Below, piece by piece: positions 1 through 64,000 of a DNA stretch of 64,000 nt. The stretch's first letter is position 1. The number at the start of each line of letters is the position of its first letter. The DNA lies in NCBI GenBank assembly GCA_965644295.1, contig CBFFRP010000298.1, positions 248,001 to 312,000 of the forward strand. The letters are read 5' to 3'. The translations under genes were made by a program, and so were the position numbers. Source of the stretch: Paraphysomonas bandaiensis (lineage: Eukaryota > Protista > Chrysophyceae). The notes beneath the pieces are model-generated. The model searched no databases. It was not told the DNA's origin and worked only from the letters and a program-made list of their open reading frames with translations.

Positions 1-2637
1 ACCGCTGTCGTCCACTAGACCACGATACGCTGCGATTAATCCTTTTCTGAGCTTTATTTGAGTTGTTACATATGTTAATCCATCGTCTGGATCTACATGA
101 GCTAGACCTATGAGATATTTGAAACTTTCTACTGTCCTGGAGGTCTCATTCTCTCTGAAGATCTCATTTATCTCTTTAAAATATCTCTTATCCGCTGGTG
201 GAACACATTCGTTGAAAAATACATGTCCTGATATAACAAAATCTCTTAATGCGGGAACAAAGACTATATATCCAGGACCATCCTCTCGATAGCCCATAAA
301 ATACCCAGGCCAGCTATGTCTGTCCCAATTGTTCTTTCGGAGACTGGAATCGATATTCACAAAGCATTTACATCCCCATATTCTGGCATAACTCAAGTCT
401 GGTATTTCGTTTTCGATAAACTGAAGTGGAGACATAAATCCTTTAGCTGTTTGACACGGTAGCCTGTTCTTGATGTGTATTGTCGCCTTTGAGGCTTGTT
501 CCCAGAAATTCGGTGGGAGTCCAGAGTCGATAAGGCTGCTGAGTGCTCGTTCTTTAGTTGTCCGCCATGATCGCTCTTGGAATGGGTTATCCTCGGGGGT
601 ATACGGGGAGTTGAAAGTCCATGTAGCCCCTATTGATTGAAGATACTCTAGAACTTTTCTTGATACCAGCTCCTTCCCCCCATCCGCATGATAATGTTGT
701 AGTCGTTTGCCTTTACTATGTAGATACATGACAACTTTCTGGATGGATTGGATGACGAAATCTTCATCTCTCGTTGGTCCGTAGGAGTCCCATTGGTGTC
801 TGGAAGCTACATCTGTCATCCCGAGTATGTAACGGTTGCCAGTAATGATTGCCTCTGGTGCATGGGGTCCAGAAAAATCGGCTACTACTAGCTCCCCCAG
901 CTCATTTGCTCTTCTTACACGCTTGAGCAGCATTTGTCTGATAGCGTGTCTATGTTTTCGGCGATGAGATTTACCACTAGCACAACCATCACATAGGCCA
1001 CCCGGTAAAGAAGTAGCATTCATCTCCGACTTCGTTAACTTAATACCCGTTACTAATTTTGACTGTACAGCTTTCTGTATGAGTCCAATTGAAGAATGTG
1101 CCAATCTCTTATGTGCTAGAGTTGCGAGTGGGCCTGAAGCAGTTGAAGCAAGGTGGGATTCGTCAATAGGAGTACCGAGGTCTGTTAATGGAATTTCATA
1201 TAGGCCTCCAACTCTCTTACCCTTTGATAGCAGTATTTCATCTTTATATATCTCAACTGATTGGTTTCCGAACAAGATTTTATACCCTAGGTCATCTAAT
1301 TGGCTGATGGACACGAGTGTCCTCGAAGCATGGTCCACGTGCTTGCACTTGGGGATAATACCAAGTCTTCCATGTCCTGAAGAGGTCATAGTCGATCCTG
1401 ACTTAGCTGTTTGAATGTCGGTGAGGCATTCCTCATAATTGGTGATGTATCCGGCTTCAGGTGTGATGGAGACTGTGCAGCCAGAATCAAGGGTTCCCAT
1501 TCCGGCTTCTTGATCAAAAACGAAGTTCGTTTCGTCGTTTGTTGGATATCCGACTCCTCCGAAGTCTCGTCCTTTCTGTTGTAGTGGACCACTGTCTTCA
1601 TAATCTGCAAACTGGTCGGATTCGTCGTTTTCAGTGCTCTGGTGGGTCTGGAATCTAACTTTTTTGAATTTCCTACTGGTTGATTTGTTTCCAGAGGAAC
1701 TCTTCATTTGTTGGATCCTTTCCCATGAGTGTTTGCATTCTGAAGCGATGTGTCCTTTTCCATCGCATCGGAAACACTTAATGTCCTTGTCAGTTCTCTT
1801 GTCATGTTTCGGTTTATTGGAACGGTTTCTGAAAGATGTCCCCTTTTTGCGCTTGGAATTCACTTTACTTTTGAAAAATGGGGGTTTTGAGGCTGCAAGC
1901 TGAATACTGTCGGTTTTTGTTTCTTCGTTGCTTGACAAGAGCATTCCAACAGACGAGCTTCCTAATCCGCGTAGTCTGCGTATGAGTGTTTTGTAGTCAT
2001 CGATAGGGTGCATCTGCAGGTTGATCGCCAGTTCACGATACGTCATATTTTCTTTGGATACCAGGCCTTGTCGAATGCGTGAGATGAGATCTTGGTCACT
2101 TATCCGATGACCATAATTAATCAGCTTGTTTCGGAGCTTTTCGACAGCGTCAAGAAAGTTGATTATCGACTGACCTTTTTTGATTTTTATGCTCTGAAAC
2201 TGGCCAATCAGATCGGTGATTACATCGTTAGTCGTTTTTTCTTTGAAGTGGTTGAGCAAGTCCGTCCAGGCGGTTTTTCCGTCTCCATCGGGGACGTTCT
2301 CCAAAATCCCCTCAGCCTCTTCATCCTGACCAATGATAGAGCTTGCAATGACTGACCATAGGTAGTTATTACCTTCATCATAATATCGTTTCGCATCCTG
2401 ATACTGTTCGAGTCGATACTGGTAGTCCTCGTCATCTGAGTTTTCTCCTGCTTCAGGCTCAATTGGGTGATCGTTCTGTAGAGTATAAACGATCTTAGGC
2501 TTTCTGTAAAACCATGCACGGCACTTCTTCTGCCACTTGGAGAAGTTCTTCGCGTCGAACTTTGGCATTGAGTCTTTCTGTTTTTCGGTTGTTGAATCCG
2601 AGTCGGTTGAGTCGTAACTTGTAACTTTAACTGACAT
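1..2637 (-). CDS. Copia Gag-Pol polyprotein (partial, open to the window edge)
   Basis: Hand translation from ATG 2637 (MSVKVTSYDS...) gives the zinc knuckle CFRCDGKGHIASEC (~1740-1776), protease GTLDSGCT (~1475-1497), integrase HHCC (AHKRLAH...CDGC), core HADGGKELVS...SPYTPEDNPFQERSWRT and IWGCKCFV...GYFMGY, all in the same frame. The ORF track missed it because no stop lies inside the window. Confidence 0.92.
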   Translation of the reverse strand, partial: MSVKVTSYDSTDSDSTTEKQKDSMPKFDAKNFSKWQKKCRAWFYRKPKIVYTLQNDHPIEPEAGENSDDEDYQYRLEQYQDAKRYYDEGNNYLWSVIASSIIGQDEEAEGILENVPDGDGKTAWTDLLNHFKEKTTNDVITDLIGQFQSIKIKKGQSIINFLDAVEKLRNKLINYGHRISDQDLISRIRQGLVSKENMTYRELAINLQMHPIDDYKTLIRRLRGLGSSSVGMLLSSNEETKTDSIQLAASKPPFFKSKVNSKRKKGTSFRNRSNKPKHDKRTDKDIKCFRCDGKGHIASECKHSWERIQQMKSSSGNKSTSRKFKKVRFQTHQSTENDESDQFADYEDSGPLQQKGRDFGGVGYPTNDETNFVFDQEAGMGTLDSGCTVSITPEAGYITNYEECLTDIQTAKSGSTMTSSGHGRLGIIPKCKHVDHASRTLVSISQLDDLGYKILFGNQSVEIYKDEILLSKGKRVGGLYEIPLTDLGTPIDESHLASTASGPLATLAHKRLAHSSIGLIQKAVQSKLVTGIKLTKSEMNATSLPGGLCDGCASGKSHRRKHRHAIRQMLLKRVRRANELGELVVADFSGPHAPEAIITGNRYILGMTDVASRHQWDSYGPTRDEDFVIQSIQKVVMYLHSKGKRLQHYHADGGKELVSRKVLEYLQSIGATWTFNSPYTPEDNPFQERSWRTTKERALSSLIDSGLPPNFWEQASKATIHIKNRLPCQTAKGFMSPLQFIENEIPDLSYARIWGCKCFVNIDSSLRKNNWDRHSWPGYFMGYREDGPGYIVFVPALRDFVISGHVFFNECVPPADKRYFKEINEIFRENETSRTVESFKYLIGLAHVDPDDGLTYVTTQIKLRKGLIAAYRGLVDDSG

Positions 2638-2650
2638 CTCGCTACCAAAA

Positions 2651-2919
2651 TAAGATTTAAGCTTATTAGTAAAACAATGTTGTGATTATTAGAGTGTAAG
2701 TAATGAACACGATAGAGTGAAAATTATAAATAACAATATAGAATGTACTATCATGCACAACGGAATAGTTAGAAGTGTAACTGATAATGACGACGTTATG
2801 ATGACGATCACGTATCTTCGACAGATACTCTCTCTAATTCAGTTCATGGTATATTTCATTGAACATTATAACTCACAGATACAATCATGTATTAAGCTGA
2901 ATCCTAATACAACTCCTTA
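2651..2919 (-). repeat. Candidate 5' LTR of the copia element
   Basis: Abuts the PBS with a 3-nt spacer and has TAAG...CTTA inverted termini. The second LTR lies outside the window, so the boundaries cannot be confirmed. Confidence 0.5.
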
Positions 2920-2971
2920 GATACTTTTCTGAAGATGATTGACTCCAATGCACGGAAACATTTTTTGCTAG

Positions 2972-3235
2972 TACAGTACAATTACGAACCATCTTAATAT
3001 ACGATAGTATATGTGAATTATAGTGTTTAATGAAATATCTCACAAACTGAATTAATGATAGTTTCTGTTTCTGCTGAATATTCATGATCGCCATTATAAC
3101 GTTAGTCATTGTCAGTTACATTTCTAATTATTCCGTTGCACGTTCTACATCATTATTCAATTCTTACGTTACTGTGTTCATTACTCATCACTTTTTCATT
3201 CTAATAATCTCATCGGTTTTTGTATCCTAATAGAG
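2972..3235 (+). repeat. Diverged inverted copy of the 2651-2919 segment (possible solo LTR)
   Basis: The reverse complement aligns with 2660-2910, with shared blocks such as gattattaga, gtaatgaacac, caacggaata.ttagaa.tgtaactga.aatgac, taattcagtt and atatttcatt.aaca.tataa. Confidence 0.75.
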
Positions 3236-3450
3236 ATTTGACGTACGGAGATCACTATATGTTATAATTGTCCCCTAGCCCTGATTGAAACCTTTGACGA
3301 CAAACCTTGTCAGTTTAAATACGGCAGTACGGATTTTATCTAGTATGTATAACAAACTTTCGAATTATTTATATACATGTGTATAATCTAATGTCTAATC
3401 TTATCACTTCTCTATCGTAACTTCACAGTAAGTACACATATATACCAAAA

Positions 3451-6400
3451 CTAATCTGAAAACTCTCCTATATCTTCTTCGCATAGGGTTACATTTCTAT
3501 TCTCACTCCGTGCAGGGTGTGTGTCAGCAGGCACTACTGGAGCAGGAGTGTAAACCCTATTGCTACCTATTGCTCGCACACAATGAAGAAGAGGTTGTGG
3601 AAGAACACTAGGATTTCCACCACACACAGACCTATTGTTGAGAACTTCCAGACCTCTGTACGCAGAACCACCCACATCAGTGGGCGACATATACCTGACG
3701 TAAGGAACAAGCGTGATTATCGTCTCTGCAGGGGAGAGGGTGGAAAGAGAGGAATAAGAATCTGATAGAAGGGACTTCAAGGCAGATACGTTTCGAAGAA
3801 CACGCTGTTGTGCCACCCTACGTAACAGCAAACCCAGTAATTTAATATAATACTTGTACAAGTACACACACAACACAGGTAATACAGGCATATTCAGACA
3901 GATAAAGTACATTATGTCCAAAGATCTGGGGCGCCGGACTGGGGTCATGCCTTTAGACTCAGATCTTTTAATACTAGTTCCTTCAGTAGTCCTTACTCGC
4001 TTACTTCCTATTTCCGGTACATCCTCAGCAGTCAAGTCCACTACTTGGGAAGCTCCTGTGGTGCAGAAGAGGATAAGATAATAATGAAATGAGCGCATAC
4101 ACGAAACCAGCAGTAAGTATGCATAGCTGAATACATACAATGGATGATAAAGTATAAAGATACAGTATATTTCACCTGCATCTGAAGATGTCACAGGTTG
4201 GAGCCACACCGAGGAGGAAACAGAGCTCGCCCTACTAATTATAGATTCCGCAGCATCCGTGAGGAAAGATGTATCGCTTCGGTCAAGTTGCAACGATGTC
4301 GTGTATTGCCTGTAAAAACAACGCCATTAAAGACAACAAACCAAGTATGCTCTCTACACTGTTTTTTGTTCGATAATAACACTCTTTCGAGCATAAAAAA
4401 TGAAAAAAAATACTCACCTTTGCATAATGATATCAGCATCACAAAAGTCCTCCAAAGCCCTCTAATTAAAAGCTTACTACATATATAAGGTACAGAAATT
4501 CACCAAACCTCTGCCCTTTCCAAAGCATCCAATTCTTCGTGAGGTAATGGAACTTTGCGGTTCTGTATATCCATAAATATAGCTGATAGATAGTCATATT
4601 GTTATAGAAGCAGACGACGCATAGTAATTTCATTGAGCGTTACCTATGCAGTTGTGTTGTAGAAACGCTAGGGCGATATCGAGAGGAAAACCCAGACTGC
4701 ATATAATAAGGTATTAGATGATCTCACCATTCATCGTAAACAGTAGATGTCACTTCTATGTACACTGTCGTACTCACTTTTGCAGCACTTCCTCTGGAGC
4801 AAAAGGAAGTCTATAAGATTCATCTAAAGGACAAGGAAAATGTCAGCGAACTAGACGGGCATCTCTGAACTATAGTACAATAATCTCTTCTATATACTTA
4901 TTGATAAATACCTAGTCGTGAGTGCAACAGTTTCGCCACTCCGTAAAGAGAAGAGAATGTTGTATCTCTTTTACCACTGGATTGAGTGTTGTCCGTGATG
5001 GCTACACAGGTATTCCCCCCTAGCATCAGTGCTTGCAGCTGCGATATTGCATGGCTAGAATATATCCGTACACGATAAAATGTTACCATCACGGTATGAA
5101 TTCGACATGAAATAACGTAACATACAAAGTAAAGAACACTCTTACCGCAAATCTCCTAAGCATGATTCACTAATAAACTCGATAGTACGCTTACTGGGCA
5201 TAACTGGTTGGGGAAGCTGCTTTTCTGAACGTTTCCAATGGCCGTTAAGCTCAGAGAACTCCACGGCTACGTCTATTATTAGAACAGAATACACTACAAG
5301 AAAACAACATACCTGCTATACGCGAGAGGATCTTTTGGGCATTGAGAGGAGTAATAGGCGTACAGTATATAACCTCCAAGTTAACCCTATAGAATAAATA
5401 AAGTATTGAGTCAACAAAATTACAATATCATAATCACATCTGTTTGAAGATTTTACTCTATGTTAACCAGAACATACAAACATGCGCCCTTCATGACACC
5501 ATAGTGTATTTGTTACGTTGATGCTTCGTATATCTCAACTACACAGGCCACTACACAGACAGCACACTTCATACCGGTTGTGCAAATGCTTCGGAATGAG
5601 CTCGTCCACCGCAAAAAAACTATCATCTTTGCCGGGTACATCACTCAATATAAGTACCACCGGATGACGCATCGCCACTAGAGTCTTAACTATTCCCACC
5701 CCTCTTTCGCGAGAAGAGATTGGCTCCAAAAGGAGGTTTGGGTCATGAACAAGAATAATATGACCATTTTTACTGACAGTTCTATCTTCTGAATGACCTT
5801 TCACTTGGCTGTTGCTCTTACTCGAAGTAGAGAAGCTGAGAGCCTTGTATGAGGACCGCAACGCCAAGTCGGCGACCTCCTGAGTGCGTATCACAATAAG
5901 ACCAAAAGTATGCATAAGTCACCACAACACTACTCATTACTATCACAGCTACACCCACCGTACGAGACGAAGTGCTATAAACTTGAGACCTTGAATAACG
6001 TTTTTCTATAGGTAGTATTGTATTGCCGGCTTGCCAGTCCCCAGTTGTGTTAGGCGATCCAGTTGAGTCGCACATATCGTCCGTCCACTCAGTCATGGAT
6101 ATACCTAGCTCCTGTAAAGAGCAATAGGATCAATTTGATCATATGCGTATAGCAATATCCAATATACCGAACACAAAACTTTCACTAACGTGCTCTTGCA
6201 GCAGCCAGAGCAACCACACAACACGAGTACAGGCTGTAGACCACTCTCACTGGATCTCTGCAATACATGCTTCCTAAGCCACTCTTGAACGCTTTTAACA
6301 CGAGAACTGTGTGTCGCTAGTTCCTTTGATGACCTTGGCTCGTACTTATCTTGCCAAAGTATATGAGATTTCGTTGCACTGGTTGATATATCTGATTCTA

Positions 6401-6476
6401 GAGGCACTTTGATTGTTTTTCGTGTTTTTCCTCTTGAGCGACCCTCAAAGCATAATGCCTGACCTTTCATTGTCAT
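3451..6476 (-). CDS. RAD17: Cell-cycle checkpoint clamp loader Rad17/Rad24-like AAA+ protein (multi-exon)
   Basis: LWQDKYEPRSSKELATHSSRVKSVQEWL followed by a Walker A-like VLVLCGCSGCCKSTLVKVLC..ELG. Later exons include IILVHDPNLL, HPVVLILSD and a GDLRSA-like segment. Internal exon boundaries are only partly resolved. Confidence 0.8.
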
Positions 6477-7050
6477 AGCAATTAATAAAATAGATTCATT
6501 ATTTCAAATTAGCATTTAGAGTTACTTTCATATACATTGCAGTGCTACTGCCTGATCGTTTGATGCGTCAATATACTCTGCACATGCCAAAATACTACAA
6601 AAAACTGTGCAAAATATGGTAACATTTTACTAAAATCGGAAAGTTACGACTATAATTCTTAGAAACCGCTACTATTATGCAATCTGATACACAAAACTGA
6701 TACTTTATATTATAGAAACCCCATATTTTCTCCAGGATTTAAAAAGTGAAGTTTGTCGTTAATGCTGCTATATTCCTATCAAAGAATCCCATCAATGGAA
6801 AGAACGAAGTTAGAAAGTGAAGTTCATTTTATCACTTCGTTATATAGGAACTAGAAATGATCGCAAAGCACTGCATGATTCCATAGTGTTTATGTATCTA
6901 TTGAGACGAAGTGAATTGTGTAGTTGAAAGTGAGAAACTATCTGATTATACTTCAATGTAATGACTAGACAGTGTTTCATATAGTTATTTTCATAGTTTA
7001 TAATTCATAGTTACTGTCCTGTTTATTTGATTGAGTTAATATTTCGAGTG

Positions 7051-10000
7051 ATGAAGCTCTCACGCAGACTGGTCAACATGCTGCTGTGGACTATAGTCAA
7101 CATCGTCCTCTGCATGTGGCTGTGGCACTATCATTTAACGAGCCCTAACACAGCAGATCCTATGAGCACCATAGAAACCAGACTTGCATCCTCAACAATC
7201 TCTATGACATCTCCTCCATTGCTATCTACTCTACAGTCCTCTGTACCGATGCCAGAGTATCGGACAATGTTCAGAGCGGATGTGTTCAGATCATATACTG
7301 GTTTATATCATCATAACTCTAGTGGTAAGCTCCGGTCAATAAGAATGTTGACTGAATTCAATGGCACGGCCGGGTGGTGCGATATAGATGTCGGACAAAG
7401 ACGGACCGCGCTAGAAGAGTATGGACTTCCCTCTTTTCGTACCTCAGTAATGGACATAGAAGGCGGTGTACCCCAGCTGAAGCGATATGCATGCGACGCA
7501 GTCAACTCCTCTTTGAATGCTGCTATTCCTGTGAAGAGTGGTATGGTGGTGGTTCTGACCACATGTAACCAGTTGGGCGTCACGGTGCAAACAATACAAT
7601 ACCTGGAAAAGAGCAGTGACCCTTTCGATGTCCTTGTTATCGATGATCATTCAATTGATGGGACATATGAGTACCTCACCAGGAGGGTATGTAGTACAGC
7701 GAAAATGACGCACTTTTAACAATGCGTAGGGTTATGCTGTTATAAGGAACACTCACCCACAGGGCCTCACTCATTCTTGGAACATCGGATACAGGTACGT
7801 GATCTATATCTGTGCGACTACACTATAGCACTGTAATATTAGAATTGTATGTTATGAATTTTGCTTCATAAAGTGAAGTTAGTAGTGCATACCCTATGTA
7901 CGCTTGTGGACCTTGTACGTAATTTTCGGTGTATGTGCTACCAGTATATTGATTACGTGATGTGCGTCAGGGTGGCGCGGGATTTGGGTTATGAGTACTT
8001 AATAGTTATCAACAATGATGTCTTAGTGCCGGAAGGTGCCATGGCTGTGTTGCAGCAGGTCTGACACAGTAGTGACGAACTGGTTCATCTTATTTCCTAC
8101 CGTTGTGATGTGTGCAGGTGCTTTCCAATGAAACCCTTGTTGTACCAGTGACTACCCCCAAGGGCGCGGGACATAACCCCGCACAGGTGCTATTGTATGA
8201 TGTGTAGTATATTCGTGTCGCTAAAGCTGTGCTGTAGTCACTCTTGTATGCACACGGGCTCAACATGAGTCATTCAGACTACCTCGACAACCCATCTAAT
8301 GCAGACAAAGTACAGCGAACTTTGTCCAGAAAGTTTGAGAGATCAGGTAGCATGTACATATGACAGTAATAATGGTGTCATAAAGACTTTTTAATGTACA
8401 TAATATGAATAGCGAATCGTTTAAAGTTATCTGAGTGGAATGGGCGTGTTAAGTTCAATGGATTTTTCTTCGGCGTGAATATGGCGGCTATTCGACCAGC
8501 GGTTTTTGATTCTGACCACCTTTTTGACCCTGACACTGTTATGGTGAGAACTTGTGTATTGCTGTCACAATGCAATACCATAAGCGTTACACGTTTTTGA
8601 TAAGGTGGACCAAGAAGATCGGCTGACAGCTAGAATGGCGCGTCACGGTTTGGTCCCGAAGATATGCCCATTCGTGTTTATTTTTCACTTCAAATCCGCC
8701 ACCGTAAAGGTGTGATTCTATGACTAGGAGTTGCCGAAAAATATTTTCAGTCTGATGTATGAAATAGGCTTCGAATTATATTCTTGGCTCAAAGACCGAG
8801 ACCCGCAATGACCTTTCTCTGTATCACCCAGAACTGTCCACTCCGAATTCTACCAGCTCTTTTTCTTTCCTCTCTCTGAAGGTATCTCCACCAACCTTGC
8901 GGCTATATCCTCCTTCGGAAAGTAAGGCTGTCATTGCAATGGCTGTATCCAACCCCGCGACGCACCCCAATGCTGGCGACATATTTACTGCACGTGAGCT
9001 AGGAAATGCACTGGAGGAGAGATTCAGTGTGGAAATACGTTACCTGTATAGGGTATTTGCGATCTCAATACTATTTTTTGTATAATCATGGTGTCTGTCA
9101 TGTGATGTAGAACGTGAACTGGTATGAGGTTGAGAATGTGGATGTTGTTGTAGCGTTTTTGGACCAGTATAGAGTGACCAGTGTAAGTAGTGTGTATGTA
9201 TGTCTAAGCGTCCACTGTAGAGGATGCAGTTGACTCTCCGTGTGATATTCATATCGATATTGACAGTTAAGAAATACAAAGCCATCCCTGATTACTGTGG
9301 CCTGGATGCGTAATTGGTTTAGTAGGTAGGTACTCTTGAGTAGCGCCATTTGCATATGACGTGGTATCAGATGGCTTTCATGTCCTTGGATTGGCAATTA
9401 TAATTTACTTTTGACATCCTCTGCTGTGGCGGCTTCTTTTTTTAAAAGTTTCGAGGGTAAGTTCTGTTCATCGAGTTGTATATGACTTTTTCTGGGGCCA
9501 GCTCATTGTATGGTCTGTAGAATTGTCTGTGGAATGTAATAGCCGCTGTCCATCAGTTTTTGGTGCTACTCGTCGACGCTTGCCCATACAAGGTACTCTT
9601 TACCGTCCTTTCATACCCAAACATGACTTCTCCTATGATATCTGCATGGTATGTGATATATTCAGTGGGGGTGCTGCGGATTGCTACAAACCCCTTGAAA
9701 TTTTCCCCTGGTACTCGGTCGTCAAAATTTTTTGCTGACTATTCGTTCACCGGTGAGCACTCGCTTCTATGTACACTTGTCTATTGCTTATTACCTATAT
9801 CCTGGTGTACAGGAAACTACTGGGAGGTACCAAGAGATATTATGGCACTGGACCCCGGTAACCTTTCGGAATATAAGGGTGTTATTGTTGGCAAGAACTG
9901 GAATGTGTGTTAGACAACAGTGCGTTATTCTTGAAATATAACACTGCTAACAGACTGCACCTGTATCCAGCCAGTGGAAGCGCATGATTCATCGCGATGT

Positions 10001-11916
10001 GCCATACCGACTTATGCCCATGGTAGTATGAATGAAATTATTTTAAGTCATGTATATCATTACAACCCGTGGTCACATATTTCACTGTCAGTGGTAAACA
10101 TCTTATCTGTACTTGATGTAGGTGTACAGATCTTCCAAAATTGTAATAGACGATGCTAACCACGTCACGAAGCCGTGGGGAAGTGTGAATTCCCGAGTAT
10201 ACGACGCGCTGGCTTGTGGGACATTAGTCATCACAAATGGTCTGTGTATTGGTTACCACATATCTTTGCCGTATGACCACTGTCTTTCTCTGCAGGAATC
10301 CTCGGCAGTGCTGACACTTTTGGGAGGGAACTCCCCACTTATTCCAACATGACTGGTAGGATTGTGACGATAATGGTGGTGCTCTATTTATTTGTTTCCC
10401 TACTAATGATTTCCTGGCCTCGACATCTTGTATTATGCTTACAATGACACAGAGCTGACCAAGAAGCTGCGCCTGTACTTATCGAATGATACTCTCAGGC
10501 AACAGCTTGCTGATAGGTTGTATCACGAGGTAGTTATAATACAGCTAACAGCTTTGCTTTCACTTCTTGTATTTGTGTTGAAGGTGATGAATAAGCACAC
10601 TTATACCAACAGGGCAGATGAATTTGTTGCGTCTGTAAACTGTAAGTGGAAAGAAATGATCTCTTGACAATACTGTTTGTTTTTGTGGTGTGTGCTCGCT
10701 ACTGCAAAACTTACAATCTTACAACACGTCTACGAACTAATAAGTTTATCTAACTGATATGCTGTCAGCGGTCACACAGTTCCCTTTACTCCGCCCTCGT
10801 GAGAGTCCGACTGATGCTTCGTTTCGTGATCATGAAGGTACTGCAATCTTCAGTAATAATTTCGCAAGAAGTAGGCGCTACAGTGACCCTGGTTCATTAC
10901 AAACTTTGAATTGTACGGAGGAGCAGATGCCATCGATATGCGTGGGAGTTAGAGTCGCTGAAGGTTTGTATGTATTGCGGTATAGTATGCACTTATGTAT
11001 GTTTGTAAAGGGCACTATGAGAATTGGTTAGGGGTCTTGTTGGAAGGCCTCCTTGCTCAACACAGTGGTTCCACACATCGTAGCACTCTTGACTTGTTGC
11101 TCTTTATCATAAACACTGATGAAGCTTCCTCTAATTTCCTCACACGGTTGCACAATACCGTAGACAGGGTTAATGGGGCTTCTGGGCGATGCAATGCAAG
11201 GGTTCTGTGGGATACCTCAATGCCCGCACGACAAGAGAAAAACAAATTTTATGGTTACGATACGAGCGACATGCTGCTGGACTATCTCACGAGCAAGGTA
11301 TATTAACATGACTTATATGTAGTTGTTTTAATGAAAGTGTCCCTTTTGTTTACAATGTACGAGCAGACAGAGTGCGAGTGGATCATGTTTACTAATGGAG
11401 ATAACATGTATAATATGGTAAGCGGCATGCATGTTATGCATTGGATATTGTTATACACACTGTGGTGGACTAACTTACTTGTGGTATAGGCATGGTTTGA
11501 TACAGTTGCCCCATATGCGAAAAAACCAGAATTGGTATGAGCCAAATGTGATACGTTTTGATAGGCTTATTTTACGTTGTTTAGTCGATCATAGGATGGG
11601 ATTTCGTATCTCATCACCCCAGGTTTGTGCTTCGTATTCGCAATGTATTGGCACTTATTTAACCAGTTGCTTGGTAAACAGAAAGGGTGGTACCGAACAG
11701 CCCATTCGAATAGCTCTCAAGCGCAGATATGTCGACCTTGGAAGTGTGCTTATTCGCTCTCGAGAATTGAAAAGAATCGGCGCTGAGTTCATGCCCGACT
11801 CCATATTTACTCAGGATCTCTTTGCCAGAGACTTCTTTTTAGTAGATAAGGTGGTAAAATCGCTTAATGCGTCTGCAGTGAAGCTACTGCACAAGGTGCT
11901 TCTCTTCCACCAATAG
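7051..11916 (+). CDS. Multi-domain glycosyltransferase (N-terminal signal anchor, GT2-like domain, CgeB/YkvP-like GT-B domain, C-terminal GT-A-like domain), many exons
   Basis: TM anchor LLWTIVNIVLCMWLW; VVVLTTCNQ...VLVIDDHSIDGT...YLIVINNDV; SSKIVIDDANHVTKPWGSVNSRVYDALACGTLVITNG...HTYTNRADEF; WIMFTNGDNMY...VDLGSVL...ARDFFL. Confidence 0.75.
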
Positions 11917-13559
11917 GATATAGAATCACTGAGCTCATCTCATCTCATGGTATTATTATTAGCGGGACGCTGCCGATGATCTTACAATTGCTGACTTCTC
12001 GTGGGAGTTAGTTTAAATAGTGTATTAGTCGTAGAATCATTGTATATCGTCTGTCACAGAGATTGTGACATTAATATCAGCTTAGATATAGCTCGATTTA
12101 TGTTTTATGTTGCTTTTTTGATTTTTTCTTATTATTATTGCTGCTTATCACGAAGTAATTATAAGATACTTTTTTCGTCCAAATGCTTGTGCCAACGTTT
12201 TATGATGAGATGAATTCCACATTTTTCAAATAGCAGAGGAATGGCAATATAAAAGACTTGCAAACCTCTATAGAGTACTCAGCTCCACAATCACAGAAGA
12301 TGAGAGAAAACCAAACTCATACTATAAAATACATCTAATTCACGTAAAGTATATGCAAGCAAAACACGCATAATGTATAAACATGATTATCGCAACGTAT
12401 TATATTCAGTACTTCAGGCTACACCAGGTCATACATATATATCAGCATGGATAGAAAGCCAAGCATTCTCTAGCCTTAATCATTTAAAATCTTTGATATA
12501 TGTTAGAAATTCTTATTGTTTGTATCACTTCTATATGCGTATATCATATATGTCGCTTTGACTCCTACCACATCTTCAAGACAGTCACTCATAGGTCCAA
12601 GAATTAAGAACTACTGTAATCTGTAATGAATTGTTCCATTTAGAATATAAATTATGTACGAGAATAAGAATACCCAAAATTATGTAAACAAAAGGGGTTG
12701 TATGTAAGAATATCCATCAAGTTGTTTATGACTGACTGTGCTTATTGCAGAAAGTTGTTTGATGAACTGCGAAATCAATTCATCTATCAGGCATCCAGCC
12801 AGTACCGTAGATACTAGTGTCGTATAATGCCATGCCAAGTGCATAACCACGCCACAGGAACAAGGGATCATAGATTGAAAAATGACTTCAAGAAAATTTT
12901 TATAGCTACTAATCTATGACTACTCCACACATTAAATAAGGCTAGCTCACAACTGTTTGCCTGTGAAACAGGGAATAAAAAACTACGGCAACTATCCCTC
13001 CCACTTGTAACCGCAGCTACAACATATGAATATTAATCGAAGAGCAGTCGATCGTTTTGTTTGCTCCGCCTGAGTATTCGTTACTATTGGCAGCAAGACA
13101 AGCATAAATACATACTTGAAAAAATACAGCTTCGTTATGACCACACTCCGCGCACTCTACATCACGGGATCTCTGTAGTGTAGGGTCCTGTGTGCATATA
13201 TTAGAATAACTAAGTCACACAGCACAGCCATAACACATCGTACTTTGTTTAACTCTGACGGAATGACATCCAAACTCGTTCTGTATATATATAAACATAT
13301 AAATAAAATTATATTATAAATTATACGTACGATGATTCCTTTACTACTTCATGTAATCTAACGCAACTGTTGTTGACATTTGTTTCAGTGTAGTTACAGA
13401 GTTTGCAGGCATATTCAAGTTTCTTTAAAGCAATGTTCTCTTTAGGGTAGAGCAGATTACTGCATTCTCTACAAAATTTCATTGTTGACATGTTTAATGA
13501 ATGTAATTGTAATGATTATAAGTGTTATAATGGGAGGTAGGAGATGAGAGGAATGACCA

Positions 13560-13870
13560 GTGCTTTAAATGACTGCTGTGTGCGCTATATATATATATAT
13601 ATATATACAGTGCTGCTGTACATATGTACACATACACACACTCTCTCCATAAATGTACTGCTGTCTGTATATGTATGAGAGGCTTCTGGAAAAGAAATGT
13701 ACATCTGCACTGCTGTATATCTATACACAACAGTGTGTACAGCAGTACATACATATATACTCCATATGGTCAATGATATACAGCAGTACATTTCTAGCAG
13801 TTTAGTTTATATTTTATATAGTTCAATGTACTGCTGTATCGTACTGTAGTACATATATATACATACATGT
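13560..13870. promoter_or_regulatory. (TA)/(CA)-rich upstream region with repeated CAGCAGTAC/GTACTGCTG motifs
   Basis: Several copies of the motif in both orientations, plus a (TA)n run, 220-530 bp upstream of the kinase ATG. Confidence 0.35.
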
Positions 13871-14090
13871 CTGTTTCTGTTTCAATCGTCGTGTATAATT
13901 TTCTCAGTGCATTACAACCCACACTCCTCTAGGAACTATCAACCCTCAGCCTTCTAATCACAGTATCCCTCTATTCAACTCTCATATTCTGAGTATTTCT
14001 TCATTCATTACTCATATGATTAACGAGAACTATATATAACACTCATCACACAGCAGTTCATACCACTCCACATCCTAAACATATACAAAC

Positions 14091-17000
14091 ATGAAACAAT
14101 CGGGTTGGAACAATAGATTTAATATCGACACCACTACAACCAACAATAGCAAAACATCAGTTGCAATAACAAGAAAAAAACCCAAGAGATACATTGCTAT
14201 GAATGGTACAGAGGTGAAGTCGACTATAAATTCTGGTCCCACTAAACTCAAACATAAAAAAAAAGTGAAGCCTAAAATAAAATCATCTCCAGCGACTAAA
14301 CCACGAATATATTCACCAGTGGAAGCAACTGTATCTCCTATGCCGGAAAAACGACGTCATCACTCGATATACAAGAGCAGATCGCAACAGCTGGAGTCAC
14401 CCACTCGACCTTTTTCACTGCCGTTGATTGAGAAGACCCACGGTATCAGTGGTGAAGAACAGGCAAAGAGATCTTCCACTGGTGATCCTCAGCCTTCTCG
14501 ACTTGCCCCCACAGTTTCCAATACATCATTATCTCTTGAGATCGACGTTTCGTCCAGCAATGTGCCAACTGCCAAAGAACGCAGACAGTGGCGTGAGTTC
14601 TCTACCTTAACAGAAGATCATAGGGACACAGACGGCCTCTGTGATTTAGTCCGACTTGTTAGTATTGGAAAGGGTTCTTCCGCCTATGTCTACAAGTCTG
14701 TCCTTTTTCCTAGCCTCAGAGTGGTGGCTGACAAAGTTGTGGTCATATCAAATAAAGAAAAGAGTTCGCAGTTAGTTCGGGAGCTGAAGTCACTGAGAGC
14801 TACTGTCCTCGGTACCAGCTCAAGTAGTAGCACCAACAGCTCGAAACCCACCTCGTCTAATATAGTACGGCTCTTGGAGGTCTATCCCAATCCCAGAGAC
14901 GGTACAATCTCCGTATGTTTGGAGTACATGGATGGAGGGTCTCTGCAGGATGTTGTGAGGGGAGGTGGATGTCAGTGCGAAAGTGTGCTGGCAGGTCTTG
15001 CGAGGCAGATGCTTCGCGGTCTGGCATTTCTCCACAGCAAAAGACACATTCATAGGTGTGCCTACATTGTGTATTCCTATTATAGTGAGATGGAAATGCA
15101 TTTATTCGGTTGTCTTGCACTCTGCAACTGTACATATTCGTGAGCTTTTTAATATTGACTTTATAGGGACATCAAGCCTGGGAATATTTTAATGTGCAGC
15201 GGACGGGGAACAACTAATGGGTCAGATGGAGCAGCAGTGAAAATTTCGGATTTTGGATTATCCAAGGAATTGGAGAAAGGCCACAGTCTCGCAGACTCGT
15301 TTCTGGGAACCTTCCACTATATGAGCCCGTGAGTTCACTTTTGCATGCTGTATAGTCCTATATGCAATTAATTGTGATGTTATTCTTTTGAAGTTGATGA
15401 ATGTAGCGTTATTTATGTTATACATCCGTTTCACTCAACTGACTTTCTGGCGGCAGAGAGCGAATTGCTGGGGGGGACTATTCGTTTTCGTCGGATATAT
15501 GGAGCTTCGGAATGACTATCTTGGCTGTGGCCCTAGGAAGGTATCCGTTTTCTCCAGGTAGCCCCAGATTAGGCCTCACCGGTAAAGGTTCTGATACAGC
15601 TGGATACGGTAAAGAGGGTGAGGGGGGATACTGGGCGATTTTACAAGCTATACAGGAAAGACCATCTGTTCGGTCTCTATTGCAGTCCTGTCAGCACTCG
15701 TGCGAGAGTCACACCCATTCATTTGGAATGCCAATGTCGGCGATGACTCAACAATTTACTCAAGATTTTCATTCATTTCTATCTCTAGCCTTGCATAGAG
15801 ACCAAAAAAAGCGCCCCACTGCCGCGTCCTTACTTCAGCATGCATTTTTGACCAATACCACTACAGCTGTAGAAGAGGATGCGACGAAGGAATTCATTCT
15901 TCAATGCTGTGCTCGTCATAGTGAACACATAGAATCCCGTGGTGTCAGTGCGACCATGAGGCCACGTGCTACACGGGCTAGGGCTTTATCTGGAGATGAA
16001 GATGACGGAAGAGAGGGCGGCAAAACTGCTGACAATAGTGTGCATATACGCCAAAGGAGTCGTGGTAAAGCAACTGGTGTTGTTGACCCATCCAAGCCGC
16101 GGTCAAGTGGAGGGAAAAGTTCTCAAGATCCCGGAATCAAGCAGCTGAGGAAGATACTCAGGGCATATAGGGAATACATGAATCGAACTTGGGGTGGTGC
16201 CAGCGGTCTTGTCGCGTCTGCAAGGGCGCATGGACAACCGATGAAAATGGAAAGCATCATTCTTCAAACCATTGCGCCACTTCTGGAACCCAGCACGATA
16301 GTCAACCTATCAGTGCAGCTCAATGCGCCAGTTCGGCTAGTGAAGAAGGGTTTCCGGAAAATAATAAGTGAGATAAAGGGAATAGTGGAGCAAGTAGCAG
16401 AGCTAGACCCAGAGGCGGGAGCTTGTTCAGTCGGGCTCTCGACCTTACTGGAAGGAGGTTTTCCCCAAGAAAACAGGACCAGCAAGGATGCTCCTACCAA
16501 ACCTATGCCCCGCGCATCTCCTGCAAAGGTAGTATCGAGTCTAGAAGCTTCCCGTATCATGAGCCCATCTGGTACTGGGTCCCCTGTAGTGCGTCGAACT
16601 AGCAGCGGGTCGAGCGGAATGGTTAGTCGTCTTGACTCAAGCGATGGCTCCGATGCTGCAGCTGTAGCGGAGATTCGTGCACTTGTATCCAGCGGCCGGC
16701 AAAATATGTCTGTAGCCCTTCATAGCAGCCCGGAACGCGTACGCAGTTCCGTCATTCCTGACGCTGTTGAAGAAGGAGGGGAGGATGATGAGGATAGGCA
16801 GTATCTCGAGGGATTCGCGGACACTTACGATGAAGAGGATGTGGGATTTTCATGCACAAAACCGGAGCCGATTACGGTATCTGACTCTTCGCGGGCATCT
16901 CACACTCACAACCCCGGTAGCATGTCGGCATCTATATCAGATAAATCCGTTCCACAAGCTTCTCTATTGGGCAAGGACCCGTCTGGTGTATCAATGTCAC

Positions 17001-17314
17001 CAGGTTATAAACCAAGAATATCTCCGTCAGAACCACAGTCTCTCTCTGAAAAAAGTAGTGTAAATATATCAAACCGACTTGCTATGTCGCCCATTAGTTC
17101 ATCAAAGCGATCTGTAGTGAGTGGATCGCCACATCAAAGCTGTTGGGATGATAGCAAGACGACAACTGACTCAAAAGAGCCTGTCACTCCAGTAGTTATA
17201 GCAAATCATGGCGAGAACAAACGTGAAGTAGAAACAGAAGAAAGTGAAGATGAATATGACGATGATTATGAGGATGACGATGAATTTTATGCGGACGAAG
17301 AATTCGACGACTAA
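14091..17314 (+). CDS. MAP kinase kinase (STE7/MEK family); exons 14091-15055, 15167-15328, 15457-17314
   Basis: IGKGSSAYVYK, ISVCLEYMDGGSL, HRDIKPGNIL, DFG, activation loop SLADSFLGTFHYMSPERI, SDIWSFGMT, GRYPF. GT-AG introns restore the frame. Confidence 0.9.
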
Positions 17315-18164
17315 ACGTGTGCAGTATCTATTAGCAACTATAGATATCGTCACTGCGTTATTGACTATAGTTGCTACCACTTCGTTCTTGAGTAGTCTAT
17401 ATGCTGGACAGATACCTGTGTCGCTGAGACTTTATTTGTTTAAAAACAGTATATTTGTCATTTCTGCATATTAACACGATACTAAGGGTAAGCTATTTTT
17501 TCCATGTTCAATCTGTGTCCGTAGAGCAAAGCCAGTATGTAGAATGAAGACCTGAAATGATTCAGCGTGCAAAGTAGTAGTGTTAATAAGGGCTGGGGAC
17601 AATATCTTTATTGTAGTAGTATGCATTGTTCGATCGGTTAGAGTACTATACCCGTATTTTATTGGGAAGCTAGCTTACAATATAGTGGTTCCTTACCCTG
17701 ATAATATATTATACATGACCCTGAAACGCAGATACCATAAAATTCTATGCACTGACAATGGACTAGATGCTTGGATACGCAGTATCTACTAATACGCAGT
17801 AACTAATAGTACAGCAAATAAAAATTTGTACAGTAATTGTGTACTCTACTACATTATAATCATTACCACTTCCGTAATTAGCATAATATTTGACAAAAGA
17901 CATGCCAGGGTTTCGTAGCAATTAATTGAAAATTAATAATTGAAACAACTCGACATTGAAAGACAGACGTTCGCCAACTATAGCAGAAATTAAATCAATT
18001 ACTTGAAATCTATTATGCATAATTAAGCTAGGTTAACCTTGAATGTATTGAAAGGGTTTAGCCATCAATTATATAATTAAAAACCAATAACAAACAATTA
18101 CTGTAACAATTAAAATTGCATGACATTGAAAATGATGATAATCAGAATTAATTGTTACACAACC

Positions 18165-18460
18165 CTGTTATTTTGTTGAGTTTTACTGTTTGAGAGCGAT
18201 TAAAAGGGTTAGTTCTGATGTATTTGAATTTTGACCGTTACTTGAAGAATAAAGTGGTGATTAAAACAGTATTACATGAAGTATTGAGATGACAGAAATA
18301 ATAGCAGTGAAAATCAAATATATAAACTGTACAAGATCGTATCTATCTAGATCGTATGAAAATCATTGGCAGTTGAGACAACATGAACTCGGTGAATGGC
18401 AACTAATGGTAAGTGAGATTGATCATAACTTATAATCAAAGCACTGAGAGTGCATTATTA
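18165..18460 (+). repeat. Dispersed old AT-rich repeat, family B
   Basis: gttgagttt..ctgtttgagagc.att.aaag and agatcgtatga blocks recur at 33465, 33780 and (reverse) 42530-42720. Confidence 0.7.
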
Positions 18461-18501
18461 TTAGCTAATTAAGTGCTTATTGCAATTTCCATATAAATAT
18501 G

Positions 18502-18603
18502 GTGTTACTAAGTTGTTACTAAGTGTGAATAGAAGTAAGTGTTACTAAGTAAGTGTTACTAAGTTGTTACTAAGTGTGAATAGAAGTAAGTGTTACTAAG
18601 TGT
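18502..18603 (+). repeat. Minisatellite GTGTTACTAAGT(GTGAATAGAAGTAA)
   Basis: About five tandem GTTACTAAGT cores. The same unit occurs at 24538-24698. Confidence 0.85.
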
Positions 18604-19003
18604 CGAAAGGTTATGTAAGTAAAAGTTACGTTGTATCGAATGTTAGTTAATGGTAAAAATGAAACAAACTAAGACTAAGGAACAGATAGCAAAAAATATT
18701 ACTAAATAAGTAGAAACAAACGATGCAGGAAGCAGTGTTAAGTCAGCCGACGGAAATGAATTGGTTTCAGTGAGCTGGTCATGATACCGTGATGTCTCCA
18801 GTTCGGCTGTTCGAGCTGCCACATGCTGCTGCTCGTTTAAAGTATCCATTCCCTTGCGGCGAATATTAGTAACGAATCATTTCATCCAGTGTATCTGGAC
18901 AAGTAAGAGCATGCAATGTCTGATAGAAGGGATCAGGACTGCGGTCTTCCATGATCGAACACTCTGCAGGATCGTCAGGCAAGGGAGTAAAATCTTCCTC
19001 AAG

Positions 19004-19065
19004 CTCCAGAGCGCAAGTAAAACTCCAGGATTGTCAGGCAAGGGAGTTTTACTTGCGCTCTGGAG
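19004..19065. repeat. Perfect 23-bp inverted repeat with 16-nt loop
   Basis: ctccagagcgcaagtaaaactcc (19004-19026) pairs with ggagttttacttgcgctctggag (19043-19065). Confidence 0.95.
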
Positions 19066-19556
19066 TATATTCTGGATACGAGTGTATGGATGGGAGTTCT
19101 ATGAGCTCTACTGGGATGCCCTTCGCGCTAACGAGAACAAAAGCGTCGTTTTTCATCGTCTTGTCCAAAAAAATATACCGCAGAAGCCAATCAGAAATGG
19201 AGCATGCCAATAAAGAAGTGTCACTCCAGGCAACACTCACTGTGAGGACACGAATCTTAGTCGTGATGATAACTCTGACTTGATTGCAGTGAAGTTGTGA
19301 TTGTGTAGTAATCGCAAATGCGGCTGACTAAAGTGTGACGTCGAACAGAACATTGAAGTATGGGCAGGCACTGGTATGTGAACAGCGTTTTGGAACTCCA
19401 AGAAGCAGATAGGGATGGTTTGAGGGAACAAGATACCATCATCCAGCTGAAATCTTGATGTCGTGCTGCAGAAACCGCAACTTCAATTTTGAAGTAGCGA
19501 ATGCCACGCACTTAGATAGTGATGTCTTGGAATTCCAATAAGGCAACAATTCTGTG

Positions 19557-19717
19557 TGTGGGAATATAAGATCCAGCAGAATATGTCGATCCAGCAAAAA
19601 AATCCAGGTTTTTTTGATGCATGCTGTTTTTTGACGAATATATTTCAGAGAAATAACGAAAAAAGGTCGATTTTTTTGCTGGATCGACATATTCCGCTGG
19701 ATCGACTTATTCCCACA
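19557..19717. mobile_element. MITE-like element with ~48-bp terminal inverted repeats
   Basis: tgtgggaata..agatccagcagaatatgtcgatccagcaaaaaaatc versus gatttttttgctggatcgacatattccgctggatcgacttattcccaca. Each arm carries two GATCCAGC subrepeats. Confidence 0.7.
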
Positions 19718-19781
19718 GAAGGAATTTGAGAGAGCGAATACACTGTGAATCGTGCCATTATTAACTGTGAGTTCGTATTGC

Positions 19782-20189
19782 AAGCTTCATCACTATGCGG
19801 GAGAGCTATTGTGAAGGTTTATGCCTCATTATCGACAAAATGAGCGTGACAAGTGGGTTCCCGTGACCTGTAGAAAAGCGGAGAGTGTATGTCTCGAGGT
19901 TATTGAAGACGACGCAAGCAAGCAGTATGCCTATTAGTATTGGAGGGGAGAAAAGCATTTGAAATGCGCAGTGAAAGTTCAGTCCGAGTACGTCGTTGAT
20001 TCATGTGCTGATTTACAGCATGAAACCGTGTTTGAAATGGAAAAAGAAGACCATGCAGGTGAGGTAGTGGATATGCTCGACTTACTGAGCAATGCTCTCA
20101 GTCGTGGTAAAAAGAGAAATAATGTATCAGAAATGGCTTTAAGCTCCAGAGACTCCCGGCTAGTGTCAGGTAATAAGTATTGGTACTAG
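19782..20189 (+). pseudogene. Decayed coding relic of unknown origin
   Basis: One frame reads KLHHYAGELL*RFMPHYRQNERDKWVPVTCRKAESVCLEVIEDDASKQYAY*YWRGEKHLKCAVKV... with two internal stops. No recognisable family. Confidence 0.3.
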
Positions 20190-20874
20190 AGACTAGAGTA
20201 GTAGAGTGTGTAGCTGGAGTACTATTGGTCTGTTGAGTAATAATCAGTTCATTCATTGGGGTACAGTTATTGCTTTTCTGTTACATGCGCAAGCAATAAT
20301 GAGAACTAGATGGTGTACTGTAATGAACTATAAGATTAGGTGAAATTTAGCATATATCAAGATTTGTCGTTAATTTGCAGCAAACGCATGCATGTGTATG
20401 TGTTTAAGCCATCCAACATGACAAAATTTGATAAATTTGCATATGGGCTCCATGAATCCCTCATAGCCTTCACTGTAATAACATAGACTTAAATCAGTCA
20501 AAAAATTTTAAGTTAACTACTACCACTGAGATTGTTTTGCTAATTAAAGAGGTAACCTTGTGTCTGTAGGACAGAAGAAAAATTCAGTTTAAATGTGATG
20601 TACTGTGCGTGCAATGATATTGAAATAAAAAACAATGCTGAAATAGGGGAACTATGTACTTTGTAGGGTTGTCGCCTTGATAATATTTCATAATCGTGAA
20701 GATCGTAAAATATCTGGAAGTTTTATGCAATTATTACTTTTTTTGCTTGATAATACAACCGTTATTCATGGAATAGTCAATGATATTCACAATACGAGTG
20801 ATGCCACATGTGATAAAAACACAGTTGAAATATATTAACTACTAAACGACAAATGAACATTCCTCATATATATT

Positions 20875-22491
20875 CTACAGCTCGAGGTCGCCCTCTAATA
20901 CGTGTTGTACCTTATTCGTATTTACACTAGACGATTGTGATATTCCGACCGATTTTGTACTTGAGGCGGCACGCTTCAATATGCTACACAAAACCGTTTA
21001 GTAAATATTCACTGGTACTCAAAGCTTACCTCTCACGGAGTGCTTTGTATATATCTGCGGGCTTTGATGATCCCCCCACTAATCCAGTGTTCTCCAATGA
21101 AAATGATAGTTTATCAATTTCATCCCCTAGATTACTATTTGCCCCACCTATCATATCTACTGCCTCATGAAAACTCTGTTCTTGCTCGCAAACAGGAGAT
21201 GAAGCGGAATAATCGATATCATCCTGATGATTATCTGTGCACTCTTCTACTATTTTTCTGTATAAAGAGAGAGTATGAGACTACAATATTTTTCAAATGC
21301 ATCATGCACTTGACGAAAACGAAAACACACTGAAATATCGCATGTAATTGATATTTTATAAGTCAAATACCATACATACCGCCCTGCAATATCAAATGCT
21401 ACTCTTACTCCCTTTCCACTTCGCTTGTACTTCTCAAGTCGTCGCCGCTCTTTTTCATCTATCTGTGCCTTTTCTTCTGCTGTAAGCCATGTGGACGTTT
21501 CATAGTAGTCACCCTGAAAAGATATATATATATACTCAATATTCATGCATACTCTCGGTATTGGCTGCGTGACATGTGTACGGTGGTTGTCATATAATGT
21601 TTCTCTGTACAGGTACAAAATATAACATTCATGTACTCATGGTCACCCCGATATTATGAAAAGATATCAACGAGCTCTAATAAAATGTACGCTAATACTC
21701 TGGAGTGGTCTACCTGAGCATCATTAACCTTCGTTCTCTTAGCATTCTCCTTATCAAAGGTCAGTAATTTATCCTATAGATTTGCCACAATATCATATAA
21801 GTACACATATCACATGTATATATGATCACACTACCTTTTGTTTGTATGCAGCCGACATATCACCAGTAACCTCTGCCCGGTAATTTTGGACTTCATCGTT
21901 AGGCAAAGGTGGTATCAGCTCAACCCCACAAAACAAACATGGACCCAGCCCTTCCTTTTCGCAGTGAATGCGTCCACAATGAATGCAGCTGGTAGTGTAT
22001 GTATGATGAGTCGCAAAGCACCCACATATAGTGCGGAGAGTATTGTTGTCCTTGACTTTGCTATGTTTGGCTGGCTTATTGGTGCCTAATGTAGAGGTAC
22101 TATTCATCTTCTTTCCTTTCTTATGTTGTTTAGAGGAACGAGGCTCTTTGAGAGAGATATGAGGTGCTGCTTGAACTTGTGTTCTCTGTGTAGTTGTGTT
22201 TAGTGAGGGATATTCATCTGCCTTCGTTGTTTGATGTGCTTTGCCTCTTCCACTCTTGTTACCTGCACATCCCTTACGACTTTGCATGCATATCTCGGAA
22301 TATTTCTCGATTATTCCGAGAACTTTCTCATGATGTCCACATAATTCTTCTACAAATACAATCATATCACTCTTAGCTGTTGGATCGAAGGATGTTAAGT
22401 ACTCCACAACAGTCTCTAAGGCATCATCATTAACGATCCCTCTTAACTGATTCATCAGATACTCTTTTCCAGTCGTTAAGGAGTCTTTCAT
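20875..22491 (-). CDS. TRIP4: Activating signal cointegrator 1 / Rqt4-like zf-C2HC5 protein (multi-exon)
   Basis: CGCFATHHTYTTSCIHCGRIHCEKEGLGPCLFCG, then KDKLLTFDKENAKRTKVNDAQGDYYETSTWLT...VAFDIAGR. The last exon ends VLEGDLEL* at 20875. Confidence 0.9.
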
Positions 22492-22999
22492 AGTAATGAA
22501 TATCGTGGTATGGAGCAGGAGATGAGTGGATGAATGGGTTCTTTAAGTTCTAGCTATACATACACAGCAGCATATATATATATATATATGCATGTACCAG
22601 TCTGTATGTACATACAGATACAGCATTCCATGTATGGGTATTCCATCTGCATCACACGGACTGTACTTCCATCCATACAGATATTTCCACACATTCAGAT
22701 TCTCCAAGAAACAGGCATATACCGCTGTACTGCTGAATACACCTAGTACGGGAGTACGATTTGTACTATCGTATTTACTTATCCAGCAGTACAGCATACT
22801 AAAATATCGTAGTGTTAAATGTCCAGCAGTGGTCCATGTCCAGATGGTCATACAGTTTCGTCAAAACAGATGTTAACTGCTCCCAAATCCAGCATACTTC
22901 CATTCCCTTCAACGCATATCTTGTACCTGTGATGCACACATGCAGCATGTGAGAGAGAAATAACGTCCCATACTCTCTATTTGTTAGCAAGTCAAGTAT

Positions 23000-24312
23000 A
23001 TGCTGTCTGTGGGCATTATTCTCTTCTTAGTTGTGTTTTTTACAGCACTGATTCGAACATACGGCGTGTCGTATGAGGGCGGTGATCTTGAGCCTGTCAA
23101 TGGGACTATACGCTACCCCAGTATAGCATTTGTAGTGCACAGCTACAGTGGGAATCATGTCATTCAGGATTTTATGCTCAAAACATTTCTTCGTAACACA
23201 CAAACTATAGTGATGACCGGGGTAGATGTCTCTGCTGCGGATGATGCTAAAGCCAAGCGACGACTGACGAGTAAGATCATCAGATACGATGGACATCCTG
23301 GCAAAATAACGGAAAAGTTCTCAGTGTACAAAGGCATTCATCGCCCTCTTGCCGGTATTTACTTTGCAAACAAGTCATTTCCTCACGTAGATTGGATATA
23401 TGTGATGGACGATGACAGTTTGCCGTTTATTCGTCTAGTTTACAAGGTACTGAGTGGAATTAATGCTCATATTCCTTTGTTATTAGGACAAGTTGGTAAG
23501 TGCAAAGTAAATGCAGCACATATTGTTTTTACTATTTCATAGGTCCTAAATCTGGCGGTCACGCCCCTTGTCGTGAATCCTCTAATTCTACGCATTGGTC
23601 TTGTTGTACATCGAAAACTACTCCCTGTGTTGCACATGTTCGCAATGCACCTAGATCAGGTGCTGTGTTTTCATATAACAGAACTTCTGAGAGTTTTGAA
23701 CCCACTTATCTCAATACTGGTCGAATGAAGAACCCGTGTAAATCAATGTACTCGGCCCCGGGCGAACGAATTGGTCATCCGTACGTACTAAATGCAACGA
23801 GTACAGATTTTGTGCCCCATATAACGTACCGACTTTTCCCTTACGGTGGGGCTACATATGCTGTATCACGTGGTATGATTCAGACTATAGGAGAGAAAAA
23901 CTGGAAACGATACATGGATGCATTCAGGTGCAAGGGTGGGGATTTAATGTTGATGTACTTGGTGCTCAACTTTGGATATTCTATAACGAGTCAAGAGTTC
24001 GGAGCTCTTCATGGTGCTCATGATGTTGTTTCCAAAATTGCCCATATGCACACTCGCGCGAGAGTGCCTTATTTCGACAAAGAAAGCTTCGCTCGTATGT
24101 GCCATTATTATTATCTTTACCCAAACAGATCAGATCTAATCCCCAACCCAAGTAATGCTCATATATATACGCGATTCAAGAGTAGTTTGTCCAAATGTGA
24201 AAGCGTGTGTGCACAATATAAGAATAGCAGTGGTATTTATGGCGATGTTACGTTTGATCCATATAAAACAGAATTTATAGAATACAAGCATTTGTACAAT
24301 GAGAATTCATGA
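23000..24312 (+). CDS. Fringe-like / GT31 beta-1,3-glycosyltransferase, type II membrane protein (2 exons, intron ~23496-23542)
   Basis: N-terminal TM, DWIYVMDDDS, PLLLG, FPYGGATYAVSRG, GGDLMLMYL. Confidence 0.8.
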
Positions 24313-24537
24313 CCGTTTTTTAATTATATTTTCTGAATTTTAAATTCGATGCTGTGTTCATAGTAGAATGTAGTGAATACATTGCATCATTATTTAATAT
24401 AGTTTTATTAGTTCTATTACTGCTTATTTCGTCATATCATTCATCCTTAGAATTACCAAAATAACGTGATTCTGCGACATAATACAAAAATTTACTAAGC
24501 CACATTCAAGCAATTGCTGCTAGGGTCAAAAGATTGA

Positions 24538-24698
24538 CAGTGTTACTAAGTGTGAATAGAAGTAAGTGTTACTAATAAGTGTCTAAGTGTTACTAAGTAT
24601 AATAATAGACAGTGTTACAAAGTGTAAATAGAAGTAAGTGTTAAAAATATAATAATTGACAGTGTTCCTAAGTGTGAATAGAAGTAAGTGTTACTAAG
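24538..24698 (+). repeat. Minisatellite, same unit as 18502-18603
   Basis: Repeated (ttgaca)gtgttactaagtgtgaatagaagtaa units. Confidence 0.85.
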
Positions 24699-25310
24699 CA
24701 TTAATTATTTCTCATTAATTATCTAGAAGGGTTGATTTTTGGGCGTCTAACTGTCTAGAGTTTTGGGTGTGTTGTAAAGCATTACTAACGAGCCTAAAGT
24801 TGATAAGAAAGATAGTGTTACTAACCAGACTTGTGTGATAATTGGCTATTATTATTAACACGTTTTATCTGTGATAATAATAACTTGCCGTACAACCTAC
24901 AGTCAAATATTCCAGACTACACTTACTACACTTTGGCATCAATGCTACACTACACTAAGATACCATACATATATCCTACCCGGAATCACACACCATACGT
25001 ATAATAATCTTGTATACCGCTATCAAACTGTATCGCGACCGCGTCAAAAACGTTGACAATGGAAACGCTCAAGGGTGCTACGATTACTAGGTGTCCGCAG
25101 ACGACCCGAGACTGGACCACCGCCCACCGCACACATGAACCCCACCACTCATACACACAGGAACACATCACCGGCCCGCACGAAACCTTCAGGCCCTCGA
25201 CAGCGACGCCGTCTCCGGCAACTCTACCTATGCCTGAGGCCCAAACGGTGTACTGAGACAACGCCACATTCCATCTCTCCGCCCACCTCTCAGCACACAC
25301 ATCTAGCAAT

Positions 25311-25379
25311 ATTAAAGATCTGATTATTACATGAGAGAACTTATGGCATTTCTTATCTATTACTCTAGACTAGTGGTAA
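25311..25379 (+). repeat. ~68-bp dispersed repeat, also at 52531-52597
   Basis: attaaagatctgattattacatgagagaacttat.gcatt...tatctattactctagactagtggtaa is near-identical at both sites. Confidence 0.9.
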
Positions 25380-25494
25380 CACAGATTACGAAGTGCTCAG
25401 TTGTCTCGGGACATTGCTGCAAGCACCTTGGTGTAACCATCCCTAACACATCTAGCACTCGGTACACTCAGGACCTTAATACATAACCCTGTAC

Positions 25495-25785
25495 CTCAGA
25501 GCCTGGTGGAATCACATCCCAAGGGGAGACCCCTGATAACACGCGCCAGTGAGTCCTAGGACACACGATCAGGGCGAAACTCACAATCAACATTAAGAAC
25601 GGAAGTGGCCGCACCTTTGTGCTTGCGGCGACGCACAAGCAGCTTCTGTAGCGCTAAATAGTAGGAATTTGTGCGGATTACAGTAGTTATGGGTAGCGGT
25701 CTAAATAGTATGTCTAGCATTCAACTAGTCACTACATTGGTGCAGGTTCTTAACGCCTATTGCTAAATAATAAGACTTTCAATAT
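25495..25785 (+). mobile_element. Dispersed repeat family A (retroposon-like 3' end), copy 1
   Basis: Highly similar to the reverse complement of 43223-43515 and to 52010-52215. All three copies end at aagactttca(a/g)tat. Confidence 0.8.
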
Positions 25786-27623
25786 ATCAAACTGTAGCTG
25801 TACACACTACAATGGGCGCTGTGTATACGTATGTACGTATGTACTACATTCGTACACACCTATCGTATATTTTAGTACACGGCTGTATGATATCACGCCA
25901 AGCTTTCACTCCAATGACAGCCAACCTCCTATATGAAGATGACAAAAGACTGTGATATTGTAGTAATGTGATTGTTGCAACACCTTAATAAGCAACACCA
26001 ATATTTTCTCCACAAGTCGTATCTTCGCATATATTTTTCCTACTCATGCTGTAGTAGTATTGTAGATTCTGTATTTCATTGCTACGCAGAATACAGGATA
26101 TCTACGAACGATTGACAACAACAAGCTATATGTATGCACGTGGGAGTTGGTTGTAATAATCCTACTCAATGAGCATATAACAACATACTACAACAAGCAA
26201 GTCTACTTAGCATGATGCCACTGTATTCACTTTATGCATATGCTTCTCCGGTAAAGTATAGTCATATTTTTCATGTAAATCAAAGGATTTGAAATATTTC
26301 AATAATAGATTAGAGTATATCCGGTCACGACATGATTCATTCTCGATGTTTTGTACGATGACCTTGGTTCCTACGCTCTTTGACGAAATAATATTAGATT
26401 ACAACATGCTTCGTGATATATTGAATTGAGGCGCTTGGCACTTTCAGTAGTGTGTGTGTTTCCATCCGCGGTTTGTGTCCATGGTTCGAGTTCAGATAGC
26501 ACCCACCGAACCCATACCAGTTCGTTTATTCAACTACATACGGATTGATACACACTCTGCACTGATAACGTGGCATGCCTTAGCTGTCCCTCTGTAGTGA
26601 ATACCATATAACCTGAAATAAAAAATTGAGAACTTAGTGAACAGCACAATATTATAGTGTAAATAATATAAATGTAACCACCGAAACTGTTTTTTTCTGA
26701 CGAAAACCAATAAAGTTATCAATATAGAAGTACCTTGTATAAAGATCCTTTAAACTTGAAGAAATTATGTAAATACAGTCGTCGTGATATGAATGTACTA
26801 TCACTATAAACAAGTGTATGATGGACAGATATAACATATCTCTTTTATCGATCAGAAGTCCTACAATGTCCTACCTATTGAAGACAACCGACGAGATCCG
26901 CTCAGGCATATATCTTTGTTCCACTGGAACACGAACTCAAGCAATATTCAAATGCAACACTCAATAAACTATTCAACTCATTGTCGTGATATTGATTGCA
27001 ATATCTTTCATTGTCACAGTCTACCTCACCGCAAGGGTCAATGTACTACATAGTCAACTACACTATGAGCATTGAAAGCATTGCAAGCATTAGAGTGGCG
27101 CTATCCGCACATATGAAACTCTGATTGCACATATTCTCAATCAAGCAGATGATAAACTGTATGGTGTTCTGAACTAAACTAGAGCCATGCTGACTTGTCA
27201 ACACTGATGATGGCCCTGTACAGCAGTGACAGTGTGTGTATAGACATGTATATGGCTCATGATATGAGGATACATGCCTGTATATAGCGTATACTGTACA
27301 CTGCAGGCCCTACATGTATTCCGGTACAATGGTAGGAATCCTACATGAATATGTATGTGTGTAGGCTAGTGACGAGTGTAGGCACTTGTACTAGTATGTG
27401 TGTAGGCACTAGTATGGATATGGCTCGATAGAATTCTAGCAGAGCGAGTTGTTTTTATTGTGATGGATGATCGTATCTAGCCTATACCGCATACAGATAT
27501 CTACATACCATACCACACCACACTCCTCCCAATATTAACACTACTCACATCTGTTTACACCATAACAAGAGTATATTGAACTGCTTATCAATCCAACGAT
27601 CCACTCACTGTGACTATTAAGAT

Positions 27624-28586
27624 ATGAGCACGCCTCTACCTGAAGATGACTTCCTAAACCACATCCCCATAGACTTCATAGCCGGTGACCTATCACCCCT
27701 CTACGACCCTGAGTGTTTTCACATAGACTCTGCTTCATCCAGCAGTAGTGATGGATTAGATATTTTCTCTGTACCACTTGATTCTAACAGCACTACACAG
27801 CAGAAGAGACCGTCAGATACTAACAACAATCCAAAAAAGAAAAAGAAAAAGAGTATTGTGAATTTAGAGTCGATCGATCGCAGTGTATATATCGATCACG
27901 TATGTAATTATTTTGAGAATCTTCCTGAAGATATCAAAAATAAAGAATGGACAGAAGAGATTCTCTTTAAGTCAGAGCAAGGAAGAATTTACCTCAGAAG
28001 AGATGATGATGTGAAAAGAGTGACGATAGATTCGATTCCGTCGGGTATTCTTCCACGTAATTCCCGCGTAGACTTCTCCGATTCAAACTCTGAAAAAGCA
28101 CTTGGAGGATGGAAGGAAAGGTATACAGATATTATTAAAGCGTTATGCAGACCATCTGAATTTAAAAAAGTAAGAGTGAAGCACGAGCGCTATAGTATTG
28201 ACGAGCTTAAACAGCGTGGCGGACTTTTCCAATCATTGCTTGCAATTTTGACCGAGGCACTACAGGAGTTGCGAGATAGGAATCTTGAGAGAATGAACGA
28301 CACAGTTGATTATTACGACGGAAAAACAATATTTGATATTATTAAAGAAGTCGGTTATGAGGATAAGCTACCTGCAGGGATCGAATTGGTTCGCAGGATT
28401 AAGAGAGATATTAAAACTGCGATATGTGAATATATGGGAATATCACGAGACGATTTCAGACGTAACCGCCGTTGGAAACGACCCAGCTTCTCAGAGTTTG
28501 CATTCCCTTTGTACAGGGAGTGTGAATGGGCGATTGCTGAGAGAGAAATACGCGTTCGCGTGAAAGAAAAATTTGGTATCGAATAG
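27624..28586 (+). CDS. Intronless 320-aa hypothetical protein (acidic N-terminus, PKKKKKK NLS-like motif)
   Basis: Long uninterrupted ATG-to-stop ORF with natural protein composition. No domain recognised. Confidence 0.75.
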   Translation: MSTPLPEDDFLNHIPIDFIAGDLSPLYDPECFHIDSASSSSSDGLDIFSVPLDSNSTTQQKRPSDTNNNPKKKKKKSIVNLESIDRSVYIDHVCNYFENLPEDIKNKEWTEEILFKSEQGRIYLRRDDDVKRVTIDSIPSGILPRNSRVDFSDSNSEKALGGWKERYTDIIKALCRPSEFKKVRVKHERYSIDELKQRGGLFQSLLAILTEALQELRDRNLERMNDTVDYYDGKTIFDIIKEVGYEDKLPAGIELVRRIKRDIKTAICEYMGISRDDFRRNRRWKRPSFSEFAFPLYRECEWAIAEREIRVRVKEKFGIE

Positions 28587-30356
28587 ACTATGTAATTGCT
28601 ATCGGTGTGAAACCTAACGACAACGAAAGGGGTTCTGAGCGATGAAGTGTGGTTGATGTTTTTTTATATGACTGTGCTGCCATTACTAATGCGTAAGTAA
28701 TGAATTGGTTGATACATGCGGCAGTATTATAGTTTCAAACGTCTAGCATCGTTGGGAAGAAAGGGAATAATTTTCTGGCGTGCTCGTCATCTTGTGTGTA
28801 GAAACTAGAGACGGATCATGTCAATAGGGAATATAAAATATGATAGGATATCAGAAAAGCCATCATGGCTGGGATGAGCTCAAGCAAAACAACTTACTAA
28901 CATATGCAAAAAACTGTAGATCGTTGATCAGTATATATCCCACCTAGAGAAGGGGATGCTACCTGGTGATTACAAAGAAATCATTCAAATACTATAGAGG
29001 CTAATTAATTGTAGAGTTACTAGTTGCATAGTTTTGATCACATTAGTCTAATGAAATGATACTTGAAAATAAAACTATAAGTATAGGAGGTAGGAGGTGA
29101 AGGAGTCTACAGATATGAGAAATCTTTTCCTTCGTTTGCTAAGAAAGACTGCTTATATTGAGCTTCTAACTGTTGTGTATTATTATGTAATTTTTAATTA
29201 ACTAAATAGTAGAATATGAGAATTTGTGCTAGTTAGTTACAGGTAGAGATCATCTAGCTTAACGATTCTTAATATAATTACTTATATAGTGTTGATTCTT
29301 GAAGCCTACTGCTAATATCAGACTTTCACAAATTGATCTTCTAACTGTTGTGGATTCAATTATTATTTATTAAACACTTTCTGTTCAAGTGGACCCTCCA
29401 GTGTTTCAATATACACAGGAATAGCGCTCTTTGTGGCCAAATTGAGCTGTGCTTCTCAGCTGTGGAAGTTACATTGTGAGTAGTGTGAAAGAGATTAAAT
29501 CCGGATTTGGAATATATTGATATTATATATATATAACTCCCCATGTGTAACTGATTTACAATAATATATTATATAACTTATTACTGTCATGTCATTGAAA
29601 ACATATTTTTTTTACATCTACTACGTAAATTATATTGCTAAAAGCATCATTTCACTGTTTACTGAGCTTAAATCAGCATTTTAAAATTTAGGACCAGGTT
29701 TTGTTTAGCTTTGACGTATGAAGAGTTTAAATTTAAACTTAAACCTTAGATTGTTGGTGTTTCCCTTTGAGCAGTATGCTGTTGAGCATTTATGGCGGGT
29801 ACATGAAATGGCGATGAAAAATCAGCCATTTAGTGTGCGACTCAAATATATAAAGAGAACCTATAATAGAAGAGTATATAAAACAACGTATTACTGATTA
29901 TTTATCGGCTTCTATACTTATCTCGTTATCTTTTTGATTTCATTCAAACAGTGTAATAACACTCTCTAGTGGCTACCAATTTGTTGTTATTGCATGAAAT
30001 TCTAAACAACAATCTGAACAATAAAATTATCTGTACCAATCAGACGGCGACTTTCTTGGGCCTGTCTACTGACATTTCTCGGGATTGGGGACTGAGCGAT
30101 AGTGTCTCTGTTTGAGGATGCAGCTACTCTTGGAGGACCTCATGATCCCCAGCAACATTAACAATCTCGAAGTGTATTGTGTATTGTTCAATATGCATTA
30201 CTTATTTTCGAGGAATTTTCAACTAGCAGGCAGCCATTTAATTTTTACTACCACCGTAGTTAACGACACAGATATAGATACCCAACTAGCATCCTACTAA
30301 ATTCGCCAGTCAAAAGTATATCCAATTATATATGCGAAGGCTTCCTGCATGCTCTC

Positions 30357-31636
30357 CTATAGGCCCTTCCCCTCAGCTCGAGAGGACTTTCGCACGCTCC
30401 GGCTTGAGGAAGGCTCTTTGTACCCTGATCGAGCGGATGATGGGGTCGAGTTCGTACCAGAAGCTTTGGCACCCATTGCGGCCTCTGCCCCTTCTCGAGG
30501 GGTAGCCAAAGAGATACCATGTGCTTCAGTGTACTCGGATATAATGCTGTCCGCACAAACATGAGAGCAAGAAAAGTAATAGCGAAAAAGTTGAGTAATT
30601 TCAGTCTCGCATAAAAAACTCAAAATGCAAGTCGGAGCTGTAATACTCTAAGTCTTACCTAGATATATTAAGAGTGAGGATAGAGAGTGTTTGCGGCTTC
30701 TTCGCCACCAAGCTCTTGTACCTAAATATAATACGATTCGTCAGTATTCGATGACACATACATACGAAAATTCCTTTTTCTCTCAACAACTCACACAAAC
30801 TATGCTGCACACCACACTCCCACACATTTCCATAAAAAATATTTCGTAATAATGCGGTTTCGTTCAGGTATGATGTTAATTTGACTTCTGGGGGTACTTA
30901 CTCTTCAAAGCTAATATAATTTTCTCTGGATGGCTGGATCTCATTGAGAGTTCCTCGAACTACCTTCTCAATGTCATCACTGGACATGACGATCTCATGC
31001 TCTCTCATTGTGGCCGCAACCATGGTGGCTAATTCTTCTTTGCTGATGAGACCATCATCATCGGTGTCGTAGATATTGAAGGATACTGTATATAGAGGGG
31101 TTAAATCTGGCAGGGTTTACGGGCACGTGTACATTTGGATACAGTTGTATATCAAGAATAGTACGCAATGACGAATATTGACTAATACTCAAACATGTAA
31201 TATGAACAAAACAATGTGCATTACATCTTAATTTCTCTTCTGGAGTAGCTTTATTAGACAAGGCAGACAAACAAGAAATGAATTCCGAGAAATTAATCAT
31301 TTCATCGTGATTGGTATCGAATACTCGAAATATTCTGTCCAGTAGTACCGAATCGCGAAAAAGCATGGCTGTTTGAAATTCTCTGGGTATACAACATCAC
31401 ATTAAGAGAGATCAAAGATATATGTTTACGTTCTATCAATTATGCCGTCGTCTTCTTCCGTTGAGCTGATTTCTTTAAAATGAAACCACAGGGCTCTAAT
31501 TTCTTGAGCTGTAACTGTAATAGACATTACAGAGAAAGAATTAAGAGGAAATTATTTGATACTTACAGTGCGTTGACTGCACATAGGCAGCAATTTCATC
31601 TCTGCGTAAACTACAAACCGTAAATTTATTTCCCAT
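30357..31636 (-). CDS. Calcineurin B-like / NCS-type EF-hand calcium sensor (multi-exon)
   Basis: MGNKFTVC start; THFTAQEIRALWFHFKEISSTEEDDGIIDR.EFQTAM; DRIFRVFDTNHDEMINFSEF; SFNIYDTDDDGLISKEE; ISFEEYKSLVAKKP. Confidence 0.9.
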
Positions 31637-32261
31637 AATATCTTTCAATTATAAACGATTGTAGTATAAATCTGGCTGGTGATTATCAACGGTACAGCCG
31701 AGGAAAAATCACTAGCAAAGAAAATGGATAATATAATATTGACGGGTGAAGTAGTGTGTAATCCAGTGTTGTGATCATCTCTCTATTGTGTGTATGTATA
31801 TACATGTATAGTGTGTAAAATCATACGTTTTATGGATGTTGTTTTTTTCCATACTCTGTGCTACATATACACTGTATATCTATATAATATATATCTGTAT
31901 ATGGTATACAGTAGCCGTATATATAGAGAGAGTTGGAAATCTCGATATCATTTTCAGTTTTTGTTGCTTAAATAATATCCGTTACTCTAACTCATGGCTT
32001 ATTTTCAGTTTTGTCGATTCATGATATGATTTTTTTGCGTAAAATTTCACAATTAAGAATGAAAGAGCCGTTTGGCCGTTTCTTACAGTTGATATTATGT
32101 ACACTGTACATATACACACATCTCGGATTCTTAATCATATATATATATATATATATTAGGACTAGGACTGTTTCTTATAAATATTCATAGTGTGATATTA
32201 ATTGAATTAAGAGTTTTCACACTGTCAATTGAGATAGTGCATTAAAGTATATTCTTAAAGA

Positions 32262-32991
32262 ATGCCGGAGAAAAGATGGAAAAAGAAAATGATGGAAAGG
32301 GGATACGACAGTCATGTACAGAGAGTACGTATAACTGCGGCACAGAAGTCTTGTTTCCAATTATCTTGTTTTTGTTCTATAGATAGCTGAGATTAAGAGC
32401 TCTGTCGATTCAACAGCTCCCAGAAGTAAACCTCCTAGTAAAAAGAAAGAAATTGACAGGGTAAAGTGTAATTAATCGTTGATCTCGTTGTGTAACACTT
32501 TAACATGAGCAGCGCCGACGATGTCAAGCAATTGAGCAAGACAATAGACTTTTATTAGAGAGGCTGGCGAAAATAATGAGAAAGAAGACTATTGACAACG
32601 AGAATAAGCATGCCAAATTTGGCAAATCTTTAACTCAAACGCACAGGCGGTTAGAATTGCAGCGTATTACTCAAGAAAATCAGCGTCTGTTGAAGAGAAT
32701 ACAGGAGACTGAACCCATTTACAACCATCTTAACTGGGAAGTATGTATTTCACTTATTTGTTGAACAGTGAGTAACGCTCGATTTAGGAGGATGCTAAGA
32801 AGAGGTCCATGTACATGAAAAACATGTCTGACTTTCAGGAGTACGTACCACCAGCTCGGACAGTAACATCCCTATTCCGAAATAGATCCGCATCGACGAG
32901 GCGTATTGCGCCTGAGTTAACGCCAGCCAAGGAAAGACCAGTTTCTGCGCCAAGGCGACGGATGTCTAACAATCAACAGCATTGTAATTAG
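32262..32991 (+). CDS. CFAP97-domain (KIAA1430/Hemingway-like) flagellar-associated protein (4 exons)
   Basis: HVQRIAEIKSSVDSTAP...IEQDNRLLLERLAKI...RRLELQRITQENQRLLKRIQETEPIYNHLNWE. Confidence 0.8.
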
Positions 32992-33459
32992 CTATGTGAA
33001 CTAACAGATGACTTAGTTTATATTATATGGTGTTGGAGTGTATTGATGTAAATAAATTTAATTTATATAGAGAGTAACAGGATATTAATAGTATTACTGC
33101 AAATATGACTTTTAAAATTGTTGAGTTTTTAATGTTTTAACTGTTTTAACTCACTCCATTTTCCTTGTGCGTAAACATTTTGACAATCATTCAACACTGC
33201 AATATAATATATTGTATTAGATAGCACTTTGCTTTTTTTAACACGGTGGGACTGATCACACTGCCGCAGAATTATTATGTGACTTTTTAGAAGCACAGGA
33301 AGACATATATCTAGGCGAGGATCAGAAATCATCAGCGGTGGTTATTAGAAAAAAGTCGGAGGTCGGAGTCATACGTTCAGTGGTTTTAGGTGGTTGCGTA
33401 TTCGTCAGTTATGTCTTATGGTGTGAAGAGCTTATCTACAGCTTTAAATTGAGAGGGAG

Positions 33460-34052
33460 TGTTTGTTGAGTTTCGCTGTTTAAGCAATTAAAAGCTGTAA
33501 TTCTAAGGTATTGGAAATATGATCCTTAGTCGAAGAACACAGTAGTACTTATATGAGAACTAACAGTATGATAGCTACTGTAGTAATATAGCTGAATAAT
33601 AATATTGATAATACAACGTAGTGACGATGTAAGATCGTATGAGAAATGATTGGTCGCAGAGATAACATGAAATAGATGAATGAGAAGATATATTGTTTAT
33701 AATAGTTTAAACAAGATTAATGAGGGAATACACGTCCAGTTAATTTAGAACATCATCCAATTCTGTCATAACTTGACAGTGTTGAGTTTTGCTGTTTGAG
33801 AGCAATTGAAAGCTGTTGTTCAAAGATATTTGAATTATGACTGTTAAAGGAAGAATACAGAAGTGGTTAACTGAAATATGAGCTAATTGCAATCGTAGTA
33901 ATGAAACGAAAATATATTGACCATTGACCGTATAAAATCGTGATATCTAAGATTCTATAGGAGTATCAACTAGTGACAAATGACTTTAGCGATTGACAGT
34001 GAATGGCAAGTGATAATGATCATAATTTTTTATGTTACTTCGTGTATCTAAC
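33460..34052 (+). repeat. Two adjacent family-B repeat copies; the second is interrupted by the LTR element
   Basis: Units start at ~33465 and ~33780. The sequence after the LTR element (38634 taacttataatc..agca...gagtg) matches the family-B continuation at 18426. Confidence 0.65.
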
Positions 34053-34635
34053 TGTAACGACTACGGGTGATTGAGCCTCGCTTTCATGACTAACATTGCT
34101 GGTCTTATCATCCCTGTCCATGTGCACAGGTGATGTGGGGTAGGATAGTCTTCTCACAACACTCTTCACTTAACTTCCTCTTCTTACTCTTTACTTCGCT
34201 ACTTCTTAACTTTCAACTCAACTACAATATCAACTTTCACTATTATATCTAAAACTCCATATCCTTCTACCTATATCCCCATAGTTAATTCTAGAAGTGG
34301 TTTCCCAGCCATAAATAGCTAGTTTTCTACTTCCAGAAATAATCATATAGAAATCCCTTAACATCCTGCTATCTACTCTTATATCATCCTACAGAATACC
34401 TACGTATACCATCATAATACTGTACGGGTTATCATGAACGTCCGTTACATCCGTATGTACGGGTAGTTCCGGTACACTCCAACCCTATATCTGGCCTTAA
34501 TACTCGTATCTTCTAATCTAATCATAACTACCATCTACATCTCATCTCATACTACAACCTACATCACTTCATCTTATTCTTCAGCCATAACAACCTCCTA
34601 AATCACCCATACTTGTCATACCCAATTTTGCTACA
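34053..34635 (-). repeat. 3' LTR (583 bp)
   Basis: Direct repeat of 38053-38633. I count 4 substitutions and one 2-bp indel by eye. Preceded on the minus strand by the PPT. Confidence 0.97.
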
Positions 34636-34725
34636 CTTCCCCCTAATCCAAGACCTGAATAGGTCCAACAACATAACGATTTGGCTTCATATTGACCACA
34701 TGAACTCTCACAGATTCATCCTGTA

Positions 34726-37700
34726 TCATTGTCTTACACAATACTGGTTAGGGCATTGTCTTGTCTTCCACACAGTATTGACCCTCCGTTCTTCCGTGAT
34801 ATTACCTTGATACACTGGATGTTCTGCTACCCGATGTTTCGTCTTAGCCATCCATTTCATTGTTTCTGCGTATGACTTTCCTTTCATGACAACAGGTATA
34901 CCCTCTGGTGTTCGCACCACAAAAGCACGATGCTCTTTCAACTCCTTCACCTCCGCTCCTCCCCATAAGCATGAAGCCGTCATATTAGGTATCAGATCAA
35001 ACTTACACTTCCATATGCTTTGTATCGGATGTCCAGTCTTCAATTCTCCCAACATTTCACCATAATACTCCACTCCGTCTATCCGCATACATAAATATAC
35101 ATACTTTGTCACTCGTTCCGGACATCTTCCTTGTCCTGTAGCTCCCATCACCAGGTATTGTTGATCCCTTGGATACTCATGAACTTCTAAACCCATTTCT
35201 TCTGCTAGCCCTTCATGCATGAATGCTCCCTCTGATCCACCATCCACATGAATTGCCATCGGAATTGTCTCTTCTCTTACAATCGCTTCTCCACACCACC
35301 AAGTTAAAGTATCCATCCTTATCTTCTTATCATCATGTTGTGCCGGTGACGTCATCGTATGTGCCACACTGACTTTTCTATTAGACACCTGCTGATTTCC
35401 ATCCACTGACTTCACCGTCTCTAATCCTCTGGTTTCCTCTACCCTTTCCTTGGTCGGCTCTCCTACGGTCCGCACATGATGTAAGACATTCCTCATACTC
35501 TTCACCTGCTCTTCTTTCGCATCAGCTACCATTTGTACGAATTTTCTTTTCAACACATCTCCAAGTTCTTGCCACGCCTTGCTATTTTGCTTCATGACCT
35601 CAAATATCTTCTCTAAAGTCTTCGCCTCAAACTTAGCAAATCTCCATGGCTTATATCCGTTAAACTCCGCACATTTCATATATGTCCCATCATCTTTCTT
35701 CCTATCATCTCTAAATGGACAAAAACGGTTCATATAGTGTTTAAACCCACATGTCTCACACTTAAGGAACTTCCATGGTCGGGTACTTCTTTCTAGTCCA
35801 TCTATCCTTCGTTCACACTTTTCTGGAGCTGCTCTTCCCGCATACACTCCATGTGACCTTACCACCTTCTCATTCTTACTGTTAAGGCTGTCTTGATCCA
35901 CTATCCGAGGTACAATCTGTGCAACAGTAGACACTAAAAAGTTCCGATCATATTGCACGTTCCTCACTCCCATACACTGCTTTATTTGGATAATGCTCTC
36001 CACTTCATCTGCTACCCTTTTACCTACTCGTGGCATATCTATAGTCTTCACCTTGAACTTGTGATATAACTCTCTCTCTGGCTCAGTTACTCCCGCTTGC
36101 GTAATTAAATATCTTAACTCCGTCAGAGACTTCTCAAACGCCTGTGGTGATTCGTCGGATAACTCGAACCTATCGATCTCCATCATTAATACTGCAGGAT
36201 CCATCTTTACCCCGAAGGCTTCTGTAAACAATATGGAGAACTGATACAGTGCATATCCCCATGCCACAACATCCGTCTCAGGGGTCTCCTCTGCTCGTCT
36301 GTTCCTATCTATGTCCATCTCGAAGTCACCTGATGCCATTCTCCATCTCACCTCTTCAGCTAACTCTCCTTTGAATACTGTTCCTCCTCTTATCTCCGCT
36401 AATATTCTCATGGGTGACATATTCGCAGTATGCGCTGCTGCATAAAGACTATCAAAGAACTGGACACAATCCACTCCCTTCACCATTCCTGCTGAGCGTC
36501 CTAAAGCATCAAAGTCTATAGGTTGGAATCTCAGCTTTCCTGCGGTCTCCATCCTCATCCATCGAGGTATAGGTATCTTCCCCAATAAGTCAAACACATG
36601 CTGCGCAACATTCCGAGTCCTCAGAAAACTCTGACACTTTTCCTCTAACTGCCAATCCAGACTACTCTTGTACTCCTTTCCCACCATATTACACCAGCGG
36701 CAGAATGTCTTATATCCACATGTCTCTGCTTCTTCCCGTGTCATAATAGTCTGTATTCCTGGTAAAGGCCCTCTCATAACTCCCTTCCTATATACTCCTG
36801 CGTCGTTCTCCCATTCATCACTATCTGTTTCATCAACTTCCTCCATCATTACGCGCATCCTGTCTAAGGTCCTTCTATTGCTATCACACATGCTCTCTCC
36901 TTTCTGTATCCACAACATCCTTGCCTTCTCTGATAACTCCTTCCTAGCAGCTAACAGCGCCTCTTGCTGAGCCTCCACATACTGTATCCTCTCCCCTATT
37001 CGGTTTAGTTCAGTCAGCTGGCTGAGCATCTTTATACCCGTCTCCATACTACCACTCAATAGTCTTCTTCGATTCCGGAGCCAATATTCACACGCCTGAC
37101 GGTGCGCTGCAGTCAACCCTTCATTCCCTACTCCTATTTCTAATTCTTTCATCAACAGTCGATGCAACTCTCTTTCACTCTGTACACTTCTACTTAATCT
37201 CCCAATCTGTCCTTTTACACTCCGTTCTCTACTAGGCTCCACCAACCATTCAGGTACTCTCATCTGCTTTTCTATCTCTTCTCCAAGACCTCTGGATAGG
37301 TCCCTAAAATTCACTTCTCTCACATAATCCTCTCTTTTACTATATCTAGGGCCTCCTGATGGGCCCCTCATATCTTCTTCAGTTGCATAATCCTCTCTTC
37401 TACTATATCTAGGACCTCCTGATGGGCCCCTCATATCTTCTTCAGTTGCATAATCCTCTCTTCTACTATATCTAGGACCTCCTGATGGGCCCTTCAAATC
37501 TTCATCTTTCATATAATCATCTCTTCTGGCATATCTAGGACCTCCTGATGGGCCCCTCACATCTTCATCTTTCTTGTAATCATCTCTTCTACTATATCTA
37601 GGACCTCCTAATGGGCCCCTCACATCTTCTTCAGTTGCATAAACATATCTTCTTTTAATATTCTCTTCTCTTCCTGTGCTCCTCCACGAGCTCTTCATAT

Positions 37701-38121
37701 CATCTCTACTACTCCTATCCCCCATCTCCAGGTCTCTGCCTCCAAGAATAGGATCACGCATCCATTCTATCTGCTCTGTAGACCTTCCAGACCAATTGGG
37801 TTGGGTTCCACCTTTCCTGTCATCCATACTCTGCATCCTCAGCCCGTGCTCCAATAGGTCCTTCTGTGCATGGGACCGCAGTTCCTCCTTAGTCTCCTGT
37901 CTCTCCTCTCCCTCATGGTCTAGGCTGATACTCTCAATGTTTCCCTCTTCTGGCGAAGGCTCTCTCTGAGATCGTGCCGATAGTGCGCTGGGTGACGCAT
38001 GGCTGAGTTGATCACTCTCAACCACTGTACCCAGCCCACGTTGTCCACCAAGTGTAACGACTACGGGTGATTGAGCCTCGCTATCATGACTAACATTGCT
38101 GGTCTTATCATCCCTGTCCAT
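34726..38121 (-). CDS. Gag-protease polyprotein (first ATG 38121; frame open from 38169)
   Basis: Coiled-coil/helical Gag-like region, zinc-knuckle-like CETCGFKHYMNRFC, retropepsin-like AIHVDGGSEGAFM...LVMGATG...CLWG. No YxDD, RNase H or DDE motifs seen. Confidence 0.85.
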   Translation of the reverse strand: MDRDDKTSNVSHDSEAQSPVVVTLGGQRGLGTVVESDQLSHASPSALSARSQREPSPEEGNIESISLDHEGEERQETKEELRSHAQKDLLEHGLRMQSMDDRKGGTQPNWSGRSTEQIEWMRDPILGGRDLEMGDRSSRDDMKSSWRSTGREENIKRRYVYATEEDVRGPLGGPRYSRRDDYKKDEDVRGPSGGPRYARRDDYMKDEDLKGPSGGPRYSRREDYATEEDMRGPSGGPRYSRREDYATEEDMRGPSGGPRYSKREDYVREVNFRDLSRGLGEEIEKQMRVPEWLVEPSRERSVKGQIGRLSRSVQSERELHRLLMKELEIGVGNEGLTAAHRQACEYWLRNRRRLLSGSMETGIKMLSQLTELNRIGERIQYVEAQQEALLAARKELSEKARMLWIQKGESMCDSNRRTLDRMRVMMEEVDETDSDEWENDAGVYRKGVMRGPLPGIQTIMTREEAETCGYKTFCRWCNMVGKEYKSSLDWQLEEKCQSFLRTRNVAQHVFDLLGKIPIPRWMRMETAGKLRFQPIDFDALGRSAGMVKGVDCVQFFDSLYAAAHTANMSPMRILAEIRGGTVFKGELAEEVRWRMASGDFEMDIDRNRRAEETPETDVVAWGYALYQFSILFTEAFGVKMDPAVLMMEIDRFELSDESPQAFEKSLTELRYLITQAGVTEPERELYHKFKVKTIDMPRVGKRVADEVESIIQIKQCMGVRNVQYDRNFLVSTVAQIVPRIVDQDSLNSKNEKVVRSHGVYAGRAAPEKCERRIDGLERSTRPWKFLKCETCGFKHYMNRFCPFRDDRKKDDGTYMKCAEFNGYKPWRFAKFEAKTLEKIFEVMKQNSKAWQELGDVLKRKFVQMVADAKEEQVKSMRNVLHHVRTVGEPTKERVEETRGLETVKSVDGNQQVSNRKVSVAHTMTSPAQHDDKKIRMDTLTWWCGEAIVREETIPMAIHVDGGSEGAFMHEGLAEEMGLEVHEYPRDQQYLVMGATGQGRCPERVTKYVYLCMRIDGVEYYGEMLGELKTGHPIQSIWKCKFDLIPNMTASCLWGGAEVKELKEHRAFVVRTPEGIPVVMKGKSYAETMKWMAKTKHRVAEHPVYQGNITEERRVNTVWKTRQCPNQYCVRQ
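37324..37642 (-). repeat. 63-bp coding tandem repeat, five copies (YATEEDMRGPSGGPRYSRRED)
   Basis: 63-nt period (agttgcataa at 37381 and 37444), giving a 21-aa unit in the ORF. Confidence 0.95.
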
Positions 38122-38633
38122 GTGCACAGGTGATGTGGGGTAGGATAGTCTTCTCACAACACTCTTCACTTAACTTCCTCTTCTTACTCTTTACTTCGCT
38201 ACTTCTTAACTTTCAACAACTACAATATCAACTTTCACTATTATATCTAAAACTCCATATCCTTCTACCTATATCCCCATAGTTAATTCTAGAAGTGGTT
38301 TCCCAGCCATAAATAGCTAGTTTTCTACTTCCAGAAATAATCATATAGAAATCCCTTAACATCCTGCTATCTACTCCTATATCATCCTACAGAATACCTA
38401 CGTATACCATCATAATACTGTACGGGTTATCATGAACGTCCGTTACATCCGTATGTACGGGTAGTTCCGGTACACTCCAACCCTATATCTAGCCTTAATA
38501 CCCGTATCTTCTAATCTAATCATAACTACCATCTACATCTCATCTCATACTACAACCTACATCACTTCATCTTATTCTTCAGCCATAACAACCTCCTAAA
38601 TCACCCATACTTGTCATACCCAATTTTGCTACA
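38053..38633 (-). repeat. 5' LTR (581 bp)
   Basis: Followed on the minus strand by CT and then the TGG-initiated PBS. Confidence 0.97.
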
Positions 38634-39071
38634 TAACTTATAATCTCAGCATAGAGTGAAAGTATTGTTCAGTTATGTTTTTCTAACATAAATAATTTCT
38701 ATGTGCAACTGACATGAATAAGTTGTAAAGTAAAATAGCTGATACCAGTAACTAAGCACAGTACAAAAAAATTAAAACTCTGATAATCATAATTGATCAT
38801 GCATTCTAATATGTGAAATTGGTTAACAACACTCCTTACGTCATAGTGAGGAGGCCAATTTCAACATTCCAACCACTATAACTGTCGTTAGTTCGGTAAG
38901 CCGTGAGAAGGCATAAATAATGAAAACTAGTTTGTTGTTTTACTGAAGTACCATACATACATAGATACATAGCACACTAAAGTTTCTTGAGAAAACATAT
39001 ATATGAAGGAGATGAACACATAACAGCAGTAATTTTCAAAATCACAGACGCTGCCTGCCCATGGTATGCTA

Positions 39072-40151
39072 CTACGGCTCAAGGTCACTATGAAGCTTAT
39101 TCGTCAGGTCTTTGTTTCCAAGTTGCAGTGTGCAGGTGACTGGTAGGTGGTCGCTCCCGTATTCTCGGAGCGCCCATTCACTTCTGGCGGCCGCCTGTCT
39201 GGTCTGAAAAACCATCACAAGAGCAAGCATCAGTGTTACTGGTAACAATAACAACAATAAAATAACCAATACTGCTTTTCGCCAAGCAGATGGTAAAACC
39301 GACTCCTTTAACCAACCAAACGTGGTGTGTACAGGAAGTGTACCGATTACGTAAGGAAGGGGACACTCCGGCACATCCGTGCCAGTTGTTTTCACAGCAG
39401 TGGTCGCAAATATATGATCAATACGTGCCGACCCAGGCTTACCATATACACTAGCTGTTGTAATATTCTTGAAACCCTCGAAGCAGCAGGTAAAAGTATG
39501 CTTTGACTGAATATGGGATAAAGCATGCGATCTCAGTTCCAGATTAAAATCTCCGCCCCAAATTACTACAGGATCGGTGTCGTCACTACCCTTTATATTA
39601 ACCAAATCATTTACCAGCTTCTGGTGTAAATATAGCATTTGTCGACCAGCTAACGTAGTGCTATCAGCATCTGCATGCGTGCACACAAATGTCACCCGCC
39701 GCTTCCATTTCGTGCTATAGCAGTGTGCCAGCAATGAGAAATTCCCTCGTGAATATTCAGGCACCGCTTGACCATCATCTGGATCAATGCACACTTGTTC
39801 AAAGGTAACCTCAGTAAACTCTGACTTAGACAGCATTATACAGAGACCATTCTCTCTCGGCTCAAAGTTGGTGGAGGAAGTTAACCAGTTGGACCACAGT
39901 TTAGCTGGAAATGGAGCGAAATGGATTGTATACTTCTCATCTAATTCCTGTGTAGTGCCTCGCATATTTTCCAATGATTCTGCTTCTACTTCCTCCATCA
40001 TAACAGCATCAGAGCTCAATTCCAATAATCTATCAGCCACAATTCGATTTCTAGCAGAGGGATCGAGAAGAGGAAGGGACCCGGATGTGTAGAGTTCGGG
40101 ACTTGCCCAAACTGGGGCAAGGATATTAAATGCTGTTACTTTTAAGGACAT
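39072..40151 (-). CDS. Endonuclease/exonuclease/phosphatase (EEP) family protein, intronless, with hydrophobic insert
   Basis: VTAFNILAP, VMMEEV, VCTHAD, IWGGDFN, RIDHIF, YGSDHLPV. Confidence 0.9.
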   Translation of the reverse strand: MSLKVTAFNILAPVWASPELYTSGSLPLLDPSARNRIVADRLLELSSDAVMMEEVEAESLENMRGTTQELDEKYTIHFAPFPAKLWSNWLTSSTNFEPRENGLCIMLSKSEFTEVTFEQVCIDPDDGQAVPEYSRGNFSLLAHCYSTKWKRRVTFVCTHADADSTTLAGRQMLYLHQKLVNDLVNIKGSDDTDPVVIWGGDFNLELRSHALSHIQSKHTFTCCFEGFKNITTASVYGKPGSARIDHIFATTAVKTTGTDVPECPLPYVIGTLPVHTTFGWLKESVLPSAWRKAVLVILLLLLLPVTLMLALVMVFQTRQAAARSEWALREYGSDHLPVTCTLQLGNKDLTNKLHSDLEP

Positions 40152-40564
40152 ATCAGAAAGGACAAGTCAAGGATTTATATATGGGTTCAGGAGGAACTTG
40201 ATATCCTTTAGCTGTGTGGGTATACATAGAGGGGTCACAGTGCAAGTGTGTGTGTGTGTTTTTTTGGTGATATGTGAGTATGCCGGTACTCTGTATACCG
40301 GTATACCGTACGAAGTATATTGTACAATTCAGTGGTTTTCATGGACACATGGGTGGGCATATTTTTTGGAAAAACACGGACAAAAACTACTCAATTCATA
40401 AAAATCTGGATATTTCTCAGTTTGTGGCTACTAAAAAATTGCCAATTGAACCTTTTCTCGGCACGTTTTTCTTTCCAAATGCAGTGCTGATTTTAAGGGC
40501 GATGAAAGATCACACACTTTAGATCCAGTCCATGGTATCAATCATCTTCCTCTGGCTATAGAAT

Positions 40565-41702
40565 ATGGTAGCAATGCAATCATATCGTATATCTCTTTGG
40601 CGTCTATGTGGAATATGTTATATCGCATGTTTGGTTCGATCTCTGTTGATCCCACTTTCGTTTGAGATTGTTCGATATATATGGAAGAACCCCAATTACA
40701 CCAGCGCTCACTGTCTAATGAAACTTGTGAACGAAACAGATCCTACTCACTTTGGTTCTCACTTATTTTATCAGGATTTGGTGTATGATGACGAGTGTGA
40801 TATTGAGCAGTATGTGCTCGATCAGTACTCTCATAACGAATACCGATATCTCAATTCATTTTTCTTAGCTCTGGCTATCGCTGGTATTGTGTCAGCTGTG
40901 TCAGACTGGAGGAATGTTTTATCTTATAAGTTTTTGGGAGTTTTGTTCGCTGGATACCAGTTATCACAGTTGCATCACTGCTTCTCTCATTTTGGTCAAG
41001 ATATATCGTTTTTTGCAGGTAATATTCTACACCACTCTAATACCTCTAGATACATAGATCAGAGCAATGCTTCGTTCGTTGATAACGTGCCACAAGGTTT
41101 TGCACTCACAATCATAATAACTGTTACTTGGGCCTGCATTGTGAGGGCTCTTTTGCCGGCATATGATCCTATACTTTCAAAACACATCAGTTGGAGAACA
41201 CTGTTCTTCTCTAACGTTATATGTGGGTTTCTAGTGGCTTATCAGGTATAATACTAACTGTATATAGTAGTGATGTATTGTTGTTGTTTTGGGTAGAATG
41301 CTGTTTGTGCGCTGATATTCTGACTTTTCGTAGGTGAAGGTGGCACATCCGGAGCTTCATCGCGTTGCGAATGAGCAAATGTCTTCGGCCTTGCCTTTCT
41401 CCTGGGAATACACAGCATACCGTCATGTATACGGTCATCATACCACCGGGGAGTGGTTTGGTCCCCACCCTCTCATCGATCCCTGCTTTTCAGTTGCCTT
41501 GCGACTGTATGCCTACCTACACAATACAGTTCTTGGATTGCAGCTCCATACCCTTCCTCACTACATATTTGCTGTTGGGTTCGATTCGGTGTTAAGCATG
41601 GTGGTAGTATGTTGCATATGGGCAACACTGAGACTAGTTGCATTATTTCTTGAGGCCGTAGAGAGGTGCCTACCCAAAAGTATTGGTTTGAAAGAGGCGT
41701 AG
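40565..41702 (+). CDS. His-box membrane protein, possible TMEM189/CarF/FAD4-type lipid desaturase; exons 40565-41245 and 41334-41702
   Basis: Multiple TM helices with His clusters QLHHCFSH, ILHH, AHPELH and RHVYGHH. Confidence 0.55.
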
Positions 41703-42017
41703 ATATGTTGGCGTGTATACGTTCTGGTCGTGCCATAATGCCTGAAAATAAATGTAGGACTAGCACTATTGAAATTATTGCTACTTACAGTTTTTGTGCA
41801 CGTATTCAGATGTAAGTTATAAAATAAAATTTAAATCAACCTTGGTGACAAGCACTGTGGCTTGTACTATATACTCTATAATGTATATCCTTTTTGTCTT
41901 CGTCAATGCTGAATGCTTAACTCCGCAGTGCATACTGCTGCTATTAAGTTATACTAATAGCGATAATATTAGGCCATCGTCACCAACCAATAAAACTATC
42001 ACCCAGTTCAATATTTA

Positions 42018-42142
42018 CGGGAAATATTATTCAACCTAGTCAAATTGGTTGAATTATCTAGTCACACTCTTTTTGGTGGAATAACCTAGTCAAAGTAATA
42101 AATGATTCAACCTAGTCATTTTTTAGTTATAAACCTAGTCAT
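42018..42142 (+). repeat. Probable DNA-transposon terminus with AACCTAGTCA subterminal repeats
   Basis: Five (ac)ctagtca motifs follow gggaaatattattcaacctagtcaaa. A reverse-complement-like terminus lies at 53025-53050. Confidence 0.55.
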
Positions 42143-42499
42143 AAAATGTACTCGCATATAACTAAGCATTAAAAAACGATGAAGTCACACAGCAGGTAAA
42201 GTGAAACCAACGCAGCATAGATCAGGTCAAAGCAGAGTTAGAGTATAGAAAAAGAGATATTTCATAGTAGCATAGACAGAACTCCACCGCTCAAGTAGCA
42301 TAAACAGGCATAATCTCTTCTTCGTTCTCTGAACAGAATATCCATATATTTCTTCAAGTTCCTAAATTTCGTTAAAGTTTAAAGTTGTTGGTGTAAAATT
42401 CTGTTGGTAATCTTGTAAAGTTTGACTTTATACGAGAAGTATTAACTCGTACTCGATGCTGAGAATTATAAATTGTAAACAATATCTCTTATCATTCAC

Positions 42500-42725
42500 C
42501 AATTTCATGTTGTCTCTACGTCACTGCCACCACTCATTTCTCGTACGATCTTACTTCGTCACAACTACTTGCATCGTCACTATATTCATATCCCGTTTTA
42601 CTACTATATATACTTATATATTCTCACAGTACGATTAATAAGAGTACAATTGTATGCTACTGAAATTTAAATAACTTATTACTACAGCTTTCAATTGCTC
42701 TCATATAGTAGAACTCAACAATGTC
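42500..42725 (-). repeat. Family-B repeat, reverse orientation
   Basis: The reverse complements of tcatttctcgtacgatcttac and acagctttcaattgctctca..tagtagaactcaaca match 33619-33650 and 33781-33815. Confidence 0.65.
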
Positions 42726-43222
42726 ATGCATTTTGTTGTATCTACAAATTAAGAAGATGATTTTACCATTGAAAAGGCCCTTTAAAAAATTGTTTTCCGC
42801 AGAAGCTAGCCTATGCATCACTTAGGTAGTGGTGATATGAGATATGAGATGTGACACATGAAGGGGAATATTTGTACTGATTTCAACGGGCACTACAGCA
42901 GTGTGTGGGTCGGGAATCGATGTTGTAGATAATAAGTAATAGAACATGTATGTGTAATTATTTCAACTTATAAAAATAGTATAGAGTATAGAGTTGTGCA
43001 GTCAGTTGGTCTTCAATAAATTAAATCCGTTCATCCCAAACCTTGACATTATAAATCCCAAACGGTAATAGGGCGTTATTTGAGCAGTAAGTTTAGTCAC
43101 ATTTGAGAAGGAAATTGTACATAGTAGCTCTTGAAATCCAAACTCATTGTGCCAGTTCTGTTATGTGTCAAAAGCAAGATTAATATTTATTTAGAAGTAT
43201 ATAATGTAATAGTATATATATT

Positions 43223-43515
43223 ATACTGAAAGTCTTGTTATTTTGCAATAGGCGTTAAGAACCTGCACCAATGTAGTGGTTAGTTGAATGCTAGACATAT
43301 CATTTAGACCTCTACCCATAACTAATCAGCACAAATTCTATTATCCTACTATTTAGCGCTACTGATGCTGCTTGTGCGTCGCCGCAAGCACCAAGGTGCG
43401 ACCACTTCCGTTCTTAAGGTTGATTGAGAGTTTCGCCCTGATCGTGTGTTCTAGGACTCACTGGCGCGTGTTGACAGGGGTCTCCCCTTGGGGTGAGATT
43501 CTACCAGGCTCTGAG
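43223..43515 (-). mobile_element. Family A copy 2, flanked by 62-bp direct repeats (43153-43214 and 43519-43580)
   Basis: Reverse complement of 25495-25785. The flanking repeats differ at one base. Confidence 0.85.
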
Positions 43516-44374
43516 TTACAGTTCTGTTATGTGTCAAAGGCAAGATTAATATTTATTTAGAAGTATATAATGTAATAGTAAGCAAGATAATTACAGTAGA
43601 GAGATTCAGTCACGATAACTATTAACTATATAATATGTCACTCTTTATGCTCTACGCTTAATTTGTGAGCACATAATAATAAGGTTTTGCATGGATATGC
43701 TGTGAAGTATTTACATGTTGCTCCGGGACATGTTGCGGTCCAGTATTTATATGCAAAGAGATCTTGACTATATAATATTTAACTGATACGTAATCAATAA
43801 TAAGGTCTCAGTGTATGACAGTTTTGTGCTATACTCACACTAGAAATAGTAATAGACATGTACCACTTGTAAATAAAAAGCGAGACACTACTTAACAGTA
43901 GACTGATTGCTCACACTGTTCCCCCACGTTTCTCTGAAGGCAAATAACTCGACAGTCGACAGGAGGTGTCTGAGCATCACGGCCGAGATTTTCTTCAAAA
44001 ATAACGGCGTGGTAGCAGCCAAAAACTACTCTTACACATTCTTGAAAAATAGTACACTCTCTAGTGCACCTATATACAGTAGACAACAGCAAGGTAGTAG
44101 AGAAATTACGTTAGAACCGTTACCACAGTATCAGTCATAGTGACTCTAATAACAAGGTGACATTATTATGGCAATTGAAATGACTTATGATCACTGGAAC
44201 TGTTCGCAAATCAAACAACCTGCTATACTGTGCAAACTATGGGCATGAGAGCAGCTGGAGACATACTAGAAAAAGATCAAACACTAATTTTCATCAGGTT
44301 AAATGCCATTGGACACCGTTCAGAAGAGTATAACAGCATGCCATTGACCTTAAACGCATTGGCGATGAATTGAT

Positions 44375-45051
44375 CTATATCTGCGAGAATAAATAAGAAC
44401 AATACATGTTTGAATCAGCAAATTAGGAATGTAGTACATATCGACATACCTCGTCGAAGTCGAATCCCATATCCTCTTCCTCTTCCCCACCATCCATTGC
44501 CATATCAATGGCTGTCTGATTGATCTTGGCGGTTGCAGGAAGCTCTCCATATGACTGAAGATTACGAGCCTCCTCGGTGGTATATTTGTGAATAATATCG
44601 GCTTTGCCTTCTTGAAACTCTCTTAAACCGACCAATACAATGTCGCCCTGAATCATGAAAATATACCAATACAATTAAAATTTAAACGATCAATAAAACA
44701 CATACTCTATGTATAAAAGTTAAAACTCACCGTATTAATCCATACTCTTCTTCTCATGGTGCCACGAATAAGACCTTGTCTGGAGACACCATCATAGCAC
44801 TGCAGTTGGACACGTCCTCCACCCAACATACGAACAACTTGAGCATATGCTAAGAAAAATACATATCAAGCTATGTTCCGCTCAATAATGAACACATACC
44901 CTGACCAAACTCTTTGAATAGAAGGTCTCTTCTTGTCTCTTCTAAATTTCCATTCTTTCCACGCTTCACGTTTTTACCACCCTTTCCTGTCAACATGTAT
45001 CAGAGATAACATAAGGATAGTCATCATTAATACACCTTTATTCTTCGGCAT
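44375..45051 (-). CDS. EIF1A: Eukaryotic translation initiation factor 1A (5 exons)
   Basis: [17 protein letters not shown]...[21 protein letters not shown]...[60 protein letters not shown]...FDFDEI*. Confidence 0.97.
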
Positions 45052-45697
45052 GATGAATGTGTTTAATAGATATCTACTTTGCTAAATATAATACTTAACA
45101 CTGACTATATATATATGTATGTATGTATATACGCAGACTGGAAGAGGGAGACGATGGCTCGTTGCCCTACATACACACGATGGGCTTCTTGTGGTGGTGA
45201 TAACAATATGTTCCGGAATTGTACGTACCGGAACGGTTGTCAAATGCTATGAAATGATGGTAATTTTCCTGCCATACAGTGCTGTATACGACTGTATACT
45301 CAGAGGTATACGTGTAGGTGGACATATTTTTGTGAGTAAAGAGAACGTGTACAGTCAATATTAGCCTATCATATAAAAATCATATCAATCAATTGGATGA
45401 AATAAAGAGGGGTGGGAGAAAAAGGGTTGGAAAACCCGTACTTGCATACTGCTGTGTACATACCGTACAGCTGCTCTGTATATTAGCATATAGCTATACG
45501 CGTAGATGTCCATATAAAAAGTCGTTGATATCTACATGTCTATGTATATGTATGTATGGTATCACTCTCTGAGTATATATAGAGGGGTATTAACCAAACT
45601 TTGAATGAGGTTTACTTTAAACAGATCCATAACACTATAAATCTAAATTAATCTAAAGAGATATGTTATAGTATTGATTTGTAGTGGGAGATATACA

Positions 45698-48600
45698 ATG
45701 GAAGATAGAAATTATCAGCCTGGAAGACGTAAATCATCCATTGCGAGGTTCTTCGGTCTATCTGAACCACCAAAAGAGAGAGAGGATGAGATGTCTCGTC
45801 GTCTAACAGCAGAAGCTAAACTGGATGGTATATATGAGTGTCCTGAATCTGCTATTGGAATGGATGAGGAGCCATATAATAACAACGAAACAGATATGAA
45901 TGATGAGGAAACTGATTCCCCGTCGAAGCCTGTTGTCAAACGAACGATGTATTCTAGAAATACGAAACAAGGTACAATATTTTCTTCGAATCCAATTGCT
46001 ACGACTGTTCCATTTGACAAAATGATCAAGAAAGAACGGATTGAATTCATTATATGTCTCTTCGTGGTCGCTCTCTGTGGTCCGCTTGTGTTTCGTTATG
46101 CGATGGGCTCTGATCAAGCGGAAAATGATTCCACTGCAGATACCCAGTGGGGTTCCAGGCTTGATGTGGTTGAATGGGTGATACTGTTGGCAATATTTTT
46201 TGATATGGTGAACTCGTTGTTTCGTGGACTACCGATGCTGAGTGGCCGGCCAACTGACCTTGCCTCTAGTCGTACATGTATAGTGGACGGTACTGCAGTG
46301 CTGGGTCTCTGTTCTCCATTTGTTTCCGAAGATGATGCAATTCTCCTTCGCTCGTTATTGGGTCGGACATGCACTGCCTTCCATACGTGTGGAGGAAGAC
46401 ATAATATTCGCGGTTTATATGTGGACACTATTCTCAATGAGAAGCGATACAAAGGCGAAGAGAACCGCAAAAAGCTGTGGTTCGCCTGGATGAGATTTCT
46501 CACGGAGTTAATTAATATCTGTAAGCGCGCAAAGCTGAGGGATGGGACGAACCATATACCACTCCCTAGCAAGGCACCGATTCCCTCTCCCGCTGAGAGC
46601 AATGGCACCAATCGCGCTCAATGTCCTCCAACCCCCACGTCCATTCCTCCAACACCCACTGGTCCTTGTGGTAAGCAGAATGGTGATAGGACTTCATACG
46701 CCTATCCAGTGTCGTACAGCCTTGTTGAAAATCAAATGAGCGTTGGAGATGATGAGTTTGCTGGATGGGATGAAACATTTAAACAGTCTGAATTTGAGGT
46801 GTATTGTGACCCAGACAATATTCGTATTAGCCGTGTCGGAATGATCTCCATAAGTTCACAGGCCGATAGAGGTGCAAACCAAAGTCCTTCTAGCATGTGT
46901 GATAGGGAAAGTAAGGCAAGCATTTCTGCATTTGAGTACAGTCGACCACGTGGAACATCTGTTGATGAAGTCTCTGCTGCGAGACCACGTAGTGTTAGTG
47001 TAGAGAACTCTTTCCGTAGTTTTAGTGTTTTTTCTGAAGCACTACTAGCGCAGCGGAGAAGTATGAGTATGGAGTCAACCACTCTGCCAGAAGGCTTTGC
47101 GTTATCAAATCCGCCGCATGTAAGGGGTGGGCAGGATAAAACTGGTCCTATGAATATGCATAGCAGTACCCGTGCCAGTCCACGATGTAGCCCTAGGTCC
47201 TCACCTAGATTTCAGATGGTGCGTCACTCTTCTGCTCCTGCTGGTGTGCTGCTCCCGCGGGTTCCGGAAGGAAATGAGGACGAGTTGTCAGCATCAAGCC
47301 CACCTCGTCCAATTCGAACCGATGAGTCTCGCGTCAGTGATCTCTCTGATGATAATTTCAATGAGTCCGAGAAGCCAAGTACAGATGAGTCAGATGTTCA
47401 GAAGTATAAATATTTGACGCAGACATCAATGGTTTCAGTAGATTTGAACGACAGTGAGAATAATGGAGAGCCGGAAATTAAAGAAGAGAGTGACTCGTCA
47501 CGCCAATCTGCTGTGAATGATGTGAGTAGTTAAAAATATGACGACCATAACTACTACTATTGCCTGCATTAAACCTACATGCATTGATATGCAATGCCTA
47601 TACTCTTCTGCGCTAGTCTAGCATTTTAAAGTAATAGTACTACTCATAGGTAAGTAGCGGAGGTGAAACGTTTTCGGCTTCGCGAGAGTACTTGACCGGG
47701 AACACTCTTGTCATTGACCTGGTTGACATTGTTCCAATGATTGGATTTCTCAAAGCGTGGCTTAACGTTATTAAGGATAGAGAATGGACGTATGATTACA
47801 CGAACAAAAGGTATACCTAAACAGGGAATAATATTAGAACTGTAAATTTTCGTGAAATGTAATTTATCATTTGTACCCGCTTGGTTATTCATATTTCCAT
47901 GCTTGTCTAAAGAATACATTTTTTGCAGCGATGCACTGGAGCGAATTTTTCTGGCTGCTCCTTTCATAGATTTCTTTCCGGAGGAAGATATTTTGGAAGT
48001 TCACCATCACTTGAGGAATTTGTATGATGCATTTACTGAGTCGCCTCTGGCAGATGGTGTGGATAAGAAAGAACCTTTGTTTCATGACGATTTGACAGAG
48101 ATAAAGTGGTTAATCCGGCGATATGGGCTGCCTGATTGGGATTTGTCATGGAGGTATGTGTAGGTGCCACAGTGTTTATGGGGGTTCAGTTGTATTCGAA
48201 GTGTATTCTCTAATAAGTGTGTAGTCTTTTTAGTCGAGCACGTCTTCGTCCTCTGCCCAAGGACTGCTTTAGGCAAGACGAGGGCCCTCCTCCTGTTTTT
48301 GAATCTACACGGATAAAGCCTGGGTCGATTGTGTGCGCAGTAGCTGACCCTGATGGTGACCCTTCTCAGTATCCAAAAGACTGGTTCAAAGCCAGGTGTG
48401 TACAGTGGTTTATATCATTAGTTATCGTGCTCATTTTGAATCACTTGCTTTACAGGAACAGCACTTACAAAGTAACTCGGTTGGCACACACCAATAATGG
48501 AAACTTTGTATATTTAAAACGCTTTCCGCCGACAGATTTTGATACGAGCGCTCTAAATCGTCTTGAAGATGGGTACGATATATTACTACGTTGCGGACAG

Positions 48601-51193
48601 TCGGAGACACTTCGACTTGATGAAGTGGCGTTGTTGGAACAAAATAGGGGTAAAGCGGGTGCGCTGAATGTATATGCTAGGTATCTTCGGACGAAAGCGG
48701 TACAGTGGGTGGCACAGAACAGTGCGGTCGAAATTTCTACACCCGTGAGACCTGCACAGATATTCATGGGTATTGTGGATGCTAGGCATATGCTCTCTGA
48801 GCCTGGAGTATTCTGGAACGACGCCCTTCCGTATTTCAGTCTGGACAAGAAGTCTAACAAGCCGTCCAAGCGATTCGGAGATCATGATAGTAGCCATCCT
48901 AATTGCATGGTTGTTCAATATCCTCAATATTTTACAAACGTTATTCGTGATGATTATCTGGACAACAAGAATGGATCGTACTACACTATATGGCAGACAT
49001 TGCGTGACTGTGCAAAGAGTACAACATCTAGTGGAACCAACGCCATCTGGTGAGCTGAAACTGCTTTAAGAAGCAGTAAACAACGCGATCTTATGTCATA
49101 ATGTACAGGGAAATTACCAACAGCAGCTTTGAATTTGCGACGTCCTCTCGAATTGAAGATACAGGTGAATAAGATAGTCTGTGCACACATTCACAGCAAC
49201 TTATAATATCATGTTCAGGCACATCCCAAAAGTATTTACATGATGCTATATCTGTTCATATGCCGTGTTTTGTGGCCTGTGGCATTGCGAAACAGACGGA
49301 AGATTATATCGAGGCAGTATACCGCTGGAGTACTGGTGCTGTGGAGCTTTTTTGGAGCACCCTGTTCAGTCCACAACTCTCAGATTTTATATTTTTTGCT
49401 GTGGCCACAATTCTGTTGGGGCTTGCTTGCTTCCACCAATCTGCGTGAGTCAATGCGCATTCCCTTTTGTTATTGTGTTGTACTAACATGTATGCCTTAT
49501 TGTTTCTGCAATTCAGGTTTTGGTATTTTTTGTGGATTGCTATTATCGGCGTGTGCCTGTTCTTAGTAAGTTATTTGATATCGCAATGACAATCACTTAA
49601 CAAATCTCTAGACGGTAGTTGAAAAGCGAGTAGGAAAAAAACCAATTCGTCCATTGGTAGTAACTTCAGTCATTGTTCTGAACACCATGTATTGGATATC
49701 GAACTTGTTATCTGTTGTTTGGACGATTTTAATGCCACTTGAAATAGGTATGCATGTCGCTCAACTAACTGTTCAGAAGTGTTTAGGATAACTTTTTTTT
49801 TCTCTGCAGCTGTGTTTGGTCGGATCCCACTTGCGTCTAGTACCAGTCGATCCATGTTTTGGATGCTCGGGGCTGTTATTTTGCGACTTCCTCCGGTACT
49901 GTAGCTGTCTTCTGTTTTAGGCCTTGCCGATGTATGCTGTGATGTCTGGAATTTCAAATGGCCTGTACTTGACATGTGTTTAATCGTTGCTGATGTAATG
50001 TACTGATGTCAGACCTTCATGGCGGACCGTATGTCGAATATATGTCGCTTCATCAACCCACATACAAAGGAGTGGAATTATAACATGGCACTATGGCGAT
50101 CGTCGCAGCTGTATGCTTGCTCGTTTGCGTATGCACTGCTGTCATTCATTTCAGGTGAACTATACATTCATTGTTTGAACTATTTATTTAGTTTGGGAAC
50201 TATGCTTGCTGAAATTGTTTTGAGATTATTTAATGCATCTTTTCCAGGAACCCGGAATGCTATCGGGGCCTATTCGACAGATAAGTGAGTACTTGACAGA
50301 GCTTGCTGACGTTACCTTGATAATTCATTTTCTGTGTATAGAGATCTGACTATGTGGTCTTCATTTCGAGTTCCTGATTCGGCATTTTCTGAGGTGTGAT
50401 CGAAATGAAGTATCTTTCGTATCAGGCGAACTAATATGATTTTTATTCTTTTAATATAGGCGAAGGAGAAGCTCTATGGACATATAACTTGTTGTTCACT
50501 CGAGTATATGCGAGATCTACGACATTATGTTGTGCTTTGTGTTCGGTGCGTCTGTGTACATGTTACTGTGTACTATCAAATATAAGTTGATGTTTTATTA
50601 GGAGTGTTTTGGCATCTTTATGCATGCCAGACGTGCTCACAAAGTGGTATGCCTCAGCTCTACTACTATTTCAGGTATGATGTTTGCACATGCGACAAAA
50701 GTTTTGCTACGTGTGTATCTGCTTGCTCCATGTACTGTATATTGTACGTCGTGCTGCATTGTTCACTGTAAAAAAGTTTGTAGAAGGAGTCATATGACAC
50801 TGTTGTTGAAGTATGCTCTACATATACCTTTTTAACCGTGTTGTTGTTGGTGGTGATGTACTTCAGTTGGCGTGTCTGCTGGTGTCGACAATTGTTACAA
50901 ACAAAGACTCTTCAGTTGGAATCACTGTAACTTTAATCGTTTGCGGAATGAATATATTCCTGGTATGTCACATGTAGCGCAATTTGTAGTGAGACTGATA
51001 TATACTACACACTTATGCGCAGGTGTTTGATATTGCGATGCTTTTGTGCCCTTCACTTGAGAATGTGGTTGGCCGTCCTGCACGACCTGAGTATGTATTT
51101 GGGTTTGTTGGAGTGCTTGTGATTGCTTCCATTCTACTGTCTTCTGTGCTTACCCTTCCACAAATGGGCCGTTTCTTATTTTTGAATGTATAG
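45698..51193 (+). CDS. Cellulose-synthase-like processive GT2 membrane protein with divergent motifs (many exons)
   Basis: Two N-terminal TMs; RGKAGALN, IVDARH, VVQYPQYF, SGTNAIW, RIEDTG, AVYRWSTGAVELF; several C-terminal TMs; stop at 51191-51193. Confidence 0.75.
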
Positions 51194-51567
51194 TGATCAT
51201 TGTGTAATAAATTCTCTGCTGTTTTTAACTGTTCTATCTACCATATAATTGACAATTATTTTCGACATACATCGCAGCCATACGAACGATATTATCAAAA
51301 ACTAGTCATGCGTTATGACGAATAGCCATACCTGTGAAATGATGTAGCAAAGACGTGAATGTACTATATCAGAAAAGGTGTCATTATAGTTATTTATATA
51401 TATAACAACTGTAGAATTCTAACAGCGGAAGTCATTGTATCGCATATCACATTGTTTTGTCAGTGAAGCACAGTTTTTAGTGGATGTCTGATTATTAGCA
51501 ATAATAGGCTTGTAGGTGTCAGAACTAATGTAGCTTAACAATTGAACTAACTAGTGCTTTACTCTGA

Positions 51568-52094
51568 TATCCTACTATTTGCCGATACGAAAACTGCTTG
51601 TGCGTCACCACAAGCACCAAAAGTGCAACCACTTTCGCTCTCTGTCTTCAGCAGGCAGTCCAATACCCGGATACCCTTGAGCTTGGCGCATTCCCGGATG
51701 CCTGTTTATTTGTCAAGGCCCAAAGATGCCCTCAACAAAGTCGGACTCACACCTTTTCGTGATGTTCTGCGGGATAAGTACCGGAGAGATTCTCTCTGAG
51801 AAACTAACGTAAGCCCACTCATAGCCGAATGCTTGTGTGGTACAAGGGACACCAATAAGTGTCACTTGTGTAGATAGACGTTTTTGGGACCTGACGAATA
51901 AACAGGCATCCGGGAATGGGCCCACCTCAAGGGCATCCGGGACAGGGCCCACCTGAAGGGTAACCGGGGTATTGGGCTGCCTGCTGAAGTCAAGCATCCG
52001 GGATGTTCACCTTAAGAACTCAGAGCGGAAGTGGTCGCACCTTGGTGCTTGCGGCGACGCACAAGCAGCTTCCGTAGCGTTAAATAGTAGGATA
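51568..52094. mobile_element. Foldback/palindromic composite repeat (arms ~150 and ~200 bp) with inner MITE-like unit 51716-51892
   Basis: The left arm tatcctactattt...ttcccggatgcctgtttatttgtca pairs with the right arm tgacgaataaacaggcatccgggaa...aaatagtaggata. The inner unit is bounded by aggcccaaagatg / cgtttttgggacct. Confidence 0.8.
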
Positions 52095-52215
52095 AAAAAA
52101 GTTTGTACTGATTAGTTAAAGGTAGAGGTCTAACTAGTTTGTCTAACATTCATCTAGCTACTAAGTTGGTGCAGATTTTTAACACCTATTGCTAAATAAT
52201 AAGACTTTCAATATA
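52010..52215 (+). mobile_element. Family A copy 3 (shorter, same 3' end)
   Basis: Matches 25590-25785 through to taagactttcaatat. Confidence 0.85.
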
Positions 52216-52355
52216 GGCCCAAAGATGTTTACACAAGCTATATGAGTGTGGGCAGAAATTATCTGCCGACAGTATAATATGTAGAAATATCTCCGGTACT
52301 TTTATCTTCTTCTAGAACACCACGATAAGGTGTGAGAGGCCGACTTTGTCAAGGG
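52216..52355 (-). repeat. Second, inverted and truncated copy of the inner MITE-like unit
   Basis: The reverse complement shares acaaagtcgg..ctcacacctt.tcgtg.tgttct, aagtaccggaga.at, gcccac..tcata and cttgtgta with 51729-51892. Confidence 0.75.
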
Positions 52356-52894
52356 AGTGAAGTACTTAATTAGTGTTGTGGATTTCACTAAACAACATAT
52401 TATACTAAATATAATCATTTACAAAAAGCTACACACAATATGGATATCTGACTAGTGTAGTTAGTACGAGAAGAAGGTGCGTCATGCAAAGCCCCAAATA
52501 TATAACTCTACTGTAATTGGAGAACAGTATATTAAAGATCTGATTATTACATGAGAGAACTTATTGCATTTATCTATTACTCTAGACTAGTGGTAAATGG
52601 AGAATAGCAATGATAACTGGAGCCCTAACCATAAAATTCGATAAGAGCATTTTTTGCAAACAATGAAACAAGAGTGTAATCTATTTGAATTGCAGATAAG
52701 TATACTAGAAAAGAAATGGTACCACAATATGACCTCATAAGGGGGTGTTGGCGACATGAATCATGCACAAATAGATATCCACCTAATACAATGGTCTGGG
52801 TCCGAAATCCGAAACTATGGGATCTATTATTGGACCTCGTCACAGAGTTGAGGGGTTGAAAATCAAGTCATTAGATATTTTCAGTTTACAATGA

Positions 52895-53050
52895 CAAGGT
52901 TGACTAGGATGACTAGGTGTTTGTGGAATTCACATTGCCATCAGGAGATATTTTTTCTAGAATTATTTATTATTTTCACTAGTTTTTACACCAAAACTCC
53001 TGTGTGATCAGGTAATTCATCCATTTTGACTAGGTTGAGTAATATTTCTC
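52895..53050 (-). repeat. TGACTAGG-containing terminus related to 42018-42142
   Basis: ttttgactaggttgagtaatatttctc plus two further tgactagg motifs. Confidence 0.5.
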
Positions 53051-54832
53051 ATTCATTAGTACGCATGTCTGGTTAAGAAAACTGCCTTCATTATCTGAAA
53101 CTATTGTCTGACCACCCGGAGATTCAATACTGGTAATTACTTCATAGAACTATCATTATACTAGGAGAACAGCAACAACAGACGGAACAACGTTGAACAC
53201 TTACTGATTACTGAGAGTCCACACCTTAATATTTTACAAGGAGCATACGAGAATGGGGTGATTGTCAGACAACCTCTGTGATGCTCTAAATCTAACACTA
53301 CAACAGCCAAACACCCCCACGAGAATAGCAATGGCCTTATTGACACCCCAACGTACACTGAGAATCGACACACTGGCCCCAACACTTTTCAAACCATCTT
53401 CACTGATCCTATAAGCAGGACACCCTGACTCAGCGTACCCTCATTAGACAGAAACACTCGGCAAGCGCACTGCGACTATCTGAGTGCCAACGAATTGGAA
53501 TGGCATCACTGTCAGACCAACACCATCCCGGGGCGTCTCAAAACGCGAACCATAAGCATAAGAACTCCTAGGCACAATCATGGCACTCATTCTCTCATCA
53601 TCCACTCCGAACTCCATATTTGTCACCAGCTTCAATTTTAAAGCTATAAGACCTCAATATCATAAGCTCTTATTACAAGGGGATGAGCACTTGGGCACTA
53701 TTTCCAAAGAGAATTCTTGCTACCAGAAGAGCCTGCACAAGAAGAGAATTTCAGTCAAACCGCTCCAGAAGTTAGGTATAATGTCGTTTCAAGACACAGT
53801 AGAATATCTGTAGTTGCATCAAGAGCAAGGAAGAGATTCAAAGTTGACATTCTCATTATCACGTTTGATAATAGCCATACATGCAATACAATTTTGTGTC
53901 CCTGACTTATTGCTAACGAATTCTAGCAGACAGAAAAAACACATATTAAATAAAAAGGTGATATAATAAGCACCAGTTTACAATGTATATCGATAGTTAA
54001 ACCTATCGACGACGTTTTTTGAAGCAGTTAACAACTTTAATCTTCCATGACGATAATGCTATTAAGATACATACATGACCTGAGATCGTTTCTATGCAGA
54101 TATATCCACTGAATCAACTTGAGACTGTTGCATTAATACATATGTATAAGTAGGGTTCAATGCATGAGTGTGCACAGTCAACAGTCTCTAAAGGCCTCTA
54201 GATAGTTATATCTGAACCACAGATAGTTCAGACAACAAGAACAGGATTACTTAGTCACTAAGAGTTATTGATATCCTGCTCCATCATAGTCATGAGCATC
54301 CACCCCCAGCATATCATGTAAGATCTTTGATTTGGTTATCATATGCAAAATATCCCCAATTTTCATACTTTGCTGTACTGTATATTGACGTACAGAGTAC
54401 ATAGAAATACAGTATATCAGTCTAAAAATTAGCCTTTTTCGTTGTTTGTATAGTGCATAAAACAAAAAACTTGGATTTTTTTTGACTGATCGACAACATG
54501 TGCGTAACATTCTTGTAACTCTCCTATAAATCATAATGAAACGGCTATAAGTCCAAAACACCACACAATAAACTATGGAACAACTCGATAGTATGGAACT
54601 GTACGTATATATATCATACTCATACATACATACATACAGACAGTCATACACACATACAGACAGACACACATACATATTCAACGTCGAGGAGATATTAACG
54701 TATCCTCATTACTTAACATACATATATACATCACATAGAGCAGCTTCGAGTAGCTCATATTCTCTATATCCTCATAAGGTGTGATATTTATTGTTTACAT
54801 CATCTTATTTCAACAAACTAGACGATATAACT

Positions 54833-55978
54833 ATGAGTGGCCCGCCCCCTCCTCCACGAAACAAACACAGGAATAGTACACACAAACAATCCCGACATCA
54901 ATCACAAGAAGAATACGACAACTATCGTGACCAACAAAGTGCTGTCACTGGTGCAGGATATAACGTATACAATCACTCATATGTGCTGTATATGTTGGCT
55001 GATAGTTTCTACAGGCAGTGCGACAGAGAAATGCTGTAGATGTATATGAACATGGTCAATACGGAGGGGCAAATGTAAGCCATCAGGATGAAAGTCACCA
55101 CGACGAGGCGAACATGCACCAATATGATGATATTGAGTCCGAATCGTATGATTGTTCTACAGACCCCATCTCGCCTGTTCACTTACTGGTGCGTACAGGC
55201 CTGACTATGTTTGCTTTTGTATTTGTTAATTTTTGGTGCATTATTAATATGAATATAGAGTAATCTACGTATTGTATCAGGATAGTACACCCGAAACAAC
55301 GATTGGAATTAATGTGGTAGTCAGGGGCGAGTTGGAATTTGAGTCTCTTTTGCGGATTGATGGCTTGTTCACTGGGAAATTGATATCTAAGGTGAATACT
55401 TTCTTCAATATGTGTACCAAAAGTTATATAAGTATTAGGGCGATCTTATTATCGGTTCACAAGGGAAGCTAGTGGGTAACGTGACAGATATGGGTTCCCT
55501 GCTTGTGGACGGTAAAATCGTCGGAAATATCAATGTAGGGCGTGTGTGCTTACGAGGCCAAGCATCTGTGTTTGGCGACATTACGTGCAAGTCAATCCAG
55601 GTAGAGCCAACGGTGGTTATGGTCGGAAAGGTCAATATTCATTCTGAAGCGCCTCAGCGTATAGACTCTGATGGTAATGTGGTCGCCTCTGTGCCAGAGA
55701 CACAGGTGGAACCCAAGAGAAAAAATTCTTCCCATGCACAAGGTGATAGAAAGAAGAGTGAAAATGCAGTCGATGGTGAGAAGATGATTGCAGCTGAGCT
55801 CGCAGCAGCAAAGGTAAAAGAACAAGATAAGCAGCGTGAAATTAGCGATAGGGCTGCACAGAAACAAAGAGAAGAAAGGGAGATGGCTGAAGAAAAGAAA
55901 AAAAGGGAGGAGGAGGACTCTAGAAAATTTACGTTTGAGAAAATTAACATTGGTTCACATGAAAGTGGGGACACGTAA
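54833..55978 (+). CDS. Bactofilin (polymer-forming cytoskeletal beta-helix) domain protein; exons 54833-54964, 55015-55188, 55281-55391, 55439-55978
   Basis: Spliced translation ETTIGINVVVRGELEFESLLRIDGLFTGKLISKGDLIIGSQGKLVGNVTDMGSLLVDGKIVGNINVGRVCLRGQASVFGDITCKSIQVEPTVVMVGKVNI matches the bactofilin consensus. Three GT-AG introns. Confidence 0.9.
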
Positions 55979-56648
55979 TTACGTTTACGTTTGAGATCAG
56001 TGGCAAGAGCCGGAAGAAAGTGGGGACACGTAATTAATTTATGTATCATAATAAATTAGGCATGCTTAATATTGGTATTGATAGTACTCATAAAATATCA
56101 GAGTAAAAAAGATTGAAGTCGTTTTCTGTGCTCTTGTTGCTCTGAAAAATGGAAAAGTACTTTAAAATTTAATCACACTAAAGCATAAAAAATAATAACT
56201 TGTTAATAATTATTATTGGTCTTGAATATATTATTATTATTTCTTTTTTGCGTGCAATATATTGTTGCCTGGCGCTGATAACAAGTAGTCTAAGTTTCAA
56301 GTAGCTTATTTCTCATGTAACATGTAAACAATATCGTATGTATGAAACTACTGTGCAGTATGTCGTTTGTTACCATAACACAACGAAATGTAATATAGTA
56401 TATATACCTAAGAGTAAGCGGAGTAGAATCTGATAGTAACCCATCTAGGCTGCCAAAAACGAAACAAACATAATTTGAATTGTTTATTTATTAGTACGTG
56501 TCTGTCTTCCAAAATTTAATTGAATCTGCGAAACCCATAGAGTGTAGGAGGTAAAGCAAATTTATAGAGAATATGGTGCTCACAAATATTGTTTGCAATA
56601 ATATTCAAGGAGGCAGAATTGTCTTCAATAGAAGTATTCCAGCATTCA

Positions 56649-57786
56649 TCAATGCATGGAACTCTGAGTGGCAGACAGCTCAGCTGTCTTTTTACCATCA
56701 GATGTAGCACTTGGATTAGTGCGTATCACAAGAATAACCGCCAGGACAATGATTGACACAAAGTTTATGACTCCGAACGACAGAACAGCCGCACTAACAG
56801 CGTCCACTTCGTCGTCATCGTCATCGCTATAGCGTACGCTAGTGGAACATGCTGATTCTTCAGAAGCAGATGAAAGCATTAGACAATAATTATCCTGTGC
56901 TGTATCATATGCTGAGCTTGTTACAGTATAGACAGTATGCTCGTGATAATCGGCGTCACCAATCACAGAGGCATTGAAGTCCGATATACTATCTATCCAC
57001 CACCACATCTGGTAGTATGAATTGGCGTTTTTGGCTACCTAAACCATACACAGCAGTCAATCCCTCTAACACAGAGCACAATAGAGAAACAAATACCATA
57101 CCGTTATTTCCAAGCCGAAATCACTTCCCGGCTCATACCAATTATGGGTACTAACCTGCCCGGACTCCCACAGTTCGCCCTCCAGATATCCATCCACCAT
57201 ATCCCCATCATCTAATTCATACGTATAAGACCCAAAAAAGTCACTAGCAGTAGCCAGAAGAACTTCTTCGGTACCAGTCGCACCTAGTCCGGTGCCTGCA
57301 TAGAGTCAGAGCATATGGTGGTTACAGCAATGCCAACATACCAGTAAATGTAAAATCATCTGCAGTTCCAACGAGGTAGTCCTCGTCTGTGCGGAAGCAA
57401 TCCACGTCACTGGGAGTAACAGTGCTTGTTTGGGTTCCTCCTACTGTAATAGAAATGCCTGGATCCTGCACGTATGCCGCACTATAAGTTGACGGAGTGC
57501 CCACTGTCAAATTCAGAGTGAAAGTCCCCTTAACAGGACCTCGTCCCATCATGTAATAAACACCTGTCCAAGTATCAGTGGTTGCATCAATCGTCCCACG
57601 CATATAGCCTAAAGTCGATATGGTAGCTTGACCATAATAATCTCCATTGGAGGCTGCAGTAACGCAGACCTGTAGTGACCCCCCATACAAACCATCCGTA
57701 AACACACCATTCCAATTATTGGGATGCGCAGTTAAGACTGCGAAGTAGTCAGTTAACACCAAACCCAGCAAAATATTACGAATCAT
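56649..57786 (-). CDS. Hypothetical type I membrane/surface protein (signal peptide, Gly/Thr/Tyr-rich ectodomain, C-terminal TM; 3 exons)
   Basis: MIRNILLGLVLTDYFAVLTA leader; C-terminal AVSAAVLSFGVINFVSIIVLAVILVI; GT-AG introns link the ORF pieces. Confidence 0.75.
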
Positions 57787-58179
57787 GACAATATTTTAAT
57801 GTGCTGGTATTGTGGTAAGCAATATCTTCATGCATCTTGTGCTGTGTATGTATATGCATGTACGTTGGGTGCCATACAGAGCAGTACACCTCCTCTAGAA
57901 GCCGTTGACAGTCCTACCAGAGTACTCCGTCTTCTACAGCCTGATTATGGTCGACATTGTGTGGTACGTACGAACTCCACTCGTACGTACAGACTGTATA
58001 TACCAGATACGTGGAATACGGCAGGTCTAGTGACTACAGCGTATTCTACAGCACTATCTTTTCATGATCATATTTTAAAACTCTACATTCATACATACAT
58101 ACACATCTAGCTGAGCGCTCTATCACCATACCCCCCATATATACATCTATTGACATCATCTATCTCTTATACATAATCA

Positions 58180-59755
58180 ATGACCTCCGTACGTGAAGAA
58201 TACAAGGTCCATAACCGAGTCCATCTATCCCGTGCCCTCATACAAGCTGGTGGTGGTGTCCTCGACCCCCCATTACTTAAATATCTCTCTGCTATACGAC
58301 CCAAACACTGGAGCTGTATATCATCTCATGCAGCGGGATTACGTGTGTATGTTCAAGGGTCACCTGATAGCTTCCTGTTGTTAGATACGTTAAGTCAGCG
58401 TAGTTTAGCTAAGTATATGAAGGCTTTCATAGGGCACCGAATACACAGACTGGAGCGTATATATAATAAAAGAAGAGTTCTTATTTTCTTCACTAGATGG
58501 AGAGAAACTGGAATTAATCGTGTTATGCGACGTTACTTTCGATATAAGACTAGTGTTAGGCATGTGTTCTTGATGTGGAAATATTATGCTTCCAGTCGCA
58601 GACTATTTACGAAGTGCAAAAAGAAGTCCTGCCTTATCATATGTTGCTTTCTCTGGAGAAGACACATGGAATTCAAGAAGAAAGCATTCAAGAAATGGTT
58701 ACAGTGGAGTAAGCGAATCGGTGCTGCTGTGCGTCGGTGCTTTGAGGCGTGGAGTTTGTGGACAACAAAATCGAAGCTGTTGAAGTGCAATATTCTCAAG
58801 GTATTGAAGACGATATGTGCCCCGAAGCCAATCGTTATATCGAGGTTATCGCGTTGGTACTTTGAGCTTTGGAGAGACAACGCACAGCGGATGACTGCAT
58901 ATATCCTGGCATCAGAATGCTTTCGAAGGTAACACCCGACATTTTCGAGTTACGTTTTTGTATCGGTGTAATGGGTGGATGTATTTTCAGGTGGAAAGCT
59001 GGTCATGAGGTCGTCGCTGGATTGGAAAGAGACATATCGCATATAAAAGGCAGGCGACTTTTACGGAAAACGATATCCGCCTGGCAGCGTTGCTTGTCAG
59101 ACAAGAAGAAAGTACAAAATGTGCGTACCTCTCTGTGTGTCACCTGCTTCGGTACATACCAACTCACTTTATTGCAGCATATGTCTGTGCAACAGAGAAA
59201 GAATATTTTATTTGCGTTCCAATCATGGCGAGATGCTGCAAGAAGAACCCGCCTTTTGAGTGTTTATATTCAACGCCATATTTCTTCAGTGGCTGCAACC
59301 GCAATTCAGACAGAGGCAGCTGAAGGAGATGTAACTGTTGTTGCAGAGCAGCCTCTAGTACCAGAGAGATGCGATTCTCCGGATAGGTCGACAACCAAGA
59401 ACAATGGAATTGAAGGAGACGATACAATGGGTGTATCAAGTGTTTTTGTAGGTTCTGATCCCAACCACCCTATTGCCCCCCTTACGGACTCCTACGACCC
59501 TTCATCATCGATTGATATACCACGACACCTAAAGGTACATAATTCAATGATATCTATGAATATCTTTTTTTGTGATATAGATACATTGCGTGTGTGTAGA
59601 TTCGAATAGACAGTGTTTCTGACATGGTTGCTGACTATGAACGGCGTAAGCGAGAAATACGACAAACTAAAGGGAAACGTATCATTGTTAAGAAGAAAGA
59701 AAGAGTGCATTTAAGTGGACGGAGAAGTCAGGACACAAACTGTTCATGGCTATAA
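58180..59755 (+). CDS. Basic helical protein with Sfi1-like F-x-x-W repeats (multi-exon)
   Basis: Recurrent FFTRWR, VFLMWK, CFLWRR, AFKKWLQW, CFEAWSLW, YFELWR, ISAWQR, AFQSWR. The last exon ends NCSWL*. Confidence 0.6.
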
Positions 59756-60330
59756 CCTGAATCAGTTCAGCATAAGCATTTCGGGTATCGATTCCACCCG
59801 CACCATGTGCGAGATGAGGAACTGAATTCGATCTCAGTTGTCTCAGTTTGTCGTTTTGAATAGAATGAGCAAGATTACTGTGAAATATATACACAGTGTT
59901 TTTTTCAAGTAGAACATAGAACGTATTTCTGTTTGGATTTTTTATGGTATATGTGTTTGTTGATAAAATGTAGAGTTTTTTCAACGATACCTTTCTATGT
60001 CGTGACATATACATAATGTTTTAATGAGATATTCACTGAAGTTAGCATTTTACTGCGTAAACCTTCAGCTTCGTTGCACTTCTTTATATATTTTCTAATT
60101 CTTTCTCAATGTGATATGTGCATCCCTACAGTTTAAAATTTGTGCAAAGTTTCATAATGTTGCACGAGACCTCTTTAAAAAAAAAGTATTATTAAGAGCA
60201 AAAGTACCAAAAAATACGAACAGAAGTAAGTCATAAATGAACACATTACCAACTAATATATCAAGTATTCAAATCGGAGTATTATGTATTATACAGTCGC
60301 CAGATGTCCACATATTGGAAGAACTTCATC

Positions 60331-62136
60331 TTAATTCTCAGCAGTTTGTGAACACGATATGCACCTGAAGGCTTTGCATCCTGTGAACACACATTGTGAC
60401 ATTGTTTCACGAAGTTGAACGTATCACACTGCAATAGCACCTGCTGTAAAGGAGACATTGTACTCCTTTTGCTGCTGCCTGGCACAACTGGAGTGAAATT
60501 CCTGTCGGCATACTTGGCAAATTTTCTGTAGAAATACGTTGTTACAACCAATGTTCGCTTGTGCTTTTACCGTGCAATCATCAGAGATCAGATATTATAA
60601 ACGCACAATTACAAGATGCATTCTGTGTACTTTCTCACCATTAGACCGTAAGGTGGCTCTTGACACACAGTGCATACTTTTGTACTGTGATTACCGGAGC
60701 GATTTTGTGGACGGGTTGTGGTGGAAGTAGTTGGAGATATATCCATACTTGAGGCAGGTAGTTTACTGGTGTCACTGACGGCAGGCTGTAAAAGAGAACT
60801 AGATGGAGAAGTAGTTGTGGAATAATGGCAATTAGAAGTAGCCTCTCTGATGCGCTTAATTGCACCATCGGTATCCGTGCAAGAAGTATCGCTGCTAGTT
60901 GACATCACCCGCTTTCCTAAACCACTCCATGACGAATCATTCACAGCATTACTGCTGTTATTGTCTTGTATTTCTCGTTCTAAGTCGGCACGCACACTAC
61001 GGGTTTCAGGTGAAGCTTTCACTTGAGTATTCTGTACCGTGGCGTCTGGAATTGACAATTGTGGGATCTGCTTTTCTCGAAGAGCTAACAGTAATTTCTC
61101 TATCTCAGCATCTCGCATAGCCATCTTCTCCTTCTGTCTGTATATACTCCACGATCAGTACGAGATAATGGACCAGAATACTATGGCACCCACCTCTCCT
61201 CAGCAATGGCCTTCATCTGTGTGACCTCTTCTGCCAACTTGTCCACAGTTAATTCCCATCCTTGTGAGACTTCCAATATCTTTTCCAGATATGCTCCAAC
61301 CTTTCCCTCCCTGTTCTCCCTATACCTAGATTCGTCCAAGCTTCGCTCAAGCCTCGATATTCTTTCTTTAAAACCTTGCTCCTGTGCCACCCATTCACGC
61401 TGAAGGCCCTCAAGCTCACCAACCCGACCTCCCAAATGTTCAACCTCTCCATTTGCTGCCCTCAAACGGCCCTCCAAAGCGATGACTTGGTCCTTAAATG
61501 CTTCCAGCTGTTGTGTACATCCCCTTAATAAACAACATGTCTCCGCGTAACGTGCAGTCATTACTGATAGTTCCTCCTTGGTGATGTGGAATGCATCTTG
61601 TATCTAACTCAACAACGCTCACTTAACACATGCTATAAAATCATTACAATACCTTTTGTATAATATTTCTCATAGCCTCTTCATCGGATTTCAGTGATTT
61701 CAGATAGCTATCAAAAGCATTCGCATCACTTTCCAAATCATCACTCTTTTCACATGCATTGGACAGCTGCTTCTTACAGCCTGACAATTCACTTCGTAGT
61801 TCCCCTATCAAGCACTCACTCGATATCAGATCACTACGATGCCTTTCACATTTGGCTCTGAGGTCAGCTGTGCAAAGTCATGTAACAATCAAGAGATATT
61901 CTCTACATATATAATAATCACATACCATTCTCCCTTTCGAGTGCCTGATTTTGTATAGACAGCTGATCTAGCTTCAAATCCAGCGCAGGATTACGCATAA
62001 CTATACTATCTTTGAAGGTATTTTGAGCCTCATTAGCTGGCTGTGTTGTTTCTTGATGGATTCTGTCATTGTCCGGTGCTTTAGCGAGTAATCCGATACG
62101 TGATTTGAGTTTAGCTGCAAGAAAATGTAAATCCAT
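60331..62136 (-). CDS. Coiled-coil protein with C-terminal PHD (C4HC3) finger (multi-exon)
   Basis: Heptad-rich exons, then spliced VCTVCQEPPYGLM|KICQVCRQEFHSSCARQ...FTA|GCKAFRCISCSQTAEN*. Confidence 0.8.
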
Positions 62137-64000
62137 AATAAATAATAATCACAACACAACAACGATATAGAGTGCTATAAAAGATATTGCCAGTAAGGCT
62201 ACAATCCAGTGAGAGAGATATCTCGTGCAGAACACGAGCATTGTATAGTTATATACATATGACTCTATGTATATGTATGTATGTATCCATCTATATGTAC
62301 ACATACATACATATACACATATCGGCACTATTCATACATACACAGTGCTGCTTAATAACTTCTTTTCGGGAAGAAGTGCGAATTCAAATATTTAGAGATG
62401 AGGATATGCGTATATGAGGCCCCTATACTTGATACCTTTATGCCTGTATATGGTATACCCTATACACATATAGTACGTGTACTTTGTATAGTATGCTGCT
62501 GTGAAGACAGGAGAAGTAGCCAATCAAAACATCGTTATACCAAGTGGAATGGGGAAAACGGCGTTACTGTTATTGTTGTAGCTACATAGATATGTATACG
62601 TGTGTCGAACTTGATGATGTTGTATCACTGTCATGCTTGGATTGACTCTAACTTAAGCGACTCAGCAACATAAACTTGTTCAACTAAACTGTTTCACAAA
62701 ACCTCAACAGAGTAACTACCACCGAGAATGTACTGGACTAGCTAAATGCTATGTATGGAGGCGTGTATGGAGTTTCAGTTAGCTGCCAAGGAATGGTTTC
62801 ATTTGAATAAACCAACATTGTAAATGTCTATCATAACGCATTAGACTTTCGCAACATATGGAACGGTCATTGATATTTCTGGCGATAAGAATGGTTTGCT
62901 ATTACAGCTTCAAATATATGTTGCTCTTTCTACCCACTTCCATTAGTTCCACATATTACGGCTTGAAAACTGCGACGCAGCGTTTTTGACTAGTATAGAA
63001 TTAATCTTCAATTAAAGTATCAATTCTAAAGACTTTATAAATGAATATTCAATGTACCTGCAGAAAACCCGGCTTTTAATATTGATATCACTGAGAATGT
63101 GATATCCTCTTGGCTTAATATTTTACTTTGTATGTACAGTCATTGTTTGTGTTTACGATCACATCAGTGCAAGTATATGTCTCGTAGGCTGTGTAACCCG
63201 CCTAACCTTCCGCAAACATAGTCTATAACTACCTATTACACATTCTAAGTTTCAGGGGGAAGTCGAAGTGGTAAACATTTGCTTCCATCTATCCGAATGT
63301 ATCAGACACACAATATAGCTATATAGTATGATATGCGTTAAATATACACAATATATCATACGTACCCTCATATCATGACTGTCATATTCTCCATGGAATA
63401 CGGTTGATTGGTGTTATGCCATTTCAGTAATTATCAAACATATATTTCTTCTCTGTGGTGATTTCAACAATTTTATACCTTTCAAATATTTTACTCCTCA
63501 TAGCCTTAATCCCCGCCATATATATATATATATATATATTCTTACTGCCTACTTCTGGATAGCTACTAGAGCCATCCTACTATCTCAGTAGACACAGATT
63601 TTTGTTGCTATCGCTGATATCAATGCTTATTTCTCTTATATAACGAACGCAAAGGTAGTGGATTCGCATGGACAATATGATGCACTCCAACTTGCCACGA
63701 ATTGCTTTTATGACACTTTCAGAAGAATACGGTAATGATTCTAGTAAGAAATATCTGAATCTAGTTATTCTCTATGGACACATACACCCAAAGACACGAA
63801 ATCGTGTACGCAAACGCACAAAGTGATCATATCATGAACCATATTATTATTGAACAGTCATATAGGATATAAAATGTAAAAACGGAAACCAGAAAAGTGA
63901 CAGAGTAGACATATAAATACGGACCGAGTGAGGAGACAGAATGAAATAGACAGCTACTTGCTAAGTGCCCTCACAACTAGCACCCGCGCCCCCTTATTCT

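Follow-up and report, generated by a model that had tools for sequence, protein, structure and literature searches.

Structure and boundaries of the element

An LTR retrotransposon of ~4.6 kb lies on the minus strand of the window, by which we mean the whole 64-kb stretch of Paraphysomonas bandaiensis DNA that was analyzed. Its LTRs are direct repeats present in just two copies across the 64-kb window, where 0 matches are expected by chance; they are ~99% identical, differing by 4 substitutions and one 2-bp indel. Because the long ORF of the element is on the minus strand, the repeat at 38053-38633 is the 5' LTR. The main features are as follows, from the 3' side of the element to its 5' side.

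34049-34052, no strand: target-site duplication TAAC on the element's 3' side, identical to 38634-38637
34053-34635, minus strand: 3' LTR, 583 bp, TG..CA, from the direct-repeat match
34636-34649, minus strand: polypurine tract (PPT) GGATTAGGGGGAAG, directly adjoining the 3' LTR
34726-38121, minus strand: Gag-PR ORF, 1131 codons from the ATG at 38121, with its stop at 34726-34728
38030-38050, minus strand: putative primer-binding site (PBS) TGGTGGACAACGTGGGCTGGG (minus-strand reading), 2 nt past the 5' LTR and within the ORF
38053-38633, minus strand: 5' LTR, 581 bp, TG..CA, from the direct-repeat match, containing the gag start codon at 38119-38121
38634-38637, no strand: target-site duplication TAAC on the element's 5' side, identical to 34049-34052

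An earlier note on this DNA had described intact cis signals (LTRs, TAAC on both sides, PBS, and PPT) and one long uninterrupted ORF; both descriptions hold, and the strand, which that note did not give, can be added. The putative PBS is a TGG-initiated 21-mer, and L006, an LTR-collapsed contig from a relative, has the same 23 nt following the LTR; no tRNA gene was found within the 64-kb window. The peptide that the PBS encodes, TLGGQRGLG, is common to the window ORF and to the related polyprotein P0017. The PPT is likewise conserved in L006, in which the 31 nt preceding the LTR are nearly identical, and it contains the TAG stop codon of the ancestral integrase frame. The LTR of L006 is homologous to the window LTR (71-75%).

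The Gag-PR reading frame is open from a GTG at 38169 (1147 codons from there); it has its ATG within the 5' LTR and then continues through the PBS. L006 has a start codon at the equivalent place. In yeast Ty1, too, the gag start codon is in the 5' LTR and the PBS is inside the gag frame, but Ty1 is copia-type and autonomous.

The Gag-PR frame and its full-length relatives

The following segments were distinguished within the ORF and at its 3' end.

34643-34747, minus strand: remnant of an integrase C terminus, 34 codons followed by a stop, in a frame other than that of the Gag-PR ORF
34748-34763, minus strand: deletion junction, from DNA alignment to relatives
34762-35322, minus strand: protease-like domain, ORF residues ~951-1136 (GTG numbering), placed by its position between zinc knuckle and RT in the polyprotein P0025
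35233-35244, minus strand: D-G-G-S motif in HVDGGSEGAF, candidate aspartic-protease active site
35719-35760, minus strand: zinc-knuckle-like motif CETCGFKHYMNRFC, CX2CX3HX5C
35875-36714, minus strand: conserved Gag core, ORF residues 486-765, the capsid candidate
37323-37653, minus strand: 5.3 tandem 63-nt units encoding 21-residue Arg/Gly/Pro-rich repeats with the core RGPSGGPRYSRR

Searches of the Gag-PR ORF against Pfam and PDB gave no match, and its identity was obtained from polyproteins encoded on marine metagenome contigs. The last ~820 residues are 59% identical to residues 335-1181 of P0017; the N-terminal part aligns more weakly to P0017 and P0025 (38%), so that the alignment as a whole covers residues 2-1181. 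After the homologous part these polyproteins go on into RVT_1, RT_RNaseH, and SET, and P0025 encodes everything from Gag through SET in one uninterrupted frame of 2496 residues. The integrase is represented in L006, which carries Integrase_H2C2, rve, and SH3_Tf2-1 upstream of its LTR; the autonomous relatives also match RT_RNaseH_2 (Pfam). By alignment, then, the window ORF is the ordinary N-terminal half of a polyprotein from a Ty3/gypsy-type lineage with the order RT-RNase H-(SET)-integrase. That it corresponds to the Gag-to-protease section of its relatives' polyproteins bears out the earlier proposal of a non-autonomous element keeping Gag and protease; the further suggestion of an undescribed capsid system is not supported, the ORF being part of a Ty3/gypsy-type polyprotein whose integrase tail remains at the locus.

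Within Gag, the core is 72.5% identical to that of L006 at the amino acid level, with synonymous sites saturated. An AlphaFold model of this capsid candidate is all-helical and of low confidence (pLDDT 42.8); a Foldseek search with that low-confidence model yielded no hit of note (best E-value 2.7), and a PDB profile search gave no match. The zinc-knuckle-like motif is conserved in P0017 and P0025 as CDTCGFKHYVDRFC, and its spacing, CX2CX3HX5C, departs from the canonical CCHC spacing, CX2CX4HX4C. The number and structure of the 63-nt repeat units vary between element copies, and the 21-residue repeats are not present in P0017.

The protease-like domain is the best-conserved segment, with 78% amino acid identity to L006 and a dN/dS of ~0.06. 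D-G-G-S is the sole D[TSG]G[ASTG] motif both in the window ORF and in the whole of P0025, and it is invariant across all lineages; it differs from the canonical retropepsin D-T/S-G-A/S. In P0025 it occupies a retropepsin-type position, with the zinc knuckle at 856, the motif at 1022, and RT from ~1470. Neither Pfam, at E<=10 for the window ORF and E<=1 for P0017, nor a PDB profile search of the domain yielded a retropepsin match, and the AlphaFold model is strand-rich with low confidence (pLDDT 37.6). From its position and a short, non-canonical motif we infer that the domain is a protease, and an active one.

The missing Pol half, other copies, and selection

The earlier note had seen no RT, RNase H, or integrase core, and none was detected in the ORF by Pfam profile search or anywhere in the 64 kb by tblastn with the full-length relatives. 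What is missing is ~4.8 kb; the gap begins just past the protease-like domain and closes 105 nt ahead of the PPT. Alignment with the protease end of the relatives breaks off at ~34763 and homology to their integrase tail begins at ~34750, leaving 12 nt at 34751-34762 between both homology ends at the junction. The remnant beyond it shares 22 of its 34 residues with the C-terminal 34 of the L006 integrase ORF, and the DNA alignments agree. The element thus descends from a polyprotein ordered PR, RT, RNase H, integrase and has no RT, RNase H, or integrase of its own; on these alignments it is a plain internal-deletion derivative that has retained an integrase tail remnant.

The same deletion junction is found in 5 further contigs (L001-L005) from 4 samples, so the deleted form is not the one-off that the earlier note had named as a refutation. 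The junction sequence is the same in L001-L004, and L005 is colinear across it. These other copies are short contigs ending inside the LTRs; they diverge from the window copy by 2-6% overall and have indels of their own. A link to the host comes from a gene neighboring the element, which differs from contig L008 by 5 mismatches in 1260 nt. L008 is from JGI sample 3300017004, the source also of element contigs L001 and L003; from the shape of L008 we infer that this sample is a transcriptome. Since the element copies in 3300017004 are ~2% off the window copy in the ORF, they are paralogous and do not represent the same locus.

The two window LTRs have 4 mismatches in 581 nt (0.7%), while comparison with the other copies' LTRs gives 9/581, 5/457, and 13/311 mismatches (1.1-4.2%). 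Because the window pair is closer to each other than to the LTRs of the other copies, the element moved after the deletion, and the recent mobilization claimed in the earlier note is upheld on these figures.

The ratio of dN to dS among copies, which the same note had proposed to compute, points to purifying selection: pairwise values for the window copy against the others are 0.13-0.25. Variable sites comprise 33 synonymous and 39 nonsynonymous changes, where neutrality would give a synonymous share of 0.205 (p = 1.2e-6), and on the window branch alone the counts are 15 and 8 (p = 4e-6). Two copies look neutral: L001, which contains a stop codon (1:8), and L004, which has lost 208 nt (4:11). 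In comparisons across lineages, dN/dS is <0.1 for both the Gag core and the PR-like domain. We conclude from these substitution patterns that the Gag-PR ORF has evidently been kept under purifying selection since the deletion, while the copies diverged.

Origin of the element and its relation to known systems

Taken together, these data make it likely that the window element is a non-autonomous LTR retrotransposon that arose by one ~4.8-kb internal deletion of a single-ORF Ty3/gypsy-type element and is mobilized by the Pol of a complete relative. The ancestor would have had the order Gag, protease-like domain, unknown domain, RT, RNase H, SET, integrase, and the deletion, occurring only once, would have brought the final 105 nt of integrase up to the end of the protease-like domain. 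The cis equipment was retained: LTRs with conserved ends, PBS, PPT, and the gag start in the LTR. RNA driven from the LTR would be translated into Gag-PR, which, together with Gag-Pol of a complete relative in the same cell, would assemble into particles enclosing the element's own RNA. Starting at the shared PBS and PPT, RT and RNase H of the relative would copy this RNA, and the integrase of the relative would insert the DNA, creating the 4-bp duplication; Pol would thus be borrowed from a helper element. Continued propagation may be limited to lineages with an intact Gag-PR ORF, which would explain why some copies are constrained and others decay.

A search for an autonomous partner had also been proposed in the earlier note. 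L006 has a homologous LTR and the same PBS, but the nearest autonomous relatives, L006 and L007, share only ~70% DNA identity and come from other samples, and no helper was found in the window. Nor did searches of the protein collection yield a closer full-length partner, though they could have picked up one of as many as ~2800 residues.

The same evidence can be read with more weight on the protein. The family might persist mainly through an effect of Gag-PR on the autonomous element, either as an extra-Gag partner or as a particle-assembly brake on copy number, and move as a passenger. The relatives make Gag through SET as one frame (P0025), giving Gag and Pol at 1:1, the ORF is under selection, and cis signals are shared with a relative; on the other hand, a helper was found in neither the window nor the protein collection, and a Gag that prefers the RNA encoding it would lead one to expect the same selection on the ORF. 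We regard this explanation as unlikely.

Still less probable is that the constraint is imported, with template switching or gene conversion involving autonomous copies repeatedly renewing the short ones and the ORF not needed by the short form. Retroviral-type reverse transcription does recombine co-packaged RNAs, and part of the synonymous excess could stem from autonomous copies, under selection of their own, that recombined with the short ones. In addition, the two LTR ends of L002 are 98% and 94% identical to the window LTR, which is compatible with mosaic copies or a chimeric assembly. However, no autonomous donor sequence closer than ~70% was found, and the decay of L001 and L004 shows that not all short copies are renewed.

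A dead relic, left by a one-off internal deletion at this locus and never moved afterwards, would fit the single copy in the 64-kb window, but this reading is already largely refuted, and we consider it very improbable: the identical junction recurs in diverged copies, the window LTR pair postdates the divergence from those copies, an intact target duplication is present, and the ORF is unbroken and constrained. We give almost no credence to a capsid gene domesticated by the host or to a novel capsid system that packages RNA, which the long, intact, constrained ORF, unrecognized by profile libraries, might suggest, since it is already contradicted by the anatomy of the element: near-identical LTRs, target duplication, PBS, and PPT are present, several diverged copies exist, some of them decaying, and the entire ORF forms the N-terminal part of a polyprotein encoded by transposons.

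Non-autonomous parasites of retrotransposons, like the window element, are already known, mainly from plants; to our knowledge, those that keep gag are documented almost only there. The closest parallel is TR-GAG (terminal-repeat retrotransposons with a GAG domain), plant elements for which transposition was shown in Arabidopsis ddm1 (PMC8704663). Both have LTRs, a PBS (a putative one in the window element), a PPT, and a single ORF from the gag end without RT or integrase, are presumably mobilized by a related autonomous element, and form families rather than single accidents. Unlike TR-GAG, the window ORF runs on through the protease-like domain and so is not gag-only, the element comes from a Ty3/gypsy-type lineage of a marine protist, and its recognizable integrase tail shows the deletion directly. 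LARD and TRIM elements also have LTR, PBS, and PPT without RT or integrase and depend on a helper, but they are without conserved coding capacity, whereas the window element has an ORF of 1131 codons under purifying selection. Among vertebrate endogenous retroviruses, mouse IAP I-delta-1, and ETn with MusD, are families of deletion derivatives that exceed their parents in number or are carried along by them. There, as proposed here, a single internal deletion in an ancestor gave rise to a family that full-length relatives helped to propagate; ETn is without any coding capacity, in contrast to the constrained Gag-PR frame of the window element.

The autonomous relatives share with Ty3/gypsy (Metaviridae-type) elements the order PR, RT, RNase H, integrase, and TG..CA LTRs with a short target duplication are likewise common to both. 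The window element differs in being without the whole enzymatic half, and its lineage differs in a very large Gag that matches no profile and takes up ~950 residues ahead of the PR-like domain, and in having D-G-G for D-T/S-G. Separately, a SET domain was observed between RNase H and integrase in the full-length relatives, another departure from Ty3/gypsy elements. A bolder extension, which we put forward tentatively and consider rather doubtful, though less so than the alternatives above, is that the Gag-PR element is a satellite of an undescribed clade of SET-bearing, D-G-G-protease, single-ORF Ty3/gypsy elements of marine protists, kept as a supplier of an excess of the structural half. If this is true, members of the clade would have a lysine methyltransferase of SET type placed between RNase H and integrase, and the parent would make structure and enzymes only at 1:1.

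The TR-GAG literature raises the question of whether such elements need their own Gag (PMC8704663). Outside plants, and from sequence alone, the present element offers a datable single deletion event, movement of the short form after that deletion, and a clear selection signal on the Gag-PR frame while some copies decayed. Retrotransposon capture of DNA methyltransferases is known (PMC5890265), and SET in the complete members would be another capture of a chromatin-modifying enzyme by a retrotransposon. For annotation, the 1131-residue "orphan" ORF and its relatives in marine data are transposon Gag-PR and not host genes.

Anatomy and surroundings of the element

The LTR retroelement at window 34053-38633 is bounded by direct repeats of 583 bp (34053-34635) and 581 bp (38053-38633), with no further copy of the repeat within the 64-kb window. 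The two LTRs are four substitutions and one 2-bp indel apart; both begin with TG and end with CA, and the target duplication TAAC directly flanks the element on both sides. The sole long inter-LTR ORF lies on the minus strand and stops at 34726-34728; its length is 1147 codons if counted from a GTG at 38169 and 1131 if counted from the first ATG, at 38121. The reading direction of the element is thus also minus, and its cis signals are placed accordingly:

Cis signals of the element
38053-38633, minus strand: 5' LTR, assigned from the ORF strand
38030-38050, minus strand: predicted primer-binding site (PBS), a 21-mer beginning TGG, two bases past the 5' LTR
34636-34649, minus strand: polypurine tract (PPT) GGATTAGGGGGAAG, abutting the 3' LTR

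All of the structural items listed in an earlier note made from the sequence (LTRs, target duplication, PBS, PPT, and long ORF) are present; the strand alone had been left unstated. The gag ATG (38119-38121) lies inside the 5' LTR, and its frame passes through the PBS, encoding the peptide TLGGQRGLG; both the start within the LTR and the PBS-spanning frame are also conserved in a complete relative (contig L006, about 1700-1800). C and T strongly predominate on the element's plus strand (GC skew of about -0.39), making the coding strand rich in purines. Scanning the window for Rfam families and for tRNA genes gave no hits.

Two LTR blocks, candidate promoter or regulatory parts, show much higher conservation with L006 than the remaining LTR does. 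The first is a TATA-like GCTATTTATGGCT on the element's strand (34307-34319 and 38305-38317); the second spans about 100 nt (34380-34480 and 38378-38478) and contains short palindromes built on CCGTAC. In the N-terminal third of Gag, 5.3 tandem 63-nt units (37323-37653) encode Arg-, Gly-, and Pro-rich repeats of 21 residues; the number and structure of these arrays vary among copies of the element, and none is found in the 1607-residue protein P0017 of the complete relative.

The element sits just downstream of a host gene in the same orientation (region 38918-40185, minus strand), a single-exon ORF of 359 aa from the endonuclease/exonuclease/phosphatase family (39072-40151, Exo_endo_phos). 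An exact look-up of its product returned no record, and the nearest matches from named sources are only 29 to 33% identical. The gene differs by 5 mismatches in 1260 nt from the transcript-like contig L008 of JGI sample 3300017004, which ends 285 nt from the 5' LTR of the element. Since L008 covers the gene with short flanks and nothing more, the sample may be a transcriptome and the element may be transcribed. Elsewhere in the window, on the plus strand at 14091-17314, a pair of neighboring ORFs appear to be exons of a single protein kinase gene: Pkinase matches the N-lobe in the first ORF, and the second resembles a C-lobe that continues into a long serine-rich tail. The split gene marks the window as eukaryotic, with introns.

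The ORF, its complete relatives, and the internal deletion

Pfam searches with the whole ORF and with three segments (E values up to 10) gave only noise (HMG_box, NMU, SKA2), and no meaningful match was found in the PDB, either with the ORF by sequence or with protease (PR) and Gag-PR alignments by profile. The Gag had been described as unrecognisable in the earlier note, and these profile libraries likewise offer no useful family. A phmmer search against 1.84 billion cluster representatives returned only the ORF's own cluster and low-complexity repeat matches, and an exact look-up of the ORF gave no record. Metagenome contigs scanned with protein patterns and then with a 26-nt LTR-PBS string gave no match, nor did one scan of viral contigs.

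A word-seeded search with the C-terminal 690 residues of the ORF identified P0017, encoded on the Tara Oceans contig L006. The final ~820 residues of the ORF are 59% identical to P0017 (67% over the region searched), and the N terminus matches more weakly. P0017 runs ~430 residues past the end of the window ORF, up to the contig edge, where the opening RT motifs appear. Another member of its 90% cluster, P0025 (2496 aa, contig L007), contains RVT_1, RT_RNaseH_2/RT_RNaseH, and a SET domain. On L006, an integrase matching Integrase_H2C2, rve, and SH3_Tf2-1 lies upstream of the LTR; this contig therefore represents a complete element with its LTRs collapsed. The layout is shared by more distant lineages: RT, RNase H, SET, and integrase follow one another in P0019, and in P0018 RT, RNase H, and SET are followed by the end of the ORF. 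Because the near relatives continue into RT, RNase H, SET, and integrase, we identify the window ORF as the part of a Ty3/gypsy-type polyprotein that is predicted to run from Gag to protease; such a polyprotein is normally encoded in a single frame of about 2800 codons. The possibility of a new RNA-packaging capsid system, raised earlier, is not supported.

The SET domain (lysine methyltransferase type) follows RNase H in the complete relatives, lies between RNase H and integrase in P0019, and was detected by Pfam in three diverged lineages:

SET domains in relatives of the element
P0025 (contig L007), residues 2095-2198: Pfam E value 7e-11
P0018 (contig L010), residues 765-870: Pfam E value 7.6e-14
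P0019 (contig L009), residues 681-784: Pfam E value 3.4e-8

Our literature search found no description of a SET domain in LTR-retrotransposon pol; retrotransposons are known to have captured DNA methyltransferases (PMC5890265). The pol of complete relatives also holds a second copy of the PPT region, 90% identical over 31 nt (L006, 5877-5907; L007, 4298-4328), which resembles a central polypurine tract and sits in the stretch deleted from the window element. Between the protease-like domain and RT lies a strand-rich conserved region of about 110 residues (P0017, about 1181-1290; L010, 370-720, frame 1) that has no Pfam match and starts exactly where the window ORF breaks off; its pattern may resemble a dUTPase-like barrel.

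At the DNA level, identity to L007 and L006 is about 70% over the stretch that begins with the Gag core and closes with the protease-like domain; the match resumes, at 75%, 112 nt ahead of the 3' LTR and extends into the LTR. The LTRs of the element and L006 are homologous, with near identity over the 23 nt that follow the 5' LTR (a CT spacer and the PBS), over the PPT, and over the 8 nt with which the LTR begins. Between the two matches about 4.8 kb is absent, which in the relatives comprises the region after the protease-like domain without a Pfam match, RT, RNase H, SET, and nearly the entire integrase. On its 3' side, the junction continues with the final 34 codons of integrase and the stop; they are still open, and 22 of 34 residues match L006; this tail is out of frame with Gag-PR, and the Gag-PR ORF therefore stops 11 codons past the junction. 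Twelve junction bases (34751-34762) are assignable to neither side.

The names Gag and protease, which the earlier note had used outright, rest on position and short motifs. The Gag candidate is the N-terminal part of the polyprotein and has one conserved zinc-knuckle-like motif of unusual spacing (CX2CX3HX5C). An AlphaFold model of the Gag core from a five-row alignment was all-helical but too poor (pLDDT 42.8) for comparison with known capsids; with this model, the best Foldseek E value against the PDB was 2.7. The protease-like domain, the best-conserved part of the ORF, lies between the zinc knuckle and RT, and contains the single occurrence of D[TSG]G[ASTG] in all 2496 residues of P0025. 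The motif there is D-G-G-S rather than D-T/S-G, and retropepsin profiles (Pfam, PDB profile) did not match, so we call the domain protease-like. A single-sequence AlphaFold model of it was too poor for use (pLDDT 37.6). The sequence around D-G-G-S presumably resembles that of Ty3/gypsy proteases and offers a lead. On balance the domain is probably the working protease of the clade, since complete elements of three lineages keep the motif invariant.

A family of short copies under constraint

Further copies of the same structure, which the earlier note had proposed looking for, were found on five other contigs, 94 to 98% identical to the element and colinear across the deletion junction. JGI sample 3300017004 contributed L001 and L003, and three ENA assemblies contributed L002, L004, and L005; across the junction, L001 to L004 have the same aligned sequence. 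All five have ends within LTRs or show circular permutation, as would be seen if the assembler had merged both LTRs of a repetitive element. Collapse during assembly was rejected as an explanation for the short form itself: the junction recurs in independent assemblies from two assemblers, and the frame-shifted integrase tail is kept across copies. In the ORF, the element contigs of sample 3300017004 diverge by about 2% from the window copy, against the 5 mismatches in 1260 nt of the host gene in the same sample, and thus do not represent the window locus; they carry their own indels, a stop codon, and different repeat arrays.

The deletion is common to all copies and so is older than their divergence. 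The window LTRs differ from each other at 4 of 581 positions, and from the LTRs of other copies at 9 of 581, 5 of 457, and 13 of 311; the window insertion is therefore younger than that divergence. It follows that the window copy was already Gag-PR-only when it inserted. The two LTR parts of L002 are unequally distant from the window LTR (positions 1-456, 98%; 3793-4103, 94%), which indicates an older copy whose LTRs have diverged, a recombinant, or a chimera made in assembly.

Selection was analyzed over ORF residues 300 to 1147. Pairwise dN/dS between the window copy and the others, a comparison also suggested earlier, was 0.13 to 0.25. Variable sites over five copies comprised 33 synonymous and 39 nonsynonymous changes, where neutrality predicts 20.5% synonymous (p = 1.2e-6), and the signal is uneven across branches:

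Synonymous and nonsynonymous changes by branch
Window copy versus the rest: 15 synonymous, 8 nonsynonymous; p = 4e-6
L001, private changes: 1 synonymous, 8 nonsynonymous; contains a stop codon
L004, private changes: 4 synonymous, 11 nonsynonymous; contains a 208-nt deletion

This pattern is expected if only lineages with an intact ORF keep transposing and single insertions then decay. When the window lineage is compared with L006, synonymous sites have reached saturation; amino acid identity is 72.5% in the Gag core and 78% in the protease-like domain, with dN/dS below 0.1 in both.

Probable mobilization in trans and its alternatives

We consider it quite likely that the element is a non-autonomous derivative that supplies its own Gag-PR and is copied and integrated by the enzymes of a complete relative. 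Gag-PR would be made by the element itself; the enzymes of the relative would co-assemble with it, and would then reverse-transcribe and integrate it. The helper is the weak point of this reading: none lies within the 64-kb window, the closest complete relatives, all from other samples, share only about 70% identity with it, and protein searches that could have revealed a closer polyprotein (up to about 2800 aa) were negative.

The family might instead be maintained because of what its protein does to the parent, by providing additional Gag to a single-ORF element or by interfering with it. A further alternative attributes the constraint on the ORF to recombination with complete copies, from which it would have been imported. 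The shared junction, the dating from the LTRs, the target duplication, and the pattern among copies together contradict the two remaining readings, a dead one-off deletion and a domesticated capsid gene.

Among described elements, trans-mobilized Gag-PR copies of the kind we favor come closest to the plant TR-GAG elements (PMC8704663); LARD and TRIM elements are without coding capacity. TR-GAG elements are defined as "GAG only," whereas the window ORF includes a protease-like domain, and they are plant elements, whereas the window element comes from a protist Ty3/gypsy lineage. Despite this structural mismatch, the putative mode of working that we attribute to the window element is the same.
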